A stretch of DNA of 64,000 bases from contig OX337233.1 in assembly GCA_946965045.2 (NCBI GenBank), positions 2,976,001 through 3,040,000 on the forward strand, in the 5' to 3' direction. Shown here piece by piece: positions 1-64,000 of the stretch (positions are counted from its first letter, which is position 1; each line of letters opens with the position of its first letter). The notes beneath the pieces are model-generated. The model made no database searches, was not told where the DNA came from, and saw nothing but the letters and a program-made list of their open reading frames with translations. The stretch comes from Epithemia pelagica (taxonomy: Eukaryota > Protista > Bacillariophyta). Both the position numbers and the translations under genes were made by a program.

Positions 1-51
1 AAAGGGTGATCAATGTACCATAAACCGCTCATACCCCGATTCCTTTTTCAG

Positions 52-1449
52 GGCGTTGGGTGGACTGAAGAAGCGCTCGATAGGTCGTGCATTGCGCTGC
101 CCTGGTTTTTGTACTCAGGGGCAATTCTTATCTATTCAGGTCTGTTTACAAAGCTCTGGCGTGTTCACAAAGTCCTTCAATTTTCACGACGTCGAGTTCC
201 CATTCGACATCTGGTCAAGCCCATGATTGGGATTTTTGTCGCCACGTGCGGCCTGTTGGCGGCGTGGACTGCGGTTGATCCGTTGCTGTGGGAGCGAGAA
301 GAGTCCAACAGCTCTTCCAATCAAAGTGTGGGATTTTGTCGGTCGAACAGTGCTGCTTTTGCAGTGCCGGTGTTTGTTCTGGGATGTGTTCCTACTGTGA
401 TGACCTGCATCATGGCATATAAAACACGTGACGTTGACGCGTCACTTGCAGAGAGCTTTTGGATTTTCACCATGATCCTTGTCCAACTTGAGGCAATTGT
501 GATTGCGACTCCGGTTGTCATTATCCTGAAAGACCAAGCCACAGGAGGAGTACGATATGGTGTTCTTGTCCTGATGATTTCCATTCTTCCATTAAGCACT
601 CTCTCGTTCTTGATGATACCCAAGGTGATCGCTCATCGCAAGTCGTTGGCAGCCAAGGAACGATCGCAAGTGACAAAAACAGACAGTCCAGCTGTGACGG
701 GTACCTCAGAAGAAAAGGCTAACGAGAAGGATTTTCTTGCAAATGGGCATGCCAATGGTCAACCGGAGCATAGCCAACATGGAGAAGAAGCAGAGCAACT
801 CGCTGTGGTGGGTACTTCGGAAGAAAAGGCTAAGGAGCCGAATATGCTTGCTATGGAAACGAACGTCCATTCGAATGGATACACAGAATATAGCCAACAT
901 GGAGAAGTAGCAGAGCAACTCGCTATGGTGAGTACTTCGGAAGAAAATGCTGAGGAGCTGGATATGCTTGCTGCGGAACCGAACGTCCATTCGAATGGAT
1001 ACACAGAACATAGCCAGCATGGAGAAGTAGCAGACCAACTCGCTATGGTGGGTACTTCGGAAGAAAAGGCTACGGAGCCGGATATGCTTGCCATCGACAC
1101 GAATGTTCATTCGAATGGATACACAGAACATGGCCAAAATGATGAATCGCTTGCTGCACTCGATTCGACGGATGAAATTCGCGAAGTTCCCACACATTTC
1201 CAACAAGGAGAAGAATCTACCACACTCGATGCATCGGGTGAAATCGTCGACGGTCCTGGCGATAGTCAGTATGATGAAGAAGTCTCTGCCCCACCGAGTG
1301 AAACAGATCAAATTACCGGCCCTTTGGAGCATAGCCAGCATGGTGAAGTCTCCACACCCGTTGAAGCGGTTCAAATTGTCGACCAACCGATGCAATCTCC
1401 TTTACTCTGTGCAACTGAGGAAATGCATGTCAAGTCAGACAGCAAGTGA
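52..1449 (+). CDS. 3' exon of a class C (GABA-B-like, 7tm_3) GPCR with long acidic repetitive C-tail; 5' part lies outside the window
   Basis: Several hydrophobic helices and motifs LFTKLWRV, DPLLWERE, GFCRS, AYKTRDV..AES typical of 7tm_3; acceptor ttttcag ending at 51 puts the exon start at 52 in frame. Confidence 0.8.
   Translation, partial: GVGWTEEALDRSCIALPWFLYSGAILIYSGLFTKLWRVHKVLQFSRRRVPIRHLVKPMIGIFVATCGLLAAWTAVDPLLWEREESNSSSNQSVGFCRSNSAAFAVPVFVLGCVPTVMTCIMAYKTRDVDASLAESFWIFTMILVQLEAIVIATPVVIILKDQATGGVRYGVLVLMISILPLSTLSFLMIPKVIAHRKSLAAKERSQVTKTDSPAVTGTSEEKANEKDFLANGHANGQPEHSQHGEEAEQLAVVGTSEEKAKEPNMLAMETNVHSNGYTEYSQHGEVAEQLAMVSTSEENAEELDMLAAEPNVHSNGYTEHSQHGEVADQLAMVGTSEEKATEPDMLAIDTNVHSNGYTEHGQNDESLAALDSTDEIREVPTHFQQGEESTTLDASGEIVDGPGDSQYDEEVSAPPSETDQITGPLEHSQHGEVSTPVEAVQIVDQPMQSPLLCATEEMHVKSDSK
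770..1129 (+). repeat. About 3 tandem 120-bp (40-aa) repeats in the GPCR tail
   Basis: Units begin catagccaacatggagaag at 770, tatagccaacatgg at 890 and catagccagcatgg at 1010; peptide HSQHGEVAEQLAMVGTSEEKA..PNML...NVHSNGYTE. Confidence 0.9.
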
Positions 1450-1636
1450 CGACGGGACGTGATGAAAAACAAACAATGGGCCTAAAAGTTCGTGGAGAGT
1501 TACGAGAGTCAAATCTCCACATATACTAGATGCTCGAAGCGAACAGATCGAGAAAGAGAACATTGCTCCTGGCACGACCATTCCTGAGTTGAGCTTTGAC
1601 TTCTGACGGTCCATGTTTGAGAAGGTCTCAAATTCG

Positions 1637-4198
1637 CTAGACAGAAAACAGCGTACGAACTTGCTGCGGGGTATGCCCCAGAAAAGAAACCTCATCGTAT
1701 CCACCAGTGGCGTCATTGACAATGTCCCCGTACATCTCTTCGTACTTTTCACAAAGACGATCGGCAATCTTGGAGCGCACTAACTTTCGGGTAGAAGCAT
1801 CTTTCACAACAGCCTCAAGTGACGGTATCAGGCTGGTACTGTACAACGATTTGTCAAAATCTTGAAAGGCGGCACCCAACGATTCTGCAGATAAACCTGG
1901 ATGGGACATCATCAACCCTGGGTCTGTGCCGCCCGATTGTCTCCATTGCTCCCATGCAGTTGTGACTCTACCCAGGCCACACAGTTGAAAGGCCTTTGAG
2001 GTTTCCTCCTCAATAAGCTTGTCTAACAACGACACTTTGGTTTCATCAATTAGTTTTTCGAGTCGGTCGGCTGCCACGATATCCATAGCCTCTCCTTGAA
2101 CAGATGAAACGGCACTCTTCAGTATGACTGTGTCATCCAGTACGGAACAAAAGGGCAAGGCAGCTTCCACCACTTGTGTCGTAATCCAAGTAGGAGAGAG
2201 AGTAGTTTTGTGTTCTTGATTGTGGCAAGCAACGTCTTGGGCGAATCCAGGGGACGACTGTCGTACGTCGGCGATACGCACAATCAAAGCTTTTGCCAAA
2301 TTGGCCGCCGATTCCCCCGACGACGTCGATAGAGTTCCCAGCGTAGCGCTGTACACACGCACCGTTGCTTCAAATGCCTTGACCCCCTCGTTGAGACAGG
2401 CATTCACGTTCACCAACAACGCGTTACTGATAGGAGACGTAGAAGGGTCTCCAAACTCCTCCGACAGCCCTGCCTTGTGCAATCCACCTTTCTCATCAGC
2501 CTTTTCCAATTTTTGAATCGTCTTCTCCATGGCAGAAAGATAAAAGAGCAAAAGCCCACATATATCATAGAGATTCGTCAGTTTGTTTCGTACACTGGCA
2601 TCTTTTTCTTCAAAATAGTCGTCCAACATGTCGTCATCGCCTTCTCCATCACTATCACCGTCGTTTCCCCCATCATCTCGACTTGACAAAGTGGCAATCA
2701 CGTTGGTGATTCGTGATTTTAGAGGTCTGGCCATACCACTCATGATTGTGGAGAGAATCTCCGATGAAGTCAAAGGCTTTTCTGTTGTATAATCCACAAA
2801 ACCACCATCCATTCCTGCCTGCAAAGGTTCTGAATCATCCTGTTCACCCTCTGTATCCCCTCCATCTTCCTTGTTCTCCTCGCCTTCCTGTTCTTTTTGC
2901 TGTTGGGAGAAATGAACAATGGTCATGGCAACATCGGCTTCCATGCTCAAACTTCGAAAGGCAAATGCAAGCATGTCTCCGACGTAGGCCACCGAATCGT
3001 GGGCCAAACGCTCCAGGGGTGGCATACCATTGTAACCAGACGTCAAGGCCAACAGAAAGATGCGGGTTTCTTCCTGTCGTCTCTTACTTGCAATCAATTC
3101 CAACATGTGGCGATAAAAGGCTGGTACATGCCGAAGCGTGTACAAGGCCGATTGTACAAAGGGATGTTGCAAGGCTTGATCCATCGTGTCCGAATCGGGA
3201 TTGTGGGACGCCTCGTTTTCAAACGCCACTCTCTTGGTCTTATTGTACGGCTGCTGTGACGACGAGGATGTCGATGGAGCAAACAATTGCAAATGCGATT
3301 GCAACCAATGATACAACCGTTCAAAGGCTTGTTCTTGTTTCTGAGCAAGGTGTTCCATCATGCGCATGGCCGAGGAGGCACCCAACGATGACGACGAGGA
3401 ACCACCGGCAAAGTCGTCGCTGGATGCCAAGACTTGACCGCTTCCAAATGTTTTGGACAAGGCCTGTCGAATTTCTTTCACCCTTTCCAAGGCCTTTAAA
3501 AAGGCTGTACCATTGACGGGTGTTCCTCCCTCCATGAGAGATACCTCCAAATCATCAAAATTGTAATGATCGAGTAAACGAGAATCTTGTTCCGACAAAT
3601 CAAATGTTTCCATGAACTGGTGCACTGCCTTTAAGCGTTCTTGAGCGAGGTTGCGTTTGGTAAAGGCTTCTGCTAGAGTGGTGGCTAGTTGCTCTTCATC
3701 TTGTTGTTGGGGATTGGCAAGACCAGCACCACTGGAAGCAGTGCTGGTACTACCACCCTTATCGAGGAGCGAGTTTGATCCAGTCTTTGCCGCAGTGGTT
3801 CCACCATAGGACTTGATCATGACAGGAGCATGAATGGATTGTTTGACTTGATGTGCAATTTGTGCCGTTTGAGCAATGCCTTGCCTCAATTCCTGCAAGG
3901 TATCGCACAGCGAGGACAATTCACTCCGCAACGACAAGGCTTGTTGCAAGGCATCGTATTCAATGGCATGTCGTACGCTACGAGCATCCAAGGCAAAGTC
4001 GGTCGATTTCGAATGCGTGGAGGAGGACGCCAATTGACCCAAGGCTTCCAGGGCTGTCTTCATGGCGGATGTATTGGTTTGGATCTGAAGCGCACGTTGA
4101 ACCTTTTCGCTGAGAATCGATGCCGAGGAGGAGGACGATGACGGAACAGCCGAAGCCGTCGTCGAGTGGCCACTTGTTTCAGAGATGGGCTCCTCCAT
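1637..4198 (-). CDS. COG6: Conserved oligomeric Golgi complex subunit 6
   Basis: Long ORF; motifs DARSVRHAIEYD, FERLYHWLQ, LERLAHDSVAYVGDMLAF match COG6 (AHDPLRYVGDMLAW); likely ATG at 4198 (MEEPISE). Confidence 0.8.
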   Translation of the reverse strand: MEEPISETSGHSTTASAVPSSSSSSASILSEKVQRALQIQTNTSAMKTALEALGQLASSSTHSKSTDFALDARSVRHAIEYDALQQALSLRSELSSLCDTLQELRQGIAQTAQIAHQVKQSIHAPVMIKSYGGTTAAKTGSNSLLDKGGSTSTASSGAGLANPQQQDEEQLATTLAEAFTKRNLAQERLKAVHQFMETFDLSEQDSRLLDHYNFDDLEVSLMEGGTPVNGTAFLKALERVKEIRQALSKTFGSGQVLASSDDFAGGSSSSSLGASSAMRMMEHLAQKQEQAFERLYHWLQSHLQLFAPSTSSSSQQPYNKTKRVAFENEASHNPDSDTMDQALQHPFVQSALYTLRHVPAFYRHMLELIASKRRQEETRIFLLALTSGYNGMPPLERLAHDSVAYVGDMLAFAFRSLSMEADVAMTIVHFSQQQKEQEGEENKEDGGDTEGEQDDSEPLQAGMDGGFVDYTTEKPLTSSEILSTIMSGMARPLKSRITNVIATLSSRDDGGNDGDSDGEGDDDMLDDYFEEKDASVRNKLTNLYDICGLLLFYLSAMEKTIQKLEKADEKGGLHKAGLSEEFGDPSTSPISNALLVNVNACLNEGVKAFEATVRVYSATLGTLSTSSGESAANLAKALIVRIADVRQSSPGFAQDVACHNQEHKTTLSPTWITTQVVEAALPFCSVLDDTVILKSAVSSVQGEAMDIVAADRLEKLIDETKVSLLDKLIEEETSKAFQLCGLGRVTTAWEQWRQSGGTDPGLMMSHPGLSAESLGAAFQDFDKSLYSTSLIPSLEAVVKDASTRKLVRSKIADRLCEKYEEMYGDIVNDATGGYDEVSFLGHTPQQVRTLFSV

Positions 4199-4533
4199 TG
4201 TGGCAGAGATGATGGACTCTTTGGCTAACGCAAGATAGATCGTCGTCTCCTTTTGTGGGTTGTTGCAAAACGGTCTGTGCCAAAAAGAGACATTAGACAT
4301 ATCAGCGACCAAAAAGCGATGATGATACTTAGGTGATCTCCGATATCGAATAGAGAGACTGCGACTCTCCGAACCATCCCTCGTTCTCTTCTTGATACGT
4401 AACTTGGGCAATGCTTAGTGGACCATTCTAACCTACGAATTGCCTCGGAAGACTGTCGGCGACAAACATGAATTTAACATTGTCTACATACTTTATGGTA
4501 TCTCCTCTTTTTCTGTTAGCAAATGGATTGTCC

Positions 4534-6048
4534 TCAAAGTCGTAAATCGCCCGTGAATTGCCAGACCATCACGTTGCCGTCGTTTCCTCCACTGTAAAAG
4601 GTTGCCGAGGGTCCCGGCGTAATGGCCTTGACGGCACCGGAATGTCCGGCCGTGTACTTTTGTGTCAGAATAAATAACAATTGAAAGGCCGGTGTCGTTT
4701 GTGTTTGAATCAAATTGCGACAGGCAATGTTCCCCGATTCCAACCCAATCAGCAAGACTTGAGGTGCTGCGTTGGCATCGTCGGGTGGAGGTACCCCCGG
4801 TTGTGGGGGTGGTGGTTGTTGTTGAGGTGCGGCAGCCCGTGCCAAGGTCATGGTGACCACTCGTTCGGTATGCGATTCATTGGCCACACAGGTACCTGTA
4901 TTGGCATCCCAGGCTTTTACGGATCCATCGAGCGATGCGCTCAAAATAAATGTTCCCGCAGGAGAGGGAAAGGCAAGTAGGGAGGTGACGGCACTTGTAT
5001 GTCCCACTCCTTGTGGATTGCCGGGGTTGTTGTTGTTGGGGGTATTATTGTTGGGTAGTTGACCCGGCGTATCACGTGTGATACAGTATTGACAGGCTTT
5101 TTCGGGTACCGTTTGCGTCAAATCCCATATGCGTATCGACCCATCTGTGCTGCTGGACCACAGCAATCGACCCCCTGGAATAAGGACCAAACCGGTCACT
5201 TCTCGTGCATGCCCTGGCAATGTTCGTACCAATGTAAATTTGCCTTCGGGCAAGGCTAAGGTCCACAATCGAATACTACCATCGCGAGCGCCCGTGGCCA
5301 CAATCACATTATTGCCGCTACTACCGTTGGTAGCAGCAGCACCATCTGCGCCATCGCCACTGCTCATGGCCATGGCCGTGACGGATTGATTGTGTGCATA
5401 AGGGAGTTGTTGGGGATCCATTTGCAGCTCCAGAGGTTGCGCTGTATTTTGTAAATTCCAGGCATTCACCATACCAACAGGGACATCAGGGACCTGTTTG
5501 CAAACAGCTTCGTATCCACAATACAGGAAGGAATTTTGAAACACTTGTAGGCACTCGACCTTGCCCTTCATGCTAGTTTCGGCCTGTTTGTTGAAAGCGC
5601 CATTGGCAGTATTCCACATACGCCAATAACCATCGTGACTACCTGTAAAAATCTGAATGGCGCCATTCAGATCCCAAATGGCCACAGAACTGACGGCTGC
5701 CTTTTGCGAATTGTTCTGATTGTTATTGTATCGATTGTTGTGGTGATTGTTGGTCTGGACAAAGGAGGAGGCATCAAATACTTTGTGCAATGTGACAAAA
5801 TGACCGAATTTGCAGGATTGTCCATGAGGGCAATTTCCTGTGGTTGTATAGGCATGACAGGGATTGTGGAGAGGACTCCCCGTTCCTCCCTGACCTTGAC
5901 CTCCTCGACCACCACCGCCGCCGCCACGTCCTCGTCCACCTCCTCCGCGTCCGCCACCACCTCCGCCTCCTCGGTAATTTGGATTTCGTCCGCCACCACG
6001 GCCTCCACCTCGTCCGCCACCACCTCCGCCTCGGTAGTTGTTGGACAT
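4534..6048 (-). CDS. RGG-rich / CCCH zinc finger / WD40-repeat protein (ZFWD-like)
   Basis: N-terminal RGG tracts, C-x7-C-x5-C-x3-H (CHAYTTTGNCPHGQSCKFGH), repeated WD motifs (TGSHDGYWRMW, DGSIRLW, DGSIRIWD, DGSVKAWD). Confidence 0.85.
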   Translation of the reverse strand: MSNNYRGGGGGGRGGGRGGGRNPNYRGGGGGGGRGGGGRGRGGGGGGRGGQGQGGTGSPLHNPCHAYTTTGNCPHGQSCKFGHFVTLHKVFDASSFVQTNNHHNNRYNNNQNNSQKAAVSSVAIWDLNGAIQIFTGSHDGYWRMWNTANGAFNKQAETSMKGKVECLQVFQNSFLYCGYEAVCKQVPDVPVGMVNAWNLQNTAQPLELQMDPQQLPYAHNQSVTAMAMSSGDGADGAAATNGSSGNNVIVATGARDGSIRLWTLALPEGKFTLVRTLPGHAREVTGLVLIPGGRLLWSSSTDGSIRIWDLTQTVPEKACQYCITRDTPGQLPNNNTPNNNNPGNPQGVGHTSAVTSLLAFPSPAGTFILSASLDGSVKAWDANTGTCVANESHTERVVTMTLARAAAPQQQPPPPQPGVPPPDDANAAPQVLLIGLESGNIACRNLIQTQTTPAFQLLFILTQKYTAGHSGAVKAITPGPSATFYSGGNDGNVMVWQFTGDLRL

Positions 6049-6702
6049 TTTTCTTGTCTCTTTTCCCCTCTGTTTCTACCGAATCGGCTCCTGTTTTCTG
6101 CTTTTGAAGAAACTCTCCAGTTCTTTCACACTTAGTTTCTTTAATCTTTTGTGTTCAATTTTAGGAACAATCGTTCGTATAAGCCTTCATTGAGGATCAT
6201 CATCAAGATCGATGAAACGATATAACTCTCGAACACTATTTTTCCTCGTACCTAAAGCAGCAGTTGATGATGGATCTGCGGGTTCTTCCAACAAGCTGGC
6301 CCTGCGAATAATGGGACGAATTCTCTTATGAATATTCCTTCAACGTCTTCAATCTCTCCAAAAGAAAGCGTCTTGTTGTTTCTATTCTACTGTCGTTTCA
6401 ATCCCAAACCATCCTTTGTGCAGTCTTTTTCACCTCTCGGCATCGTGGGTCTGTTGTGTCTGTGGGTGCCCACGTCTTGCCGCCGCCGCCCCAAAAAGAA
6501 GGCGGACGACGGAAAGATCCATGGAAAAATCGAAAATAGGTTAAAATGCTCCGATATTTTAGTAGTATCTGGTAAAATGGAAAAGATTTCTGTGTGCGCG
6601 CAACACTATGTTTTTGTTGATGAGAAAGAGCTCCGACACACCAGGACCATGACGACAAACGCTATACCATCTACAATGCCTTGATTCAAAACTCCTCCAA
6701 CC

Positions 6703-7332
6703 ATGGAAGTAAGGGCAAAGGTGCCAAAACAGAGGCAGGCTCCTTTGTCGCCACTCGATATTGGAAAACTATGGATGCTACCGGAACAAGTCCCGCATAG
6801 CTTTTGGCGTTCCAATCCGTGGATAGCAAAGATGCGACGCATCAACAAAGTAAGATACAAAGGCAAGGTGGACTCAAGATGGAGCAAGCTGTTACTGGGA
6901 CTGGTTGTCAATATTGCTGAAGCCGCAATAGATCGTCTGTCCCCGTTGGGTGGAGTTTTATTTCAAGGTGACGAAAATCAATCCACACACGAACTTATGG
7001 AGGTTTTCCTTTCGGCAATCATCATTCAAATGAGATCATCAACCGTAAAGAAAAGGCTCCATTCTGGCTCAGCAGAATCGCGCAAACATGTGCCACGAAA
7101 GATATATGGAGAATTGATGGACACAGATTCCTTCCCGGCATCATTGGTAGTACGTTTGGACATGCATCGGACAGTACTGTATGTTGAGAAGATATTGCGG
7201 ACTCCGATGGGACAAACCTGCCTTGTACCAGGTAGATCTCACCACGTGGATATGACCAATCAAACGCCAATCACAGAAAAGCCGGGTAGCCGCTGCTCAA
7301 CGTGGAACTCTTCCACAGGCATCGGAAATTAA
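6703..7332 (+). CDS. Hypothetical ORF, possibly non-coding or degraded
   Basis: 209-aa ORF with no recognised motif; overlaps the 3' end of the M16 gene by 36 bp. Confidence 0.2.
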   Translation: MEVRAKVPKQRQAPLSPLDIGKLWMLPEQVPHSFWRSNPWIAKMRRINKVRYKGKVDSRWSKLLLGLVVNIAEAAIDRLSPLGGVLFQGDENQSTHELMEVFLSAIIIQMRSSTVKKRLHSGSAESRKHVPRKIYGELMDTDSFPASLVVRLDMHRTVLYVEKILRTPMGQTCLVPGRSHHVDMTNQTPITEKPGSRCSTWNSSTGIGN

Positions 7333-10300
7333 CGGTACACCCGCAATTCCACAAGGTGAGCCAAATCGCGGTTTCCAAACAGGCTGGTACACCAGATCCT
7401 CAATGTCGGGAAAGGCCGATGTGACCAATATCCGGCGTTTGTTCCCGATTCCCCGTTTTTGGAAAATGTCCCTCACATCTTGGGCCAGATCACTCACTTC
7501 CTGGGGCAACAAGTCGCCTTGGGCAAAACAAAGGGCGCCCTCCACGGACTGAAAAAACAACTGACCCTCCACGGCAGCTTCATGGGCCGTGGACCGTCGA
7601 ACACTGGATATCAACGTGCGTTTCCGTAGGGGTGACATGCCCCGCGCCAGTTTAATGTCTGTCATGGCCGCCGTGGTAATGGCGCGAGGAAACAGTTCCG
7701 GACCTCGCAACAGGACACTGGCATGTTCCGTGAGTCGTCGACACAATCGTCGTGTGTAGGAACCAATGTTGGGGCTCAAGCCCAAGACAGCAATCCTCAT
7801 ACCGTACTTGTTGTACGAAATATCATGGGCCAACCCGGCGGGCGCTCCAAGTTCACCCAAATCGGTCAAGGCACTTTCAAAGGACATTTTGAACAACTCT
7901 CCTTGTGCTGCTTGTCGTAGCCCGGCCCTGGCGGGTCGTGACGAGAGAAGCTCCACCACAAAAATGCATCGGCACGTGGGCTCGGGAGGACCTCGGGGAG
8001 TGGGGAACAGCGCTTTGTTGTTGTGGGGGAACCCCACAAACCAATTCTTGGTGTGGAGTTTCCCGGTGGCGTCATTGGTGGTGGACGGAAGCTCTTGAAA
8101 GGTGCTGCTGGATGCTGCGTCACCACTGGGAGCTACCGGGATTCGCGGTGGTCGAATGGACAGTGGAATGAGGGTATTCAACACGGGACGCAAAAGTTCT
8201 TCTCGGTCCACGACCCGCGTCAACACCAATTCTTCGATTCGCGACGCCAAACCAAGCATGTCTTCGTACAGGAAGCGTCCTCCGGTGGTGGGTTCGGTGA
8301 GCCATTTTTTGGAAAATGCCATGGGCAACTTGGCGTGCGATGCAGTCGATGGTCCCGCCGTGACGATCACGACGGCCGCATCCGGATTGCTCATGAGTTC
8401 CAAGGTTTGGGACAAGCTTTGGCACAGCGTCCGCATGGCCGTACGGTCCTCCGGTGAGGGGAAGCGATACCAATTACCAGTTCCAATCGATGCCACTTGT
8501 GGAACGCCATAGAGTTGCGCGTCTTGGGCCAATTCAATCACGTCCGGTGGACGGTTGGCGAGCGTATATCCAAAGAGTTTGGCCACGGATGCCCACGAGG
8601 TGACAACCACCCGTGGTACCGCAAAGGACGTTCCGACGCGCAAGGCATCCAAACTGTCCAGGATGGCGACCACCACGGCCGAACGGTTCAAGAACCCGTC
8701 CAAGGTTAAGCGGAGTTCCAGTTTGAGCAATTGAAAGCCGGAAACGTCCACGGGGACCGTGAATCGGGGGACACTGCCCGAGGCAATCCACCCGCGTCGA
8801 AGAAGAAAGAGGTAGAGACTCCCCGTGCCTTTTCGTCCCAAAGTTTGCGAGAGCAAAAAGGCCATTTGCGTCCCCGTGACCATGGACTCTCCCGTGGTTC
8901 TCGTCGTCGTCGTCGTCACGCTGGTATAGTCAAAGTTGGTGATCCATTCCATGGTGAGCATTTCACTGGTAGCGGCCATCCTTTTGGGAGGAGAAGAGGT
9001 GGAGGAGGAAAGCCCTGGTATATTAGGATTTAAGGCAGACGGTGGTGGTGGTGGTTCCTGTTGTTTTCGTGCCAATACCATTTGCTTGAGACGATGACCA
9101 CCCTGTAAAAATCGACCGGGATAGGACCGTGGTGGCGACCCGAACCGTTCCGCGTTGCCACGAGGTGGCGGCGACGACACGGAGAGTGTCGAGGCAAAGG
9201 GACTGACCCATCGTGCCAAGGTTTGCAAACTTTGGGTCCCCACCACCACCAAGGTGGCTTGGCTCGGTTGATACCATTGGTCAAAAAATTGCAGCAATCG
9301 TTCCGACACGGAAATGCCCTGGGCTCGGGGAATTTGTTCCAAACTGGCCCGATTGCCCAAGCCAAATCGAGCATAGGGATGTTCGGGGTTGACAAAATCC
9401 TTGGTCAAAAAGTAGGCTTGGGTCGTGACTTGATCCACATCCAATTCACTGTCCACCCGCGACACTTCGCGTCGTAATACGGGGGCATTGAAACAGCCCC
9501 GTTCGACATGGTTCCGGACCAACAAACTGGCCAACAATTCCAACGTTTCTTGCAAGTACACTTGGCCGACAGACACATGAAAACACACATTGTCGTAGGC
9601 CGTGTACCCATTGGACCAGCCGTCTCGATCACTCAACCAATCTTCCAACTCTTGCGGAGGACGATTGTTGTTATTGTTGGTGGTGGTGCCGTGTCGGAGC
9701 GGCGCTCCCAAAATCATGTGTTCCATCAAATGGGCCAATCCGGGTAGATCGAGGGGATCGGAAAATTGTCCGGCCCCGCCAATGGTCAAGGCAGCCGACG
9801 CCATGGACAGGGCACGTTGGTCGCGGACCAAAATGACGGGCAGTCCATTGGACAAGACCAACGTCTTGTACTGACGGACCGAGGAAAAGGGCGGTACCTC
9901 CTCCTGTTCCCTGTGGGCCGCGGTGGACCCGTCCGTGGGTGAGGAGGACGAGGACGATGCGGTTTTGTCTCGTTGTTGTTGTTGTTGAATCCAGCCGGCA
10001 TGGGCCTCCAAGGGATGCAGTCCCAGTGCTGCCGCAGCAGTCGCAGCGGTCGAACTCACAAAGGTACGACGATTCAGGCTGGGGCCCTCATTCACGTCGT
10101 TCAACGACGTGGCCTTTGGGCTGGCAGGAGGATTTCTAGAATTGGACGAGTCGTCGTCGTCGAGTTTTTCGTCATCATCCTTCTTTGACAACAAGGACCA
10201 CTGGACTCTTTTTCGGTTCCCTGTTCGTGTTGTTCGTGTTCTTGTGGGTGCCACCCATTGGTCTTGTCGTCTTGCACCGGATATTCCTTGAGACGCTACC

Positions 10301-10530
10301 ACCACACAAGAAGGACGGTGGAGCGAGACGACACCAAGGGTTCCAGCACAAGACGACGAAGAGGAGCACCATGCAGCGGCAATTGTCAAGGATGGCAGGA
10401 TCCACCCGACAATCGCGAATCGGACCACCAACACCGTCCACCACCGTGGTGATGGCTTCCAGTCACCACGACCGGCCAACACTCGCTTGTGACAGACCCG
10501 TATCTGTATCCCCATCCTCCTCCTCGTCAT
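7297..10530 (-). CDS. M16 (insulinase-like) metallopeptidase with plastid presequence and twin-arginine lumen signal
   Basis: Inverted zinc motif HLMEH, NGYT, REVSRVDSE, HPYARFGLGN; signal peptide at N-terminus and NRRTF..AAAALGLHPLEAHA. Confidence 0.85.
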   Translation of the reverse strand: MTRRRMGIQIRVCHKRVLAGRGDWKPSPRWWTVLVVRFAIVGWILPSLTIAAAWCSSSSSCAGTLGVVSLHRPSCVVVASQGISGARRQDQWVAPTRTRTTRTGNRKRVQWSLLSKKDDDEKLDDDDSSNSRNPPASPKATSLNDVNEGPSLNRRTFVSSTAATAAAALGLHPLEAHAGWIQQQQQRDKTASSSSSSPTDGSTAAHREQEEVPPFSSVRQYKTLVLSNGLPVILVRDQRALSMASAALTIGGAGQFSDPLDLPGLAHLMEHMILGAPLRHGTTTNNNNNRPPQELEDWLSDRDGWSNGYTAYDNVCFHVSVGQVYLQETLELLASLLVRNHVERGCFNAPVLRREVSRVDSELDVDQVTTQAYFLTKDFVNPEHPYARFGLGNRASLEQIPRAQGISVSERLLQFFDQWYQPSQATLVVVGTQSLQTLARWVSPFASTLSVSSPPPRGNAERFGSPPRSYPGRFLQGGHRLKQMVLARKQQEPPPPPSALNPNIPGLSSSTSSPPKRMAATSEMLTMEWITNFDYTSVTTTTTRTTGESMVTGTQMAFLLSQTLGRKGTGSLYLFLLRRGWIASGSVPRFTVPVDVSGFQLLKLELRLTLDGFLNRSAVVVAILDSLDALRVGTSFAVPRVVVTSWASVAKLFGYTLANRPPDVIELAQDAQLYGVPQVASIGTGNWYRFPSPEDRTAMRTLCQSLSQTLELMSNPDAAVVIVTAGPSTASHAKLPMAFSKKWLTEPTTGGRFLYEDMLGLASRIEELVLTRVVDREELLRPVLNTLIPLSIRPPRIPVAPSGDAASSSTFQELPSTTNDATGKLHTKNWFVGFPHNNKALFPTPRGPPEPTCRCIFVVELLSSRPARAGLRQAAQGELFKMSFESALTDLGELGAPAGLAHDISYNKYGMRIAVLGLSPNIGSYTRRLCRRLTEHASVLLRGPELFPRAITTAAMTDIKLARGMSPLRKRTLISSVRRSTAHEAAVEGQLFFQSVEGALCFAQGDLLPQEVSDLAQDVRDIFQKRGIGNKRRILVTSAFPDIEDLVYQPVWKPRFGSPCGIAGVPLISDACGRVPR

Positions 10531-11090
10531 GAAGAATAGACTGACAGTGGCAAACCCGTAGACCCAGTCTTCTTCTTCTAGGGTTCAAAACAGAATAGCC
10601 TCCAGTGGTTCTCTACTGACTGTAGTATTGTCTCTCCTGTGGTTGTTCTTCTTCGCTCTTTCCTTCCTTGTCCTTGCTGTGGTCATGATGCTTGTTCGGC
10701 CGCCATGATATACTCCTCATTCCATTCTAGGCATGGAGTTGCATTTGTGGACAAACATTCGCACGCGCCCCCCACACGACGACAACACTTCCGAACGACC
10801 CCAAATCTTCAAAGCGCAAAGATCGGGACACGTAGCCGGATTGGGGTGACCTTAGCGCGACCCTATGGCGACCTCATCATTCTTCGGATTCTTCGTCCGT
10901 CTTCGTTGTTTGACAACCGAGAAATGATTCGATCACACATTCAACAAGATCTTCAAGCTACCAGCGTCATATCTCAAAGAGAGATTCGTCGTTGACAAAG
11001 AGAAGGGTTATTGACACTCTCCGCGTACGATCGATCGTATTACCAACACGAATTTCAACCTCTCGTTCCATACTACTCTTGTGTTCAACC

Positions 11091-11921
11091 ATGCCTACCA
11101 TGACGAGCTCCTGGACGACGGCGTTGGTTATCGTGTGGACGATTTGGTCCACCCTGGTTCCAACGCCACAATTTACTTCGACCGCCTTTGGACTTGTCGC
11201 ATCACCCGTGACGACGACAAGCCGCCGTTCCGCATGGCAAAGACCAACAAACACGGTCGTTCGACGACCAAACGTAGTAGTATTGGGTTCGACGACGCAA
11301 TCGCGAGATGTGGATGATTGGGAAGCGGCCGAGTACGAAGCCGCACCGCCGACGGATTTGGAAAAATTCTTGTCGACGCGCTTTCCCGAATTTTGGTTCT
11401 TGCTCCAACAAAATGAAGCCGTCTTGGCCGTGGTGCGGGCCGACGTGGCGCAACGACCCGACGGCATTACCCTGTTTGCACCCAATGCGCAAGCCTTTTC
11501 GGCCCTGGGTCCGAAACGCTTGTCCCAACTCGAAGACGAACGCAATTTGGAAACGGCGGCCAAAATGGCGGCCTTTCATGTGATTGATACCCAAGCCGTC
11601 ACGAATGTTCAGTTATTTACCGAAGATTGGACCAAGGGACGACCCCGCGACGGTCAAAAACCCGACTTGACCATTGAAGGCATTAGCACCTTGGGTGGGA
11701 CGGTGCCCGTTGGTCGCAGTGCGCAAGATACCGGACTGTTTGGAACGGGATGGTTTGCCCAAAAGGGCGGAGATGCCACCGTCGTGGGAACCAACAATGC
11801 CCGTGTGGTGCAATCCTTTACCAGTACCAAGGGAAAATGGATTGTCCATGAAATGACCGACTTGATTTCGCCCGAATTACTCTGGCGATATTGCGATCAA
11901 TTGCGGATTCCAGGATTTTAA
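11091..11921 (+). CDS. Fasciclin (FAS1) domain protein, probably plastid-targeted
   Basis: TLFAPNAQAF (FAS1 H1) and FHVID; signal peptide ending STA-FGL (ASAFAP-like). Confidence 0.8.
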   Translation: MPTMTSSWTTALVIVWTIWSTLVPTPQFTSTAFGLVASPVTTTSRRSAWQRPTNTVVRRPNVVVLGSTTQSRDVDDWEAAEYEAAPPTDLEKFLSTRFPEFWFLLQQNEAVLAVVRADVAQRPDGITLFAPNAQAFSALGPKRLSQLEDERNLETAAKMAAFHVIDTQAVTNVQLFTEDWTKGRPRDGQKPDLTIEGISTLGGTVPVGRSAQDTGLFGTGWFAQKGGDATVVGTNNARVVQSFTSTKGKWIVHEMTDLISPELLWRYCDQLRIPGF

Positions 11922-12682
11922 TTTCAGAGAGAACGTCTGCCAAGTGCGAACCAAAATAGGACTGTCATTGTATGCTTCACGGAATGTCAAACGTGGTTCA
12001 CACACACTGCTGGAACAAACACGGAATGACCCAGGACACGTGAGAAATCCAGAAGGAAGGATGCATTCCATTTTTTAGTAGATTATTTGTTTCGCTGTAC
12101 CATTTTCATTGTTTTCCATGGACCAAAACAAAAGAGACTCGTGGATTACTTACTTTGGGTCAAGAGGTGCTGGCTGCCACATCAAGAATCGTACATCTGC
12201 CGATTCGTCAGAACTGTCGTTCCTGAATGATGACGTTTTTTGGAGAAGAAAGGAGGCAAATATCGATGAAATTCCAGTGTTTGTCTCCAATGGTTGTCGA
12301 GAGGAAGGAACCGCATCCTTCTAAATCGTCCGATCACATCTAGAGATTGCTATGCCTCTTTTCTGTGGATAGACTTGAAGGAGCTTTTGGGAGTCGCGCA
12401 AACACGAGAACACGATCAACTGCTCTCCCCCTACGGAATCGCAGATTTCAGATTCTAGCCCAACCAGATGGAAAGAGTCATTCACCATGAGCAATTCGTT
12501 CTAATTACTTATATCAGTGTACAACAGACACTTCAATGGCAACACGACAGACATAAAGGGAATAAGGATTACGGATTACAATAATTTGGAGAGATGTGCA
12601 ACCCAACAACCAAGAAAAGGACTGTCCTGGAGGTCGTTTGACGTTCAAGTTCCACTCTTTCTATTACTCTTCATCGCTTGGA

Positions 12683-13293
12683 ATGTCCCCAGTGATGATG
12701 ATGATGATGATGACGACGATGAAAGATTCATTCGTCCCGCGGCTGCTCCTGGTGTTGATCTTTGTTACCATGGCAAGAGGAACAACACCAGGATCGGACT
12801 GGAACTGCTCCATTCACATGATGGCTCCGTTTGTCTCTCCAAGGTACGACAACGCCAATTGTAAATAATGGATTCAAGACGATCCTGACGGACTCATGAT
12901 ATGCGTTTCATCGTTTCCTCTTACGATATTAGTGGAGAGCCCTATGGAGGAATTCTGGGTGTCAAGGCCACGACGGTTGGATTCTCTCAGCTGGCGGCCG
13001 CCCTCCTGGCGGCCCATCATTTTAATACCCGAAATGCATCCATTGTTCCCGAAATTGCCAGTCTGCCCGACACGTGCACGGCGGTCCTGGACATTTCCAA
13101 GGCGGTCAATGCCATTCGCTTTCACTGGACGGGAATCCATACACTGGCCTTGGAGGGAATGCCTCCCTGTGCCATGGTAGGGCCCTTTGATGACCAAACC
13201 GCCACCGACTTGGCCGTCATGGCTCAAGCACACCATGTGCCAATGGTGACGACACGATCCTCTGACATTAATGTCGTCTCGGACGTGAAGTAA
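12683..13293 (+). pseudogene. Truncated 5' fragment of an ANF-receptor/class C GPCR-type ectodomain gene
   Basis: Signal peptide, in-phase intron 12844-12932, AAALLAAHHFNTRNASIVPE and CAMVGPFDD..TDLAVMAQAHHVPMVT; stops at 13293 with no recognisable continuation. Confidence 0.6.
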
Positions 13294-13540
13294 AGGAATA
13301 GAGAATCGTTTGGAGTCGGATTTTCTAGTTTGTAGCAGGAAGTGGCGTTTGGTGTTCCTGGTGATCCTGCCAACATGAAAACAAAATCAAAAAACAATCT
13401 CGGAAGCGTTGGTCAGGACATACAGGTCTCTCTAGTAGTAGCAACGAGCTGTGTATGGAGACCATGACAATGTTCATTCACCAAAAGAAGGTTGTAGGTT
13501 GGTCTCCCAGTTCCCCTTACTCCTACTAGGGGATTACCTA

Positions 13541-14110
13541 CTCCCTCCTGAAAGAAAATACTTCACGCTTTTACCAAAAAAGCGATATTTTCACGAGCGA
13601 ACGTCCTTTTTCCATAAAAATTTTTTTGTTAGAAAGCCCTACTTATTAGCTCTATATTGGTGTATTATTTATATGTTCGATTCTTGCTTTGGAACGAGAT
13701 ACGATTGTTCAAAAGGCGTGATTTTGAGCATCGGTCTTCAGAGCCCACCGGTTGACACTTCTATGGCGGCTCCAAACACGTCCTCTTCAGGGCGGCCCCT
13801 CGAGGCATCAAAGAGTAGGAATATGTGTACAACTGACAAGATTCGTGCCATTTCCATGCTGAATTCCATGGTCAACGACGGCACCTTTGGCCATGGTTCT
13901 GCTCACTCGTCGCACACAAAAGTTGTACTTTTCCTATAATAGTGTAGACTCGCGCATGTCAACCAATATGTTCCCCCATATTATTCTAAAATTTTTATAC
14001 TCCGAATGAGCCGGCCGTCCTCCTGTAGAGTTGTACCAGATCCTACGTAATCTTTTTATGCGACTAAAATAACCAAAAAAAAACGTGAAGTATTTTCTTT
14101 CAGGAGGGAG
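13541..14110. mobile_element. 570-bp Stowaway/Tc1-mariner-type MITE
   Basis: Perfect 27-bp TIR CTCCCTCCTGAAAGAAAATACTTCACG (13541-13567 and its reverse complement 14084-14110), flanked by TA on both sides. Confidence 0.9.
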
Positions 14111-14435
14111 TAGTTTCTACGGATATATCTCAGTGTATAGCGAGAGGTAGCTCTACTTGTAGCCGTTGGATGGACAGACGCGACAACGATTTTTCTCTTG
14201 AGAACCCCGGAGCGTGGGAGCAGATGTTCCGAATGGACACGCACCGCATTTTTGTGGGCCGGCTGCTCCTCGAATTTCCAGTTTCCGAATGCAACGTCGG
14301 TGTGAATGCGGCAGATGATGAAATGAGGCCAATGGACCAACAACCAACCATTGTCAGCCACTCGACTCTCGAGGAAGAAAAAAAGAAACAAAGACAAAGA
14401 CTGGCCTTTTGCGAGTGGACAAGAAGAGAACATAC

Positions 14436-16933
14436 ATGACTGTGTCGCTTCCATTGTCGGACGTTTCCCATGGCGACAAGGGCTCAAAGGATGACGATGC
14501 TGATAGCCATGTTGTTGCTCATGACAAGGAGGAGGAGGAGAACGAAATGGTTGAAAAACGAATAGAGACTACAGTGTCCGTTGAACGAGGCAACGAACGC
14601 TTGGATACAGTCCCTGATCATGACAATGCCCCAGCTGTGTTTTTGCCATTGCCCACACCAAGCACAAGCATTTTGAGGGATGATGTTGTTGATCAAGCAG
14701 CACTTGAACAGGTCAACTCATTGGCATGCCAAGGCTTGATGACTAGTACTGTATCGGCTGTCGCAACAGCAGGTGCTACTGTTGATCTCGAAACGAATGG
14801 ACCATTGCACGAAGTGCTACCTACCATTGGTCGTCCATCCTCCACTCGTTGCCACCAAACCATCGTGGATGATGACGATGACGATCACGACGACGATTCC
14901 AACAACTACAACGAAGGTCCTTCGAATCACCATGCCACTGCCGTTGATTGGACTGTACCATTGCACGAGCTGAATCAGGCTGTCGAACCACTGGACTTGG
15001 TGGAGGAGGAGGAGGAACCGCCGCCACACTCTGTCGTACCATGGCAAGAACCCTCCTTCACTCCGTGCAGCAGGACCGTGGAACACCAAGGGACGTCCAC
15101 TCCTGGTACAAGGACCATGGAACAGCAAGAAGCACCCTCCAACCCTGGCAGTAGAATACACATGGAAAAGGAAGATATGGACGAAGAGATTTCATCCTCT
15201 CTCACTACTGTTCTAGTCGAGGAGGGCCGAATCCAAGAAACAACCAACGACCAGGATGATATCGAAGCAGCGTACAGCAGTGGTGAGAGGTCTTTGGTAC
15301 GTGAAAAGACAAACCTGAAGGTCGTTTTGATCTCGAAACGTGTGTATTGTATGGGTTCTTCTCTAGTAGAGGGTGTGGCAGCAGACTCACACTTTTTGGA
15401 TTGGATTTGGGTTTTCCGTTTGGGTTTGACCATACCCAGAAATGCGAGGAACCGGAAAATGACGACGATAAGAAGAAGAAGAACCTAAACAAAGGGCAAG
15501 AGACTCCTAATAGAGGCGAGTGTGCACCACCACCCCTCCATGAAATTGCCTGTCGAATACGGTCCTCTCCAAAACGACAGAGCCGACGCTGCAGTCTGTG
15601 CTTGTGGTGGTGCCAACCCAACGACACCACAGTACTGGGAAACGACGACGAACACCACCCCCGCCATGTCGACGATGGGACCAGTACCATTGGCGACGAA
15701 TCCGTCATTCGACGACCCATTCCACGCGAGACCATGACTGTGCCGTGCAAACCACGAGTCCAATACACAATTCTGGTCTTGGTGGTGGTCGGTGTGATTG
15801 GCTTGATTGCCATGACGGTTGTCTTGGGTGGAGTCTTGACCGGAACGACCGACGACAACGAGGAGACAAGGCCATTCAACCATACACTTGTCATTACCGT
15901 GGAGAATATCCAACTTGTGGCACAGACACCCAATGGAATCGCGACAAGAGAGGGACAGGATCCTCCAATCGTACCATTCCCCACAACCCACGAGTTGCAA
16001 TACTTGTTTTATTGTACCTTGGAATACTGGGACAAGTACATGACCACCACTATGTTGGCCCAAAACTTGTCCTCCTCCATGAATGCCGACTATCAGACGT
16101 TGACTCTTCAACCGTGGATTGGTATCCCACCTCCCAATAACAATGCTACCAATAACGGGTCGTTGTTGCGCTTGGCCAACCTTGAAGCCGTCTATCACAC
16201 TGCGGCAGATCCCATGACGACCCTCTCTTGGAGTAATAGTGTGTTGAATCTCTTGAACCAATCCCTTGTCGGTTTGGAAGCCTTTGTGCAAGAGCGTACC
16301 ACAGTGGAACAGCCAAACGACAATCGCTGGTGCGCCAGGTGGTGGTCCGTTCAAAACCAGTACCAGTACCACCATTATCAATTGCATCATCTGACGAGTC
16401 CCTGGCAAGAACCAGCGAGCAACACTCCATGGCTCGAACAACGCATTCAATATTCGATATCCATTGCAGTACCTCCTGACACCACATCAACCGATGCGAC
16501 TGCCATTTCGGACTGGGTGTGGGTGGAACGTACCAATGACTTTATTCAAACCATTTTGGTTGCACAAATGGATACCATCGTTGGAGTCCAAACGACGTTG
16601 CACTATACGACATTTCCTCATTCGTGCTTGTCGTCCAACGAGACGACCAGTACAAGTAGTATCTATTTGGCCCTCGAAAGTCATGTGTGGCGAACCGATA
16701 CTACTGGAATCCATGGCTCTGCACAAGAACCAGCGGGGAATCTACAGGATTGGTGGTTTCAACAATGGCAAGACTTTGGCAACGTGTATTTGGAGGAGTT
16801 TGTGCGTACTACCGTGCAGGAGGAGGGCCCCTATTCCAAAGCTAGCGACGTACTCGTTCGACCTGCCAGCTTTGAGTATTCTGCTGCCGATGGATCGGAA
16901 CCCACTTCTCGAGACGTCATTTGCCAACGATGA
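14436..16933 (+). CDS. Hypothetical single-pass membrane protein with acidic N-terminal region (probably two exons)
   Basis: Two overlapping long ORFs (14409-15488, 15347-16933) probably joined by an intron near 15283-15371 (exact junction unresolved); strong TM ILVLVVVGVIGLIAMTVVLGGVL. Confidence 0.55.
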
Positions 16934-17447
16934 AGAGGAGACACGGAAGCCACACATGGAAGCGACACATACTCCTACCTAGGTAGGAGTAGCTCCCTGT
17001 CGTCCATTTTGAGAATGACACAGGACGACCACCCCTTGTCCGTCTTTGCTAGAAAATCGTTATCCAAAGGATCCACCAACCAGTTCTGGAACAGACTTCT
17101 ATCGATTCTTAGGAGTAGAAGAAGATAGGAGTAATACAGTTGAGATTCATCGGGGCCAACGATCCATCGTATCCGTAGGAGCCCTCGAAAAGGGTAGCCA
17201 TAGTAGCCACAATCTATCAGTCACGAATCAACATGACTGATGACTCCCAGAGACCCAAAATGACTCCTTTCGGAAGACCAATGGACCGCACACCCTCTCT
17301 TCTTCAATACACCAAGTTCCATTGACGGCCTTTCTTACACCAGTTTGTGGTTCAGCAGCATATTATAAAGAACTCATCTATCGCTCTCCTGGTGAATCCT
17401 TTAGCCTGTTGAGATTCCTACAGTGTTGTGTTATAAAGAGAGACGCA

Positions 17448-18788
17448 ATGACTCGGATACCGAGACCACCACCACCACCATCACAACTAGCTCAGCGAGT
17501 GGCCATTGGAACGGGCGGAAGCTTTTTATGGACGTTAATGTTATGTGGTGTATTGGCGACCCTCGTCAATGTCTTGTTTGAAGCTGGATCAACCATGGAA
17601 CCGACCCATTGGGCTTCCAAGTTTGATGTCATTCAAGGGGAACTCCTCTTGGAGGGACAACAACAACCGGGCAAGGGACAACACTTGCCCCTGCAACAAC
17701 TACAGCAGCAACAACTACCACAACGACTCCAATTACCGCTCGCCAATTCACAGGCCCTTCCACAACGACAAGAACCAAAAGTCCCCGAAAAGCATTTTAA
17801 TTGGGATAAAGTCAATCCCGAATTGGCACTGGATAAGGGTCCGATACTCAAACTGGTACAAGATGCCGGCATTACCGACATTGACGAGTCGGATTTGCAA
17901 AAGTTGCCCTCCTGGTCCGATGTCAAGTCGTTGTATGGCGAGGAGCCCATTATTTGGGGCTACCCCGAACAATGTAGCAAGTTTCAAAACCTTCCCAACA
18001 AGGCTCTCCATTTCATTTCTACCGCGGGTACCTTTAATACCGGAACCAACCTCATGTCGGAATTGTTGATTGCCAATTGTCATTTGCCGGACCATGAAAA
18101 GGAGTACAAGGGCGCAGGTGTTCGATGGCAAGTGATTTGGGGCAAACATACGCCCGTCAAGAATGAAACGTACCGATTGACACATCGAACGTACAAGGAT
18201 CCGAATTATTTGGCCGAAAACACCTTTCCTGTTGTCATGGTACGAGATCCCTACAAATGGATGCAATCCATGTGTCGACACAAATACGAAGCCAAATGGC
18301 TCAAGGATCCAGCAAATCCATTGCATTGTCCCAATTTAGTGTATCAAAATGACGCCAAACGACCCTTTAACGTAATGGTCAAGTACGCCAACTTTACCAC
18401 CCAATATACCTCGTTGGTGGAGTTGTGGAATGAATGGTATCAGGCCTATTTCGATGCGCCCTTTCCTCGTCTTGTGGTACGATTTGAAGATTTGATTTAC
18501 CATCCACGTGCCGTGGTTCAAAAGGCCTGTGAATGTGCCGGAGGCCAGTTGCGGAATAAATTTCGGTACATTGTCGAGTCGGCCAAAAAGGGAGAAAAGC
18601 AACATGGGCCACAAGCCCAACGAACGTCGTACTTGACGGCCTTGAGTCGGTATGGGACCAAAGAAGGGCGATACAAGGGATTTCAACCCAGCGACATGAA
18701 CTATGCTGGCCAACACCTTAATACGACGCTGATGCAGACCTTGGCCTATCCATTTCATGAAAATGCAATGCGGGAAGCCGACACATAA
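17448..18788 (+). CDS. Sulfotransferase-like type II membrane protein, tandem copy A
   Basis: N-terminal TM, GTFNTGTNL (PAPS loop-like), WGKH, VMVRDPYKWMQS, VVRFEDL. Confidence 0.75.
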   Translation: MTRIPRPPPPPSQLAQRVAIGTGGSFLWTLMLCGVLATLVNVLFEAGSTMEPTHWASKFDVIQGELLLEGQQQPGKGQHLPLQQLQQQQLPQRLQLPLANSQALPQRQEPKVPEKHFNWDKVNPELALDKGPILKLVQDAGITDIDESDLQKLPSWSDVKSLYGEEPIIWGYPEQCSKFQNLPNKALHFISTAGTFNTGTNLMSELLIANCHLPDHEKEYKGAGVRWQVIWGKHTPVKNETYRLTHRTYKDPNYLAENTFPVVMVRDPYKWMQSMCRHKYEAKWLKDPANPLHCPNLVYQNDAKRPFNVMVKYANFTTQYTSLVELWNEWYQAYFDAPFPRLVVRFEDLIYHPRAVVQKACECAGGQLRNKFRYIVESAKKGEKQHGPQAQRTSYLTALSRYGTKEGRYKGFQPSDMNYAGQHLNTTLMQTLAYPFHENAMREADT

Positions 18789-19528
18789 CAAAGTTTCAAT
18801 CTACTTCACAAACAGTTGACGAATGGAGTACAAGGATACTGAGCGCGTTTTGAGTAATTGGTGTAAATACAGAAAGCGAGAGGAATCTTGCTCGAGGACA
18901 GGAACGAAATTTTGACATTCCCTTGTTTCCAAAGCAAATTGCTAAAGGTTGTCAACAGGGATCTATTGTGATGTTGTAGTCATAGTTGATGCTCTCACTG
19001 CTCCTATTGTAGGGCTGCTCTTCGCCTATGCGACTGAAATTTGGAGTGTCTATGACGAGCCATTTCGATTCCTGTGCACGTTTAGCAACAACCCGTTGCG
19101 GTCCTTGTGTGTGGCAATGTGTCTTGTTCCGCGGAGTGATCATGTCCACGTTCGTTCCCATCCTGGCAAATGGATTGGTGTGTAGGATACATTCGTCATC
19201 TCCCATGTGAAATGTGAATGATGAATGGCGTGATTCCGCGAGAATACATTATGGAGGACGGAATCTTTGGTCCTGCGTCTGCGTGGGGCACAACTCCCCT
19301 CGCGTACAAGAATTAGAGAGGCATGCGCCGGGCCGTCTGAGGTCCAACACATTTCGTTAGACAAGTACATATGCCCATTCACGTCTCACGCAGACCGTCT
19401 CCCTGCTCTCATCAAACTTTGGCCACATTTGAAGACAATCAACAAAAAAGACCGTTCCGTTCTCTGGTGTTTGCGCATAACAACAGGAGAACGAGAAAGG
19501 GGCTTACAAGAAACACAAGACGGTCAGG

Positions 19529-20869
19529 ATGCGCTCTGTCAAGTCCATGAAAATGGTACACTTACGTAGGAGTCGGCGTGCAGGGATGATCAACCTCTGG
19601 CGTTTCTTGTTCAGTGGTTTGCTTGTGACCATGATGACCCTCTTGTATGAGGCGGGGACCACCTTGGAGGGACTGCACAAAACGGCTCAATTCGATCCAG
19701 TCCAAAGCTACGTGAACCATAATGAAAGTTTGGATGATGGTGGGAATACATCGTTGTTGTGGGACGACAAGACCGGGATAGCAGACGCCACCGACCCTGA
19801 TACATCCGATGCGGATACCACCCCTCCATCCAACCTCGATGAGGGCCATCTCAATTCCGAAATGGTACGAGACAAGGGTCCCCTTTTACAGTTGCTGCGA
19901 GAGGCTGGAATGGACGATCTGGATGAAGCAACCCTCAAGGCCCTTCCGACCTGGTCAAATGTAACGGATTTGTATGGCAAGGAGCCAGTGTTGCATGGAT
20001 TCCCCGAAGAATGCTCCAAGTTTCAGAGTCTACCCAATCCATCCCTTCATTTTATTGCCTCGGCCGGATCCTTTAATAGTGGTACCAATTTAATGGCGGA
20101 ACTCCTCATTCACAATTGTCACCTGCCCCAGCATGAGGGAGGACCGGGTGTGCGATGGCAAGTGCTGTGGGGCAAGCATACCCCGATTGCCAATGATACC
20201 TTTCGACTCGAGCACAAAACGTATAGCGATGAAAAGTACAAGGTTCCGGAAAATGTGTTCCCCGTTGTCATGGTACGAGATCCCTATCAATGGATGCAAG
20301 CACTGTGTCGGCATCATTACACGGCCACATGGCCCGTCGATCCTCACGACCCCGAGCATTGTCCCAATTTGGTGCGACAAGTAGCACAGGCAGGTGTCAC
20401 CAAGGAAACCTCACACTTCGACACTACCAATTCACAAACAACGTACAAAGTTACAGTCGTGTATCCCAATGTGACGACGCATCATGCCTCCATGGCGGAA
20501 TTCTGGAACGATTGGTACCGACCGTACACGGAGGCATTGTTTCCTCGATTAATGGTTCGATACGAAGATTTGCTGTATCATCCTCGTACCGTCGTTCAAC
20601 AGGCCTGTGAATGTGCCGGAGGCAAACTCAAAGCACGCTTTGAGTACATTACCAAATCCGCCAAAAAAGGTTTGGGAGGCCATGGCAAGGAACGAACCTC
20701 GTATCTCGATGCCTTGATTCGGTATGGAAGCGAACAAGGACGGTATAAGGGATTCTCCTCGGCCGATCTCGACTACCTGGCCACTCATTTGGATCGAACA
20801 ATGATGCAAAACATGGGATATTCCTTCCATTCCACTCATAAACCAGAACAACCGCAACTCCCCTTGTAG
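19529..20869 (+). CDS. Sulfotransferase-like type II membrane protein, tandem copy B
   Basis: GSFNSGTNL, WGKH, VMVRDPYQWMQA, MVRYEDL; colinear with copy A (QACECAGG shared). Confidence 0.75.
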   Translation: MRSVKSMKMVHLRRSRRAGMINLWRFLFSGLLVTMMTLLYEAGTTLEGLHKTAQFDPVQSYVNHNESLDDGGNTSLLWDDKTGIADATDPDTSDADTTPPSNLDEGHLNSEMVRDKGPLLQLLREAGMDDLDEATLKALPTWSNVTDLYGKEPVLHGFPEECSKFQSLPNPSLHFIASAGSFNSGTNLMAELLIHNCHLPQHEGGPGVRWQVLWGKHTPIANDTFRLEHKTYSDEKYKVPENVFPVVMVRDPYQWMQALCRHHYTATWPVDPHDPEHCPNLVRQVAQAGVTKETSHFDTTNSQTTYKVTVVYPNVTTHHASMAEFWNDWYRPYTEALFPRLMVRYEDLLYHPRTVVQQACECAGGKLKARFEYITKSAKKGLGGHGKERTSYLDALIRYGSEQGRYKGFSSADLDYLATHLDRTMMQNMGYSFHSTHKPEQPQLPL

Positions 20870-21166
20870 TTTGCAATTTATTTTGGAACGACAACAAGCA
20901 AAAGCAATGCGCCAAAAAGTTGTTTGCGCATAAACTCAAACTGTCTATGATAGATTAGAAAGATATCTCCCTTGTGAACCATGAGTCGTGCGTGATAAAT
21001 TCCGTCAGATCATCAAACATCAAAACCAATTGTACCCTTCGAAACTTCGTAGCCGCTACCCGATGCACCGATCGTCTTACCACTAGAAATGCGTAAATGC
21101 TTAAAATTGAATAGAAAGCGTGCTAAATCAGATGTTACTGCAACTATCAACTAGAAAGATCGTGAT

Positions 21167-22857
<1,691 letters not shown>

Positions 22858-23286
22858 GGTAGGGTATCGTTTGGTCTCAAATGACGGCGATTGGCGTTGC
22901 TCTACTCGAGGACTGCGGTTTTATGACTACGTTTGGGAAGAATTTTTGCCGACCATACACGAACGCGGTAGAAAGATGTTTCGTGACAGGTCGTGACACG
23001 GCGGGGGCGGTGTACGGGTTCCAGCGAAGCGGTTCCAGCGAAAAGTGACGATTTCTTGAGCGGTCGTGAAAATACAGGACACCATTGTAATACAAAACGG
23101 CTCATTGGAGCTTCAAACCGAAACAGACGGACGCGGGAGAGTTCCGAACAGCTGGAAGAATAGCGAGGCTGCCGGTGCAGAAGTTCTGCAGTCCCGTTCG
23201 ACACACGTACGTCTCAATTCGAGGTGCGACCGGCCAGCCGGTGCAGGAAAAAAAGAACCTCGAGTCAGACAGCTCCATGGCCTCGC

Positions 23287-24321
23287 ATGCCGATTTTATT
23301 GCACGAAGGGCATGCATCCGTGGTGATCCATCACCCTGACAAGAATCAAGGACGGATCGTGGTCGTATTGGGATGCTCGGATGATACTCCTTCTACTTCC
23401 ACCAAGAGTGCGATGCTGTTGTTGCATCTGGACCATGATACTATGGCCTGGCGAGAAGCTCCATCCATGAACAACAACCGAAATTTCTGTTCAGCCGTGG
23501 TATGTCATGGCGCTCTGTATGCCATTGGTGGAGATCATCCCGATGATCCCATTGTTTTTGATACCATTGAGAGGATTGACATTGGAGATTTGCTTTCTCC
23601 ATCATGGTCGAGAATGAATTAAAAAAAATGGAAGACTCTAGAGTGTCGTTTGTGAAGCGGGAAATATGCGTGCGCCGCAGCCGTTGTACAGGACAGATTT
23701 ATTGTTGTCGCGGGTGGAAAATGTCATAGTCGTGATCTTTCATCTGTCGATATTGTGGACACATCATCGGAAAGTCAATGCATTGTGATATCCGGGCCAC
23801 CATTGAATGTGGATCGATGTTACTTTGGAATGGCTGTGGTTGGCCAACGTGTGTATGCGGTTGGTGGGTGGGGCGGGATATACCTGGACTCTGTGGAATA
23901 CCTGGAATTTGAGGACTGGCGGAAAGCGGGGTCCCAAAATCCAACAATATCCGCACTCCCGTTCACCAACAAATCCTGGAAGATTCACCAGGATCTTGTT
24001 CTTGGAACTGGTATAAATATGTATGGTGTGGTCCGAATGGGATCATGTCTCATTGCGGTTGGAGGCGACTGCGAGGAATACGATGAGATGCATTGGGTCG
24101 AGGTTTTGGACACGCAACGGAACCTGGTATGGCAGCTCCCAAACCTGATAACTGGACAGCAAGACTATAGCGAGGTTGCCATTCCGAAGGGCATTGCAAC
24201 AATTTCATGCTGGGAAGGGGGAGATGCGGTTGAAACACTTGCTCTTGTGGACAAGAACAGTGCATGTTTTGCTCGTTTGATGTCTCTCGGTAAGGCCCCA
24301 CTTCGAATAGACCACTGCTGA
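23287..24321 (+). pseudogene. Kelch-repeat gene with two in-frame stops
   Basis: Kelch motifs (ALYAIGG, FIVVAGG, RVYAVGG, LIAVGG) continue in one frame across TAA (23620-23622) and a TGA about 30 bp later. Confidence 0.75.
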
Positions 24322-25659
24322 GAGGTTGTGGAAGTTTGGTTACACTCGGTGATGGTTAGTGCGAAGAAGTTCCGGACTTGCATTTGTCAGACAAGGGCAC
24401 TCTCATGGTTTTTGCTCAATGGATGGGACTCTCCCAGTTTTCGAACGACAAAACATGGAGGATTGGCACGGACGCAGACGCAAAGGAAAAGATTTTTGTG
24501 AATCCATCTGTACAGTTCACCGTAGCATCCTTGGAATAGAGAGCCATGCAATACATGTTTGGGCGTGGAATTCATCGATTGCTGCTGCGCAGGTTCTAAT
24601 CGAGAGCATCTCTGGCCTAAGATAAAATCATCTATCTCTTTTTTCTTCCTTCTCCTATTACCGTATAGGTTGATAGCCGGCCGATCAAACGATGCGTCTC
24701 TCATTCTCTGATTGCAATACGATGGAACAAGACTTAATATTAGCTTTCCTTGTTGGTTGATACCAGATGCATTGAGTAATAGTTCCCTTAAGCTATGGAC
24801 GGCCCTACTGCATGTTGGCGAGAAGTACCTACGTGATCTATTGTCAGGATTTTCCTGAACGTTGTGGGCCTGCCGAAAAGCCCTGAAGTCAGTTCAGCCC
24901 TCTGGACAAACAACGGTTTCTCATCCTTGTCACGAGACGGCTTCCTAGTTGATGCATCTACCTAGACATTGAAGATGGGTCTTGACGAAACATGAGAACT
25001 AGATACAGTCGTACCTACGAATGATAGTAGTACTGCTCTTCCATCAAAATTGGTTTCACGAACAAAGAACTTGAGCCTTCCTCTTCCGTGCAGTCGACGG
25101 CACCACAAGACAGGCGATTGTTCCACGTTCGTTGTGATTATCATCCTCCAAATACAAAACATTCCCTCTTCCACATGATGCTTTGTACCTAGATGATCGA
25201 GACCTCCAGCTTCCAAGGTGTCAGAAGGAACAAGATACAGACGTGTTCGCCATGGTACGCCAAGCCGAATGATCCGACGGCTGTGCCATGGAGACTTTCC
25301 ATTCCAATCCACTCTTGTCAGGGAACAAAGCTGCTGAGGACATGACCATATGCCCGGCTGGAATAGAGAAGCGCCACTGAGACGACAAGAACCGGTCGAT
25401 TGCGCTTATTCTCCTTATCAATGACAAACGCCGTTGAACATATCATGTGTGTTGTGGAAAAGAATGAGGACTCTTAGCAAGATCGCGTGCCCAGAAGTTC
25501 CCCTAAAGGGACACGACCTCTGACTGTCGGCGTAATGCAATGCGCCATGCGCTCAAAATTCCATGTCTCAGAAGGGTCACATAAGGCCTTGACACGGGTT
25601 GGAGGTAGAATGCATCATCATCACCACAGAGCAGGGACCACTTCCCCCATGTGACTTTT

Positions 25660-28549
25660 TCATGGACGAGTTGTTGAGACCAACTCGCCTAGGAGACTCC
25701 ATGTCCGTGCATGGGTAATGCGAACCTGTACAAACTCTCCCCTTAAGTCTTTCAAGGCTCCATCAAAGTACACTTGTCGTCCTTGACGGGTTCGTCCCAT
25801 GACTTGTTCTTGGGGGTTGCGTGGATTGGCATCTTCGACCAAGACTTGTACCGTCCGACCCAGATATCGTTGACTCCGTTCCAACCCATGTTGTTTGGCC
25901 AATTCTTGGACTCGTTGGAGTCGCTCGGCCTTGACATGTTCCGGCACTTGATTGGACCAGAGAGACGCTTCCGTGTTGGGTCGAGGCGAATAGGCAAAGG
26001 TGTTGAGATTGTCAAACTTGACCTTGTTCATGAGATCCAACGTCTTGAGAAAGGCCTCTTCGGTTTCCCCCGGAAACCCAACAATGACATCTCCACAAAT
26101 GGCACTGTCCGGTGCTTGGGCTCGAATTCGATCAATAATGCGAAGATAGGAATCATGCGTATAGCCCCGACGCATGGCCCGCAACACGGCATCGTCTCCG
26201 GCTTGAAAGGGGACATGAAAACATTCACACACCTTGTCCAGATTGGCCACGGCATCAATCACCCGATTGGAAAAGTAGCGAGGATGGGAGGTGACGTAAC
26301 GAATCCGGAATTGGTCCGTGGGGATATGGTGGTTGAGATATTCCAACAAGTCGGCAAAGGTTCGTTTGGGAACCATATCACGTCCATAGGCATCAATGTT
26401 TTGTCCCAACAGGGTCACTTCCTTGTAGCCCGCCGCGACCAAATCTAAACATTCACTCAAAATACCTTCCATGGGACGACTTTGTTCCATCCCTCGTGTG
26501 GCCGGTACCACACAATAGGTACAATGTTCGTTGCATCCATAAATGACATTGCACCACGCTCTCTGTAACAATAATACAACAAACAATTGCAATATATGCG
26601 TACAACCACGTGAACAGTGCAAGTTAGTTTCCGCGTCATTCATGTCACATCTCCAGTTGGGAACAGTTTTGTTGTTTCCAACAGTACAACGTACCACATC
26701 ATGTCCTCGAATGGGTGGCGTAAAAAAGTCATCGGGGACCACGGCAGATTCGGCCGGGCCCGTGTGGTTGTGGTTCTGGTGGTTGTGCCGTTGTGGTGGT
26801 GCATCGGGTTGTTGGAGGACCGTGGGGGCCGTGACGACAACTTGGGAGCCGTGGGCGACTTGCTGGAGGACGGCGGGCAAATGGGGAATGTATTGCGGTC
26901 CCAAAACGACATCGAGTTCGGGAATGCGACGCAACAAGGCTTGGCCTTCTTGTTGAGCCACACATCCGGCGACAATCAAGGCCAGGTTGGGCTTGCGACC
27001 ACTGCGTTTCATGGCCGCGTAGGGACCAAGGGCCTGATACAACTTTTGTTCCGCATGATCGCGGATACTATATATAAATCGAAGAAGCGACCACACACAT
27101 GGCAATTGTCGCACAACCAGAAGAAGAACACAACAAGAAGAAGAGCAACAAGAGACAGCACCCGAAAACGAGGTTTGAGTGTGGGTGACCAAGGTGCCTG
27201 CCACGGACACGGCCGTCCCCCTTCCCGAATGCGCACTCGTACACACAGTAGACGTACCTGCACGTGTTGAACAAAATGACATCGGCCACTTCTTGTTCCT
27301 TTCCTGGTTGTAATGACGTGAGGGGTTTTAATTGCAATTGGGTTTGCAAAACACCCTCCAAGCGTTCGGAATCGGCGACATTCATTTGACAGCCCGTCGT
27401 GTGAATTTGATAGGTGGACCAGTCCGTCCAATGTCCGACCCGCGGCGAAATACCAGATCCCTTTAATTTCTTGTGTCGCCGCGGCACGACGACATTGGCA
27501 CCGTCATGCCATCCAATGCTGCCGGGTTGTGCTGGGTCGTCCTTCTTGTTGTGGTTGTGGTGGTTGCTCTTGTCGTCATGTTCGGCCAAGGCAAGGGTCG
27601 TCCACAGTTCCAGGACTTGGACAATGTGAAATTGTTGTTCGGGTGCTTTTTGTGATGGTGGTGGAAGTGGCGAGGGACTCGTCGAGTCGTCGTCAGTGGG
27701 GGGACTCGCCGTTTCCGACGGGGAGGTGGAGGAAAGAATCACGACATCGCCCGCCTTGGGTTGGTGATCAAACAATTGCTGGACGACCGTCCGAGGCAAA
27801 AGACTGTCTGTAGCAGTAGCAGATTGTGTGGTTCCATTGGGGTTGGGCCGATCGATCCACCCAATGGTGCCTCCTTCCTCCCGTGTTTCGACACAGGCCG
27901 ATACGTGTTGTGCCAAACTGGCAAAGGGATCGGCCGAGGTGTTCCACGACAGTGTCTTTTCTTGTTTCTCGTGGTGGTGGTCGTCGTCGTTCTTGTGGTG
28001 ATTCTCGGTGGATGGTTCGTCGTCGTCGTTGATGGGATCGGCTGGGTCGAATTCTCTTTCTCCTCCCTGTCGCAGGGCCAAACTGTATTGGTGCACGACC
28101 CATTCGGCCATGTCTTGTGTTTCCGTGACAATGTGTCGCACATACAAGCGTTGCACAGTCGACGAATACTCCATGCTCTCTTGAATGCGCGTGGGAAAGG
28201 TCCAGGACGACAAGGGGGGTGGTGGTGTCGTGGATTCGGCCGTTTCCTCCTCGGCGGCGGCGGCATGTGGCTGGACCATTCGGCCGCCACGGCGAGGAAC
28301 GGATCCGGCCGTCGTGCCGTGGCGATCCTGGTGCCGGAGGGTGGTACCCCTGAACCGTGATGGTGATGATGGCATTCGTTGGACGATCCTCCTCCTCCTT
28401 GTGTGTGAGACACCCACCAATCCCTCCACACGAGAACAACAACCCCACAACAGGACCAGGAGTATCGTTGTTCCAACCACAAGGAGGAGGGAATGGGAAG
28501 GTTGCGTCCGAACCAGCATCATGGTGGTGGTGGTGACGGATCGACGCAT
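25660..28549 (-). CDS. miaB: tRNA-2-methylthio-N6-dimethylallyladenosine synthase (MiaB-type) fused to an N-terminal parvulin-like domain; organelle presequence
   Basis: GCQMNVADSE, NTCSIRDHAEQK, AGCVAQQEG, radical-SAM CNEHCTYC, IVGFPGET, C-terminal TRAM; in-phase introns 27068-27257 and 26563-26694. Confidence 0.9.
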
Positions 28550-29033
28550 GGTGATTCTGTTGTGATCTGGATCTTGGCGAGGATTTTTGTTCTTGTGTGA
28601 TGGGTGGATGCCATGGCTTCTTGAGCCAAAAAAGGGGGGGGCGGAATCCTTCCATCGGAGGGGTAACTACACCTGAGCGATGCTATTACGTCAATGAATG
28701 TATTCAGTCTTGAAGAAACCTATTGTATCAAACGTAATCGTTGGAGAGTATTTGTATGCCACCCCATACAGGGGTCTGTACGTCAGTCCTTAGCATCCAT
28801 ACAGGGGTGAAGGCATCACCGACTCCCATTTTTTTGGTTGATGTGCCACTTGGCATCACATCAATCTTCATCCGTGTCACGCCATCATAGTATTTTGACA
28901 GTCCACGTTATTGATTTCTGGTGGTTGCCACGGAGACGTGAGGAGCAAGGAAACGACCAACACAAGACTGTCTCGGGTCTTTTTCTTGTGTGTGTGGGCG
29001 ACGTGTGTGTGTGGCTGTGTTGATCGCACCACC

Positions 29034-30599
29034 ATGATGATGATGAAGCATTCCAGCAGCAGGAGGAGGAGGCATTCCTTGCCACCAATACTACGGTTCC
29101 GACACTTGAATCTCCTGTTCCTAGTTGCCCTTCTCCAGGATTGCTGCTGCTTGGCTTTGGTAGGATCATGGCCAGTACCACGGCATTCCTCCTCCAGCAG
29201 CAGCCGCCGCACGAAGTATTATTCCCCTCGAACCGATTGGGGTTCTCCTCGTCATTTGGTGGTGGATTGGCCAACTGCTGCTCGTCGCTGGGGCCAGAAA
29301 TCGGTGTTCTCCTTGCAGTCACGAGCGGATGGAATGGACGACTTTTCCCCCTTGCGAGCCACCAAGAATTCAGCCAATACCAACAGTAACAACAGTAACA
29401 AGAAGAAGAATGTACCACCACAACAACGACAAGTTGATTTGGGTATATTTGGAGAAAAACAGCCACCAACCACAACGTCATCATCACGGTCCTCCTCCTC
29501 CTCGCCGTCTCGTACCCAGCGAGTGAATGGAGCGCAAGTCGTCAATAAGGACACTGATTCCTCCAAACAACAACAACCACGAACCGACGGTGAAGCCTTT
29601 GGCTTTGTGCGAAACTTGGTGCGTCGGGTTCGGGGCAAGGAGGACACGGGTCAACCACAACCAGAAAACGGACAACAGCAACGCAAAGGCACCAATCCCA
29701 CACCCATGGTACAACAAGGCTTGTTGCTCTTGGCAAAATCGGTCCGAGCACAAAACGAACAAGCCGTCCAACAAGGCAAGGACAAACCAGGACCCTCTAC
29801 GAAGGCGGCACGACTGGGATCCCGAACAAGCACCGTCGAACAACAACAACCACAAAAGTCCTCCCAACCCACAACCCAAAAGGACGACAGCGACGACCAG
29901 ACAAGTTCGTCGTCGTCCTGGACCAGTCGATTCACCTCGTGGATATCCGGAACCAACAACAACAACACAACGGACCCCAGTAATACGTCCTCGTCGGGAA
30001 GCACGAATCCGTGGCAAAAGTTGTGGAAACAATTGGATACGACGGACAAGACGGAAGAATGGGTCACAGTCTTTTCCACGACACGGATTAGTCCGGGTGA
30101 ATTGGTCCCCGTGACAGTGGCGGGAATCGATTTGTTGGTGATTGCTTCCAACGATGGCAAGAATCGGTTGTATTGCATTGCCAATTCCTGTCCTCATTTA
30201 GGAACACCCCTCGAATTGGGACAATTGGTCCGATTGCCCATTGAAGAATCGTCATCGTCATCGTCATCTTCTTCTTCTGTTTCGAGTGACGATCCCAAGA
30301 TTACCACCAAGGCTTTTTCTACTTCGGACCGCACCGATTTGTCCTGGACGGAACGGCAAGTGAGTTCGATTTTGCAACAAGATGGTTGTGAAGATTGCAT
30401 TGTCTGTCCCTTGCACAAGACAGCCTTTGCCTTGGAATCGGGACAAGTGCGAGGCGAATGGTGTCCCTATCCCCCCATTGTAGGTGCCATGGTGGGCTTG
30501 GTGAAACCACCCGCCGCCGCAGCCACCTTTGGAGTCCGCGTCCGCGGCAAGGATGTCCAAGTCCGGATCAATACACCCATTTCCCATGATGCGGATTGA
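29034..30599 (+). CDS. Rieske [2Fe-2S] domain protein with signal peptide and long low-complexity N-terminus
   Basis: SCPHLG (CxH) and VCPLHKTAF (CxxH), GEWCPYPP; divergent from miaB. Confidence 0.8.
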   Translation: MMMMKHSSSRRRRHSLPPILRFRHLNLLFLVALLQDCCCLALVGSWPVPRHSSSSSSRRTKYYSPRTDWGSPRHLVVDWPTAARRWGQKSVFSLQSRADGMDDFSPLRATKNSANTNSNNSNKKKNVPPQQRQVDLGIFGEKQPPTTTSSSRSSSSSPSRTQRVNGAQVVNKDTDSSKQQQPRTDGEAFGFVRNLVRRVRGKEDTGQPQPENGQQQRKGTNPTPMVQQGLLLLAKSVRAQNEQAVQQGKDKPGPSTKAARLGSRTSTVEQQQPQKSSQPTTQKDDSDDQTSSSSSWTSRFTSWISGTNNNNTTDPSNTSSSGSTNPWQKLWKQLDTTDKTEEWVTVFSTTRISPGELVPVTVAGIDLLVIASNDGKNRLYCIANSCPHLGTPLELGQLVRLPIEESSSSSSSSSSVSSDDPKITTKAFSTSDRTDLSWTERQVSSILQQDGCEDCIVCPLHKTAFALESGQVRGEWCPYPPIVGAMVGLVKPPAAAATFGVRVRGKDVQVRINTPISHDAD

Positions 30600-30825
30600 G
30601 CAGCACAGTACCGTGTCGTCGTAGAGGTCGTGAGGATTATTGTCCAAAGCAGTCTCCCGCAAGGACACCGCTTTTGAACCTGTTTGGATGCTTGGTCGGG
30701 TCGTGACAACCCACAGTTCGTTCCATGGCCGTACCGTCAATCATGGAGACTTTAAACGCAACGGACCTGATTCACATGACACCAATCTTTTGGTTACAAC
30801 CCCATGATTGAAATACCGTGTGGAT

Positions 30826-31185
30826 TGCCAGGAATGTGTTGCATACATGCAGGAGGAGGAGGAGGAGGAGATGGCGAGAACGAATCTCCATACCCAGACC
30901 ACACCCGAAGCACTCACGAAAATCCAACGCAGCTCTGGAACGATGAGTGTTCAACACGTTGCAACGTGTGCCACTATCCACTTGTCACAGAAAGTCACAT
31001 CGCAGCGTCACATGTCACTTCTTTTATCGGATCAAAGCAAGACCGGAGACATGTGAACGAAATCACGAATGACTCGGTCGTCTCACGACGTTTGAGATTT
31101 TCCAAAAGAGCATCTCCTCTCCATCAAGTGATGATGACAATTCCATCACTTGTTTCACTCCAGTTCCGTTTTTCTTCCCTCAAAA
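30826..31185 (+). repeat. Diverged duplicate of the Arf upstream region (partner 33621-33935)
   Basis: Colinear blocks including the exact 25-mer aacgaaatcacgaatgactcggtcg (31056-31080 and 33813-33837), atgtgttgc.tacatg.aggaggag and tcttccctcaaa. Confidence 0.8.
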
Positions 31186-31370
31186 CAACTGTGCAAGATC
31201 GAAATCGTGTGACCTGATTTCGACAAACACATGTTGCGCAAGTCGGATCCATGCAGACCATGGCAACCAAACAATCATTCCATCTGTGCAGGGCAACCGT
31301 CGATGCGAATGAGACATCGATCATTGTTACCTAGAGGCACCTGGCATGCTAATGATGTTACAACAGCACC

Positions 31371-32917
31371 TTAGTTTTTAAGTTGAATTGTGCAGAGACT
31401 GGGCTGTGTTCGCATCTGACACTCGCAACTCGTAAAGTCTTGCGCAAAGTAAAGAGTGCATCGGCTCTCATGAGCCTGCACACCATTGTCAATCCGCGGT
31501 CCACGGCAATCCACAACTATATGAGCATTCATGTCAATAGTTCGGTACGTTCTATTCTCCAAGTTATATCGATCGAGATGTTCTCCAATCTTGTCACCCT
31601 TCCGAAGGAGCTCTATGGCCCATTTCAAAGTACCGTGTACGTAAAAATCGAGTTCCCCTGTTACAAGTTTTCCATTCTTGTCTTGCACAGCAGTGTTAAG
31701 CTCTGGAATAATAACATGATGAATGGGTACATGTTGAGAGAAGGCCTCATTGAACTGGTGCTGCAATGCAGCTTCTTTGGGGAATCCGTCTGACAGGGTA
31801 TCTCGTAGTCGCTTAGCAGAAATGGAACCGACAGCACTAACAACAAGCTCTTCAAGGCTTTCGGGCTTCTCTTTTGCTCGACCAGGAAAGCAGTTACGGT
31901 TGTAGTACCATTGGGAAGCAATGCAAGAGAACTTTCCAGACTTGGTAAGCAAGCCTGCGCGGATGAATGGAGAGAGGTCTGTTTCTCCTGCGAAATCACC
32001 TGCGTCCAAATCGCCAGTCACAGCCTCTAGTAGTCGCGACTTAAACTGTGCCGGAAATTCGTCGGGTAGCGGAAAGCACCGATGCAATTGGGCGGCAAAA
32101 TTTCCTTTACGAAGTTCATTCAAAAAAAGGTCTCCTGCAGATCACGAGGGCGCTTTCTAGTGGCACTGAGCTTCTCGGCAATAAGTCGCATTCCCGCCAT
32201 TCCAACACCAATGTGATGTCGTGTCTCGCCGCTTGGGTGGGAAGCTAACTTACTTATCTTCAGCATTGACTCGCGGTATACAGCCCATTCTTTGCACTCC
32301 AAAGCATCCATATGAATGTCAAGAAGCTTGCCCGTTTCATCCTCTGTAGCATCAGGATAAATGTGAACGTAATTGCGAAAATCAACAGGAGAACCTTTCG
32401 TACTTAAATCGTATGTCGATGCGATTATCACATACAGTTGGCCCTCGAAATCCCCAGACTCTACGGCCTTGTTCAAAAACTGCCAAAAGAGATTGAATTT
32501 TATATCATAGCAATTCTGGGCATCATCCAAAAGCAACCAAAAGACTTTCTTGTTCGAATCATCCACCTTTTTTTGATTCGTCGAGTCTATCCCGTACTCA
32601 TTTGCCAGTAGGTCCGTATAGTAATCACTTGTTTTATCCGATCGCATGTACAGCTTGACGACGTCAAGTCCCTCCTGGTCCTCATCGATCAATCTTTTTC
32701 TGATCAATTGGAGCAACGAGGTCTTCCCAGTGGATGCCGGGGAAGCGACGACAACGATTTGATGCTTGTCCGCTTTTTCAAAAATATCATCCACCACATC
32801 TTTACGGGGGAGATGGGCCTTCGACAGAGTAATTCCATTCGACTTGAAAGAAGACACTGGCGATTGCGATTCTTTCAGGATCGTACGTTGTCGTTTCCAT
32901 GTAGAGCGTTCTGTCAT
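31371..32917 (-). pseudogene. Crinkler/RHS-like P-loop NTPase + PD-(D/E)xK nuclease gene, split by a frameshift
   Basis: Walker A ASPASTGKTSLL and Walker B LLLDDAQ in ORF 32120-32917; GELDFYV...WAIELLR..DKIGEHLDR in ORF 31371-32123; junction at a T7 run. Confidence 0.65.
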
Positions 32918-33979
32918 GGTGATGTGTGGTCTGTGGTCAGATGTGGAGGCGGTCTCTCCGTTGTCAGTAAGAGACCGGTATTGTCTTGATTTTAAGGTAC
33001 AGGCGAAGGAATTGAAGACAAAGGTTCTTTGTTTGCTGGTTGCTGGTGTACAAAGTTAGTTTTGTCTTGGCGATTACCGGAGTACTCCTACGCATTGTTT
33101 TGGTCACCGATGAGATCTTGCATTTTGTATTACAATACTCCCAAGCGGATACGTGCACATGAGTCGATGCGCGATACCACCCATTGATGAATACGGTGTG
33201 TGGTTTAGGGGGAAATCACCGCTGGGGGATACTCTTCTCCCTTCCGTTCCCGCCAAATGCTTCTTGGAGTAATTTGTTTCACTCAAAAACTTGAAATCTC
33301 CTTTGTGACGACGGGTAGTTTTCTAAACTAAGCCATAGTCTTCCTCTATTTTTCGGGAGATTCCAAATTCCATGCCCTACATACGTAGCTGGTAGATTTC
33401 CCTACATACGAAAATATACGTAGACTAGAGTACTGGATGGTCCCCGTGGCCATCAATTCTTCTGCAAGACACATCATCTGTTGACCATAGCGATCATTTG
33501 ACCGCTGAGTTCGACAATAGACGCATCTACAACGATAGATTGCGGCACGTTTACATATATGTTAGACCTGTCTTTGGGTTGCTCCATATTTCTCTTTGTC
33601 AACGACAGAAACGCGTTGTCGATTGCACTCCATGTGTTGCGTACATGGAGGAGGAGCTGGAGAAAGGATCTCCCCTTACCTAAACCAACCGAAGCACTGC
33701 CAAAACTCAGATACAGCTGACAGCTCTGGGAAAATATGTTTGCAACTATCAACTTGTCACACAAAAGTCATCTGGCACTTTTATGAGAAAAAGCATGACA
33801 GGAGACGTGTAAAACGAAATCACGAATGACTCGGTCGTTCTCCTAGTGTCATGAGTTGGGAGATACAAGACATGAAATGAACACATGACAGTTCCATCAC
33901 AACTTTACTGCAGTTCCATTTGTCTTCCCTCAAATCAGCAGTTTTTCTGTAAACCAATCATCACGCAAAAACAACAACA

Positions 33980-34761
<782 letters not shown>

Positions 34762-34999
34762 AGATATAGCGATTCGAACGTGTTCTAGAGAAGCCAGTTT
34801 GATTGAGCAATACACTTGACCTGGCAGAAGCGACCGAAAGAGATCACAGCGCCACTTTGTAGGTTCATGAGCAACCCCGATCTGATGAACCCTTCTTGCT
34901 TGAACTGGTCAGGCTTCGCAGTATGACCCTACCACAGACTCTATTTAGTTGTCATCTATAGCAGTTATATTTCTTATGCACAATCCTGCTGTTCTGTTG

Positions 35000-36044
35000 C
35001 TGTCTGGGTTTCGAAAGCAACAGAGAGGATTGGAAAGATAGTATAACGAGACAGTCGAAACTTGTGCTTGTGTTTGTGATTGTGTGGCTGCGGAAATCTC
35101 TCCCCTCTTCTTTTACTCCGACTGGCGTGGTCATTGGTCCAATCGCCTTTTGGATTCCTTCCAGTTGGACGTCACCGATAGCATGCGCAAAACTGTGGAC
35201 AGTTAGAATGGATCCCACCAGTCCTCCTCCAGCGGGACGGGGGAACTATGCTCCTACGAAAATTCGATAGCGACGTGGTGATCCTTGTGCCGCATGCAAA
35301 TATCGACGCGGTTGGCAGTGGCATGGTACAGTATGGTCTTTTCCATTCGCTCGGGTGTGTAGTGTTCACCAAACCACGAAACCATGAATGTCTCGAACGG
35401 AAGGATTTTTTCCCAAACATGCTTATCCAACAGTGACCATCCTTCAAATTGACAGGTGTTACGGTGGCGATTGTTGGGAAGCTTGGCTTTTTTCACATTT
35501 CCCACGAATTCCTCCATTTGCTCACCATTGATGTAGAAGTAACCGTCGTTTGGAAGGTTTTGTGCGTGTCGCCATTCATTGACTGTCGAACTTGGACCGA
35601 ATACTCACTTTCCCAAATCAACCCGTCCGACATGTACTCAAACACGCGCGACGGTGACTGTTCCACCATTCCACGGACATTGGCAAATGAGTAGAGGGCA
35701 GGATTGAGGTGAACAAGGCGGGACTGCCATGCAGCTAACGTGTGGTTCAAATGAGAAATGTCGAATCGCCGTTGTAACTCCGCTGGGATATCACCAGGGT
35801 TTCGCTCCTTGGCTACGGCATTTCCAACGTAGATTGGATCCTCCAACCACTGTTTGTACTCATCCTTTCGCACAATCTCCAAGGAAAGGAGCTCGACAAT
35901 TCCTGGCTCTGCGCTCCTTTCCGCGGAGGACATCTCAATGCTGGTTGTCGTCGTTGCTTTTCGCCTGAGTTCAGAATGAACGGGACGGGTGGGCCAGAAG
36001 GCTTTGAGGTCTGGAAGTTTAACGAACCGGGTTTTTATGTTCAC
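35000..36044 (-). pseudogene. Degraded coding sequence of unknown family
   Basis: Successive protein-like ORFs (35493-36044, 35254-35517 and shorter pieces) linked by frameshifts and stops. Confidence 0.3.
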
Positions 36045-36684
36045 GTTTCATCATCACCAATTTTCATCGTGGTTGGTCGTCCGAGTAAGAGCAAAATGGA
36101 CTCTAGCTAGGCTCTAGAGGCCCTCTACGCTCTCTACTAGAGGTTCTAGCTAGGAGTAGCTAGGTTCCTCTTTCCTCTTTCCAAACGGCCGAGTGATGCA
36201 CGACCGAAACTCAGTAGTGCGACCTATTATTCTAACCCCAAGCAGTCTTACTTTTACCTTTGTGCAACGTAGATGCAAGAGGCATGTGCGACCGTAAAAT
36301 ACTTGCGTGGGGGTACCTAATCTTCTCACAGCGACAGCGACAATGACCAACACCACCATCGAGATTCGAGCTCATGCATTTGGATGGATCCAACGGGTCC
36401 ATCTCTTTCCAACCATGACACTCATGGTGAAGCTACTTGGACCATACCGAAACCCTTCTTCGCAAGGAGGCAACAATACGCGAGCCTTTCTTCTTCCTGT
36501 CTTCGTCGCAGTTGTGCCTCACTAATGGCCCCTTTCCCTGTCCTTGTTCCAAGAAGAAGAGCAACCACCACAGTATCATCTTCCTCTTGTGGTTGGCGGT
36601 CATCCCTGTTCACCACTACCACCACGGCCACGCCCGTGGTGGTAGCACAGCACTCTCATCCCTTGGTCATCTTCTTTGTATAGT

Positions 36685-36803
36685 GCGTGCTCCAGTCAAA
36701 ACCATGTAACCGACGCAGTTGCTTCTTTTACTGGAAATCCTTGGCTTGTGAGTGAGGAGGAGGAACAACGACCTCCACCAACGAAGACGACACGAGACTC
36801 CTC

Positions 36804-36835
<32 letters not shown>

Positions 36836-37560
36836 CATCCACTAGTTGTCCCCATGGCTTGCCAATGTTTTGGGGAAAAAGGCGCGATCGCGACAACGCG
36901 ACAAGAACAACAAATCCAACAACCCCTACATTCAAGCACGGCGTCCGAGAGAAAAAGGACACTACACCCAAGTATTCCACCACGGACCAAGACAAGGAAA
37001 GGGAATTGGGACAAGTGTACAATTTAGGCGTTCTAAATCGGGCAGTCAAATTCATTTGGATGTCATGCTCAAGGCCACCGATCAATTGACCCTGTTGGAA
37101 AACGCCATGTCCAAGCAACAGCAACCGAATGAGGACCGGATCGTCCCCATAATGTGGCCAGTCCATTGTCCTGGGGAGCCGCCTTGGCCATGGAAATTTT
37201 GTAACAATACTGCAACCATACAAACAAACCTCTCCTCATCGCTATATTCATGTGCGCAATCAAACCACCGTCGCCGAATGGGAAGCGGCCGAAGATTATT
37301 ATTTGCGACAAGCCATGCAACTGGCGAACCACGGGGAATGACGGTTCAACAATACCAGGAACAACAAGCAACGACCAACCCACAATTTTGTGGTCAGGCA
37401 AAAGAATGACAAGGATACCATGGAATGGGGGAAGAATCGCCTGGCAAACCAAACAGGCCCTTTGGTAGCCTCGTCGACTTGCGCGGCAGCTCCAAATTTG
37501 GCATCTTTCTCAAAGCACGAGCCACCACCGTGAAACGCAAGGACGAGGATGACAATTACG
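36685..37560 (+). pseudogene. Inverted, internally deleted copy of the TPR gene at 47291-49393
   Basis: Near-identical stretches: GKKARSRQRDKNNKSNNPYIQARRP, QIHLD.MLKATD.LTLLE, cgctatattcatgtgcgcaatcaaaccaccgtcgccgaatgggaagcggccgaagat. Confidence 0.9.
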
Positions 37561-37672
37561 AAAGCGACCACCACCACGACGGCCAGTACGACAACGGGAT
37601 CATGATTCTACCGAATCCGTCTCGTCCTCCAAGAACATGGAGACAGAAAAACGCCACGGAACAATCGCCTCT

Positions 37673-37975
37673 AGTTGCATTCCTATTGTGAAACGACGAG
37701 CTCATTGCGGCACTGGTGTTGGCCACCAAACAACATTTGCCGCAGAGTTTGTCAGTGACCGAAATGGCGCAAAAGCTCAATATACAGGCCGTTCGACAGC
37801 AATGGTTCATTCAACCGTGTTCGGCCACTTGCGGTCAAGGCTTGTACGAAGGATTGGAGTGGCTCTCCAAGGCAATCTAAAGGATGGAACCAAACCACAG
37901 TGGAGTTCTGTGTACGTGTGCATTACATAGTAGACGTGTCGTATAGATATAGAGAAATGAAACGTGTTCTTGAGC
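37673..37975 (+). pseudogene. 3' fragment of Arf plus 3' UTR
   Basis: gtcagtgaccgaaatggcgcaaaagctcaat...caatggttcattcaaccgtgttcggccactt matches 34565-34650; ends WLSKAI* at 37880; UTR also similar. Confidence 0.9.
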
Positions 37976-38499
37976 AAAACTTGGCCAACATGGCCAAAGC
38001 GATTCATGCTGCGGCAACTGATCCGTCCGTGGTGACAGTGATGAAAGGCAACAAGAAGGACGCCCGTGAAATAGGGATGATGATAAAGAGTCTTCCGCGT
38101 CGTCGAAAAACGACGAGGAAGAGACACTGCCGGTTGCGTTGCAGAGGAAGCGAAGGAGGTTGAAGAGCATTCAGAATCCTTTCACGTCCAAAGGGGTTTC
38201 AATATTCAGACCAAAGTAGTTGCGTCATGTGGCACAAGTACAAATCGAGGGCTTATTAAGAACATTCAAGCTAGCTAGGTAGATACACTTTCAATTCCGT
38301 CTCAGCGGTCATCTCCTCGCCCTCAAGTATACTTCGTGTGGTAAATTTGTCGCCGGGAATGACATTTTGAACTTCACTCTCGGAGGCGCGCCCTGGCAAT
38401 GAATCTGACTTGTGTCTTTGGCCGACCATGTAGAAGAGCAAAACCAACTCCAAGAAATACTACAGATGTAAGAAAGCAATAGAAAGAGAGAGGAAGAAA

Positions 38500-39036
38500 T
38501 CAACTGGAATCATTTCGTTTGATTGTTTCATCTCTCTTTCTCTTGTTTTCTAGAATCTCCAGCATTTGCTGGTCTTGATTTTGCACTTTGTTCGTGCGCC
38601 GCTCCCGATCCTGCAAGAGGACTGACTCCAACTGGATGAAACCAGCCTTGATTTCGTTCCGAAGTTCGTCCAAGCCTGTATTCATTTCGTTCCGAAGTTC
38701 GTCCAAGCCTGTATTCATTTCGTTCCCCAGTTCGTCCAAGCCTGCATTCATTTCGTCCAAGCCTGCCTTCATTTCGATCCGCATTTCATCAAGTTTGCGG
38801 TTGATTGGATAGGTCCCCACGTATGCCGAGACGGAACAAACCGCGATGCCACCGAGGACCGCCCCAAACAGATCCGTGACCCCGTAGCGCCGAATCAAGT
38901 CCCTACACAAGTCGTGGTCGGAAGACTCGGCGTTGTGGAGTTGACGACCGGCGGCGCCAGAGGATGTCGTCGTTGTCGTCCGGAAACGAACAGTGTTTGT
39001 GGAAAGACGGACAGGACGCATGGCACGGTGAAACAT
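38500..39036 (-). CDS. Small TM + coiled-coil protein with 33-bp (11-aa) repeats
   Basis: Basic MFHRAMR presequence-like N-terminus, TM LFGAVLGGIAVCSVSAYVG, repeats LDELRNEMNTG. Confidence 0.65.
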   Translation of the reverse strand: MFHRAMRPVRLSTNTVRFRTTTTTSSGAAGRQLHNAESSDHDLCRDLIRRYGVTDLFGAVLGGIAVCSVSAYVGTYPINRKLDEMRIEMKAGLDEMNAGLDELGNEMNTGLDELRNEMNTGLDELRNEIKAGFIQLESVLLQDRERRTNKVQNQDQQMLEILENKRKRDETIKRNDSS

Positions 39037-39545
39037 GTTGTTCTTTGTTCGAACCACGGTGACAAGGAGCTACTGGAGAAGGTTGTGCTGTTGCGGCAAA
39101 GTCCAACGAACTTTTTGGGTTTTAGTTTTATGGAAGAAGCAGAAAAGGATTCCATGATTCATGATCCATGACACAATGGGTGGCGCTCGCTGCATCGGCT
39201 CACTCTCGAATATGCCGACTCGCTTGACGACTAAGTTGGAGACGCCAGCAGGGTGTGAATGCTGGCGCTTCGCCGGTGATCTCATCTTTCGGTGAGAACG
39301 AACGACGCCACACGCCACCACATCATTCGAAGACCTGCTGCCACTGCACAACATACCCAACAACAATAAAACAATCTTTTTCTCGTTGTGTGGGAGTGTG
39401 GTCGACGATCATAGTTTCATCGTTCTCTCGGGTATAACAAGTGTCCAGTCGAACGGAACGAACCAAACAAACCGTCCTCGATTGGTGAAACAGCGCAACA
39501 CACCAACGCGACGAGAGGAATCGTTTTTGGGAGACACTTGCTACC

Positions 39546-40599
39546 ATGGGACCCACCAAGTGCTCTCAGGGGTTGTCGCTGTCGAGCTGTTATGGTCTCC
39601 TTTCACTGATGCTGCTGCTGTCTCGAGTCCATGGGTTTGTATCCTTGTCATCATCATCTCATGGACCTGCCGTCTTGTCGTCGTCGTCGTCGCAACTGCC
39701 CCTGGCACCGCTCGTGCCCCGTCTCTGGCCCCAACGACCCGCGGTTCGAGGACGATCGACTCGATTGTTTGTCTTTGAACGCTTGTCGGAACAATCCATT
39801 GCCACCATTACGACGGCGCAAGAACAATCGCGCAAATTGTACTTGTCGGAAGTGGGCAATGAAGTTCTCATGGCCGGGTGCATTTGTCATCCCGACCAGG
39901 CCTTGCGTCGCACCTTGACCCAATACTCCATTACCTGGCGACGCGTCCAACCCACGCTCGTGGACATGTATGCCGAATCCAACAACAACAACAACAACAA
40001 GGAACAAGGCTGGTTGTCCAATTTTCGGGCCGCCAAGGACCAGGACAATGATTTGCCCTTTTCGCGAGACTTTAAACAAACGTTACGACAAGCCAGTCGT
40101 TTGGCCGATCAAATGGGATGTACGACCATTGAACCGCATCACTTGTTTTTGGCCCTCTTGGAATATCAAGAAGGCAGTAGTAGTAGTAGTAGCAGTGACA
40201 ATGCCAACAACAACAATAACAGCACGAACAATGGCCGAGCGGCTGCCAAAGTTTCCACGGCCGCCACTATTAACGACGACGATGTCTGTACCTGTGGTGG
40301 ATGGGCCGTTTTGGTCAAAATGAATGTCTTGGCCGAAACGGATTCGGCTCTGGACGTGTGTCGGACGCTCTTGGCGCACATTTTGGACGACTCGACGAAC
40401 AACAACAACAAGGAATTGGTGACGGGCACGAGCAATGGCAGCAAAACACCCACCTTGGCCGAATGTGGGACCGACTTGACGGAACAAGCGACCAATGGCC
40501 AATTGGATCCGGTTCATGGACGCAACACCGAAATTCGATCGTGTTTGCGCACCTTGATTCGACGACGCAAAAACAATGTACGTACGGAGGAGGAATAAC

Positions 40600-40631
<32 letters not shown>

Positions 40632-43529
40632 CGGTTGGTTCTGTGGTTGTTGTGGAGTTTGGACCAACATTTGTGCAGCACGCCAGGAATGTACAAGCTC
40701 TGGTGTTTCGTTCCAAGTCAAAAAGGAACCCCTCCAAACACCAACGACTCCAGTTCATTTGTTCTCACTACTCCTTTTCTGTTTGATTGTTCTACTTCTT
40801 GTTGTTGTTTGTTTGTTTCCATGTGGGACATTTAGGTATGCTTGATTGGAGAACCAGGAGTGGGAAAGGTACGTGTGATAAGAGAGTCGTGTACCAAAGT
40901 GGTCCACACGAGAAAAAAGTTCACCGAACTTGTTTGTTTCCCATCGACTTGTTTGCTTGTGTGTGTCCTTTGTGTGTGTTTGATGCCTCTCTGCGGATTT
41001 GTATTCCTGTGGTTCTTCCACGAATCGCGACCGATAGACGGCCATTGCCGAAGGTGTGGCCCAAGTCTTGGCGGACGAATCCAAATGCCCACCACGGTTA
41101 CGAGGACATCGGTTGATTAGTTTGGATTTGGCCGCCCTGGTGGCCGGAACACGATATCGGGGAGACTTTGAAGAGCGACTGCAGGCCATTGTCAAGGAAG
41201 TCACGGATCCCCAGGCTCCAGCCACCATTTTGTTTTTGGATGAGATTCACAATGTCGTGGGTGCCGGGGGCGCCGAAGGCGGCATGGATGCCTCCAATTT
41301 ACTAAAGCCCGCCTTGGCACGAGGCGAATTGCAATTGATTGGCGCCACGACCATTTCGGAATATCGCAAGTACATTGAAAAGGATGCCGCCTTGGAACGG
41401 CGGTTGCAACCCGTCTTGGTCAAGGAACCCACGGCCGAAGAAACCATTTGGATTTTACAAGCCGTCCAGGCCAATTACGAACGACATCATTCGGTACAAT
41501 ACACACCCGAGGCATTGGAAGCGGCCGCCTACTTGTCCGAACGATATGTCAATGACCGATTCTTGCCCGATAAAGCCTTGGATCTCTTGGACGAATCCGG
41601 TGCCTTGGCCAATTTGGAACACACCTTGTTGGAGGAGGATGATGATGAACAGCACGGCCGTGACACTGCCAGGGAAACCAAAGACGGCAAAGTGTTGGTG
41701 ACCGAACACACGGTAGCCGAGGTGGTGAGTGAATGGAGTGGCATTCCCTTGGGGAAATTGGAAACGCAAGAATTGGATCGATTGCGAGCCTTGGAACAGG
41801 AAATGGAACGACGCGTCAAGGGACAGGGACGGGCGGTCCGGGGAGTGGCTCGAGCCATTCGTCGGGCCCGTGCCGGACTGCGAGATCCCAAACGACCCAT
41901 TGCCTCCCTCTTGTTTTGTGGGCCGACGGGAACGGGTACGTGATTTGTCAAGGATAACTTTTGTGAGGAGAGAGACTGCAATGGAAAACACGTGTTCTCT
42001 CACTTTAGTGTGTGTGACCGATGTGTGGTGTCGATTGTTTTATTACAGGAAAGACGGAACTGTGCAAAACATTGGCCGAAACCTATTTTGGGTCTGAAAA
42101 AGACATGATTCGTATCGACATGAGTGAATACATGGAAAAGCACTCGGTCAGTCGTTTAACCGGCCCACCACCAGGTTACATTGGCTACGAGGAAGGTGGA
42201 CAATTGACCGAAGCCGTTCGCACATCGCCCCACTCGGTTGTGCTTTTGGACGAGTTGGAAAAGGCACATGGTGATGTATTGAACTTGTTGTTGCAAGTCA
42301 TGGAAGATGGAATCTTGACCGATGGCAAAGGCCGTACCATCAACTTCAAAAATTGCATTCTGGTCATGACCTCCAATGTCGGAAGCAAACGAATTCTGGA
42401 TGTGGCGCGAAAGCGAGACGGTTCCAGTGCATCCGTCGCGCCTCCCGAACCGGTTCGGAAGGAGCCACTTTCGCCTGTTACACCGACACCGCAACCTGCC
42501 CCCGTGAAACGTACAAAGAAACTCGATATCGAACCAATGCAACCAGAACAAGCTTTGAAGAAATTGAAATCAAATCCCAAAGCTGCTCAACTTATGTTAC
42601 AGGCATCTTCAGATGAGGCTCTCATGGGAGCAATCCGAACTGCCATGAACGGTTCTCCAGCCGATCTTCTGGCAGCTGGAAAGAATGACCCCGCAGTGGC
42701 GAATTTCCTGGAACAACTCTGGCAAATATTGGAAGAGGATGAAGATGAAAAGGCAGATACAAATGGAACGGTGAACGGAAACACGGCTCCAGAAGCAGCT
42801 AGCAAATCGGGCCTCGGAGCTATTCGATCCAGCGTGGAAGACAGTTTGGATGAATGGGGTCAGGCATCGAAAGAAGACTTTGCGTCAGAAGTTATGAGCC
42901 GTATGGATGCCTCCACTTCCGGTGCTGGATCGTCGGTGGAGGAACTGTATTCGGAGCTTGCGACAGTTGTGAAAGAGGAACTCGAAGCAGAGATGCGACC
43001 GGAACTGCTCAATCGCATTGATGAAATCGTTGTCTTTAGTCCATTGGCAAGGGGCGATCTGTCCCAAATCGCCAGACTGTTGGTTAACAAGACTGTGGAA
43101 CGGGCTGTTTCCGAGCAATCGTTGGATCTGGAGATTGCCGATTCCATCTACGACCGTATTTTGGAGGAAGGTGCAGCGCGGGCGGATCAATTTGGAGCGC
43201 GTCCCATGCGGAGAGCGGCCCAACGCTTTGTGGACGACTCTTTGAGCGAAGCGTTGGTCCAAGGATTTGTCGAATCGGGTGACCGGGTTCGAATGGAAAT
43301 GCTACCAGAAGAAGGGTCAACTGCAAACAAGCACAGGGGAAAAGAAGTGATTGTGGTTCGGCGAGCACGAGACAGTGAAGTATTAATGGTTGAGGTGGAA
43401 GACGCCGACGGGGGCATTGGAAATTTCGATTCCCGAAAACCCACTGCCTTGACGCGACAAGATGAACTTTCATCCTTCAACACAAATGGGGCGCAACAGC
43501 TCCCCTCTTCCGCCGCTCCTGCGGTATAG
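39546..43529 (+). CDS. clpC: Hsp100/Clp AAA+ chaperone (ClpC/ClpD-like), plastid presequence
   Basis: Clp-N ([18 protein letters not shown]), [65 protein letters not shown]; introns 40578-40835, 40869-41037, 41936-42048. Confidence 0.88.
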
Positions 43530-43850
43530 AGTTTATCGCTGATTGACGAACTTGAATGTCCCCTGAGCTTGTTGCTAATCATTAGAATCTTCTTGCTACT
43601 GCTTTTACCTAGTTGTAATAGTGACCCTACTCCTCAGTTGGTGGTGGTTTCCACATGCTTCTATATCCGCGTTGGAAGGGTTACGCAAGCCAATGTGTTA
43701 TGCTCATCACCATTTTACAGGTTCAATACAATCTTTGCAACTATATCAACGTTATCGGATAGAGAGTGGTACCATAGCAACACATAGCAATGGCCTCGCC
43801 CTACTTGTAACACAGAAACATATACATACATTGAATCTTGAAGAAACCAT

Positions 43851-44450
43851 TCACCAAGCTGATTTTGCGTGTTTGAGTTGCATATTTGTCTCCACGGCCG
43901 TGATGAGGAATTCGTTGAGAATGGCTTTGAGTTTGACTGCACTCAAACTTGCCAAGGCCACTGTTCGGCACAGGTTCACTTCATTCTTCTCATGTGCTAC
44001 GCCTAAGCTAGATCCTCTGGTTCGATCTTGAAGGTAATTGAGATCCATGGCTGTCTTGAGTACTTCCAAGACGTTGTCGTCATGGTGTAGTCGATAAACA
44101 CAAGTGTACACATAGACTGTATCGACTTGATCTTTGGGAAGCTCCACCACAACAATGAATCTCCGATAAGGGAAGGTACATGTCCTTGTACTGGGATTGA
44201 GACACAATGGCTTTCCGTTCGAAAGTCTTCCAACCTGACCAAGATACCTATCGAGAGTTCTTCGAGACTTGTTCAACCGCCGTTCTTGTTGAATGGCATC
44301 TTGTGGTGTTGTCAGAAACGAATCAATCGTCGAACTAGAGCTACCCAGCGATAGACACACTGACGAGTGTGAAAGAGATTTCCTTCGTAGAGGAACAGGA
44401 TCGCTGTTGTCCCTCCTGTTCCTCTGGTACGGTTTGCCCATGACTTCCAT
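43851..44450 (-). CDS. CesT/Tir-chaperone-like (type III secretion chaperone fold) protein, copy B
   Basis: CTFPYRRFIVVVEL..TVYVYTCVYRL..AMDLNYLQDRTRGSSLG..EVNLCR; paralog of copy A. Confidence 0.6.
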   Translation of the reverse strand: MEVMGKPYQRNRRDNSDPVPLRRKSLSHSSVCLSLGSSSSTIDSFLTTPQDAIQQERRLNKSRRTLDRYLGQVGRLSNGKPLCLNPSTRTCTFPYRRFIVVVELPKDQVDTVYVYTCVYRLHHDDNVLEVLKTAMDLNYLQDRTRGSSLGVAHEKNEVNLCRTVALASLSAVKLKAILNEFLITAVETNMQLKHAKSAW

Positions 44451-45202
44451 CTGTCTCTCCAGTTTTTGGGTGTGTTGCAGATCAAAGGAAAAGTGAAGAT
44501 TTGGGAAAAAATGAGACGGTGACGCGGAAGGTGCGATTTGCGGGCTCGGCGCTTAAATTTCGCCACGAAGAAGCACTCGTGACAGATGGAAAGATACCCA
44601 CGCTCACGTTTTGGGGGATAGGTTTTGATTGGTTGATCGTAGATGACGTAGACTCCCCAAAGGAATAGGTAGCAATGGCTACCCCAACACTCGAGAATAA
44701 GTGATCGCAGCAGCATAGAAAACGAGGCTATTATATGGTACCTACTCCTCTAGTAACACATAAACATCATTCCAGTGAACGAATCCTTGCTCATGGCCAC
44801 CAATTGGACTCTTTTCTTGTTCTAAAATATAGGAAGATGTATGAAATTGTATAGGCTTTGTCATTCCTTTGGAGATCTGATGTAAGGAGTTTGTTCCTCT
44901 CTTCGTGCTTACCTGCTTTCCAATGAAAAGCGACACATGAGATGCTTAGCTATCCTAAAAAGCAACATCCACACGAACACTTTCACGAACAAAGTGACTA
45001 CGAGTAGGTATATGAAAAACATTATTATGACGGAGATGAGTGCTTTTGTTTGTGATGAAATACAACCATTCCGGAATCTCCGTCAGCATAGCAAAGGTTG
45101 AAATGGCTGTTAAGGTTGATAAGCTTGAACGTGTTCTTTTTTCCATCCCAAAAAAGTATATTGGCAAAACCAAGGGTTCGAAAACATTGTCGTAGTGTGG
45201 TC

Positions 45203-46099
45203 TCAGGTTGTAAATGTTCGGTTTCGGACATGTTGTGGTTTCTTGGATCTCCGAATGAGACTTGGTCGCTGCGCTTCTTCGGCGGTGGACAGTTCAAACG
45301 ATCGTTTGGCTCGTTCTAGTTTGGCATGTGCATCACTGGCCGTCTTGAGAAATTCTTCCAGGGCCAGCCCCAATTTGGCAGCGTTGTTGAGTGCCTTGAT
45401 GGGAATCGAGCGACACAAATTGACTTCCCCACCTCGCATACCCAAGGTGCTGCCCTTGGTGCCGGCCTGTAGGTAATTGAGTTCCATGGCCGTTTGAGCC
45501 ACCTTGCCAATATTGTCCGTCTCCTGTTCCAACCGACAGACACAGGTATAAATGTAGACTGTCTTGGGTTGATCCTGAGGGAGCTCTACTACTACCAAAA
45601 ATCTTTGATACGGAAACGAACAAGTCCCGGTTGTTTGATTGAGAGTAAGAGATCGACTCACGCCCTGGATGGCTTCTCCGGACGACGACAGTTTGCGAAG
45701 ATAGTCATCGAGTGTCTTGCGAGAGGTTCGGAGACGTCGTTCTTCCTTGATCGAGTCACGAGGTCTCCTGGTCGAAGAAGAAGCGTCGTCGTTTGCGACC
45801 ACAAAACTGGACGAGGAACTACTACGCCGACGATGATGAGAAGATCCACGTTTCTGTGTGGATAACGAGGCAATGGAGGACCCACGATCGACAGTGTCTT
45901 TCGGGTGGGTCGTCGGCGAAGGAGCATTCAATCGTGAGTCTGGCACAGGTTCGGGTGATTTGACTGGGGGCTGAACCGTCGCCTCATTGTCGTCCAGTTG
46001 AAGTTTCCCATTCTTCTCCCATTGTGCCCCGTTGTGAATGCTGCTGTTGTTGGACGGCACCACACTGGCTCTCCCTCGCATGGATCGTCGAGACAACAT
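45203..46099 (-). CDS. CesT/Tir-chaperone-like protein, copy A, with Ser/Arg-rich N-terminus
   Basis: LTLNQTTGTCSF..AMELNYLQAGTKGSTLGMRGGEVNLCRSIP..LEEFLKTA resembles the CesT pattern L.AN....TGGA.LG. Confidence 0.6.
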   Translation of the reverse strand: MLSRRSMRGRASVVPSNNSSIHNGAQWEKNGKLQLDDNEATVQPPVKSPEPVPDSRLNAPSPTTHPKDTVDRGSSIASLSTQKRGSSHHRRRSSSSSSFVVANDDASSSTRRPRDSIKEERRLRTSRKTLDDYLRKLSSSGEAIQGVSRSLTLNQTTGTCSFPYQRFLVVVELPQDQPKTVYIYTCVCRLEQETDNIGKVAQTAMELNYLQAGTKGSTLGMRGGEVNLCRSIPIKALNNAAKLGLALEEFLKTASDAHAKLERAKRSFELSTAEEAQRPSLIRRSKKPQHVRNRTFTT

Positions 46100-47290
46100 G
46101 TTGATATATTGTGTATGGTTCGTTGTCAGTCGGAGTTGGTTGGAGGGGTTGTCTTGCAATCTGGACAAGCTAATGCGTTGGAGAACGTATTCTTGCACCG
46201 TCTCTCTCTATCTATTGTGGTGTGTGGTGCGTTGAGAGCTTTATGACCGTTGTTTGCGCGTTGCTGCAACTTGCTGGTTGCTTGGGGTAGGGATTTGGGG
46301 AATTCTTGGGGGTGTTAAAAGTTGTCGCTCTTTAGCGCACATGTCCGAGTCATTCGCTGTTTTGTACTCTTTCCTTTAGAGTGACGGTCGCCAACCATGA
46401 AATTCGCTTTTGCGCGAGCGAATTGATTGGTTCACAACGGTTCCTTTCCAGATGCTTCTTGGACAGCAGTCACGCCCTATCAGTCGGGACTTTACCTGTC
46501 TTATCATTATGTTGACCATTATGTACCCAAGATCCCTGAGGATTGACAAATCTCGCGAAAGGGTTCGAGAAATTTAGATGTGTCTTGGATCGCGCCTGTC
46601 ACGTCTTGTTTGTTGATATCGCGCGCGCCAGTTGTATCTTGTTGGGAGGTATCTTTCCAAAAAACCCTTGTGACTGCGCGATGCTTTGATAAATGGGCGC
46701 AGTCCCGAGGGCGGCAGCATCGCCATAAATACTACTAACATTACTTATGGATTCCCCCATTGGGTCCCCCAAACGATTGTCTCCGTAAAACTCTCCGTTT
46801 CCTCACACTTTTTTCTGCGTGCACCTCTCTATGCAGACCAAACAGTTTCTTACAACGAGAAAGACATGAGGATAGCGTCTGGGACGATTTACTATTATTT
46901 CTCCAAACGAAACACAACGAACATGGAGGATGACCTCTACAAATATCGGGTCTCTTGGTGAGCTGCTTGCCGGTACGTCATCTCCTCCTCTGCGGAACAG
47001 TGTAGCACACGTCGCCAAGTCTTTCAATGAGTGGCCTCTTCAATTGTTATTACTACTTTAGTCTCAAGATTCGACTGGACAATACTACCGGTAGACTCCC
47101 TCGAAACACCACGATTCTACAATATGGCCGGCGGGTGTGAACGACTGAATTTGATGTCCGAAACGTGTTTGTGTTTCATTCTCGATCACACGGTGGATCT
47201 AAACATCATGCCGCTGCGTCACAGGGAGGTCGGCCATCATGACGACGTCTTTATCGCTGGACAATACCAGTATCCAAGTGATTCCCTGCG

Positions 47291-49393
47291 TCATGGTGTT
47301 GACGTGGAGGAAGTGGACTTTGTACTGGGCGGACTGTCGTTGTTGTCGTGATCGTCGTTATCGTCAATGTTGCCATTCGTCGTTTCCTTGGTCTCATCTC
47401 GCAGCGTCTCACTGTTGGTGGATGCAGGATTGAACTCGTCGTCTTGTGACGTTTGGCCCTCAAACTTTTCGATCACGGGTTCTTCCGGGGACGTTGTATC
47501 TGCATTGTTGGGATCGTAGGTTTCAATAATTTCTTGTCGAACAACATTGGCTTGGTCCTCCTTGCCCATGGCTTGAAGCAATTCAGCCAAACTATGTTGA
47601 GTGGCATAAATATCGGGATGCCCTTTGGGCAACAATTCGTTTCGAACAATCAAGACATCTTGGTACAAGGAATAGGCTTCTTGGAACCAGGCATTGGCTT
47701 GTGCAGTCGGATCGTCCGGTTGTGGTTTTTTGGACGACGACGAATCTTGTGAATCCTCCAAAGCACCACCACCACCATCATCATCATTGGTAGGAGATGC
47801 TTCTTTGGATTCGCTGGTTTCCACTAATGCTTCTTTGGATTCGCTGGTTTCCACTGTAGACGATGATTGCTCCGCTACGTTGGTCTCCTTGTCCGTGGGG
47901 GATTCGGTAGAATTCTTTGCCAGTGCATCCTTTTGGTCCCCCGTGGTCGACTTGTCGTCGTTCTGGCTCTTGTTCGAGTCCTCGTCCTCCCTCCGTTCCA
48001 TGGTCGTGGCCCGTGCTTTGAGAAAGACGGCCAAATTTTGAGCCGCCGCCGAAGCCGACAAGGTCAGCAGAGGGCGTGTTTGTTGCGCCATGCGATCCTT
48101 CCACGATTCCATGATGGTGTCATCATCATCATTGTTCCCCAACGACAATTGTGGGTTGGTGGCGGCTTGTTGTTGTTGTTGTTCCTGATATTGTTGCACC
48201 GTCATTCCCCGTGGTGTGTCCATGGCGGTTTGCAAGGCTTGGCGCAAATGATCTTCGGCCGCTTCCCATTCGGCGACTGTCGTTTGATTGCGCACATGAA
48301 TATAGCGATGAGGAGAGGTTTGTTTGTATTGTTGCAAAATTTCCATGGCCAAGGCGGCTCCCCACGACGATCGACTGGCCACAGTATGGGGATGATCCGG
48401 TCCTCGTTCGTCCAATCGAATTTGATAGGCCTGTTTGGAGACGGTAATGGCTTCTTCCAACAGGGTCAATCGATCCGTGGCCTTGAGCATGCCATCCAAA
48501 TGAATTTGAGTCCGATTCAAAATGCCCAAATTGTGCAATTGGGTGGCATAATTGGCATGATCCGTGCCTACTACCGCCTTGTAAATTTTGAGAGCCTTTT
48601 TATAGGACAATCGCGCCAAATCGTAATCGCCCAACATTTTGCCAAACAATCCGACATCATTGTGTCCACTGGCCGTGGCGGGATGGTTGGTTCCAAAATG
48701 TTGTTCGGCCGCTTTTAAATAGTCTTGAGCATGTTGGAGACCGGTCCGATACGATCCTTGTCGGTAGTCATCGTGCACCTTGTTTTGCAATTGTCCCAAT
48801 TCCTTTTCCTTGTCTTGATCGGGGGTGGTATACTTGGGTGTATAGTCCTTTTCTCCCGGCCGTCGTGCTTGAATATACGGATTGGTGGATTTGTTGTTCT
48901 TGTTGCGTTGTCGCGATCGGGCCTTTTTGCCAAAGCATCGACGAGCCAGCATGGGTACAACGAGTTGTGGGTGATTCTTGTTGTTGTTGTTGTGGATGGT
49001 TGTCTCTGGTTGTCGTCTTGGGTCGTTGTGGTTGTGGTTGTTGCCCCACCGAATGAAAGAACCTGCGGTGATTATGGTCCCATAGGTTCGACTGGACCCT
49101 ACGGGAGCAGCAACGGGAGAACGGAACAAGTGCGGTTGCCCTTCCAGCAGGGTGCTGAACCGAGACGACTGCCAACCACCACCACCACCATAATAATAAT
49201 ACGACGACGACGATGATGATGATGATGATGATGGTATGGGGATTCCACCACAACCACCTCGTTGGGAGACGACACGGTGGTGATGTAATGTGTGTGGTTG
49301 GCTCCATCGTCCCCCCGATTTTGGTAGTGACCTCCAAGCAGCAGTAGTAATAGGAGTAGTAGTTCTATGAGGAATCATGGTTGATTGGAACAA
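47291..49393 (-). CDS. Kinesin-light-chain-like TPR protein with probable mitochondrial presequence
   Basis: HPATASGHNDVG, DHANYATQLHNLG, DHPHTVASRSSWG, GHPDIYATQHSLAELL; basic Ser/Arg-rich N-terminus. Confidence 0.8.
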   Translation of the reverse strand: MFQSTMIPHRTTTPITTAAWRSLPKSGGRWSQPHTLHHHRVVSQRGGCGGIPIPSSSSSSSSSSYYYYGGGGGWQSSRFSTLLEGQPHLFRSPVAAPVGSSRTYGTIITAGSFIRWGNNHNHNDPRRQPETTIHNNNNKNHPQLVVPMLARRCFGKKARSRQRNKNNKSTNPYIQARRPGEKDYTPKYTTPDQDKEKELGQLQNKVHDDYRQGSYRTGLQHAQDYLKAAEQHFGTNHPATASGHNDVGLFGKMLGDYDLARLSYKKALKIYKAVVGTDHANYATQLHNLGILNRTQIHLDGMLKATDRLTLLEEAITVSKQAYQIRLDERGPDHPHTVASRSSWGAALAMEILQQYKQTSPHRYIHVRNQTTVAEWEAAEDHLRQALQTAMDTPRGMTVQQYQEQQQQQAATNPQLSLGNNDDDDTIMESWKDRMAQQTRPLLTLSASAAAQNLAVFLKARATTMERREDEDSNKSQNDDKSTTGDQKDALAKNSTESPTDKETNVAEQSSSTVETSESKEALVETSESKEASPTNDDDGGGGALEDSQDSSSSKKPQPDDPTAQANAWFQEAYSLYQDVLIVRNELLPKGHPDIYATQHSLAELLQAMGKEDQANVVRQEIIETYDPNNADTTSPEEPVIEKFEGQTSQDDEFNPASTNSETLRDETKETTNGNIDDNDDHDNNDSPPSTKSTSSTSTP

Positions 49394-49700
49394 AGAACAA
49401 TGGAATTGCTGGATCTACCGATGATGATGCATCCCTCATAGGGAGGTTGCCGGATGCCAATCTTTTGATGGATGGTGTTGGTGGAGAATGAGAGGTCGCA
49501 CTATTATGATGGGTCATCTTGTGGATCGCGCAAGGGTAGCGTATAATGTCGGGGGGTTCTTTCACCGACCCGCGCGAACCGTTCGAAAGCCGCGCAGGCG
49601 CAGGGTCGGTGAGAGATGCGACAGAGCGAATCTTTGGACCACAAAATTGTCGCCTGAGCGCGAGAGAACCCTCACTCAAACACAACTACTTGTTCTCACC

Positions 49701-51176
49701 ATGAGGTACCACCCTCCTGGTGCATCCAGACCTGTCTACCCATATCTTGTTGGTGGTGTGGTCTCGTGGTTTGTGAACTTGTCCGTGCTTCCCTTGGTGT
49801 CGTCGTCGTCGTCGTCTTATCCGTTTTTTGCGTTGGAGTGTCCACCAAATGGATGTGGTCCGTTTGGTACCTGTGTTCCGCAAGCATGTCCATTCGCCAA
49901 GAAGGAACCACCAGAACCTTGTCCTCGTCCAGCCGGAACACCCAGCAGTTATTGTCACTGTCAACAAGGCTATGCGGGAGCCGATTGTTCCTTGCGCGTC
50001 GAGTATTGCCGTTCGTTGGATGCGACAGAGTCTGCGGTGGTCGAGTTCCAGTGTTACAATGGTGGTACTTGTCGCCGGTCCACGGAGGAAGGACAATCCT
50101 CATCATCATCCTGGTATTGCGATTGTAGTACAGCTGTGGGAGATGCCGGAACCATCCTGGCCGGTCCCCATTGCGAATACACGCTCTGGACGTCGTGTCA
50201 TGAGGATTTGGACCAGGAACAACGACAACACGGCAGGATGCCAGCCGTTTCGGTGGTTCCCACCCATGCCTATTGTGTCAATGGAGGAACCTGCGCCCGT
50301 CTCGTTTCTCCTGGTCACGCCCATCCCGGATGTCAGTTCTGTCCACCCGAATTGGAAGGACGCCATTGTCAATACGCCTTGGGGACAGCACCCCTGGCCG
50401 AATTGCACCACGCCCAACAATTGCTGGAACAATCGCACCGCCACCAACAACTGTTCAAAGAAGACTCGATTCTGACTCTGGGCTTTACCGGATTGGGGGT
50501 CGTCGTTGTGGTTCTGGTAGTAGTGGGTACCATCGGGTTGGTCTACCAGCATCAACGACGACGACGACGACAACGACAAGAACAGCAACGACAACATGAC
50601 GACGACGACGACGAGGAGGATCCAACAACCACCACGACGGACACCACCAAGAACAGTATCTATCTCGTGGACCCCGACCTACTCCACCAGAGAAGAGAGA
50701 ATCATGCACAAGCACGTCCCAACTTGCACGATCCACAAGATTTGTTATCCTCCATCACCGCCTTGGATCGTGCGCAACCACCATCATCATCATCATCGTC
50801 GTCGTGGATGCAACGGGTCACGCAGTCCTGGGTGTTGGTTCGTGGCGCTGCTCCGACTCGCACAAGCAGCGCCACCACCACCAAGACCCACCTGAGACGA
50901 CCACGACGACGGCAACGAGGCGGCAAACATGAACGTCGACGCAGTGCCGTCGCCGATGTCAATCCACCCATTATGGATCTTCCTCATTTGTCGGGGTATT
51001 CCGACCATGTCTACGACGAGAAAGCGGGCGACGACAACAACAACAACAACAACAGCGACCCGTATCGTCCGTCTCAGTATCCAGGGGATGATGATGATGA
51101 GGAGGAGGAAACAAAACAGGCGCACCAACAAGAAGAAGAAGAAGAAGATGATGATGATGACGACAAATTGGTCTAA
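49701..51176 (+). CDS. EGF-like repeat single-pass membrane protein
   Basis: Signal peptide, three Cys clusters (CHCQQGYAGADC, CYNGGTC..GPHCEY, CVNGGTC..EGRHCQY), TM GLGVVVVVLVVVGTIGLVY, basic stop-transfer. Confidence 0.8.
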   Translation: MRYHPPGASRPVYPYLVGGVVSWFVNLSVLPLVSSSSSSYPFFALECPPNGCGPFGTCVPQACPFAKKEPPEPCPRPAGTPSSYCHCQQGYAGADCSLRVEYCRSLDATESAVVEFQCYNGGTCRRSTEEGQSSSSSWYCDCSTAVGDAGTILAGPHCEYTLWTSCHEDLDQEQRQHGRMPAVSVVPTHAYCVNGGTCARLVSPGHAHPGCQFCPPELEGRHCQYALGTAPLAELHHAQQLLEQSHRHQQLFKEDSILTLGFTGLGVVVVVLVVVGTIGLVYQHQRRRRRQRQEQQRQHDDDDDEEDPTTTTTDTTKNSIYLVDPDLLHQRRENHAQARPNLHDPQDLLSSITALDRAQPPSSSSSSSWMQRVTQSWVLVRGAAPTRTSSATTTKTHLRRPRRRQRGGKHERRRSAVADVNPPIMDLPHLSGYSDHVYDEKAGDDNNNNNNSDPYRPSQYPGDDDDEEEETKQAHQQEEEEEDDDDDDKLV

Positions 51177-51686
51177 GCTAGAAAGCATTGTTTGGTTAGG
51201 AGTTGTAAGTTTTAACTACGGTGGTCGGTGGTGGGCACCTCGCAGAACTAGGTAAGCTAGGAAACCCGGATGTTTTCCCATGAAACGACCCTTACTGCTG
51301 ATTTTTTGATACTCGCACTTCTTTTTACTTCCTACTTGTAACTCTTTCGTTCTTCTAGGTAGATTCATTCGGAGTATTTAAGTTTCAATTAATAGGTTTG
51401 CCCGCCTAGCCGCAGAGAGTCTAAAAGTAAGTACGCTTAGGAGTACTTGTTACCGTATACTCCTGTCAAACAAAAACAACAACAGCCATTGACAATCCTG
51501 ACACAAAATTCTGGGACACCCGCTATATTTGTAACCATGACCCCACTGGGCTTATTTCTGATTGGTTGAGATGACTGTACCCGATTTTTGTACACTATCA
51601 AAAGAGGAACCGGCACGTGTCTAAAAAATTACTTAAATGTACCAATTATTGAACTTCGGGAAGCCTTGCGCTGAGCTCGCCAAATG

Positions 51687-51876
51687 TATCGGATTCTGTA
51701 TCGATGCACATACAACTGTATCCAGTCGTGTATCGGGGTTGTATCTAGTTGTATCGGGGGGCTTAGGTACTGTATCGATACAACGGATTTGTAACCGTAT
51801 TTGTATCGGGGGACTCGAGTCCTCTGTATCGGGTCTTCCGAATTTGTTGCGATTTGTATCGGCCTGATGTATCGGG
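51687..51876 (+). repeat. Left subterminal array of about 11 (T)GTATC(GG) motifs
   Basis: Repeated tgtatcgg/tgtatcga at irregular spacing. Confidence 0.85.
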
Positions 51877-52101
51877 TTGACGGTCACCATGGAATAAACA
51901 GGCGACTTTTGAAATGAGAGCGATACAAGATGGAATAAACAGGCGACTTTTGAAATGAGAGCGATACAATGATAAAGCGATGGATCAAGCAATCGAAGAA
52001 TTGGTTCCTGCCAAACTCGCCAATGAAATTGCTTGCGACAACAGCAACACAACAATCAGACTCATTTTTCAAGACGAAAGCAAGAAGAAGAAGTCGCAAT
52101 C

Positions 52102-52548
52102 ATGGCCGAGAAGAAGAAACCGAAGGTTTACCCCGCCGACCGGAAGGGAGCCAAGATCCGGATTGTTGGTGGGACGTACCGTGGAAAGAGGGGCTTCCTC
52201 GACAAGAAGAAGGGCAGGACAGAGTTCTTTACCTACGTCATTATCGTCATCAAGCCGAACGAGGAGGAGATTGCAACACGGCTTCATCACGAATCGATCC
52301 GAGTCGGAGAGGAAGCACCACCGGCAAGCTATGAAGAGGCTGTTCTCCAGCAGCACTGTGACATTGAAGAGCTGCTACGCGACCTTACGAGGAGGCTGTC
52401 CCAGTGTGAGGGCATCTCCTCCGAAGGAGAAGCTGGCCATCGGATTGGGAACTTGTTCCTAAATTATTTGACGGTTGCTGTGCAACGTCAAAGTAACCTA
52501 CGTGTGGACAAGGCTCGTTGGCGTCGTGTGCGCTATGGTCACGGTTAA
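52102..52548 (+). CDS. Transposon ORF1, small KOW-motif protein
   Basis: KGAKIRIVGGTYRGKRGFL resembles KOW; intact 148-aa ORF inside the TIRs. Confidence 0.7.
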   Translation: MAEKKKPKVYPADRKGAKIRIVGGTYRGKRGFLDKKKGRTEFFTYVIIVIKPNEEEIATRLHHESIRVGEEAPPASYEEAVLQQHCDIEELLRDLTRRLSQCEGISSEGEAGHRIGNLFLNYLTVAVQRQSNLRVDKARWRRVRYGHG

Positions 52549-52690
52549 TGCAACATCATGGTCAATGCAAATTCTCAACTAATATAGGATAAAGGAAGAT
52601 TACTAACTACTCGTCAATGTAGAAACTCTCATCATGTAAAAACTCATCATGTAAAAACTCATCATGTAAACACTCGTAGGAATTGGTGGC

Positions 52691-54145
52691 TTACAAGTCA
52701 CCAAACATGTTCTTGGCAGCCTCCGCATTCTTCTTGCCTTTGGTGGCAATCTTGGTGCCACCCTTGCATGCAATGCGCCAAAAGATAGTCATACCAAGGA
52801 GATCACGGCCGAAATCATTCTCCGAGTCATTTGATTTCATTTTGATGGGGTTGTACTCCGTAGGGATGACAGTCTCATCCTTGGAGAAAATCTGGTTGTC
52901 GAGTTTGATGGACGGGTGAAAGGCAAACCTATAGTGGGCCCAGTAGCTGCCATCGTCAGAATCCTCAATAGCCACCATAGTAGCACTATGGGCCTTCTTT
53001 GTAGCGGCACACTTGATCTTGGACAACTTCTCGTCCTTGTGGTACCGCTCGGGATCGCGGATCCAGAAGTCCTGCGCCGGCCCCCTCATCGAGATTAAAC
53101 GACCACGCCAGCTTTCTCCGAAAACATCGTCGGGAATGCTCGCATCCCATAAATGATGGTCCTGGCAAGGGACTGAACGGCGTAAGTGGAAGCCGTTGCG
53201 AGTGAAAAGTTCGTCCTGGTCGATCCCTTCAACGTATTGAATGTCGAAATCTCTGTTACGTTCGGCACACAAATGGTTGACGGCGATTATCCAAGGGTGC
53301 TTGACCGTCCCATTTTGATTCACCAACCAACTTGTCGGAACAAATGGGTGCAACACGTCGTTAGGCAGTTGTGGGGGACGAGGAGGGATACGAGAAAGAA
53401 GTGGAGACACCCTCCCGAAGACATGTTGCGGTGGATCACCTCCATTGAGGTCAACACCAGGGACAGCATAAGCGGCGGCAACGTTGTGGCGTGCTGGGCT
53501 GGGACTTGCGAAGAAGTTGGAGGCGTTTACCTGTCCCATCTGCTGATCGTGGGCATCGTGGGCATCGTTGCCAAGAAACACCGCCGGTGATTCTCCTCCC
53601 TTCACAGGTGTGCGGTTGAGATTGCGGGGAGCTGGCTTCCTGTCGTCGTCTTGCTCAGCCATGCCAGCAGCATAATCTTGATCACCATACAAGCGCCCAT
53701 AAGCGTCCTTGTACATCTGCTCCTCTTCGGGGCTGACGTCGTCGGCAACATCAGTGGTGTAAGTGTCATTGTCGGAAATCTTGTTGCTCTTCATGGTTCC
53801 TGACTCTTTGTTTTCAAGTTCTTTGAGAGTCTTCTCGTTTGGATCAACTCCCAGTCGATGGAGGTAGTTGACGTAGGCTTGGATGGACCGGGACTTGCAC
53901 TTGCCCCAGCGAAGTTGTACTTGACGTCGCTTCAACGAGCCTTCAAATCCCCAGTCGGTGGGATTATTACTGCAAAACGAAAGGAGATCAAAGGAGTGTC
54001 TCGACTGGCCTTGTTTTTCGATGGCCTTGATTAATTTTCTTGTTTGGTCAAACGGCAATCCACCTGGAGCGGGGAACTTGGCTGGCCTCTTTGGCGGTGG
54101 TTTCTTCTCTTCGTCCAATTTATGATCATGTTGTTGCTCTGTCAT
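52691..54145 (-). CDS. Transposon ORF2, 484-aa protein of unknown function
   Basis: Intact ORF with a basic helical N-terminus, disordered middle and globular C-terminus (PWIIAV..RNGFHL..GRLISMRGP). Confidence 0.75.
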   Translation of the reverse strand: MTEQQHDHKLDEEKKPPPKRPAKFPAPGGLPFDQTRKLIKAIEKQGQSRHSFDLLSFCSNNPTDWGFEGSLKRRQVQLRWGKCKSRSIQAYVNYLHRLGVDPNEKTLKELENKESGTMKSNKISDNDTYTTDVADDVSPEEEQMYKDAYGRLYGDQDYAAGMAEQDDDRKPAPRNLNRTPVKGGESPAVFLGNDAHDAHDQQMGQVNASNFFASPSPARHNVAAAYAVPGVDLNGGDPPQHVFGRVSPLLSRIPPRPPQLPNDVLHPFVPTSWLVNQNGTVKHPWIIAVNHLCAERNRDFDIQYVEGIDQDELFTRNGFHLRRSVPCQDHHLWDASIPDDVFGESWRGRLISMRGPAQDFWIRDPERYHKDEKLSKIKCAATKKAHSATMVAIEDSDDGSYWAHYRFAFHPSIKLDNQIFSKDETVIPTEYNPIKMKSNDSENDFGRDLLGMTIFWRIACKGGTKIATKGKKNAEAAKNMFGDL

Positions 54146-54413
54146 GATAGAAAATCAATGATCCAACAATCAACGAGAGAAGTAGACAGGTTTGCGAAGC
54201 GCAAGCCATTCCCTCTTGATCCAACATGCTCCTCTTGTGTCGTTGGTTTGTCTACAGCTACTAATATCATAGGAATGTGTTTGATTGCTTGATCATAAGC
54301 AGTATTTTAGTTTACTTAGGGCAGATTGGTGTGTGTGGACCCACGGATCCTTCTACTCGTGTTCGGGATGAAGCACCTTTCCGCCAATTTGTGACACTAC
54401 TAGGGAATGAGCC

Positions 54414-55403
54414 ATGAAGGCTGTCTTCCTTCCCCCAAGTTGGTCGCATCGGAATCTTCCTACTGTTCAACATAAAGAGAAGATGGTGCCACTGGTCGAG
54501 CCAGACGAGGTTCTCACGCGAGGCTTAGCTTATCTCTCCTTGGACGTGGATGGCCGTCTGACGAGGGAGCAACGCATCAACAAGTTCCAACAACACTATG
54601 GATCGGTGCCTCTTACAATTGCAACCATGTGGTATGACTTGTGCCATACGACAATTGAAGAGGCAAAGCTAAGTACTAAGGATAAACAAAAAGGCTTTCG
54701 CATGTTCATGGTTGCGCATTTCTTTATCTACAGCTATCCTCGAAGCAGCGTACAGCTTGGTGACAGGTTCCGAATTTGTGCGTGCAACGTCCGAGGCAAG
54801 AATCTCTGGAAATGGATTCGGAAGATCGCAGCGCTTGAGGAGAAGGTAATTTTCTGGCCTCACGACCTGAACAATCCTGACTCGGAGATTTTCGCGCTAT
54901 CTGTGGATGGTGTTGATAAGAAAACGTGGGAACGAAAGCACAAGACTGAACTGCTTCCGTTTGATCGACGAAATTTCTCACAGAAGCATGCGCACGGTGG
55001 AGTGAAATATCAAATCACTCTATGTGCATATCGCCAGCAAGTCGTGGATATCTTTGGACCAGTGCGCGGAGGCATGGGTGACAAGGAGATGCTCGAGAGG
55101 TCTGGTGTGCTGGAGCACCTCGCGGATGGAAAAAAGGTTGTGGCTGATCGCGGTTACATCAAGAATGCTTTCCGCGACAAGGTTGCTTGGCCCAACCCAC
55201 AACACGATTCAAGGATGGCGAACAATATTAAGAGTCGCATCCGCCTGCGACACGAATCGTTCAACGGAAAAATGTCTACCTTTGCCTCCATGCACCAAAC
55301 TTGGAGGCACAGCGACACGAATCATGGACTTGCCTTTCGAGCTGTCGCTGTTACGTTGCAATATGCCATGAACAATGGCAGCTCTCATCTCTTTCAACCC
55401 TAA
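54414..55403 (+). CDS. Harbinger-type DDE transposase (DDE_Tnp_4-like)
   Basis: LSVDGVD, FSQKH..GVKYQI, GPVRGGMGD, VADRGY, R.RHESFNG, WRH..H..AF.AV match the PIF/Harbinger nuclease layout. Confidence 0.9.
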   Translation: MKAVFLPPSWSHRNLPTVQHKEKMVPLVEPDEVLTRGLAYLSLDVDGRLTREQRINKFQQHYGSVPLTIATMWYDLCHTTIEEAKLSTKDKQKGFRMFMVAHFFIYSYPRSSVQLGDRFRICACNVRGKNLWKWIRKIAALEEKVIFWPHDLNNPDSEIFALSVDGVDKKTWERKHKTELLPFDRRNFSQKHAHGGVKYQITLCAYRQQVVDIFGPVRGGMGDKEMLERSGVLEHLADGKKVVADRGYIKNAFRDKVAWPNPQHDSRMANNIKSRIRLRHESFNGKMSTFASMHQTWRHSDTNHGLAFRAVAVTLQYAMNNGSSHLFQP

Positions 55404-55448
55404 TGAATGTCTAAAGTAGAGAAAAGTTTGTTTGTGTTTTCTATTTGT

Positions 55449-56093
55449 TTACGTATAGTCTTGTATATGATTTGCCAAATCATGTCGTCGTCGCAGCTCA
55501 TCACAGGGGACAACAGGTCCTCGTCCTTGCTCCTCCTCGCGTTTCAGTGCCAGATAGTTGAAAAAACGTTGGCGGCGTGCTTCCTGGTAAATGCGGTGCT
55601 TGAAGATTGCTGGCTTAAAGTCTCTGTAGGCAGGACGTGTCCTTTGAAGCTCGGATGGCTTCAAGCGTAGGTGCACACCATTCTTCACATCCTGCCGAAG
55701 AAGCAGCTTTGCAGGGTGAAGGTCAAAGACAAGTTCACCTTTGTTGTTGTGTTGTTGTCTTGGATATAACCTTCTGTCATGAATAAGGGCCCTTTCGTCA
55801 CTTCTTGCCCTTTCATTCGCGTAGTCTGCTTGGCGTCGATGATCCTGCAGCCGTGCCTTGAATTGTTGGAAGGGGACACCTTTGAACTCCGGGAGCCGCT
55901 TGTAAAACTTGAAAAGGTGGTCTGCCGGCACCATGTTCATGTTGTAGAGCAGACCACCTGGCTCCAAATCCTCGATGAGGATCGCCCGCCCCTCGCATTT
56001 CCTCCAATCAACAAACTTCTCCTTCTCCTTCTCCTTCTTCGATACAGAGACCTGCTTGCTCATCCTCTTTCTTTGTCCACTACCTGGCGACAA
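55449..56093 (-). CDS. Transposon ORF4, basic protein with two internal helical repeats (candidate DNA-binding partner)
   Basis: WRKCEGRAILIEDL..EFKGVPFQQFKARLQDHRRQ parallels FDLHPAKLLLRQDV..AYRDFKPAIFKHRIYQEARRQ. Confidence 0.7.
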   Translation of the reverse strand: MSPGSGQRKRMSKQVSVSKKEKEKEKFVDWRKCEGRAILIEDLEPGGLLYNMNMVPADHLFKFYKRLPEFKGVPFQQFKARLQDHRRQADYANERARSDERALIHDRRLYPRQQHNNKGELVFDLHPAKLLLRQDVKNGVHLRLKPSELQRTRPAYRDFKPAIFKHRIYQEARRQRFFNYLALKREEEQGRGPVVPCDELRRRHDLANHIQDYT

Positions 56094-56211
56094 AAAAGGT
56101 TGGTTGTTGTGTCGTGTTCCATTTCGTCGATCGTTGTCGATAACTTCGACGTGTTTTGCGATCTCGTTTTGTGAAGCTCATTTTTGTTGTGAAGACTCAT
56201 TCTTGTTGTTG

Positions 56212-56390
56212 TATCGGGTGTGTGTATCGGGGTTTCGTCGATTTGTATCGGTTGTATCGACCCCCGTGTATCGTTTGTATCGGGGTTGTATCGGTTGTAT
56301 CGGGTTGTATCGGGTTGTATCGGAATTTGTATCGGTTGTATCGGATGTTGTTTCGACCAGTTGTATGGTTTGTATCGGGTTGTATCGACC
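56212..56390 (+). repeat. Right subterminal array of about 14 (T)GTATC(GG) motifs
   Basis: ttgtatcgg(g) repeated near-tandemly, on the same strand as the left array. Confidence 0.9.
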
Positions 56391-56667
56391 CTCGCCAAAT
56401 GTTCCGATTCGTGTATTTTCCTCTCTATGTATTCTAATATACAGAAATATCAATGTCGATAAGTATTTTGTTCTATTATAGTGTACCAAAAAGAAAATAA
56501 GCTTGTCCGTCCTTCGCCCTTTTTGGTATATTCTGTTCAAGGTCCATAAGCACTATGGTTACAAAAATAGCGGGTGTCCCTGGGAGTCGAGGGTCGAGGA
56601 GCAACAAGCTTTTGGTTCTCTTCCGTACCATCTCGTGTTGACCATTTCTCACTGTTCTGGAATAGCA

Positions 56668-57179
56668 ATGTTTCACCGTGCAATCCGTCATCCTCTGACA
56701 CTGTCAAATCCGATATTGACACCTTGTTTGAAAAATTTGCCGAGCGCTACGGGATCGACGGTCTCTTCCGCGTGGCCGTGGGTTGCTCCGCGGTAATCTC
56801 CGTCTCCATATTCTTGGGGACATATACTGTCAACCACAAGATCGATGGGTTGAAGAACGACACTACTTTCAAGATTGCAGAGACCAACCTTAAGATCGAT
56901 GAATTGCGTAATGAATTGCGTAATGAAAGTAATCAATTGCGTAATGAAATGAATCAATTGAGTAATGAAATGCGTAATGAAATGAATCAATTGAGTAATG
57001 AAATGAAGGCTGGCTTCGTCAGCATTCAGTCGGTCCTTTTGCAGGAGAGAGACTGGCACATGAAGCAACTCGAAAAACAAAACAAGACAATACTCGATGT
57101 TCAAAAGACCAACGCCGAACATACTCAACAAATTAATGCACTTCTCGCTTCATCGGCTGACAAAGACAAGTCAGGATAA
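56668..57179 (+). pseudogene. Paralog of the 38500-39036 TM/coiled-coil gene with a 5' frameshift
   Basis: ATG at 56668 (MFHRAIR, matching MFHRAMR) is out of frame with the body (RYGIDGLF..GTYTVNHKID..NEMKAGFVSIQSVLLQER); 33-bp repeats. Confidence 0.65.
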
Positions 57180-58036
57180 TTGCAAGGGCCCGACTGGCCA
57201 AATGGCATACCCAGCGACAAATTCAACACACGAAACACTTGAGGGGCATGCAGAGTTTAAAGGGCGATCCTGTATGCACCGGTAAATTCACACTCTAGTA
57301 ACTCAAATTATAGTCCCCTGGTTTGATTCACGTCCTCTTTCTTCTGGTGTAATGTTCAGTTTGAAGAATCCAGAACCGAAAAAAACCGAGTCTGCACAAC
57401 TCGCCCGGGTCGTAGAAATGTCCGTTCCCTCTGATCCCGTGCGCTCTTCCATTGCGTCGTTGGCGGTGACGGATGAAACAAATGACAGATTTCAATGTCG
57501 AACTCATCCAACGTACAAATACGAGTAACTCAAAGCGGAGGGGTCGTCTTCTTCAATAGAGCGAGCATGCATACTCCCACGGACTGGTTCAACTGAGGAG
57601 ATGACCATTGAGAAGTACCCAGCTTGAATGTTCTTACAAAGCCCTCGATTTGTGTTTGTGTCACAAGACGCAACTACTTCGGTCTGAGTATTAACCTCTT
57701 CCGACATGAAGGAGCCTGCCTATTCCTCAACCTATTCGGCTGGGTAGAACTGGTCAGGCCATGCTCTCGTAGAAAACAGATGCACTGCCGTCTTTGCATA
57801 TAATCGCTCACCAAACTCCTGCGCACCAGCGGTTGTGCAATTTTACATGGTTGGTTGTTGACTGGGTACCAAAACCTTGACATGATTCAGCCACGCGTTG
57901 ATAGTTATAGTTCTGGTACATGGCACAATACCCATGTAGTGAAGACAAGATTCATTCACCTTTGGATTGAACGGTTTCATAAACTGAACCCTGTTAAAGT
58001 GACATCTAGTGTTTCCTTTTCTCTGCACTATTTTTT

Positions 58037-60068
58037 CTAGGGGAATGTCTTTTGGGTTCGTTTCAAGTCACTCAAGGGAATATTGTGCAGGACTGTACCG
58101 TCTTTCCGAGAAATTGCAGTAAAGGTCCAGTTCCCCAAACGTGTTAGTGCAGCTGCAGTGCTACCGACAAAATGACGTCCGTGGTTCCATGCACCGTCGT
58201 GGAATACAACTGGAAGCGGTAGCTCGTAGTCGGCCGCTGTGATACGACATGGTTCCCAGTATTCCGTCTCATCTTGTTCCTCGTCTCTCGTCTCCTTCGG
58301 CCGGGCGAGCAGGACCGTCTTTCCAATCAAGGACCTGGGGTTGAGTCGATGCAACAAGGCCTGATCCACTTCCACTTCTTCAAGTCCCGTCGTAATGTAA
58401 AACATGGCATCGGCAAAGACTTCGACCACCATACCAAAGTGCCAGTCGTTGTGTCCATCGTCGTCCCCCCTTTGAAATTGGACAACCGACCCGGTATGCA
58501 ACCAGGCGCTTGGTGCCGGCTCTCTAACAAGAGGCCTCTCGTCATGGTTGTCTGGACGGCACAGAGTGATGGAGCGTTGTTTCCAGACACTGGTGGGATT
58601 GATCTTGTTCACAAGAACCGGTCGTTGTATCTTCAACAACGAAACTCTGGTAAACCAGAACGGTGGAAGAGTCGTTTCAGCCACTTTGTCGATTATCGTA
58701 GACCCATTGCTGGAAATCTCTTGATACAAGGCAACGGGACGTGTCAGGGTCCTCGAAAGCAACGTCCTGGTCGAGGAGGAGACAAAGGACCCCCGTCTCC
58801 GTCTTGCCTTGGTTACGGTGGTACGCGCTGCTTGATGCAAGGTTTGTTGCAATTGTAAGAGTGATGGTACGGCATGGCCATGCGCCAGGGCTGTGTTTTG
58901 ATAGACGCCATACCGCCATTCCGTGACAAGGGGTTCCACGGTTTCTCGAATCAATCGATTCAACACTGGAACCAAGACTTGACTCAAGACTCGTTCTTCG
59001 ATCATAGTCATAGCGTCACGACGCGATTGGAGAAACCACATACCAGCTGTTCCCTGTGTCAAAAAGCGTGCCGAATGGTCCTTTTGCAACGTTCGATACA
59101 ACCACTCAACCATTGCATCCTTGGCAACCCAGGCAATCCCACCACCACCACTCCCCGGATGGTTCGTGCGGGTCAGTGACAGTGGGTTGGTGTTGTGGAA
59201 CGACTGGAGCAATTTCAAGAGTTGGGCATTGCCGGGATGTAACTTGTAAACGACATCCTTGGCCATGCCCAAATACAAGGATCCTCCCAATCGATGTTCC
59301 ACCAAGACATCGGTTCGGGTCGGCAGGGTCGTCCAACCCTCTCGTCTAATATCGGGAAACAAGTGTTCGTGTTCAAAGGGACTCGCATACAATCGACCTG
59401 CGGCAATCTCCCGCGCCCATGGCGTGGAATCGACATGACGGCGGCCCCCCGCCCAACCCATATACACCAGAATCACCATACTGGCCAGTCGCCGGAGCCC
59501 CTGTTCCACGGTTGGGCGGTGGCATGTTCCCTCCTCGGTTGTTGGTCGAAACGACGGACATTATGGACCAAACGCGGCAGCAGCAGCAGCAGCAGCAAAT
59601 CGACAACCATCACCAGAACGGCAAGGTGAAGGACAAACATGCGTACCTTGAACAGGGTTTTGCGATAATAGACAATCCAGACATTGCTCGAGTCCTTCCA
59701 TCCTTCCGGATCTTGCAAAACCTGTGTGAGATTGGGATGCAACCAGTGTGGAAGCACCCGGGGTAAAACCCTTTGTTCTTGGACCGCTTGTTGCAAGGTT
59801 TCAGCCGTGTAATAGGTTGGGGCTTCCAAATCTCCCGCCTGGTCCATCACCTTCATGGTCCAAAAATCATATCCCCAGACACCATCGGATCGAAGATTCC
59901 ACAGCCCGTAGGAACGCAACCAATTCCAGGGAAATTGCATCATTGTGTCCGCCTGTTGCAGATCCTTTCACGTATGTCCCTGTCGTATAGTTGGACAACC
60001 ACACAAGAGTCACCACACCCCCAAGGCAGCAACAACCAAAACCAAACAACAACCACACACACGCACAC

Positions 60069-60104
<36 letters not shown>

Positions 60105-61711
60105 TTCTTCCCAAGCATTCACAGACAGCCGTGTTCTCCCCGACTACTCGTAGAATAGAGTATCCGTCGAATCCTCGCCTCATTCACACTACTACATACG
60201 TACCCACAAATCGTTTCGGAGGGACATGGTGGGACCTTGTGGCAATTGTCGGGACAAATCGTATTGTGGTGGTTGTGGTTGTGTGCCCGCCAACAATGGC
60301 GGCCGAGGACCAATCGTGGCAACGAGCATGGTACGATTGTGCGTGGCTGTGGCGTCGGTAAAGGCTGATCCACGATGATAGGCCTTCATATCCATCAACA
60401 AGGCATCACCGGCCTTCCACACGGACGACGACAAAGCGGTGGAGGAGGAGGAACCATTGTTGTTGTTACTGCTGTTGGTGGTTGCGACGGCAAAGCCATG
60501 GTCGTGACAAAGAGTGTGGTCGTCGTCGTGGGGAAGAAAGCACGTGTGCAGTCTGGGACAGGCCTGGGTGGCCCCCATGGCCAGTGTCGTATCTTGGAGG
60601 GGAATAAAAATGCTCCACAGGGGACGGTACGACCGTCCATGAGGAATGTGAGAGGCATGGTACATTTCATCGGCATGATAGTCTTGAGGCGTGGCACCAT
60701 ACCGACTGGTAATCACGGCCCATTCCACCAAGGCGGGATCCGGTCCCACGACACGTTGAACCAAGGGACTGTGTGTGTGTGTGTGTCGTGTGTGTAGGTA
60801 GTGCATGTATGTGTATACGCCACACAGTGACATGTATCGCGGTGTCGTGTTCCAGAAGAACCACAAAACGATCAAGAGTCGGTGGTATGGTGGGTGAGGG
60901 ACAAGAACCATGAGAATGACTCGTGCGACGACAACGACAACGACTGCTACAATCAACTACAATACCATACGTACTCGAGTTGGGCATGTTGAGAAAGTTG
61001 TTTCATGGTGTGTGCCACAAGGGGAACCGTCGGATCCAAGGCAAAACTGGATCGATGGTCACTGCCTTGCATGACAAAAATGTGCGAGGAGGGACCAATT
61101 CGCTCATGTTCGGTTTGGACGTGGTCGTACAAGTCTTGGACCATCGTGTCGGACAAGACACCCGGAATTACCGAAAAGCCATGATGAAGATGATGCTCAT
61201 AATACTTTGTGTGGTCTTGTCGTGGTTTTTGGTGTCGTGCTGGTTGCCTGCTCCTCGTCTCGAATGGTAACAGCAAGTCGAATGGATTGCGTGTCGTGAC
61301 ATCGTCGACCGTACATTCTCGGTAATAATTGGTCCATTCCCTCAATTGTCGAGTCGGTGTCATGGCCAGCGTGGCCAAGTGCGGTTCCCAGTACTGATCC
61401 GTCAGGTACCACATCCAATGCGTCACCGCCACGGCCGCCAGCAAGAAAAAGAGAAGGACATTCCAGACAAGCACAAAAAAGAAGAAGGAGAAGAGCCACA
61501 CTAGGGATCTTTTTCTAGAACGGAACGGCCTGGTCGGTTGGGTTGGGGTTCGGGATGGTTGGAGTCCATCATCATCATCATCATCATCTTCATCATTCCT
61601 GGTGGAGGTGGACGAACCATCCGTTGGAGACACTGCAGCCAAGGACGACCATGACTCGTCGTTGTCCTTCTGGATCTGGATACAGGTGGGGTTGAGAGGT
61701 GAAAGAAACAT
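58037..61711 (-). pseudogene. PhyH-type 2OG-Fe(II) dioxygenase / TM / C-terminal Tudor-like multidomain gene with a nonsense codon and a frameshift; 5' end uncertain
   Basis: HGFSVIPGVL, PQDYHAD (HxD), GATQACP, YHRGSA; introns 60769-60974 and 59980-60203; in-frame TGA 59968-59970; frame change near 59510-59565. Confidence 0.7.
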
Positions 61712-62471
61712 CGGAAACAAACATTCGAGGAACACAGTTCCAGCTTGTCTTTTCTATATTCTCTCTTTGACAGATGTTACTCAACATTTGGAGCAAAAAA
61801 CATATGGAGCATATTTATTTCCAAAAACCCAGCGGTTTTCCTAGCGCTTCAAAAATCCAGCGGGAGCATAAGACCTAGCGTTATCACCAAGTACTGTTAA
61901 TACACAGTCCCCATTTCCCCCAAAATCTCATAACAGCGACCATTCAGTCCCGTGAAACCATGCTTGTATTTGCCGGAATTTTGTTTCTAAATGTGGAAAC
62001 ATTGCACGACAAATAGAAACAAAAAATCGACATTTGGTTTTTTGTCTCCATTTGTCCCCAACAAATGCATGCATTGCTCCTATTATTTGTCGAAAGTGGG
62101 ACAAATAGATGCAGCAAGGCTGACGTCATATATATTATTGCCCCATATTTCTTTTAAGCCTCTTCGTTTAGATGACACGAATGACATTACAACACCACAG
62201 ACATGCGACCCATGGTGCGATTCACTAGGATGTGACTCATACTTTTGCTTCCACTTGTAGGCTTCCTGTTCAAAATCATGGCTGAACGCTGGGAACAAAA
62301 TTATTAAATATGAGGCTTTTTTGAATCCGTGACTTAACTCGACAAATCAAATGGATGCACAAACATGCAATCATTTGTTCTGACAAATGAATGCATGGCA
62401 CTCAAATGCCTTTTGCACTCAAATGACGTGTAACAGATGTTACAACAGATCTTCGATGTGATGATATGGTA

Positions 62472-63086
62472 AGGGCTGGGGATACCGATCCATGTACATC
62501 TAAGTAGGCTCAGTACAAAAGCTACGTAGAGTACATAAAATCACATAGTACACGTCACGCCGGAAATGGTTGGAATTTCAAAAAAATGCAAAAACGCTCG
62601 ACAATGATGGCGAGATCCGGTGACGCCGTATGCATTCATCCATGCATCGCATAAACATCCAACCACCGTAAGTCCTTTGCCCTTACCTTTGAAATTGTTG
62701 TCTGAAATTACAGAAGATTTGCCAAGTTGGCTGAAAAGGTACGCTCATTTTTCTGCAGTGATGAAATCGAACGACCGCCCTAACTCATTCATTTTTCAAG
62801 GGTGCCTGAATCAAAGTGAAAGCAAAGTTGCTCTAGTTGTAAAGATTCTTATTGTAAAAGTGATTGAGGCAGGCTCAATTATTGAGGAAGTTATGGCCAT
62901 GGGGGTGATGACTTCCATCATTGTCGAATGATGGCTTCCGGATTGAACCTTTTCTATCGGTGGCAAGTTTACGACGTGCGACTCGGTGTGACCATCCGCC
63001 CCACTTCTTACACAGACGAAAATAGTACTACGTAGGTTAATGTACTGAGCCTACTTAGATGTACATGGATCGGTATCCCCAGCCCT
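62472..63086. mobile_element. 615-bp MITE with 46-bp perfect TIRs
   Basis: AGGGCTGGGGATACCGATCCATGTACATCTAAGTAGGCTCAGTACA at 62472-62517, reverse complement at 63041-63086; TA on both flanks. Confidence 0.92.
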
Positions 63087-64000
63087 TAAGAGACAGAAAA
63101 GAGAGGAGAGACGAGAGACCCCAAGATTGGGGGAACGTTGGGAGGAATTCAACGGATACAGTGTGGGATCAAGACTTAAAGTTTTCTATCAAACTATCCA
63201 TCCACCGGTCGGTTCCGCGCACGCCGAGCTTCCTGCGCCGAAATGTTTTGCGCCGTCCCTCGTTTTCCATTCGTCCAAGCCCAAAAGAACCAAAACGCTG
63301 CGGTCCTTGTCGGACAAGTGGTGGTCGGAATGGTTTCCAATCGCTTCATTCCGCCACATTCCTGGTTTCCTCAATAGGCGAGCTTGTTGGGATCTCCAAT
63401 TAGGCGCATCGGGGTGGTAAAAAAAATCAAGGCAAAAATCAAGATTCGAGTTTCGAGGTGGGGTCTTCTACGGGCCTCGAATTCTTAACCTAGGATCTTT
63501 CACGGTGGTAAAAGATTAATTTTGAGTTTCGAGTTTCGAGGTCGCGTTTCGCCTGTTTCCTGTGCTCGACGTGTAGACAACGTCGAGAATCGAGAACGAG
63601 ATTGGAAACGACACAAACCATTCTGTACGCACTACTCTCTGCGACAAGAGCAACATCTCTGCGACAAGAGCAACAAGAAGAGGTTCGGACAATGACGGAG
63701 AAATGTCCATGGTGTTGTCTAGCAGTTACTACACTAAAGTGATATGACGAGAAAGGGGAGAATCAACAACAACTGGGGTGGGGCTTCATACATACCCTAA
63801 ATACTAGTTTGTCTGTTGGTATTGTCAGCCTTTGCACACGGTCCCAAACTAGTTTGCATTTCGACAAAGACAACAGCAAGAAGAGATGAGGATGATGTTT
63901 GGAGTTTGGAGTTGTGAGAAAACGTACGACAGCAACTTCCGGTAATGGACTCAAAACGTACGAAATCTTTCTACTTCTCAGAGTATCGTCGCGATAAAAC

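Follow-up and report, generated by a model that had tools for sequence, protein, structure and literature searches.

A recently mobile four-gene PHIS (Harbinger) transposon with CWG target sites in the Epithemia pelagica assembly

Introduction

Harbinger elements of the PHIS superfamily are the standard example of a two-protein transposon, and the role of the partner protein is only partly understood. Textbook Harbingers carry one gene besides the transposase, whereas the element studied here has three conserved genes without a named family. It lies in a window of 64,000 nucleotides of Epithemia pelagica contig OX337233.1. Two questions arise from this locus: to which group of transposons does the element belong, and how may four genes share the work of transposition?

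Element boundaries and recent insertion

A first-pass annotation had described a young element with 25-bp terminal inverted repeats (TIRs), one mismatch and CTG flanks. The inverted arms (51513–51538 and 56555–56580) are 96% complementary. Read with a target-site duplication (TSD) of 3 bp, the TIRs pair at 24 of 25 positions, with CTG on both sides (Table 1). The empty site that the annotation had proposed to look for in reads is present, as an exact empty allele, in two public runs/contigs. Its joint leads from 51510 to 56580 and skips 5,069 bases, the element length plus 3. Three further full-length copies in the same assembly are 98.7%–99.8% identical, with similarity ending at the TIRs. 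The identity of these copies and the polymorphism of the insertion show that the element was recently inserted and recently mobile. A chance inverted repeat or an assembly artefact is ruled out by the empty site together with independent copies in different flanks.

Table 1. Features of the transposon, with positions in the window.
Feature	Position	Strand	Description
Left TSD	51511..51513	+	CTG; single CTG remains at empty site
Whole transposon	51514-56579		5,066 bp; four intact ORFs between TIRs
Left TIR	51514..51538	+	25 bp, starts GGACACCC; terminus common to copies L005, L007, L008 and sister families
Left subterminal array	51685..51875	+	~10 motifs of TGTATCGG type, putatively bound by an element-encoded protein
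Tandem duplication	51889..51969	+	41 bp, 5' of ORF1
ORF1	52102..52548	+	148 aa from ATG, pI 9.7 (basic); beta-rich N-half, helical C-half
ORF2	52691..54145	-	484 aa; predicted three-helix N-domain, acidic disordered linker, C-terminal HSP20/alpha-crystallin/CS fold
ORF2 C-domain	52736..53317	-	residues ~277-470; HSP20/alpha-crystallin/CS beta-sandwich (predicted model)
ORF2 N-domain	53801..54064	-	residues ~28-115; basic three-helix, HTH/Myb-like (lead); pLDDT 96
DDE transposase	54414..55403	+	329 aa; PHIS/IS5-like group; PF13359 (DDE_Tnp_4) E 2e-11, above cut-off
ORF4	55449..56063	-	204 aa, pI 9.9 (basic); two tandem three-helix HTH-like units (predicted)
Right subterminal array	56210..56388	+	14 TGTATCG motifs, many spaced 9-12 bp; orientation as left array
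Right TIR	56555..56579	-	pairs with left TIR
Right TSD	56580..56582	+	CTG; empty-site evidence and family comparison

Other copies have a consistent TSD, as the same annotation had required: all 11 insertions compared, from four families, have CWG (6 CTG, 5 CAG), and the central W is equal at both ends of each insertion. Because all targets are CWG, duplication of the W alone (1 bp) with TIRs starting GGG fits equally well. Following CWG, the 25-bp TIRs begin with GGA, and with GAA in family L002. The 41-bp tandem duplication is reduced to one unit in copy L005. A 7-bp indel in reads near 56690 was considered as a marker for intact and broken versions of the downstream gene and dismissed; both versions are without a long ATG frame.

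The transposase and its place among PHIS elements

Annotation of the third ORF as a DDE transposase was correct. PF13359 was matched by 29 of 29 relatives, in which the catalytic triad D165 (54906), D245 (55146) and E281 (55254) is invariant. Relatives also gave weak IS4/IS5 NCBIfam matches; PF04827 had no match in the transposase. The true start is probably M24 at 54483, since relatives have about 300–308 amino acids. By its sequence features (DDE_Tnp_4 with triad, TIRs and a TSD in the 0–3 bp range), the element belongs to the PHIS superfamily, that is, Harbinger in the broad Repbase sense; known families were compared by description. A prokaryotic insertion sequence or a viral element is ruled out: GTDB genomes, IMG/VR, plasmids, phages and viral structures yielded no relatives.

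Canonical PIF/Harbinger elements (Ping/Pong, Harbinger3_DR) also have DDE_Tnp_4, a 3-bp TSD, short TIRs, subterminal motifs and a separately encoded helical partner protein. However, they combine TWA target sites, two genes and transposases of 400–500 amino acids, whereas the present element has CWG, four genes, a transposase of ~306–329 amino acids and a large partner with a predicted crystallin-fold domain. Membership is excluded by CTG or CAG in place of TWA at all 11 insertions and by four genes instead of two. Between the transposase profile and a fragment of a canonical (Plant_tran) Harbinger in the same assembly there was no match (E 0.14), a weak test as only a fragment was compared.

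NuwaI elements (PMC4482050) share the CWG TSD, short G-starting TIRs (12–61 bp), DDE_Tnp_4 and a similar length, with a mean of about 4.5 kb. Their TIRs usually begin with GGG; those here are 25 bp long and begin with GGA after the CWG, and with GAA in family L002. NuwaI has been reported from animals only and has two ORFs, the second with a Pfam-detectable Myb/SANT domain; the present element has four genes, a diatom-type host and no Myb detectable by Pfam, its Myb-like fold being a weak structural lead. Compared by description, NuwaI membership fails on gene number and host range despite CWG. Nuwa clusters with canonical Harbinger (PMC12730594), whereas the present transposase profile failed to match a canonical fragment in the weak test above.

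Pangu/Harbinger2, ISL2EU and Spy have PHIS-type DDE transposases and TIRs often starting with GG. Their TSDs are ANT (Pangu/Harbinger2), AT (ISL2EU) and none (Spy), and the ISL2EU partner is a YqaJ exonuclease; the present element shows neither these TSDs nor such a partner. HarbingerS of oomycetes and PHISTA of rust fungi likewise carry extra genes, a SET methyltransferase and a TET/JBP dioxygenase, respectively (PMC12730594); the PHISTA TSD is TA. The CWG target rules out Pangu, ISL2EU, Spy and PHISTA. SET and TET domains were not matched in Pfam searches of the element, SET was also absent from fold searches, and HarbingerS membership is rejected for lack of its SET gene.

The lineage could already be in Repbase as a Harbinger/HarbingerS-related, Harbinger2 or Nuwa-like family of diatoms, oomycetes or red algae, and then the novelty would be lost and the mechanism kept. 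PHIS families of stramenopiles and red algae are indeed part of Repbase (Harbinger1-4_TP, HarbingerS, many Harbinger_CCri), and NuwaI is a known case of CWG TSDs. This is nevertheless quite unlikely. Harbinger4_TP differs in TSDs and termini, Ectocarpus Harbingers are all two-gene elements with TNA/ANT TSDs, and the Han 2015 screen of T. pseudonana, T. oceanica and P. tricornutum reported NuwaI in animals only (PMC4482050). The literature searched contained no four-gene or crystallin-bearing Harbinger.

A conserved set of four genes

The four ORFs are stop-free and arranged + - + -, as first described, and colinear protein alignments suggest that they are intron-free. The same genes are present in five further families of the assembly and in other samples, in line with the distinct four-component lineage that had been proposed. 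They occur together in L002, L003, L005–L007, L009–L012, L014 and L015, as well as in unrelated metagenome contigs and in L037, which comes from the diatom Epithemia clementina, the one named source of a homologue. L041–L043, located via ORF2, have all four genes in the order found here with a transposase 45% identical; L023 and L038 have them together in other orders. Transposase identity among four-gene relatives goes down to about 40%–45%. Co-occurrence of the four ORFs inside TIRs holds for the sister families but not for L027, a TIR-bounded relative of 2.16 kb with the transposase as sole gene. The segment L038:12110-13630 was tried as an ORF2 homologue and dropped.

Selection on all four ORFs, another early suggestion, is supported by dN values far below dS, indicating purifying selection. 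Between L003 and L009, dN/dS values were 0.11/1.72 for ORF1, 0.31/1.78 for ORF2, 0.06/0.58 for the transposase and 0.09/0.56 for ORF4. Distances correlate between genes with Spearman coefficients of 0.4–0.69, which are descriptive, from non-independent pairs of this lineage only.

ORF4 is the commonest companion of the transposase in short contigs, and ORF1 and ORF2 are mostly kept as a convergent pair (L023, L040). Together with the varying gene order and the lack of any accessory gene in L027, this would suit a core of transposase and ORF4, with ORF1 and ORF2 as long-resident passengers or a second, once independent module with a role unrelated to transposition. Such an arrangement is very improbable: purifying selection acts on all four genes with dS saturated, and neither rearrangement nor divergence of the transposase to ~40%–45% identity has separated them. 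The few ORF2 relatives that were checked (L037, L040, L041–L043) trace back to the same gene set.

Accessory proteins

Searches of Pfam, PDB sequences and Rfam had no match for ORF1, ORF2, ORF4 or a non-coding RNA. Pfam Myb/SANT/HTH models did not match any accessory-gene family; Myb/SANT/MADF were not matched either, though three-helix folds are predicted. Foldseek had no match for the ORF2 and ORF4 models at E<=0.001, and hhalign no relation among the ORF2 N-domain, ORF4, the ORF1 C-half and the transposase N-terminus.

The ORF4 model (pLDDT 90.9) matches HTH-class structures, and its units have a predicted FF/homeodomain/Myb-SANT-type arrangement. Its Z of up to 5.3 is inside the range of common helical arrangements. 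The first-pass description as a duplicated-domain basic protein holds for the charge and for the two units of the predicted model; duplication at the sequence level is weak (hhalign E 0.037, probability 1.4%).

The subterminal arrays are dense, with 24 motifs in 452 bases versus 6 in the 58,934 bases outside the element. The motif differs family by family, pointing therefore to an element-encoded DNA binder. In two families with a common GTTTCGA motif, ORF4 is 85% identical and ORF2 only 63%. ORF4, with its pair of predicted basic HTH-like units in tandem, is the gene most tightly linked to the transposase and may be the best candidate for the repeat reader, though this is a guess.

Structural matches of the ORF2 N-domain include the Prospero homeodomain (Z 4.7) and Reb1 (Z 4.0); a DUF6818 cluster (0.79) was a further match. 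Again, common helical arrangements reach such Z values. Pfam Myb had no match; the domain is possibly Myb-like. For the C-domain, the predicted beta-sandwich can be superimposed on ACD/CS domains. Fold matches reach Z 6.8 (below 8), with an rmsd of 2.4 over 73/81 residues for 2o30. A second look (VIA) returned only sHSP/CS proteins in the top 19 rows (Z 4.4–6.6; next row 3.5), and in a wide structure search such proteins fill almost all of the first 46 rows; the TM to an Hsp20 cluster is 0.53. In sequence, PF00011 and CS families matched none of 80 ORF2 members, and PDB sequences had no match. A helical insertion in this domain bears the conserved H369, C379 and H386. By analogy, ORF2 probably corresponds to the partner protein of Harbinger.

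The KOW protein of the first-pass annotation corresponds to a weak hint in ORF1 (uL24 E=0.17, atlas score 0.77) that the N-half may be KOW/SH3-like; a firm KOW identity did not stand. ORF1 is a probable adaptor.

Proposed mechanism

Harbinger transposition by two proteins is known from Ping/Pong and Harbinger3_DR. There, a Myb-like protein from a gene of its own attaches to subterminal motifs and to the transposase, which it carries into the nucleus (PMC2836001, PMC9710019). The present element is likely, though with considerable reservation, an autonomous cut-and-paste PHIS transposon of a diatom-associated lineage with its machinery spread over four genes. By analogy with Ping/Pong and Harbinger3_DR, the short transposase would depend on partner proteins. 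ORF4 would most likely read the TGTATCGG arrays, which are phased by ~10 bp. ORF2, with its three-helix domain, acidic linker and crystallin-fold oligomerisation domain, probably scaffolds the transposase on both ends, and ORF1 may serve as a small basic adaptor. The transposase would cut both TIRs and then insert the element via a staggered cut at CWG.

A transposase and one DNA-binding partner may also suffice, with the other one or two genes forming a counter-silencing module. A sequence-specific HTH protein would bind the subterminal repeats of its own family, while the crystallin-fold domain would recruit or shield chromatin factors so that the element stays expressed, in the manner of VANDAL VANC, HarbingerS SET and PHISTA TET/JBP. 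The family-specific arrays do adjoin the outer promoters, those of ORF1 and ORF4, and earlier captures of epigenetic genes by PHIS lineages are known, SET in HarbingerS and TET/JBP in PHISTA (PMC12730594). The alpha-crystallin fold predicted for the ORF2 C-domain recalls Arabidopsis, where the Harbinger-derived HDP1/HDP2 act with the alpha-crystallin-domain proteins IDM2/IDM3 in an anti-silencing complex (PMC5339849). However, this IDM parallel is an analogy only and is drawn from proteins of the host, Pfam searches of the element proteins found no chromatin-enzyme or reader domain, and subterminal binding arrays are predicted by plain transposition too. A counter-silencing module is considered somewhat unlikely.

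Transposition by four proteins may also be combined with anti-silencing. A three-protein module would then read the family-specific repeats, the crystallin fold of ORF2 would also counter host silencing, and the element would represent an unnamed, widespread diatom PHIS lineage; this combination is unlikely. Its module would consist of a tandem-HTH ORF4, a Myb-like/alpha-crystallin ORF2 and a KOW-like ORF1 for end recognition and assembly. The IDM complex (HDP1, HDP2, IDM2, IDM3) unites Harbinger nuclease-like, Myb-like and alpha-crystallin parts in one unit. Its members come from host genes that were domesticated, and no transposon is reported to encode the crystallin subunits, whereas in the present mobile element the predicted fold and a three-helix domain form a single protein (analogy only). 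A crystallin-fold domain in the partner protein would link it to plant anti-silencing complexes. If the combination were true, the transposon would encode a parallel to the pairing of Harbinger and ACD proteins in the IDM complex, or the origin of that pairing.

The four-gene element is intact, polymorphic and apparently intron-free; its genes should therefore be easy to express, and the way in which the proteins of a multi-subunit transpososome divide their tasks becomes directly testable. As a native CWG-targeting, putatively active transposon, it is a possible insertion tool for diatoms. The ORF2 family comprises 1,140 clusters at 50% identity without a Pfam name; such elements may therefore account for many 'hypothetical' diatom genes.

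Structure and target sites of the element

The element has TIRs of 25 bp with one mismatch and CTG on both flanks (table). These ends and four stop-free ORFs with alternating strands (+ - + -) had been described in the first-pass annotation, and all were found in the sequence. The length of the relatives, about 300-308 aa, suggests that the transposase starts at M24. Both subterminal regions carry arrays of TGTATCGG-type motifs in the same orientation, with 24 motifs in 452 subterminal bases, many of them spaced by 9-12 bp. Outside the element, 58,934 bases contain 6.

Features of the element and of nearby genes (window coordinates)
Feature	Position	Strand	Description
Element	51514-56579		5,066 bp, assuming a 3-bp duplication
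Inverted repeat, left	51513-51538		pairs with right repeat
ORF1	52102-52548	+	148 aa, stop-free
ORF2	52691-54145	-	484 aa, stop-free
Transposase	54414-55403	+	329 aa, stop-free
Suggested transposase start (M24)	54483	+
ORF4	55449-56063	-	204 aa, stop-free
Inverted repeat, right	56555-56580		pairs with left repeat
Coiled-coil gene	38500-39036
Region of coiled-coil paralogue	56574-57179		apparently frameshifted
Polyubiquitin gene	21167-22540		228-bp tandem units, ordinary

The element is located ~90 bp upstream of the coiled-coil paralogue. Reads of the latter include a 7-bp indel allele, which has no long frame either.

Matching CWG flanks, read as a 3-bp duplication, were present in all 11 complete insertions from four families, six with CTG/CTG and five with CAG/CAG. 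Because every target is CWG, the duplication may alternatively be 1 bp, with TIRs starting with GGG.

The transposase matches DDE_Tnp_4 (E 2e-11), as do 29/29 aligned relatives, and the catalytic residues D165, D245 and E281 are invariant in the alignment. Close relatives were absent from the prokaryotic genomes, viral contigs, plasmids and phages searched. Against a canonical Plant_tran Harbinger fragment of the same assembly, the transposase profile gave no match (E 0.14); as a weak test against a fragment only, this hints at a different branch. A canonical (Plant_tran) Harbinger transposase fragment was seen near a four-gene element of this assembly (L013:11561-12226).

Accessory proteins

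ORF1, ORF2 and ORF4 have no Pfam match. The duplicated-domain basic protein of the first-pass annotation is ORF4: it is basic, and the model (pLDDT 90.9) has two three-helix units with a long helix between them. In the structure search, FF domains, homeodomains and Myb/SANT-type DNA-binding domains rank highest (Z 4.1-5.3). The model points to an HTH-class arrangement, with no family assignment. For ORF1, annotated as a KOW protein, the one similarity detected is to KOW, and it is sub-threshold.

The ORF2 family comprises 1,140 clusters at 50% identity. The model has two confident domains with an acidic disordered linker between them. For the C-domain (residues ~277-470), each of three structure searches points to small heat-shock/alpha-crystallin and CS domains. 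The best Foldseek rows have E ~0.05; in VIA, nearly all of the best 46 rows have this fold (Z <=6.8), and a further VIA comparison has a clean gap after 19 sHSP/CS rows; the third search gives a TM score of 0.53 to an Hsp20 cluster. A helical insertion in this domain carries conserved H369, C379 and H386, which may form a metal site. The N-domain (residues ~28-115) is basic and three-helical; its weak matches are the DNA-binding domains of Prospero and Reb1, and a DUF6818 cluster (0.79).

The four genes as a unit

The four genes are a unit. The same layout occurs in five further families of the assembly, with transposases 60-65% identical. In the diatom Epithemia clementina, a decayed element keeps this gene order and contains a retroelement. 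Three JGI contigs (L041-L043), reached from an ORF2 homologue, carry all four genes and also share the order, with a transposase 45% identical. The distinct four-component lineage initially proposed is recovered within and outside the assembly. Gene orders differ in two loci with all four genes (L023, L038) and in three with three of the four (L017, L020, L022). Two loci (L001, L004) miss the left side, where copia-type sequence starts. Between families, synonymous sites are near saturation and proteins are 32-65% identical; comparison of the closest pair gives dN/dS values of ~0.06-0.17 across the four genes.

The exception is a TIR-bounded 2.16-kb relative with the transposase only (L027:230-2393, ends GAACACCCGGC, flanks CAG and CTG). 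It is possibly a collapsed metagenome contig. Either it arose by deletion, or it indicates that the extra genes are dispensable in cis.

The families share a TIR tip, GGACACCC or GAACACC, and differ in the subterminal motif (TGTATCGG, TGTTTCGA, GGTTTCGA, TGTTTCCA, TGTGGAT or TGTCACCGTT). One 8.46-kb sister-family copy (L012:854-9317) has normal ends and a CTG TSD; its right arm, part of ORF4 included, is duplicated internally in inverted orientation, giving long foldback-like arms. One 37-kb contig combines a four-gene element, a diatom-type copia and, beside them, a called IS21-like istA/istB pair (L038:17900-20600); either the contig is chimeric, or the pair belongs to an IS21-like element of eukaryotes.

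Proposed mechanism and comparison with known Harbingers

In Ping/Pong and Harbinger3_DR, the transposase depends on a separately encoded Myb-like protein, which binds subterminal motifs and the transposase and localises the latter to the nucleus (PMC2836001, PMC9710019). By analogy, we consider it somewhat probable that the same logic is spread over more genes here. ORF4 would most likely read the phased subterminal arrays: the protein is basic and contains HTH-like units in tandem, and no other gene adjoins the transposase as frequently. Two families with a common motif also point to ORF4, which is 85% identical between them, compared with 63% identity in ORF2. The likeliest role of ORF2 would be to scaffold the complex via its crystallin-fold domain, and ORF1 probably acts as an adaptor. 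The transposase would cut at the TIRs, then insert at CWG. The main rival, that part of the accessory module serves anti-silencing, seems rather unlikely; it draws on the epigenetic extra genes of HarbingerS and PHISTA (PMC12730594) and on the Arabidopsis IDM complex, which combines Harbinger and crystallin proteins (PMC5339849).

In the testable PHIS characters, the element works like a Harbinger. Its features do not fit canonical PIF/Harbinger. NuwaI shares CWG but has two genes, a Myb/SANT domain and animal hosts (PMC4482050), features in which the window element differs. HarbingerS has a SET gene, which the element lacks, and Pangu, ISL2EU, Spy and PHISTA have TSDs other than CWG. Ectocarpus Harbingers are all two-gene elements (PMC12477816), in contrast to four genes here. 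No four-gene or crystallin-bearing Harbinger was found in the literature, with Repbase Reports and most subscription journals outside the search.

Copies, empty site and age

The element is a young transposon, as had been supposed. The window locus matches L006 (ENA assembly ERZ21939226) exactly. Three separate insertions (L005, L007, L008) are 98.7-99.8% identical end to end and have unrelated flanks, and a fifth contig holds a near-identical transposase (P0001). The empty site that the first-pass annotation suggested looking for exists as an exact joint: contigs of two public runs link 51510 straight to 56580, skipping 5,069 bases, the element plus one CTG. In run X3, the joint has a depth of 86.6, which is the depth of one haplotype; a heterozygous site close by gives 87.6 out of 172.6. 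The empty allele may be a pre-insertion site or a precise excision, which is typical of Harbingers (PMC2836001). In run X1, single element contigs have a depth of ~610 versus ~120 in a flank contig, roughly ~10 haploid-equivalent copies, though such depth is unreliable as copy number.

L008 is a damaged copy: ORF1 is interrupted by a stop, and catalytic E281 is changed to K by a G>A at 55254 (codon position by arithmetic). Its right flank (L008:12167-12180) resembles the TIR end of an element from this lineage (CCTGGGTGTCC), and a related end may have been its target; a partner end was not found within the locus.

In run X2, single contigs are 3-5x deeper at 52476-52804 and 54963-55827, near convergent 3' gene ends, than at ORF2 or the 5' half of the transposase gene. 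RNA content could explain the difference, which was not counted as expression because the library type is not on record; a search for RNA runs gave none. At 51480, 33 bp left of the element, X1 has loose contig ends on both sides, which suggests a different insertion in that sample. The same loose end occurs in three runs at 51889, beginning at a 41-bp duplication, and suggests one family copy with a nested insertion.
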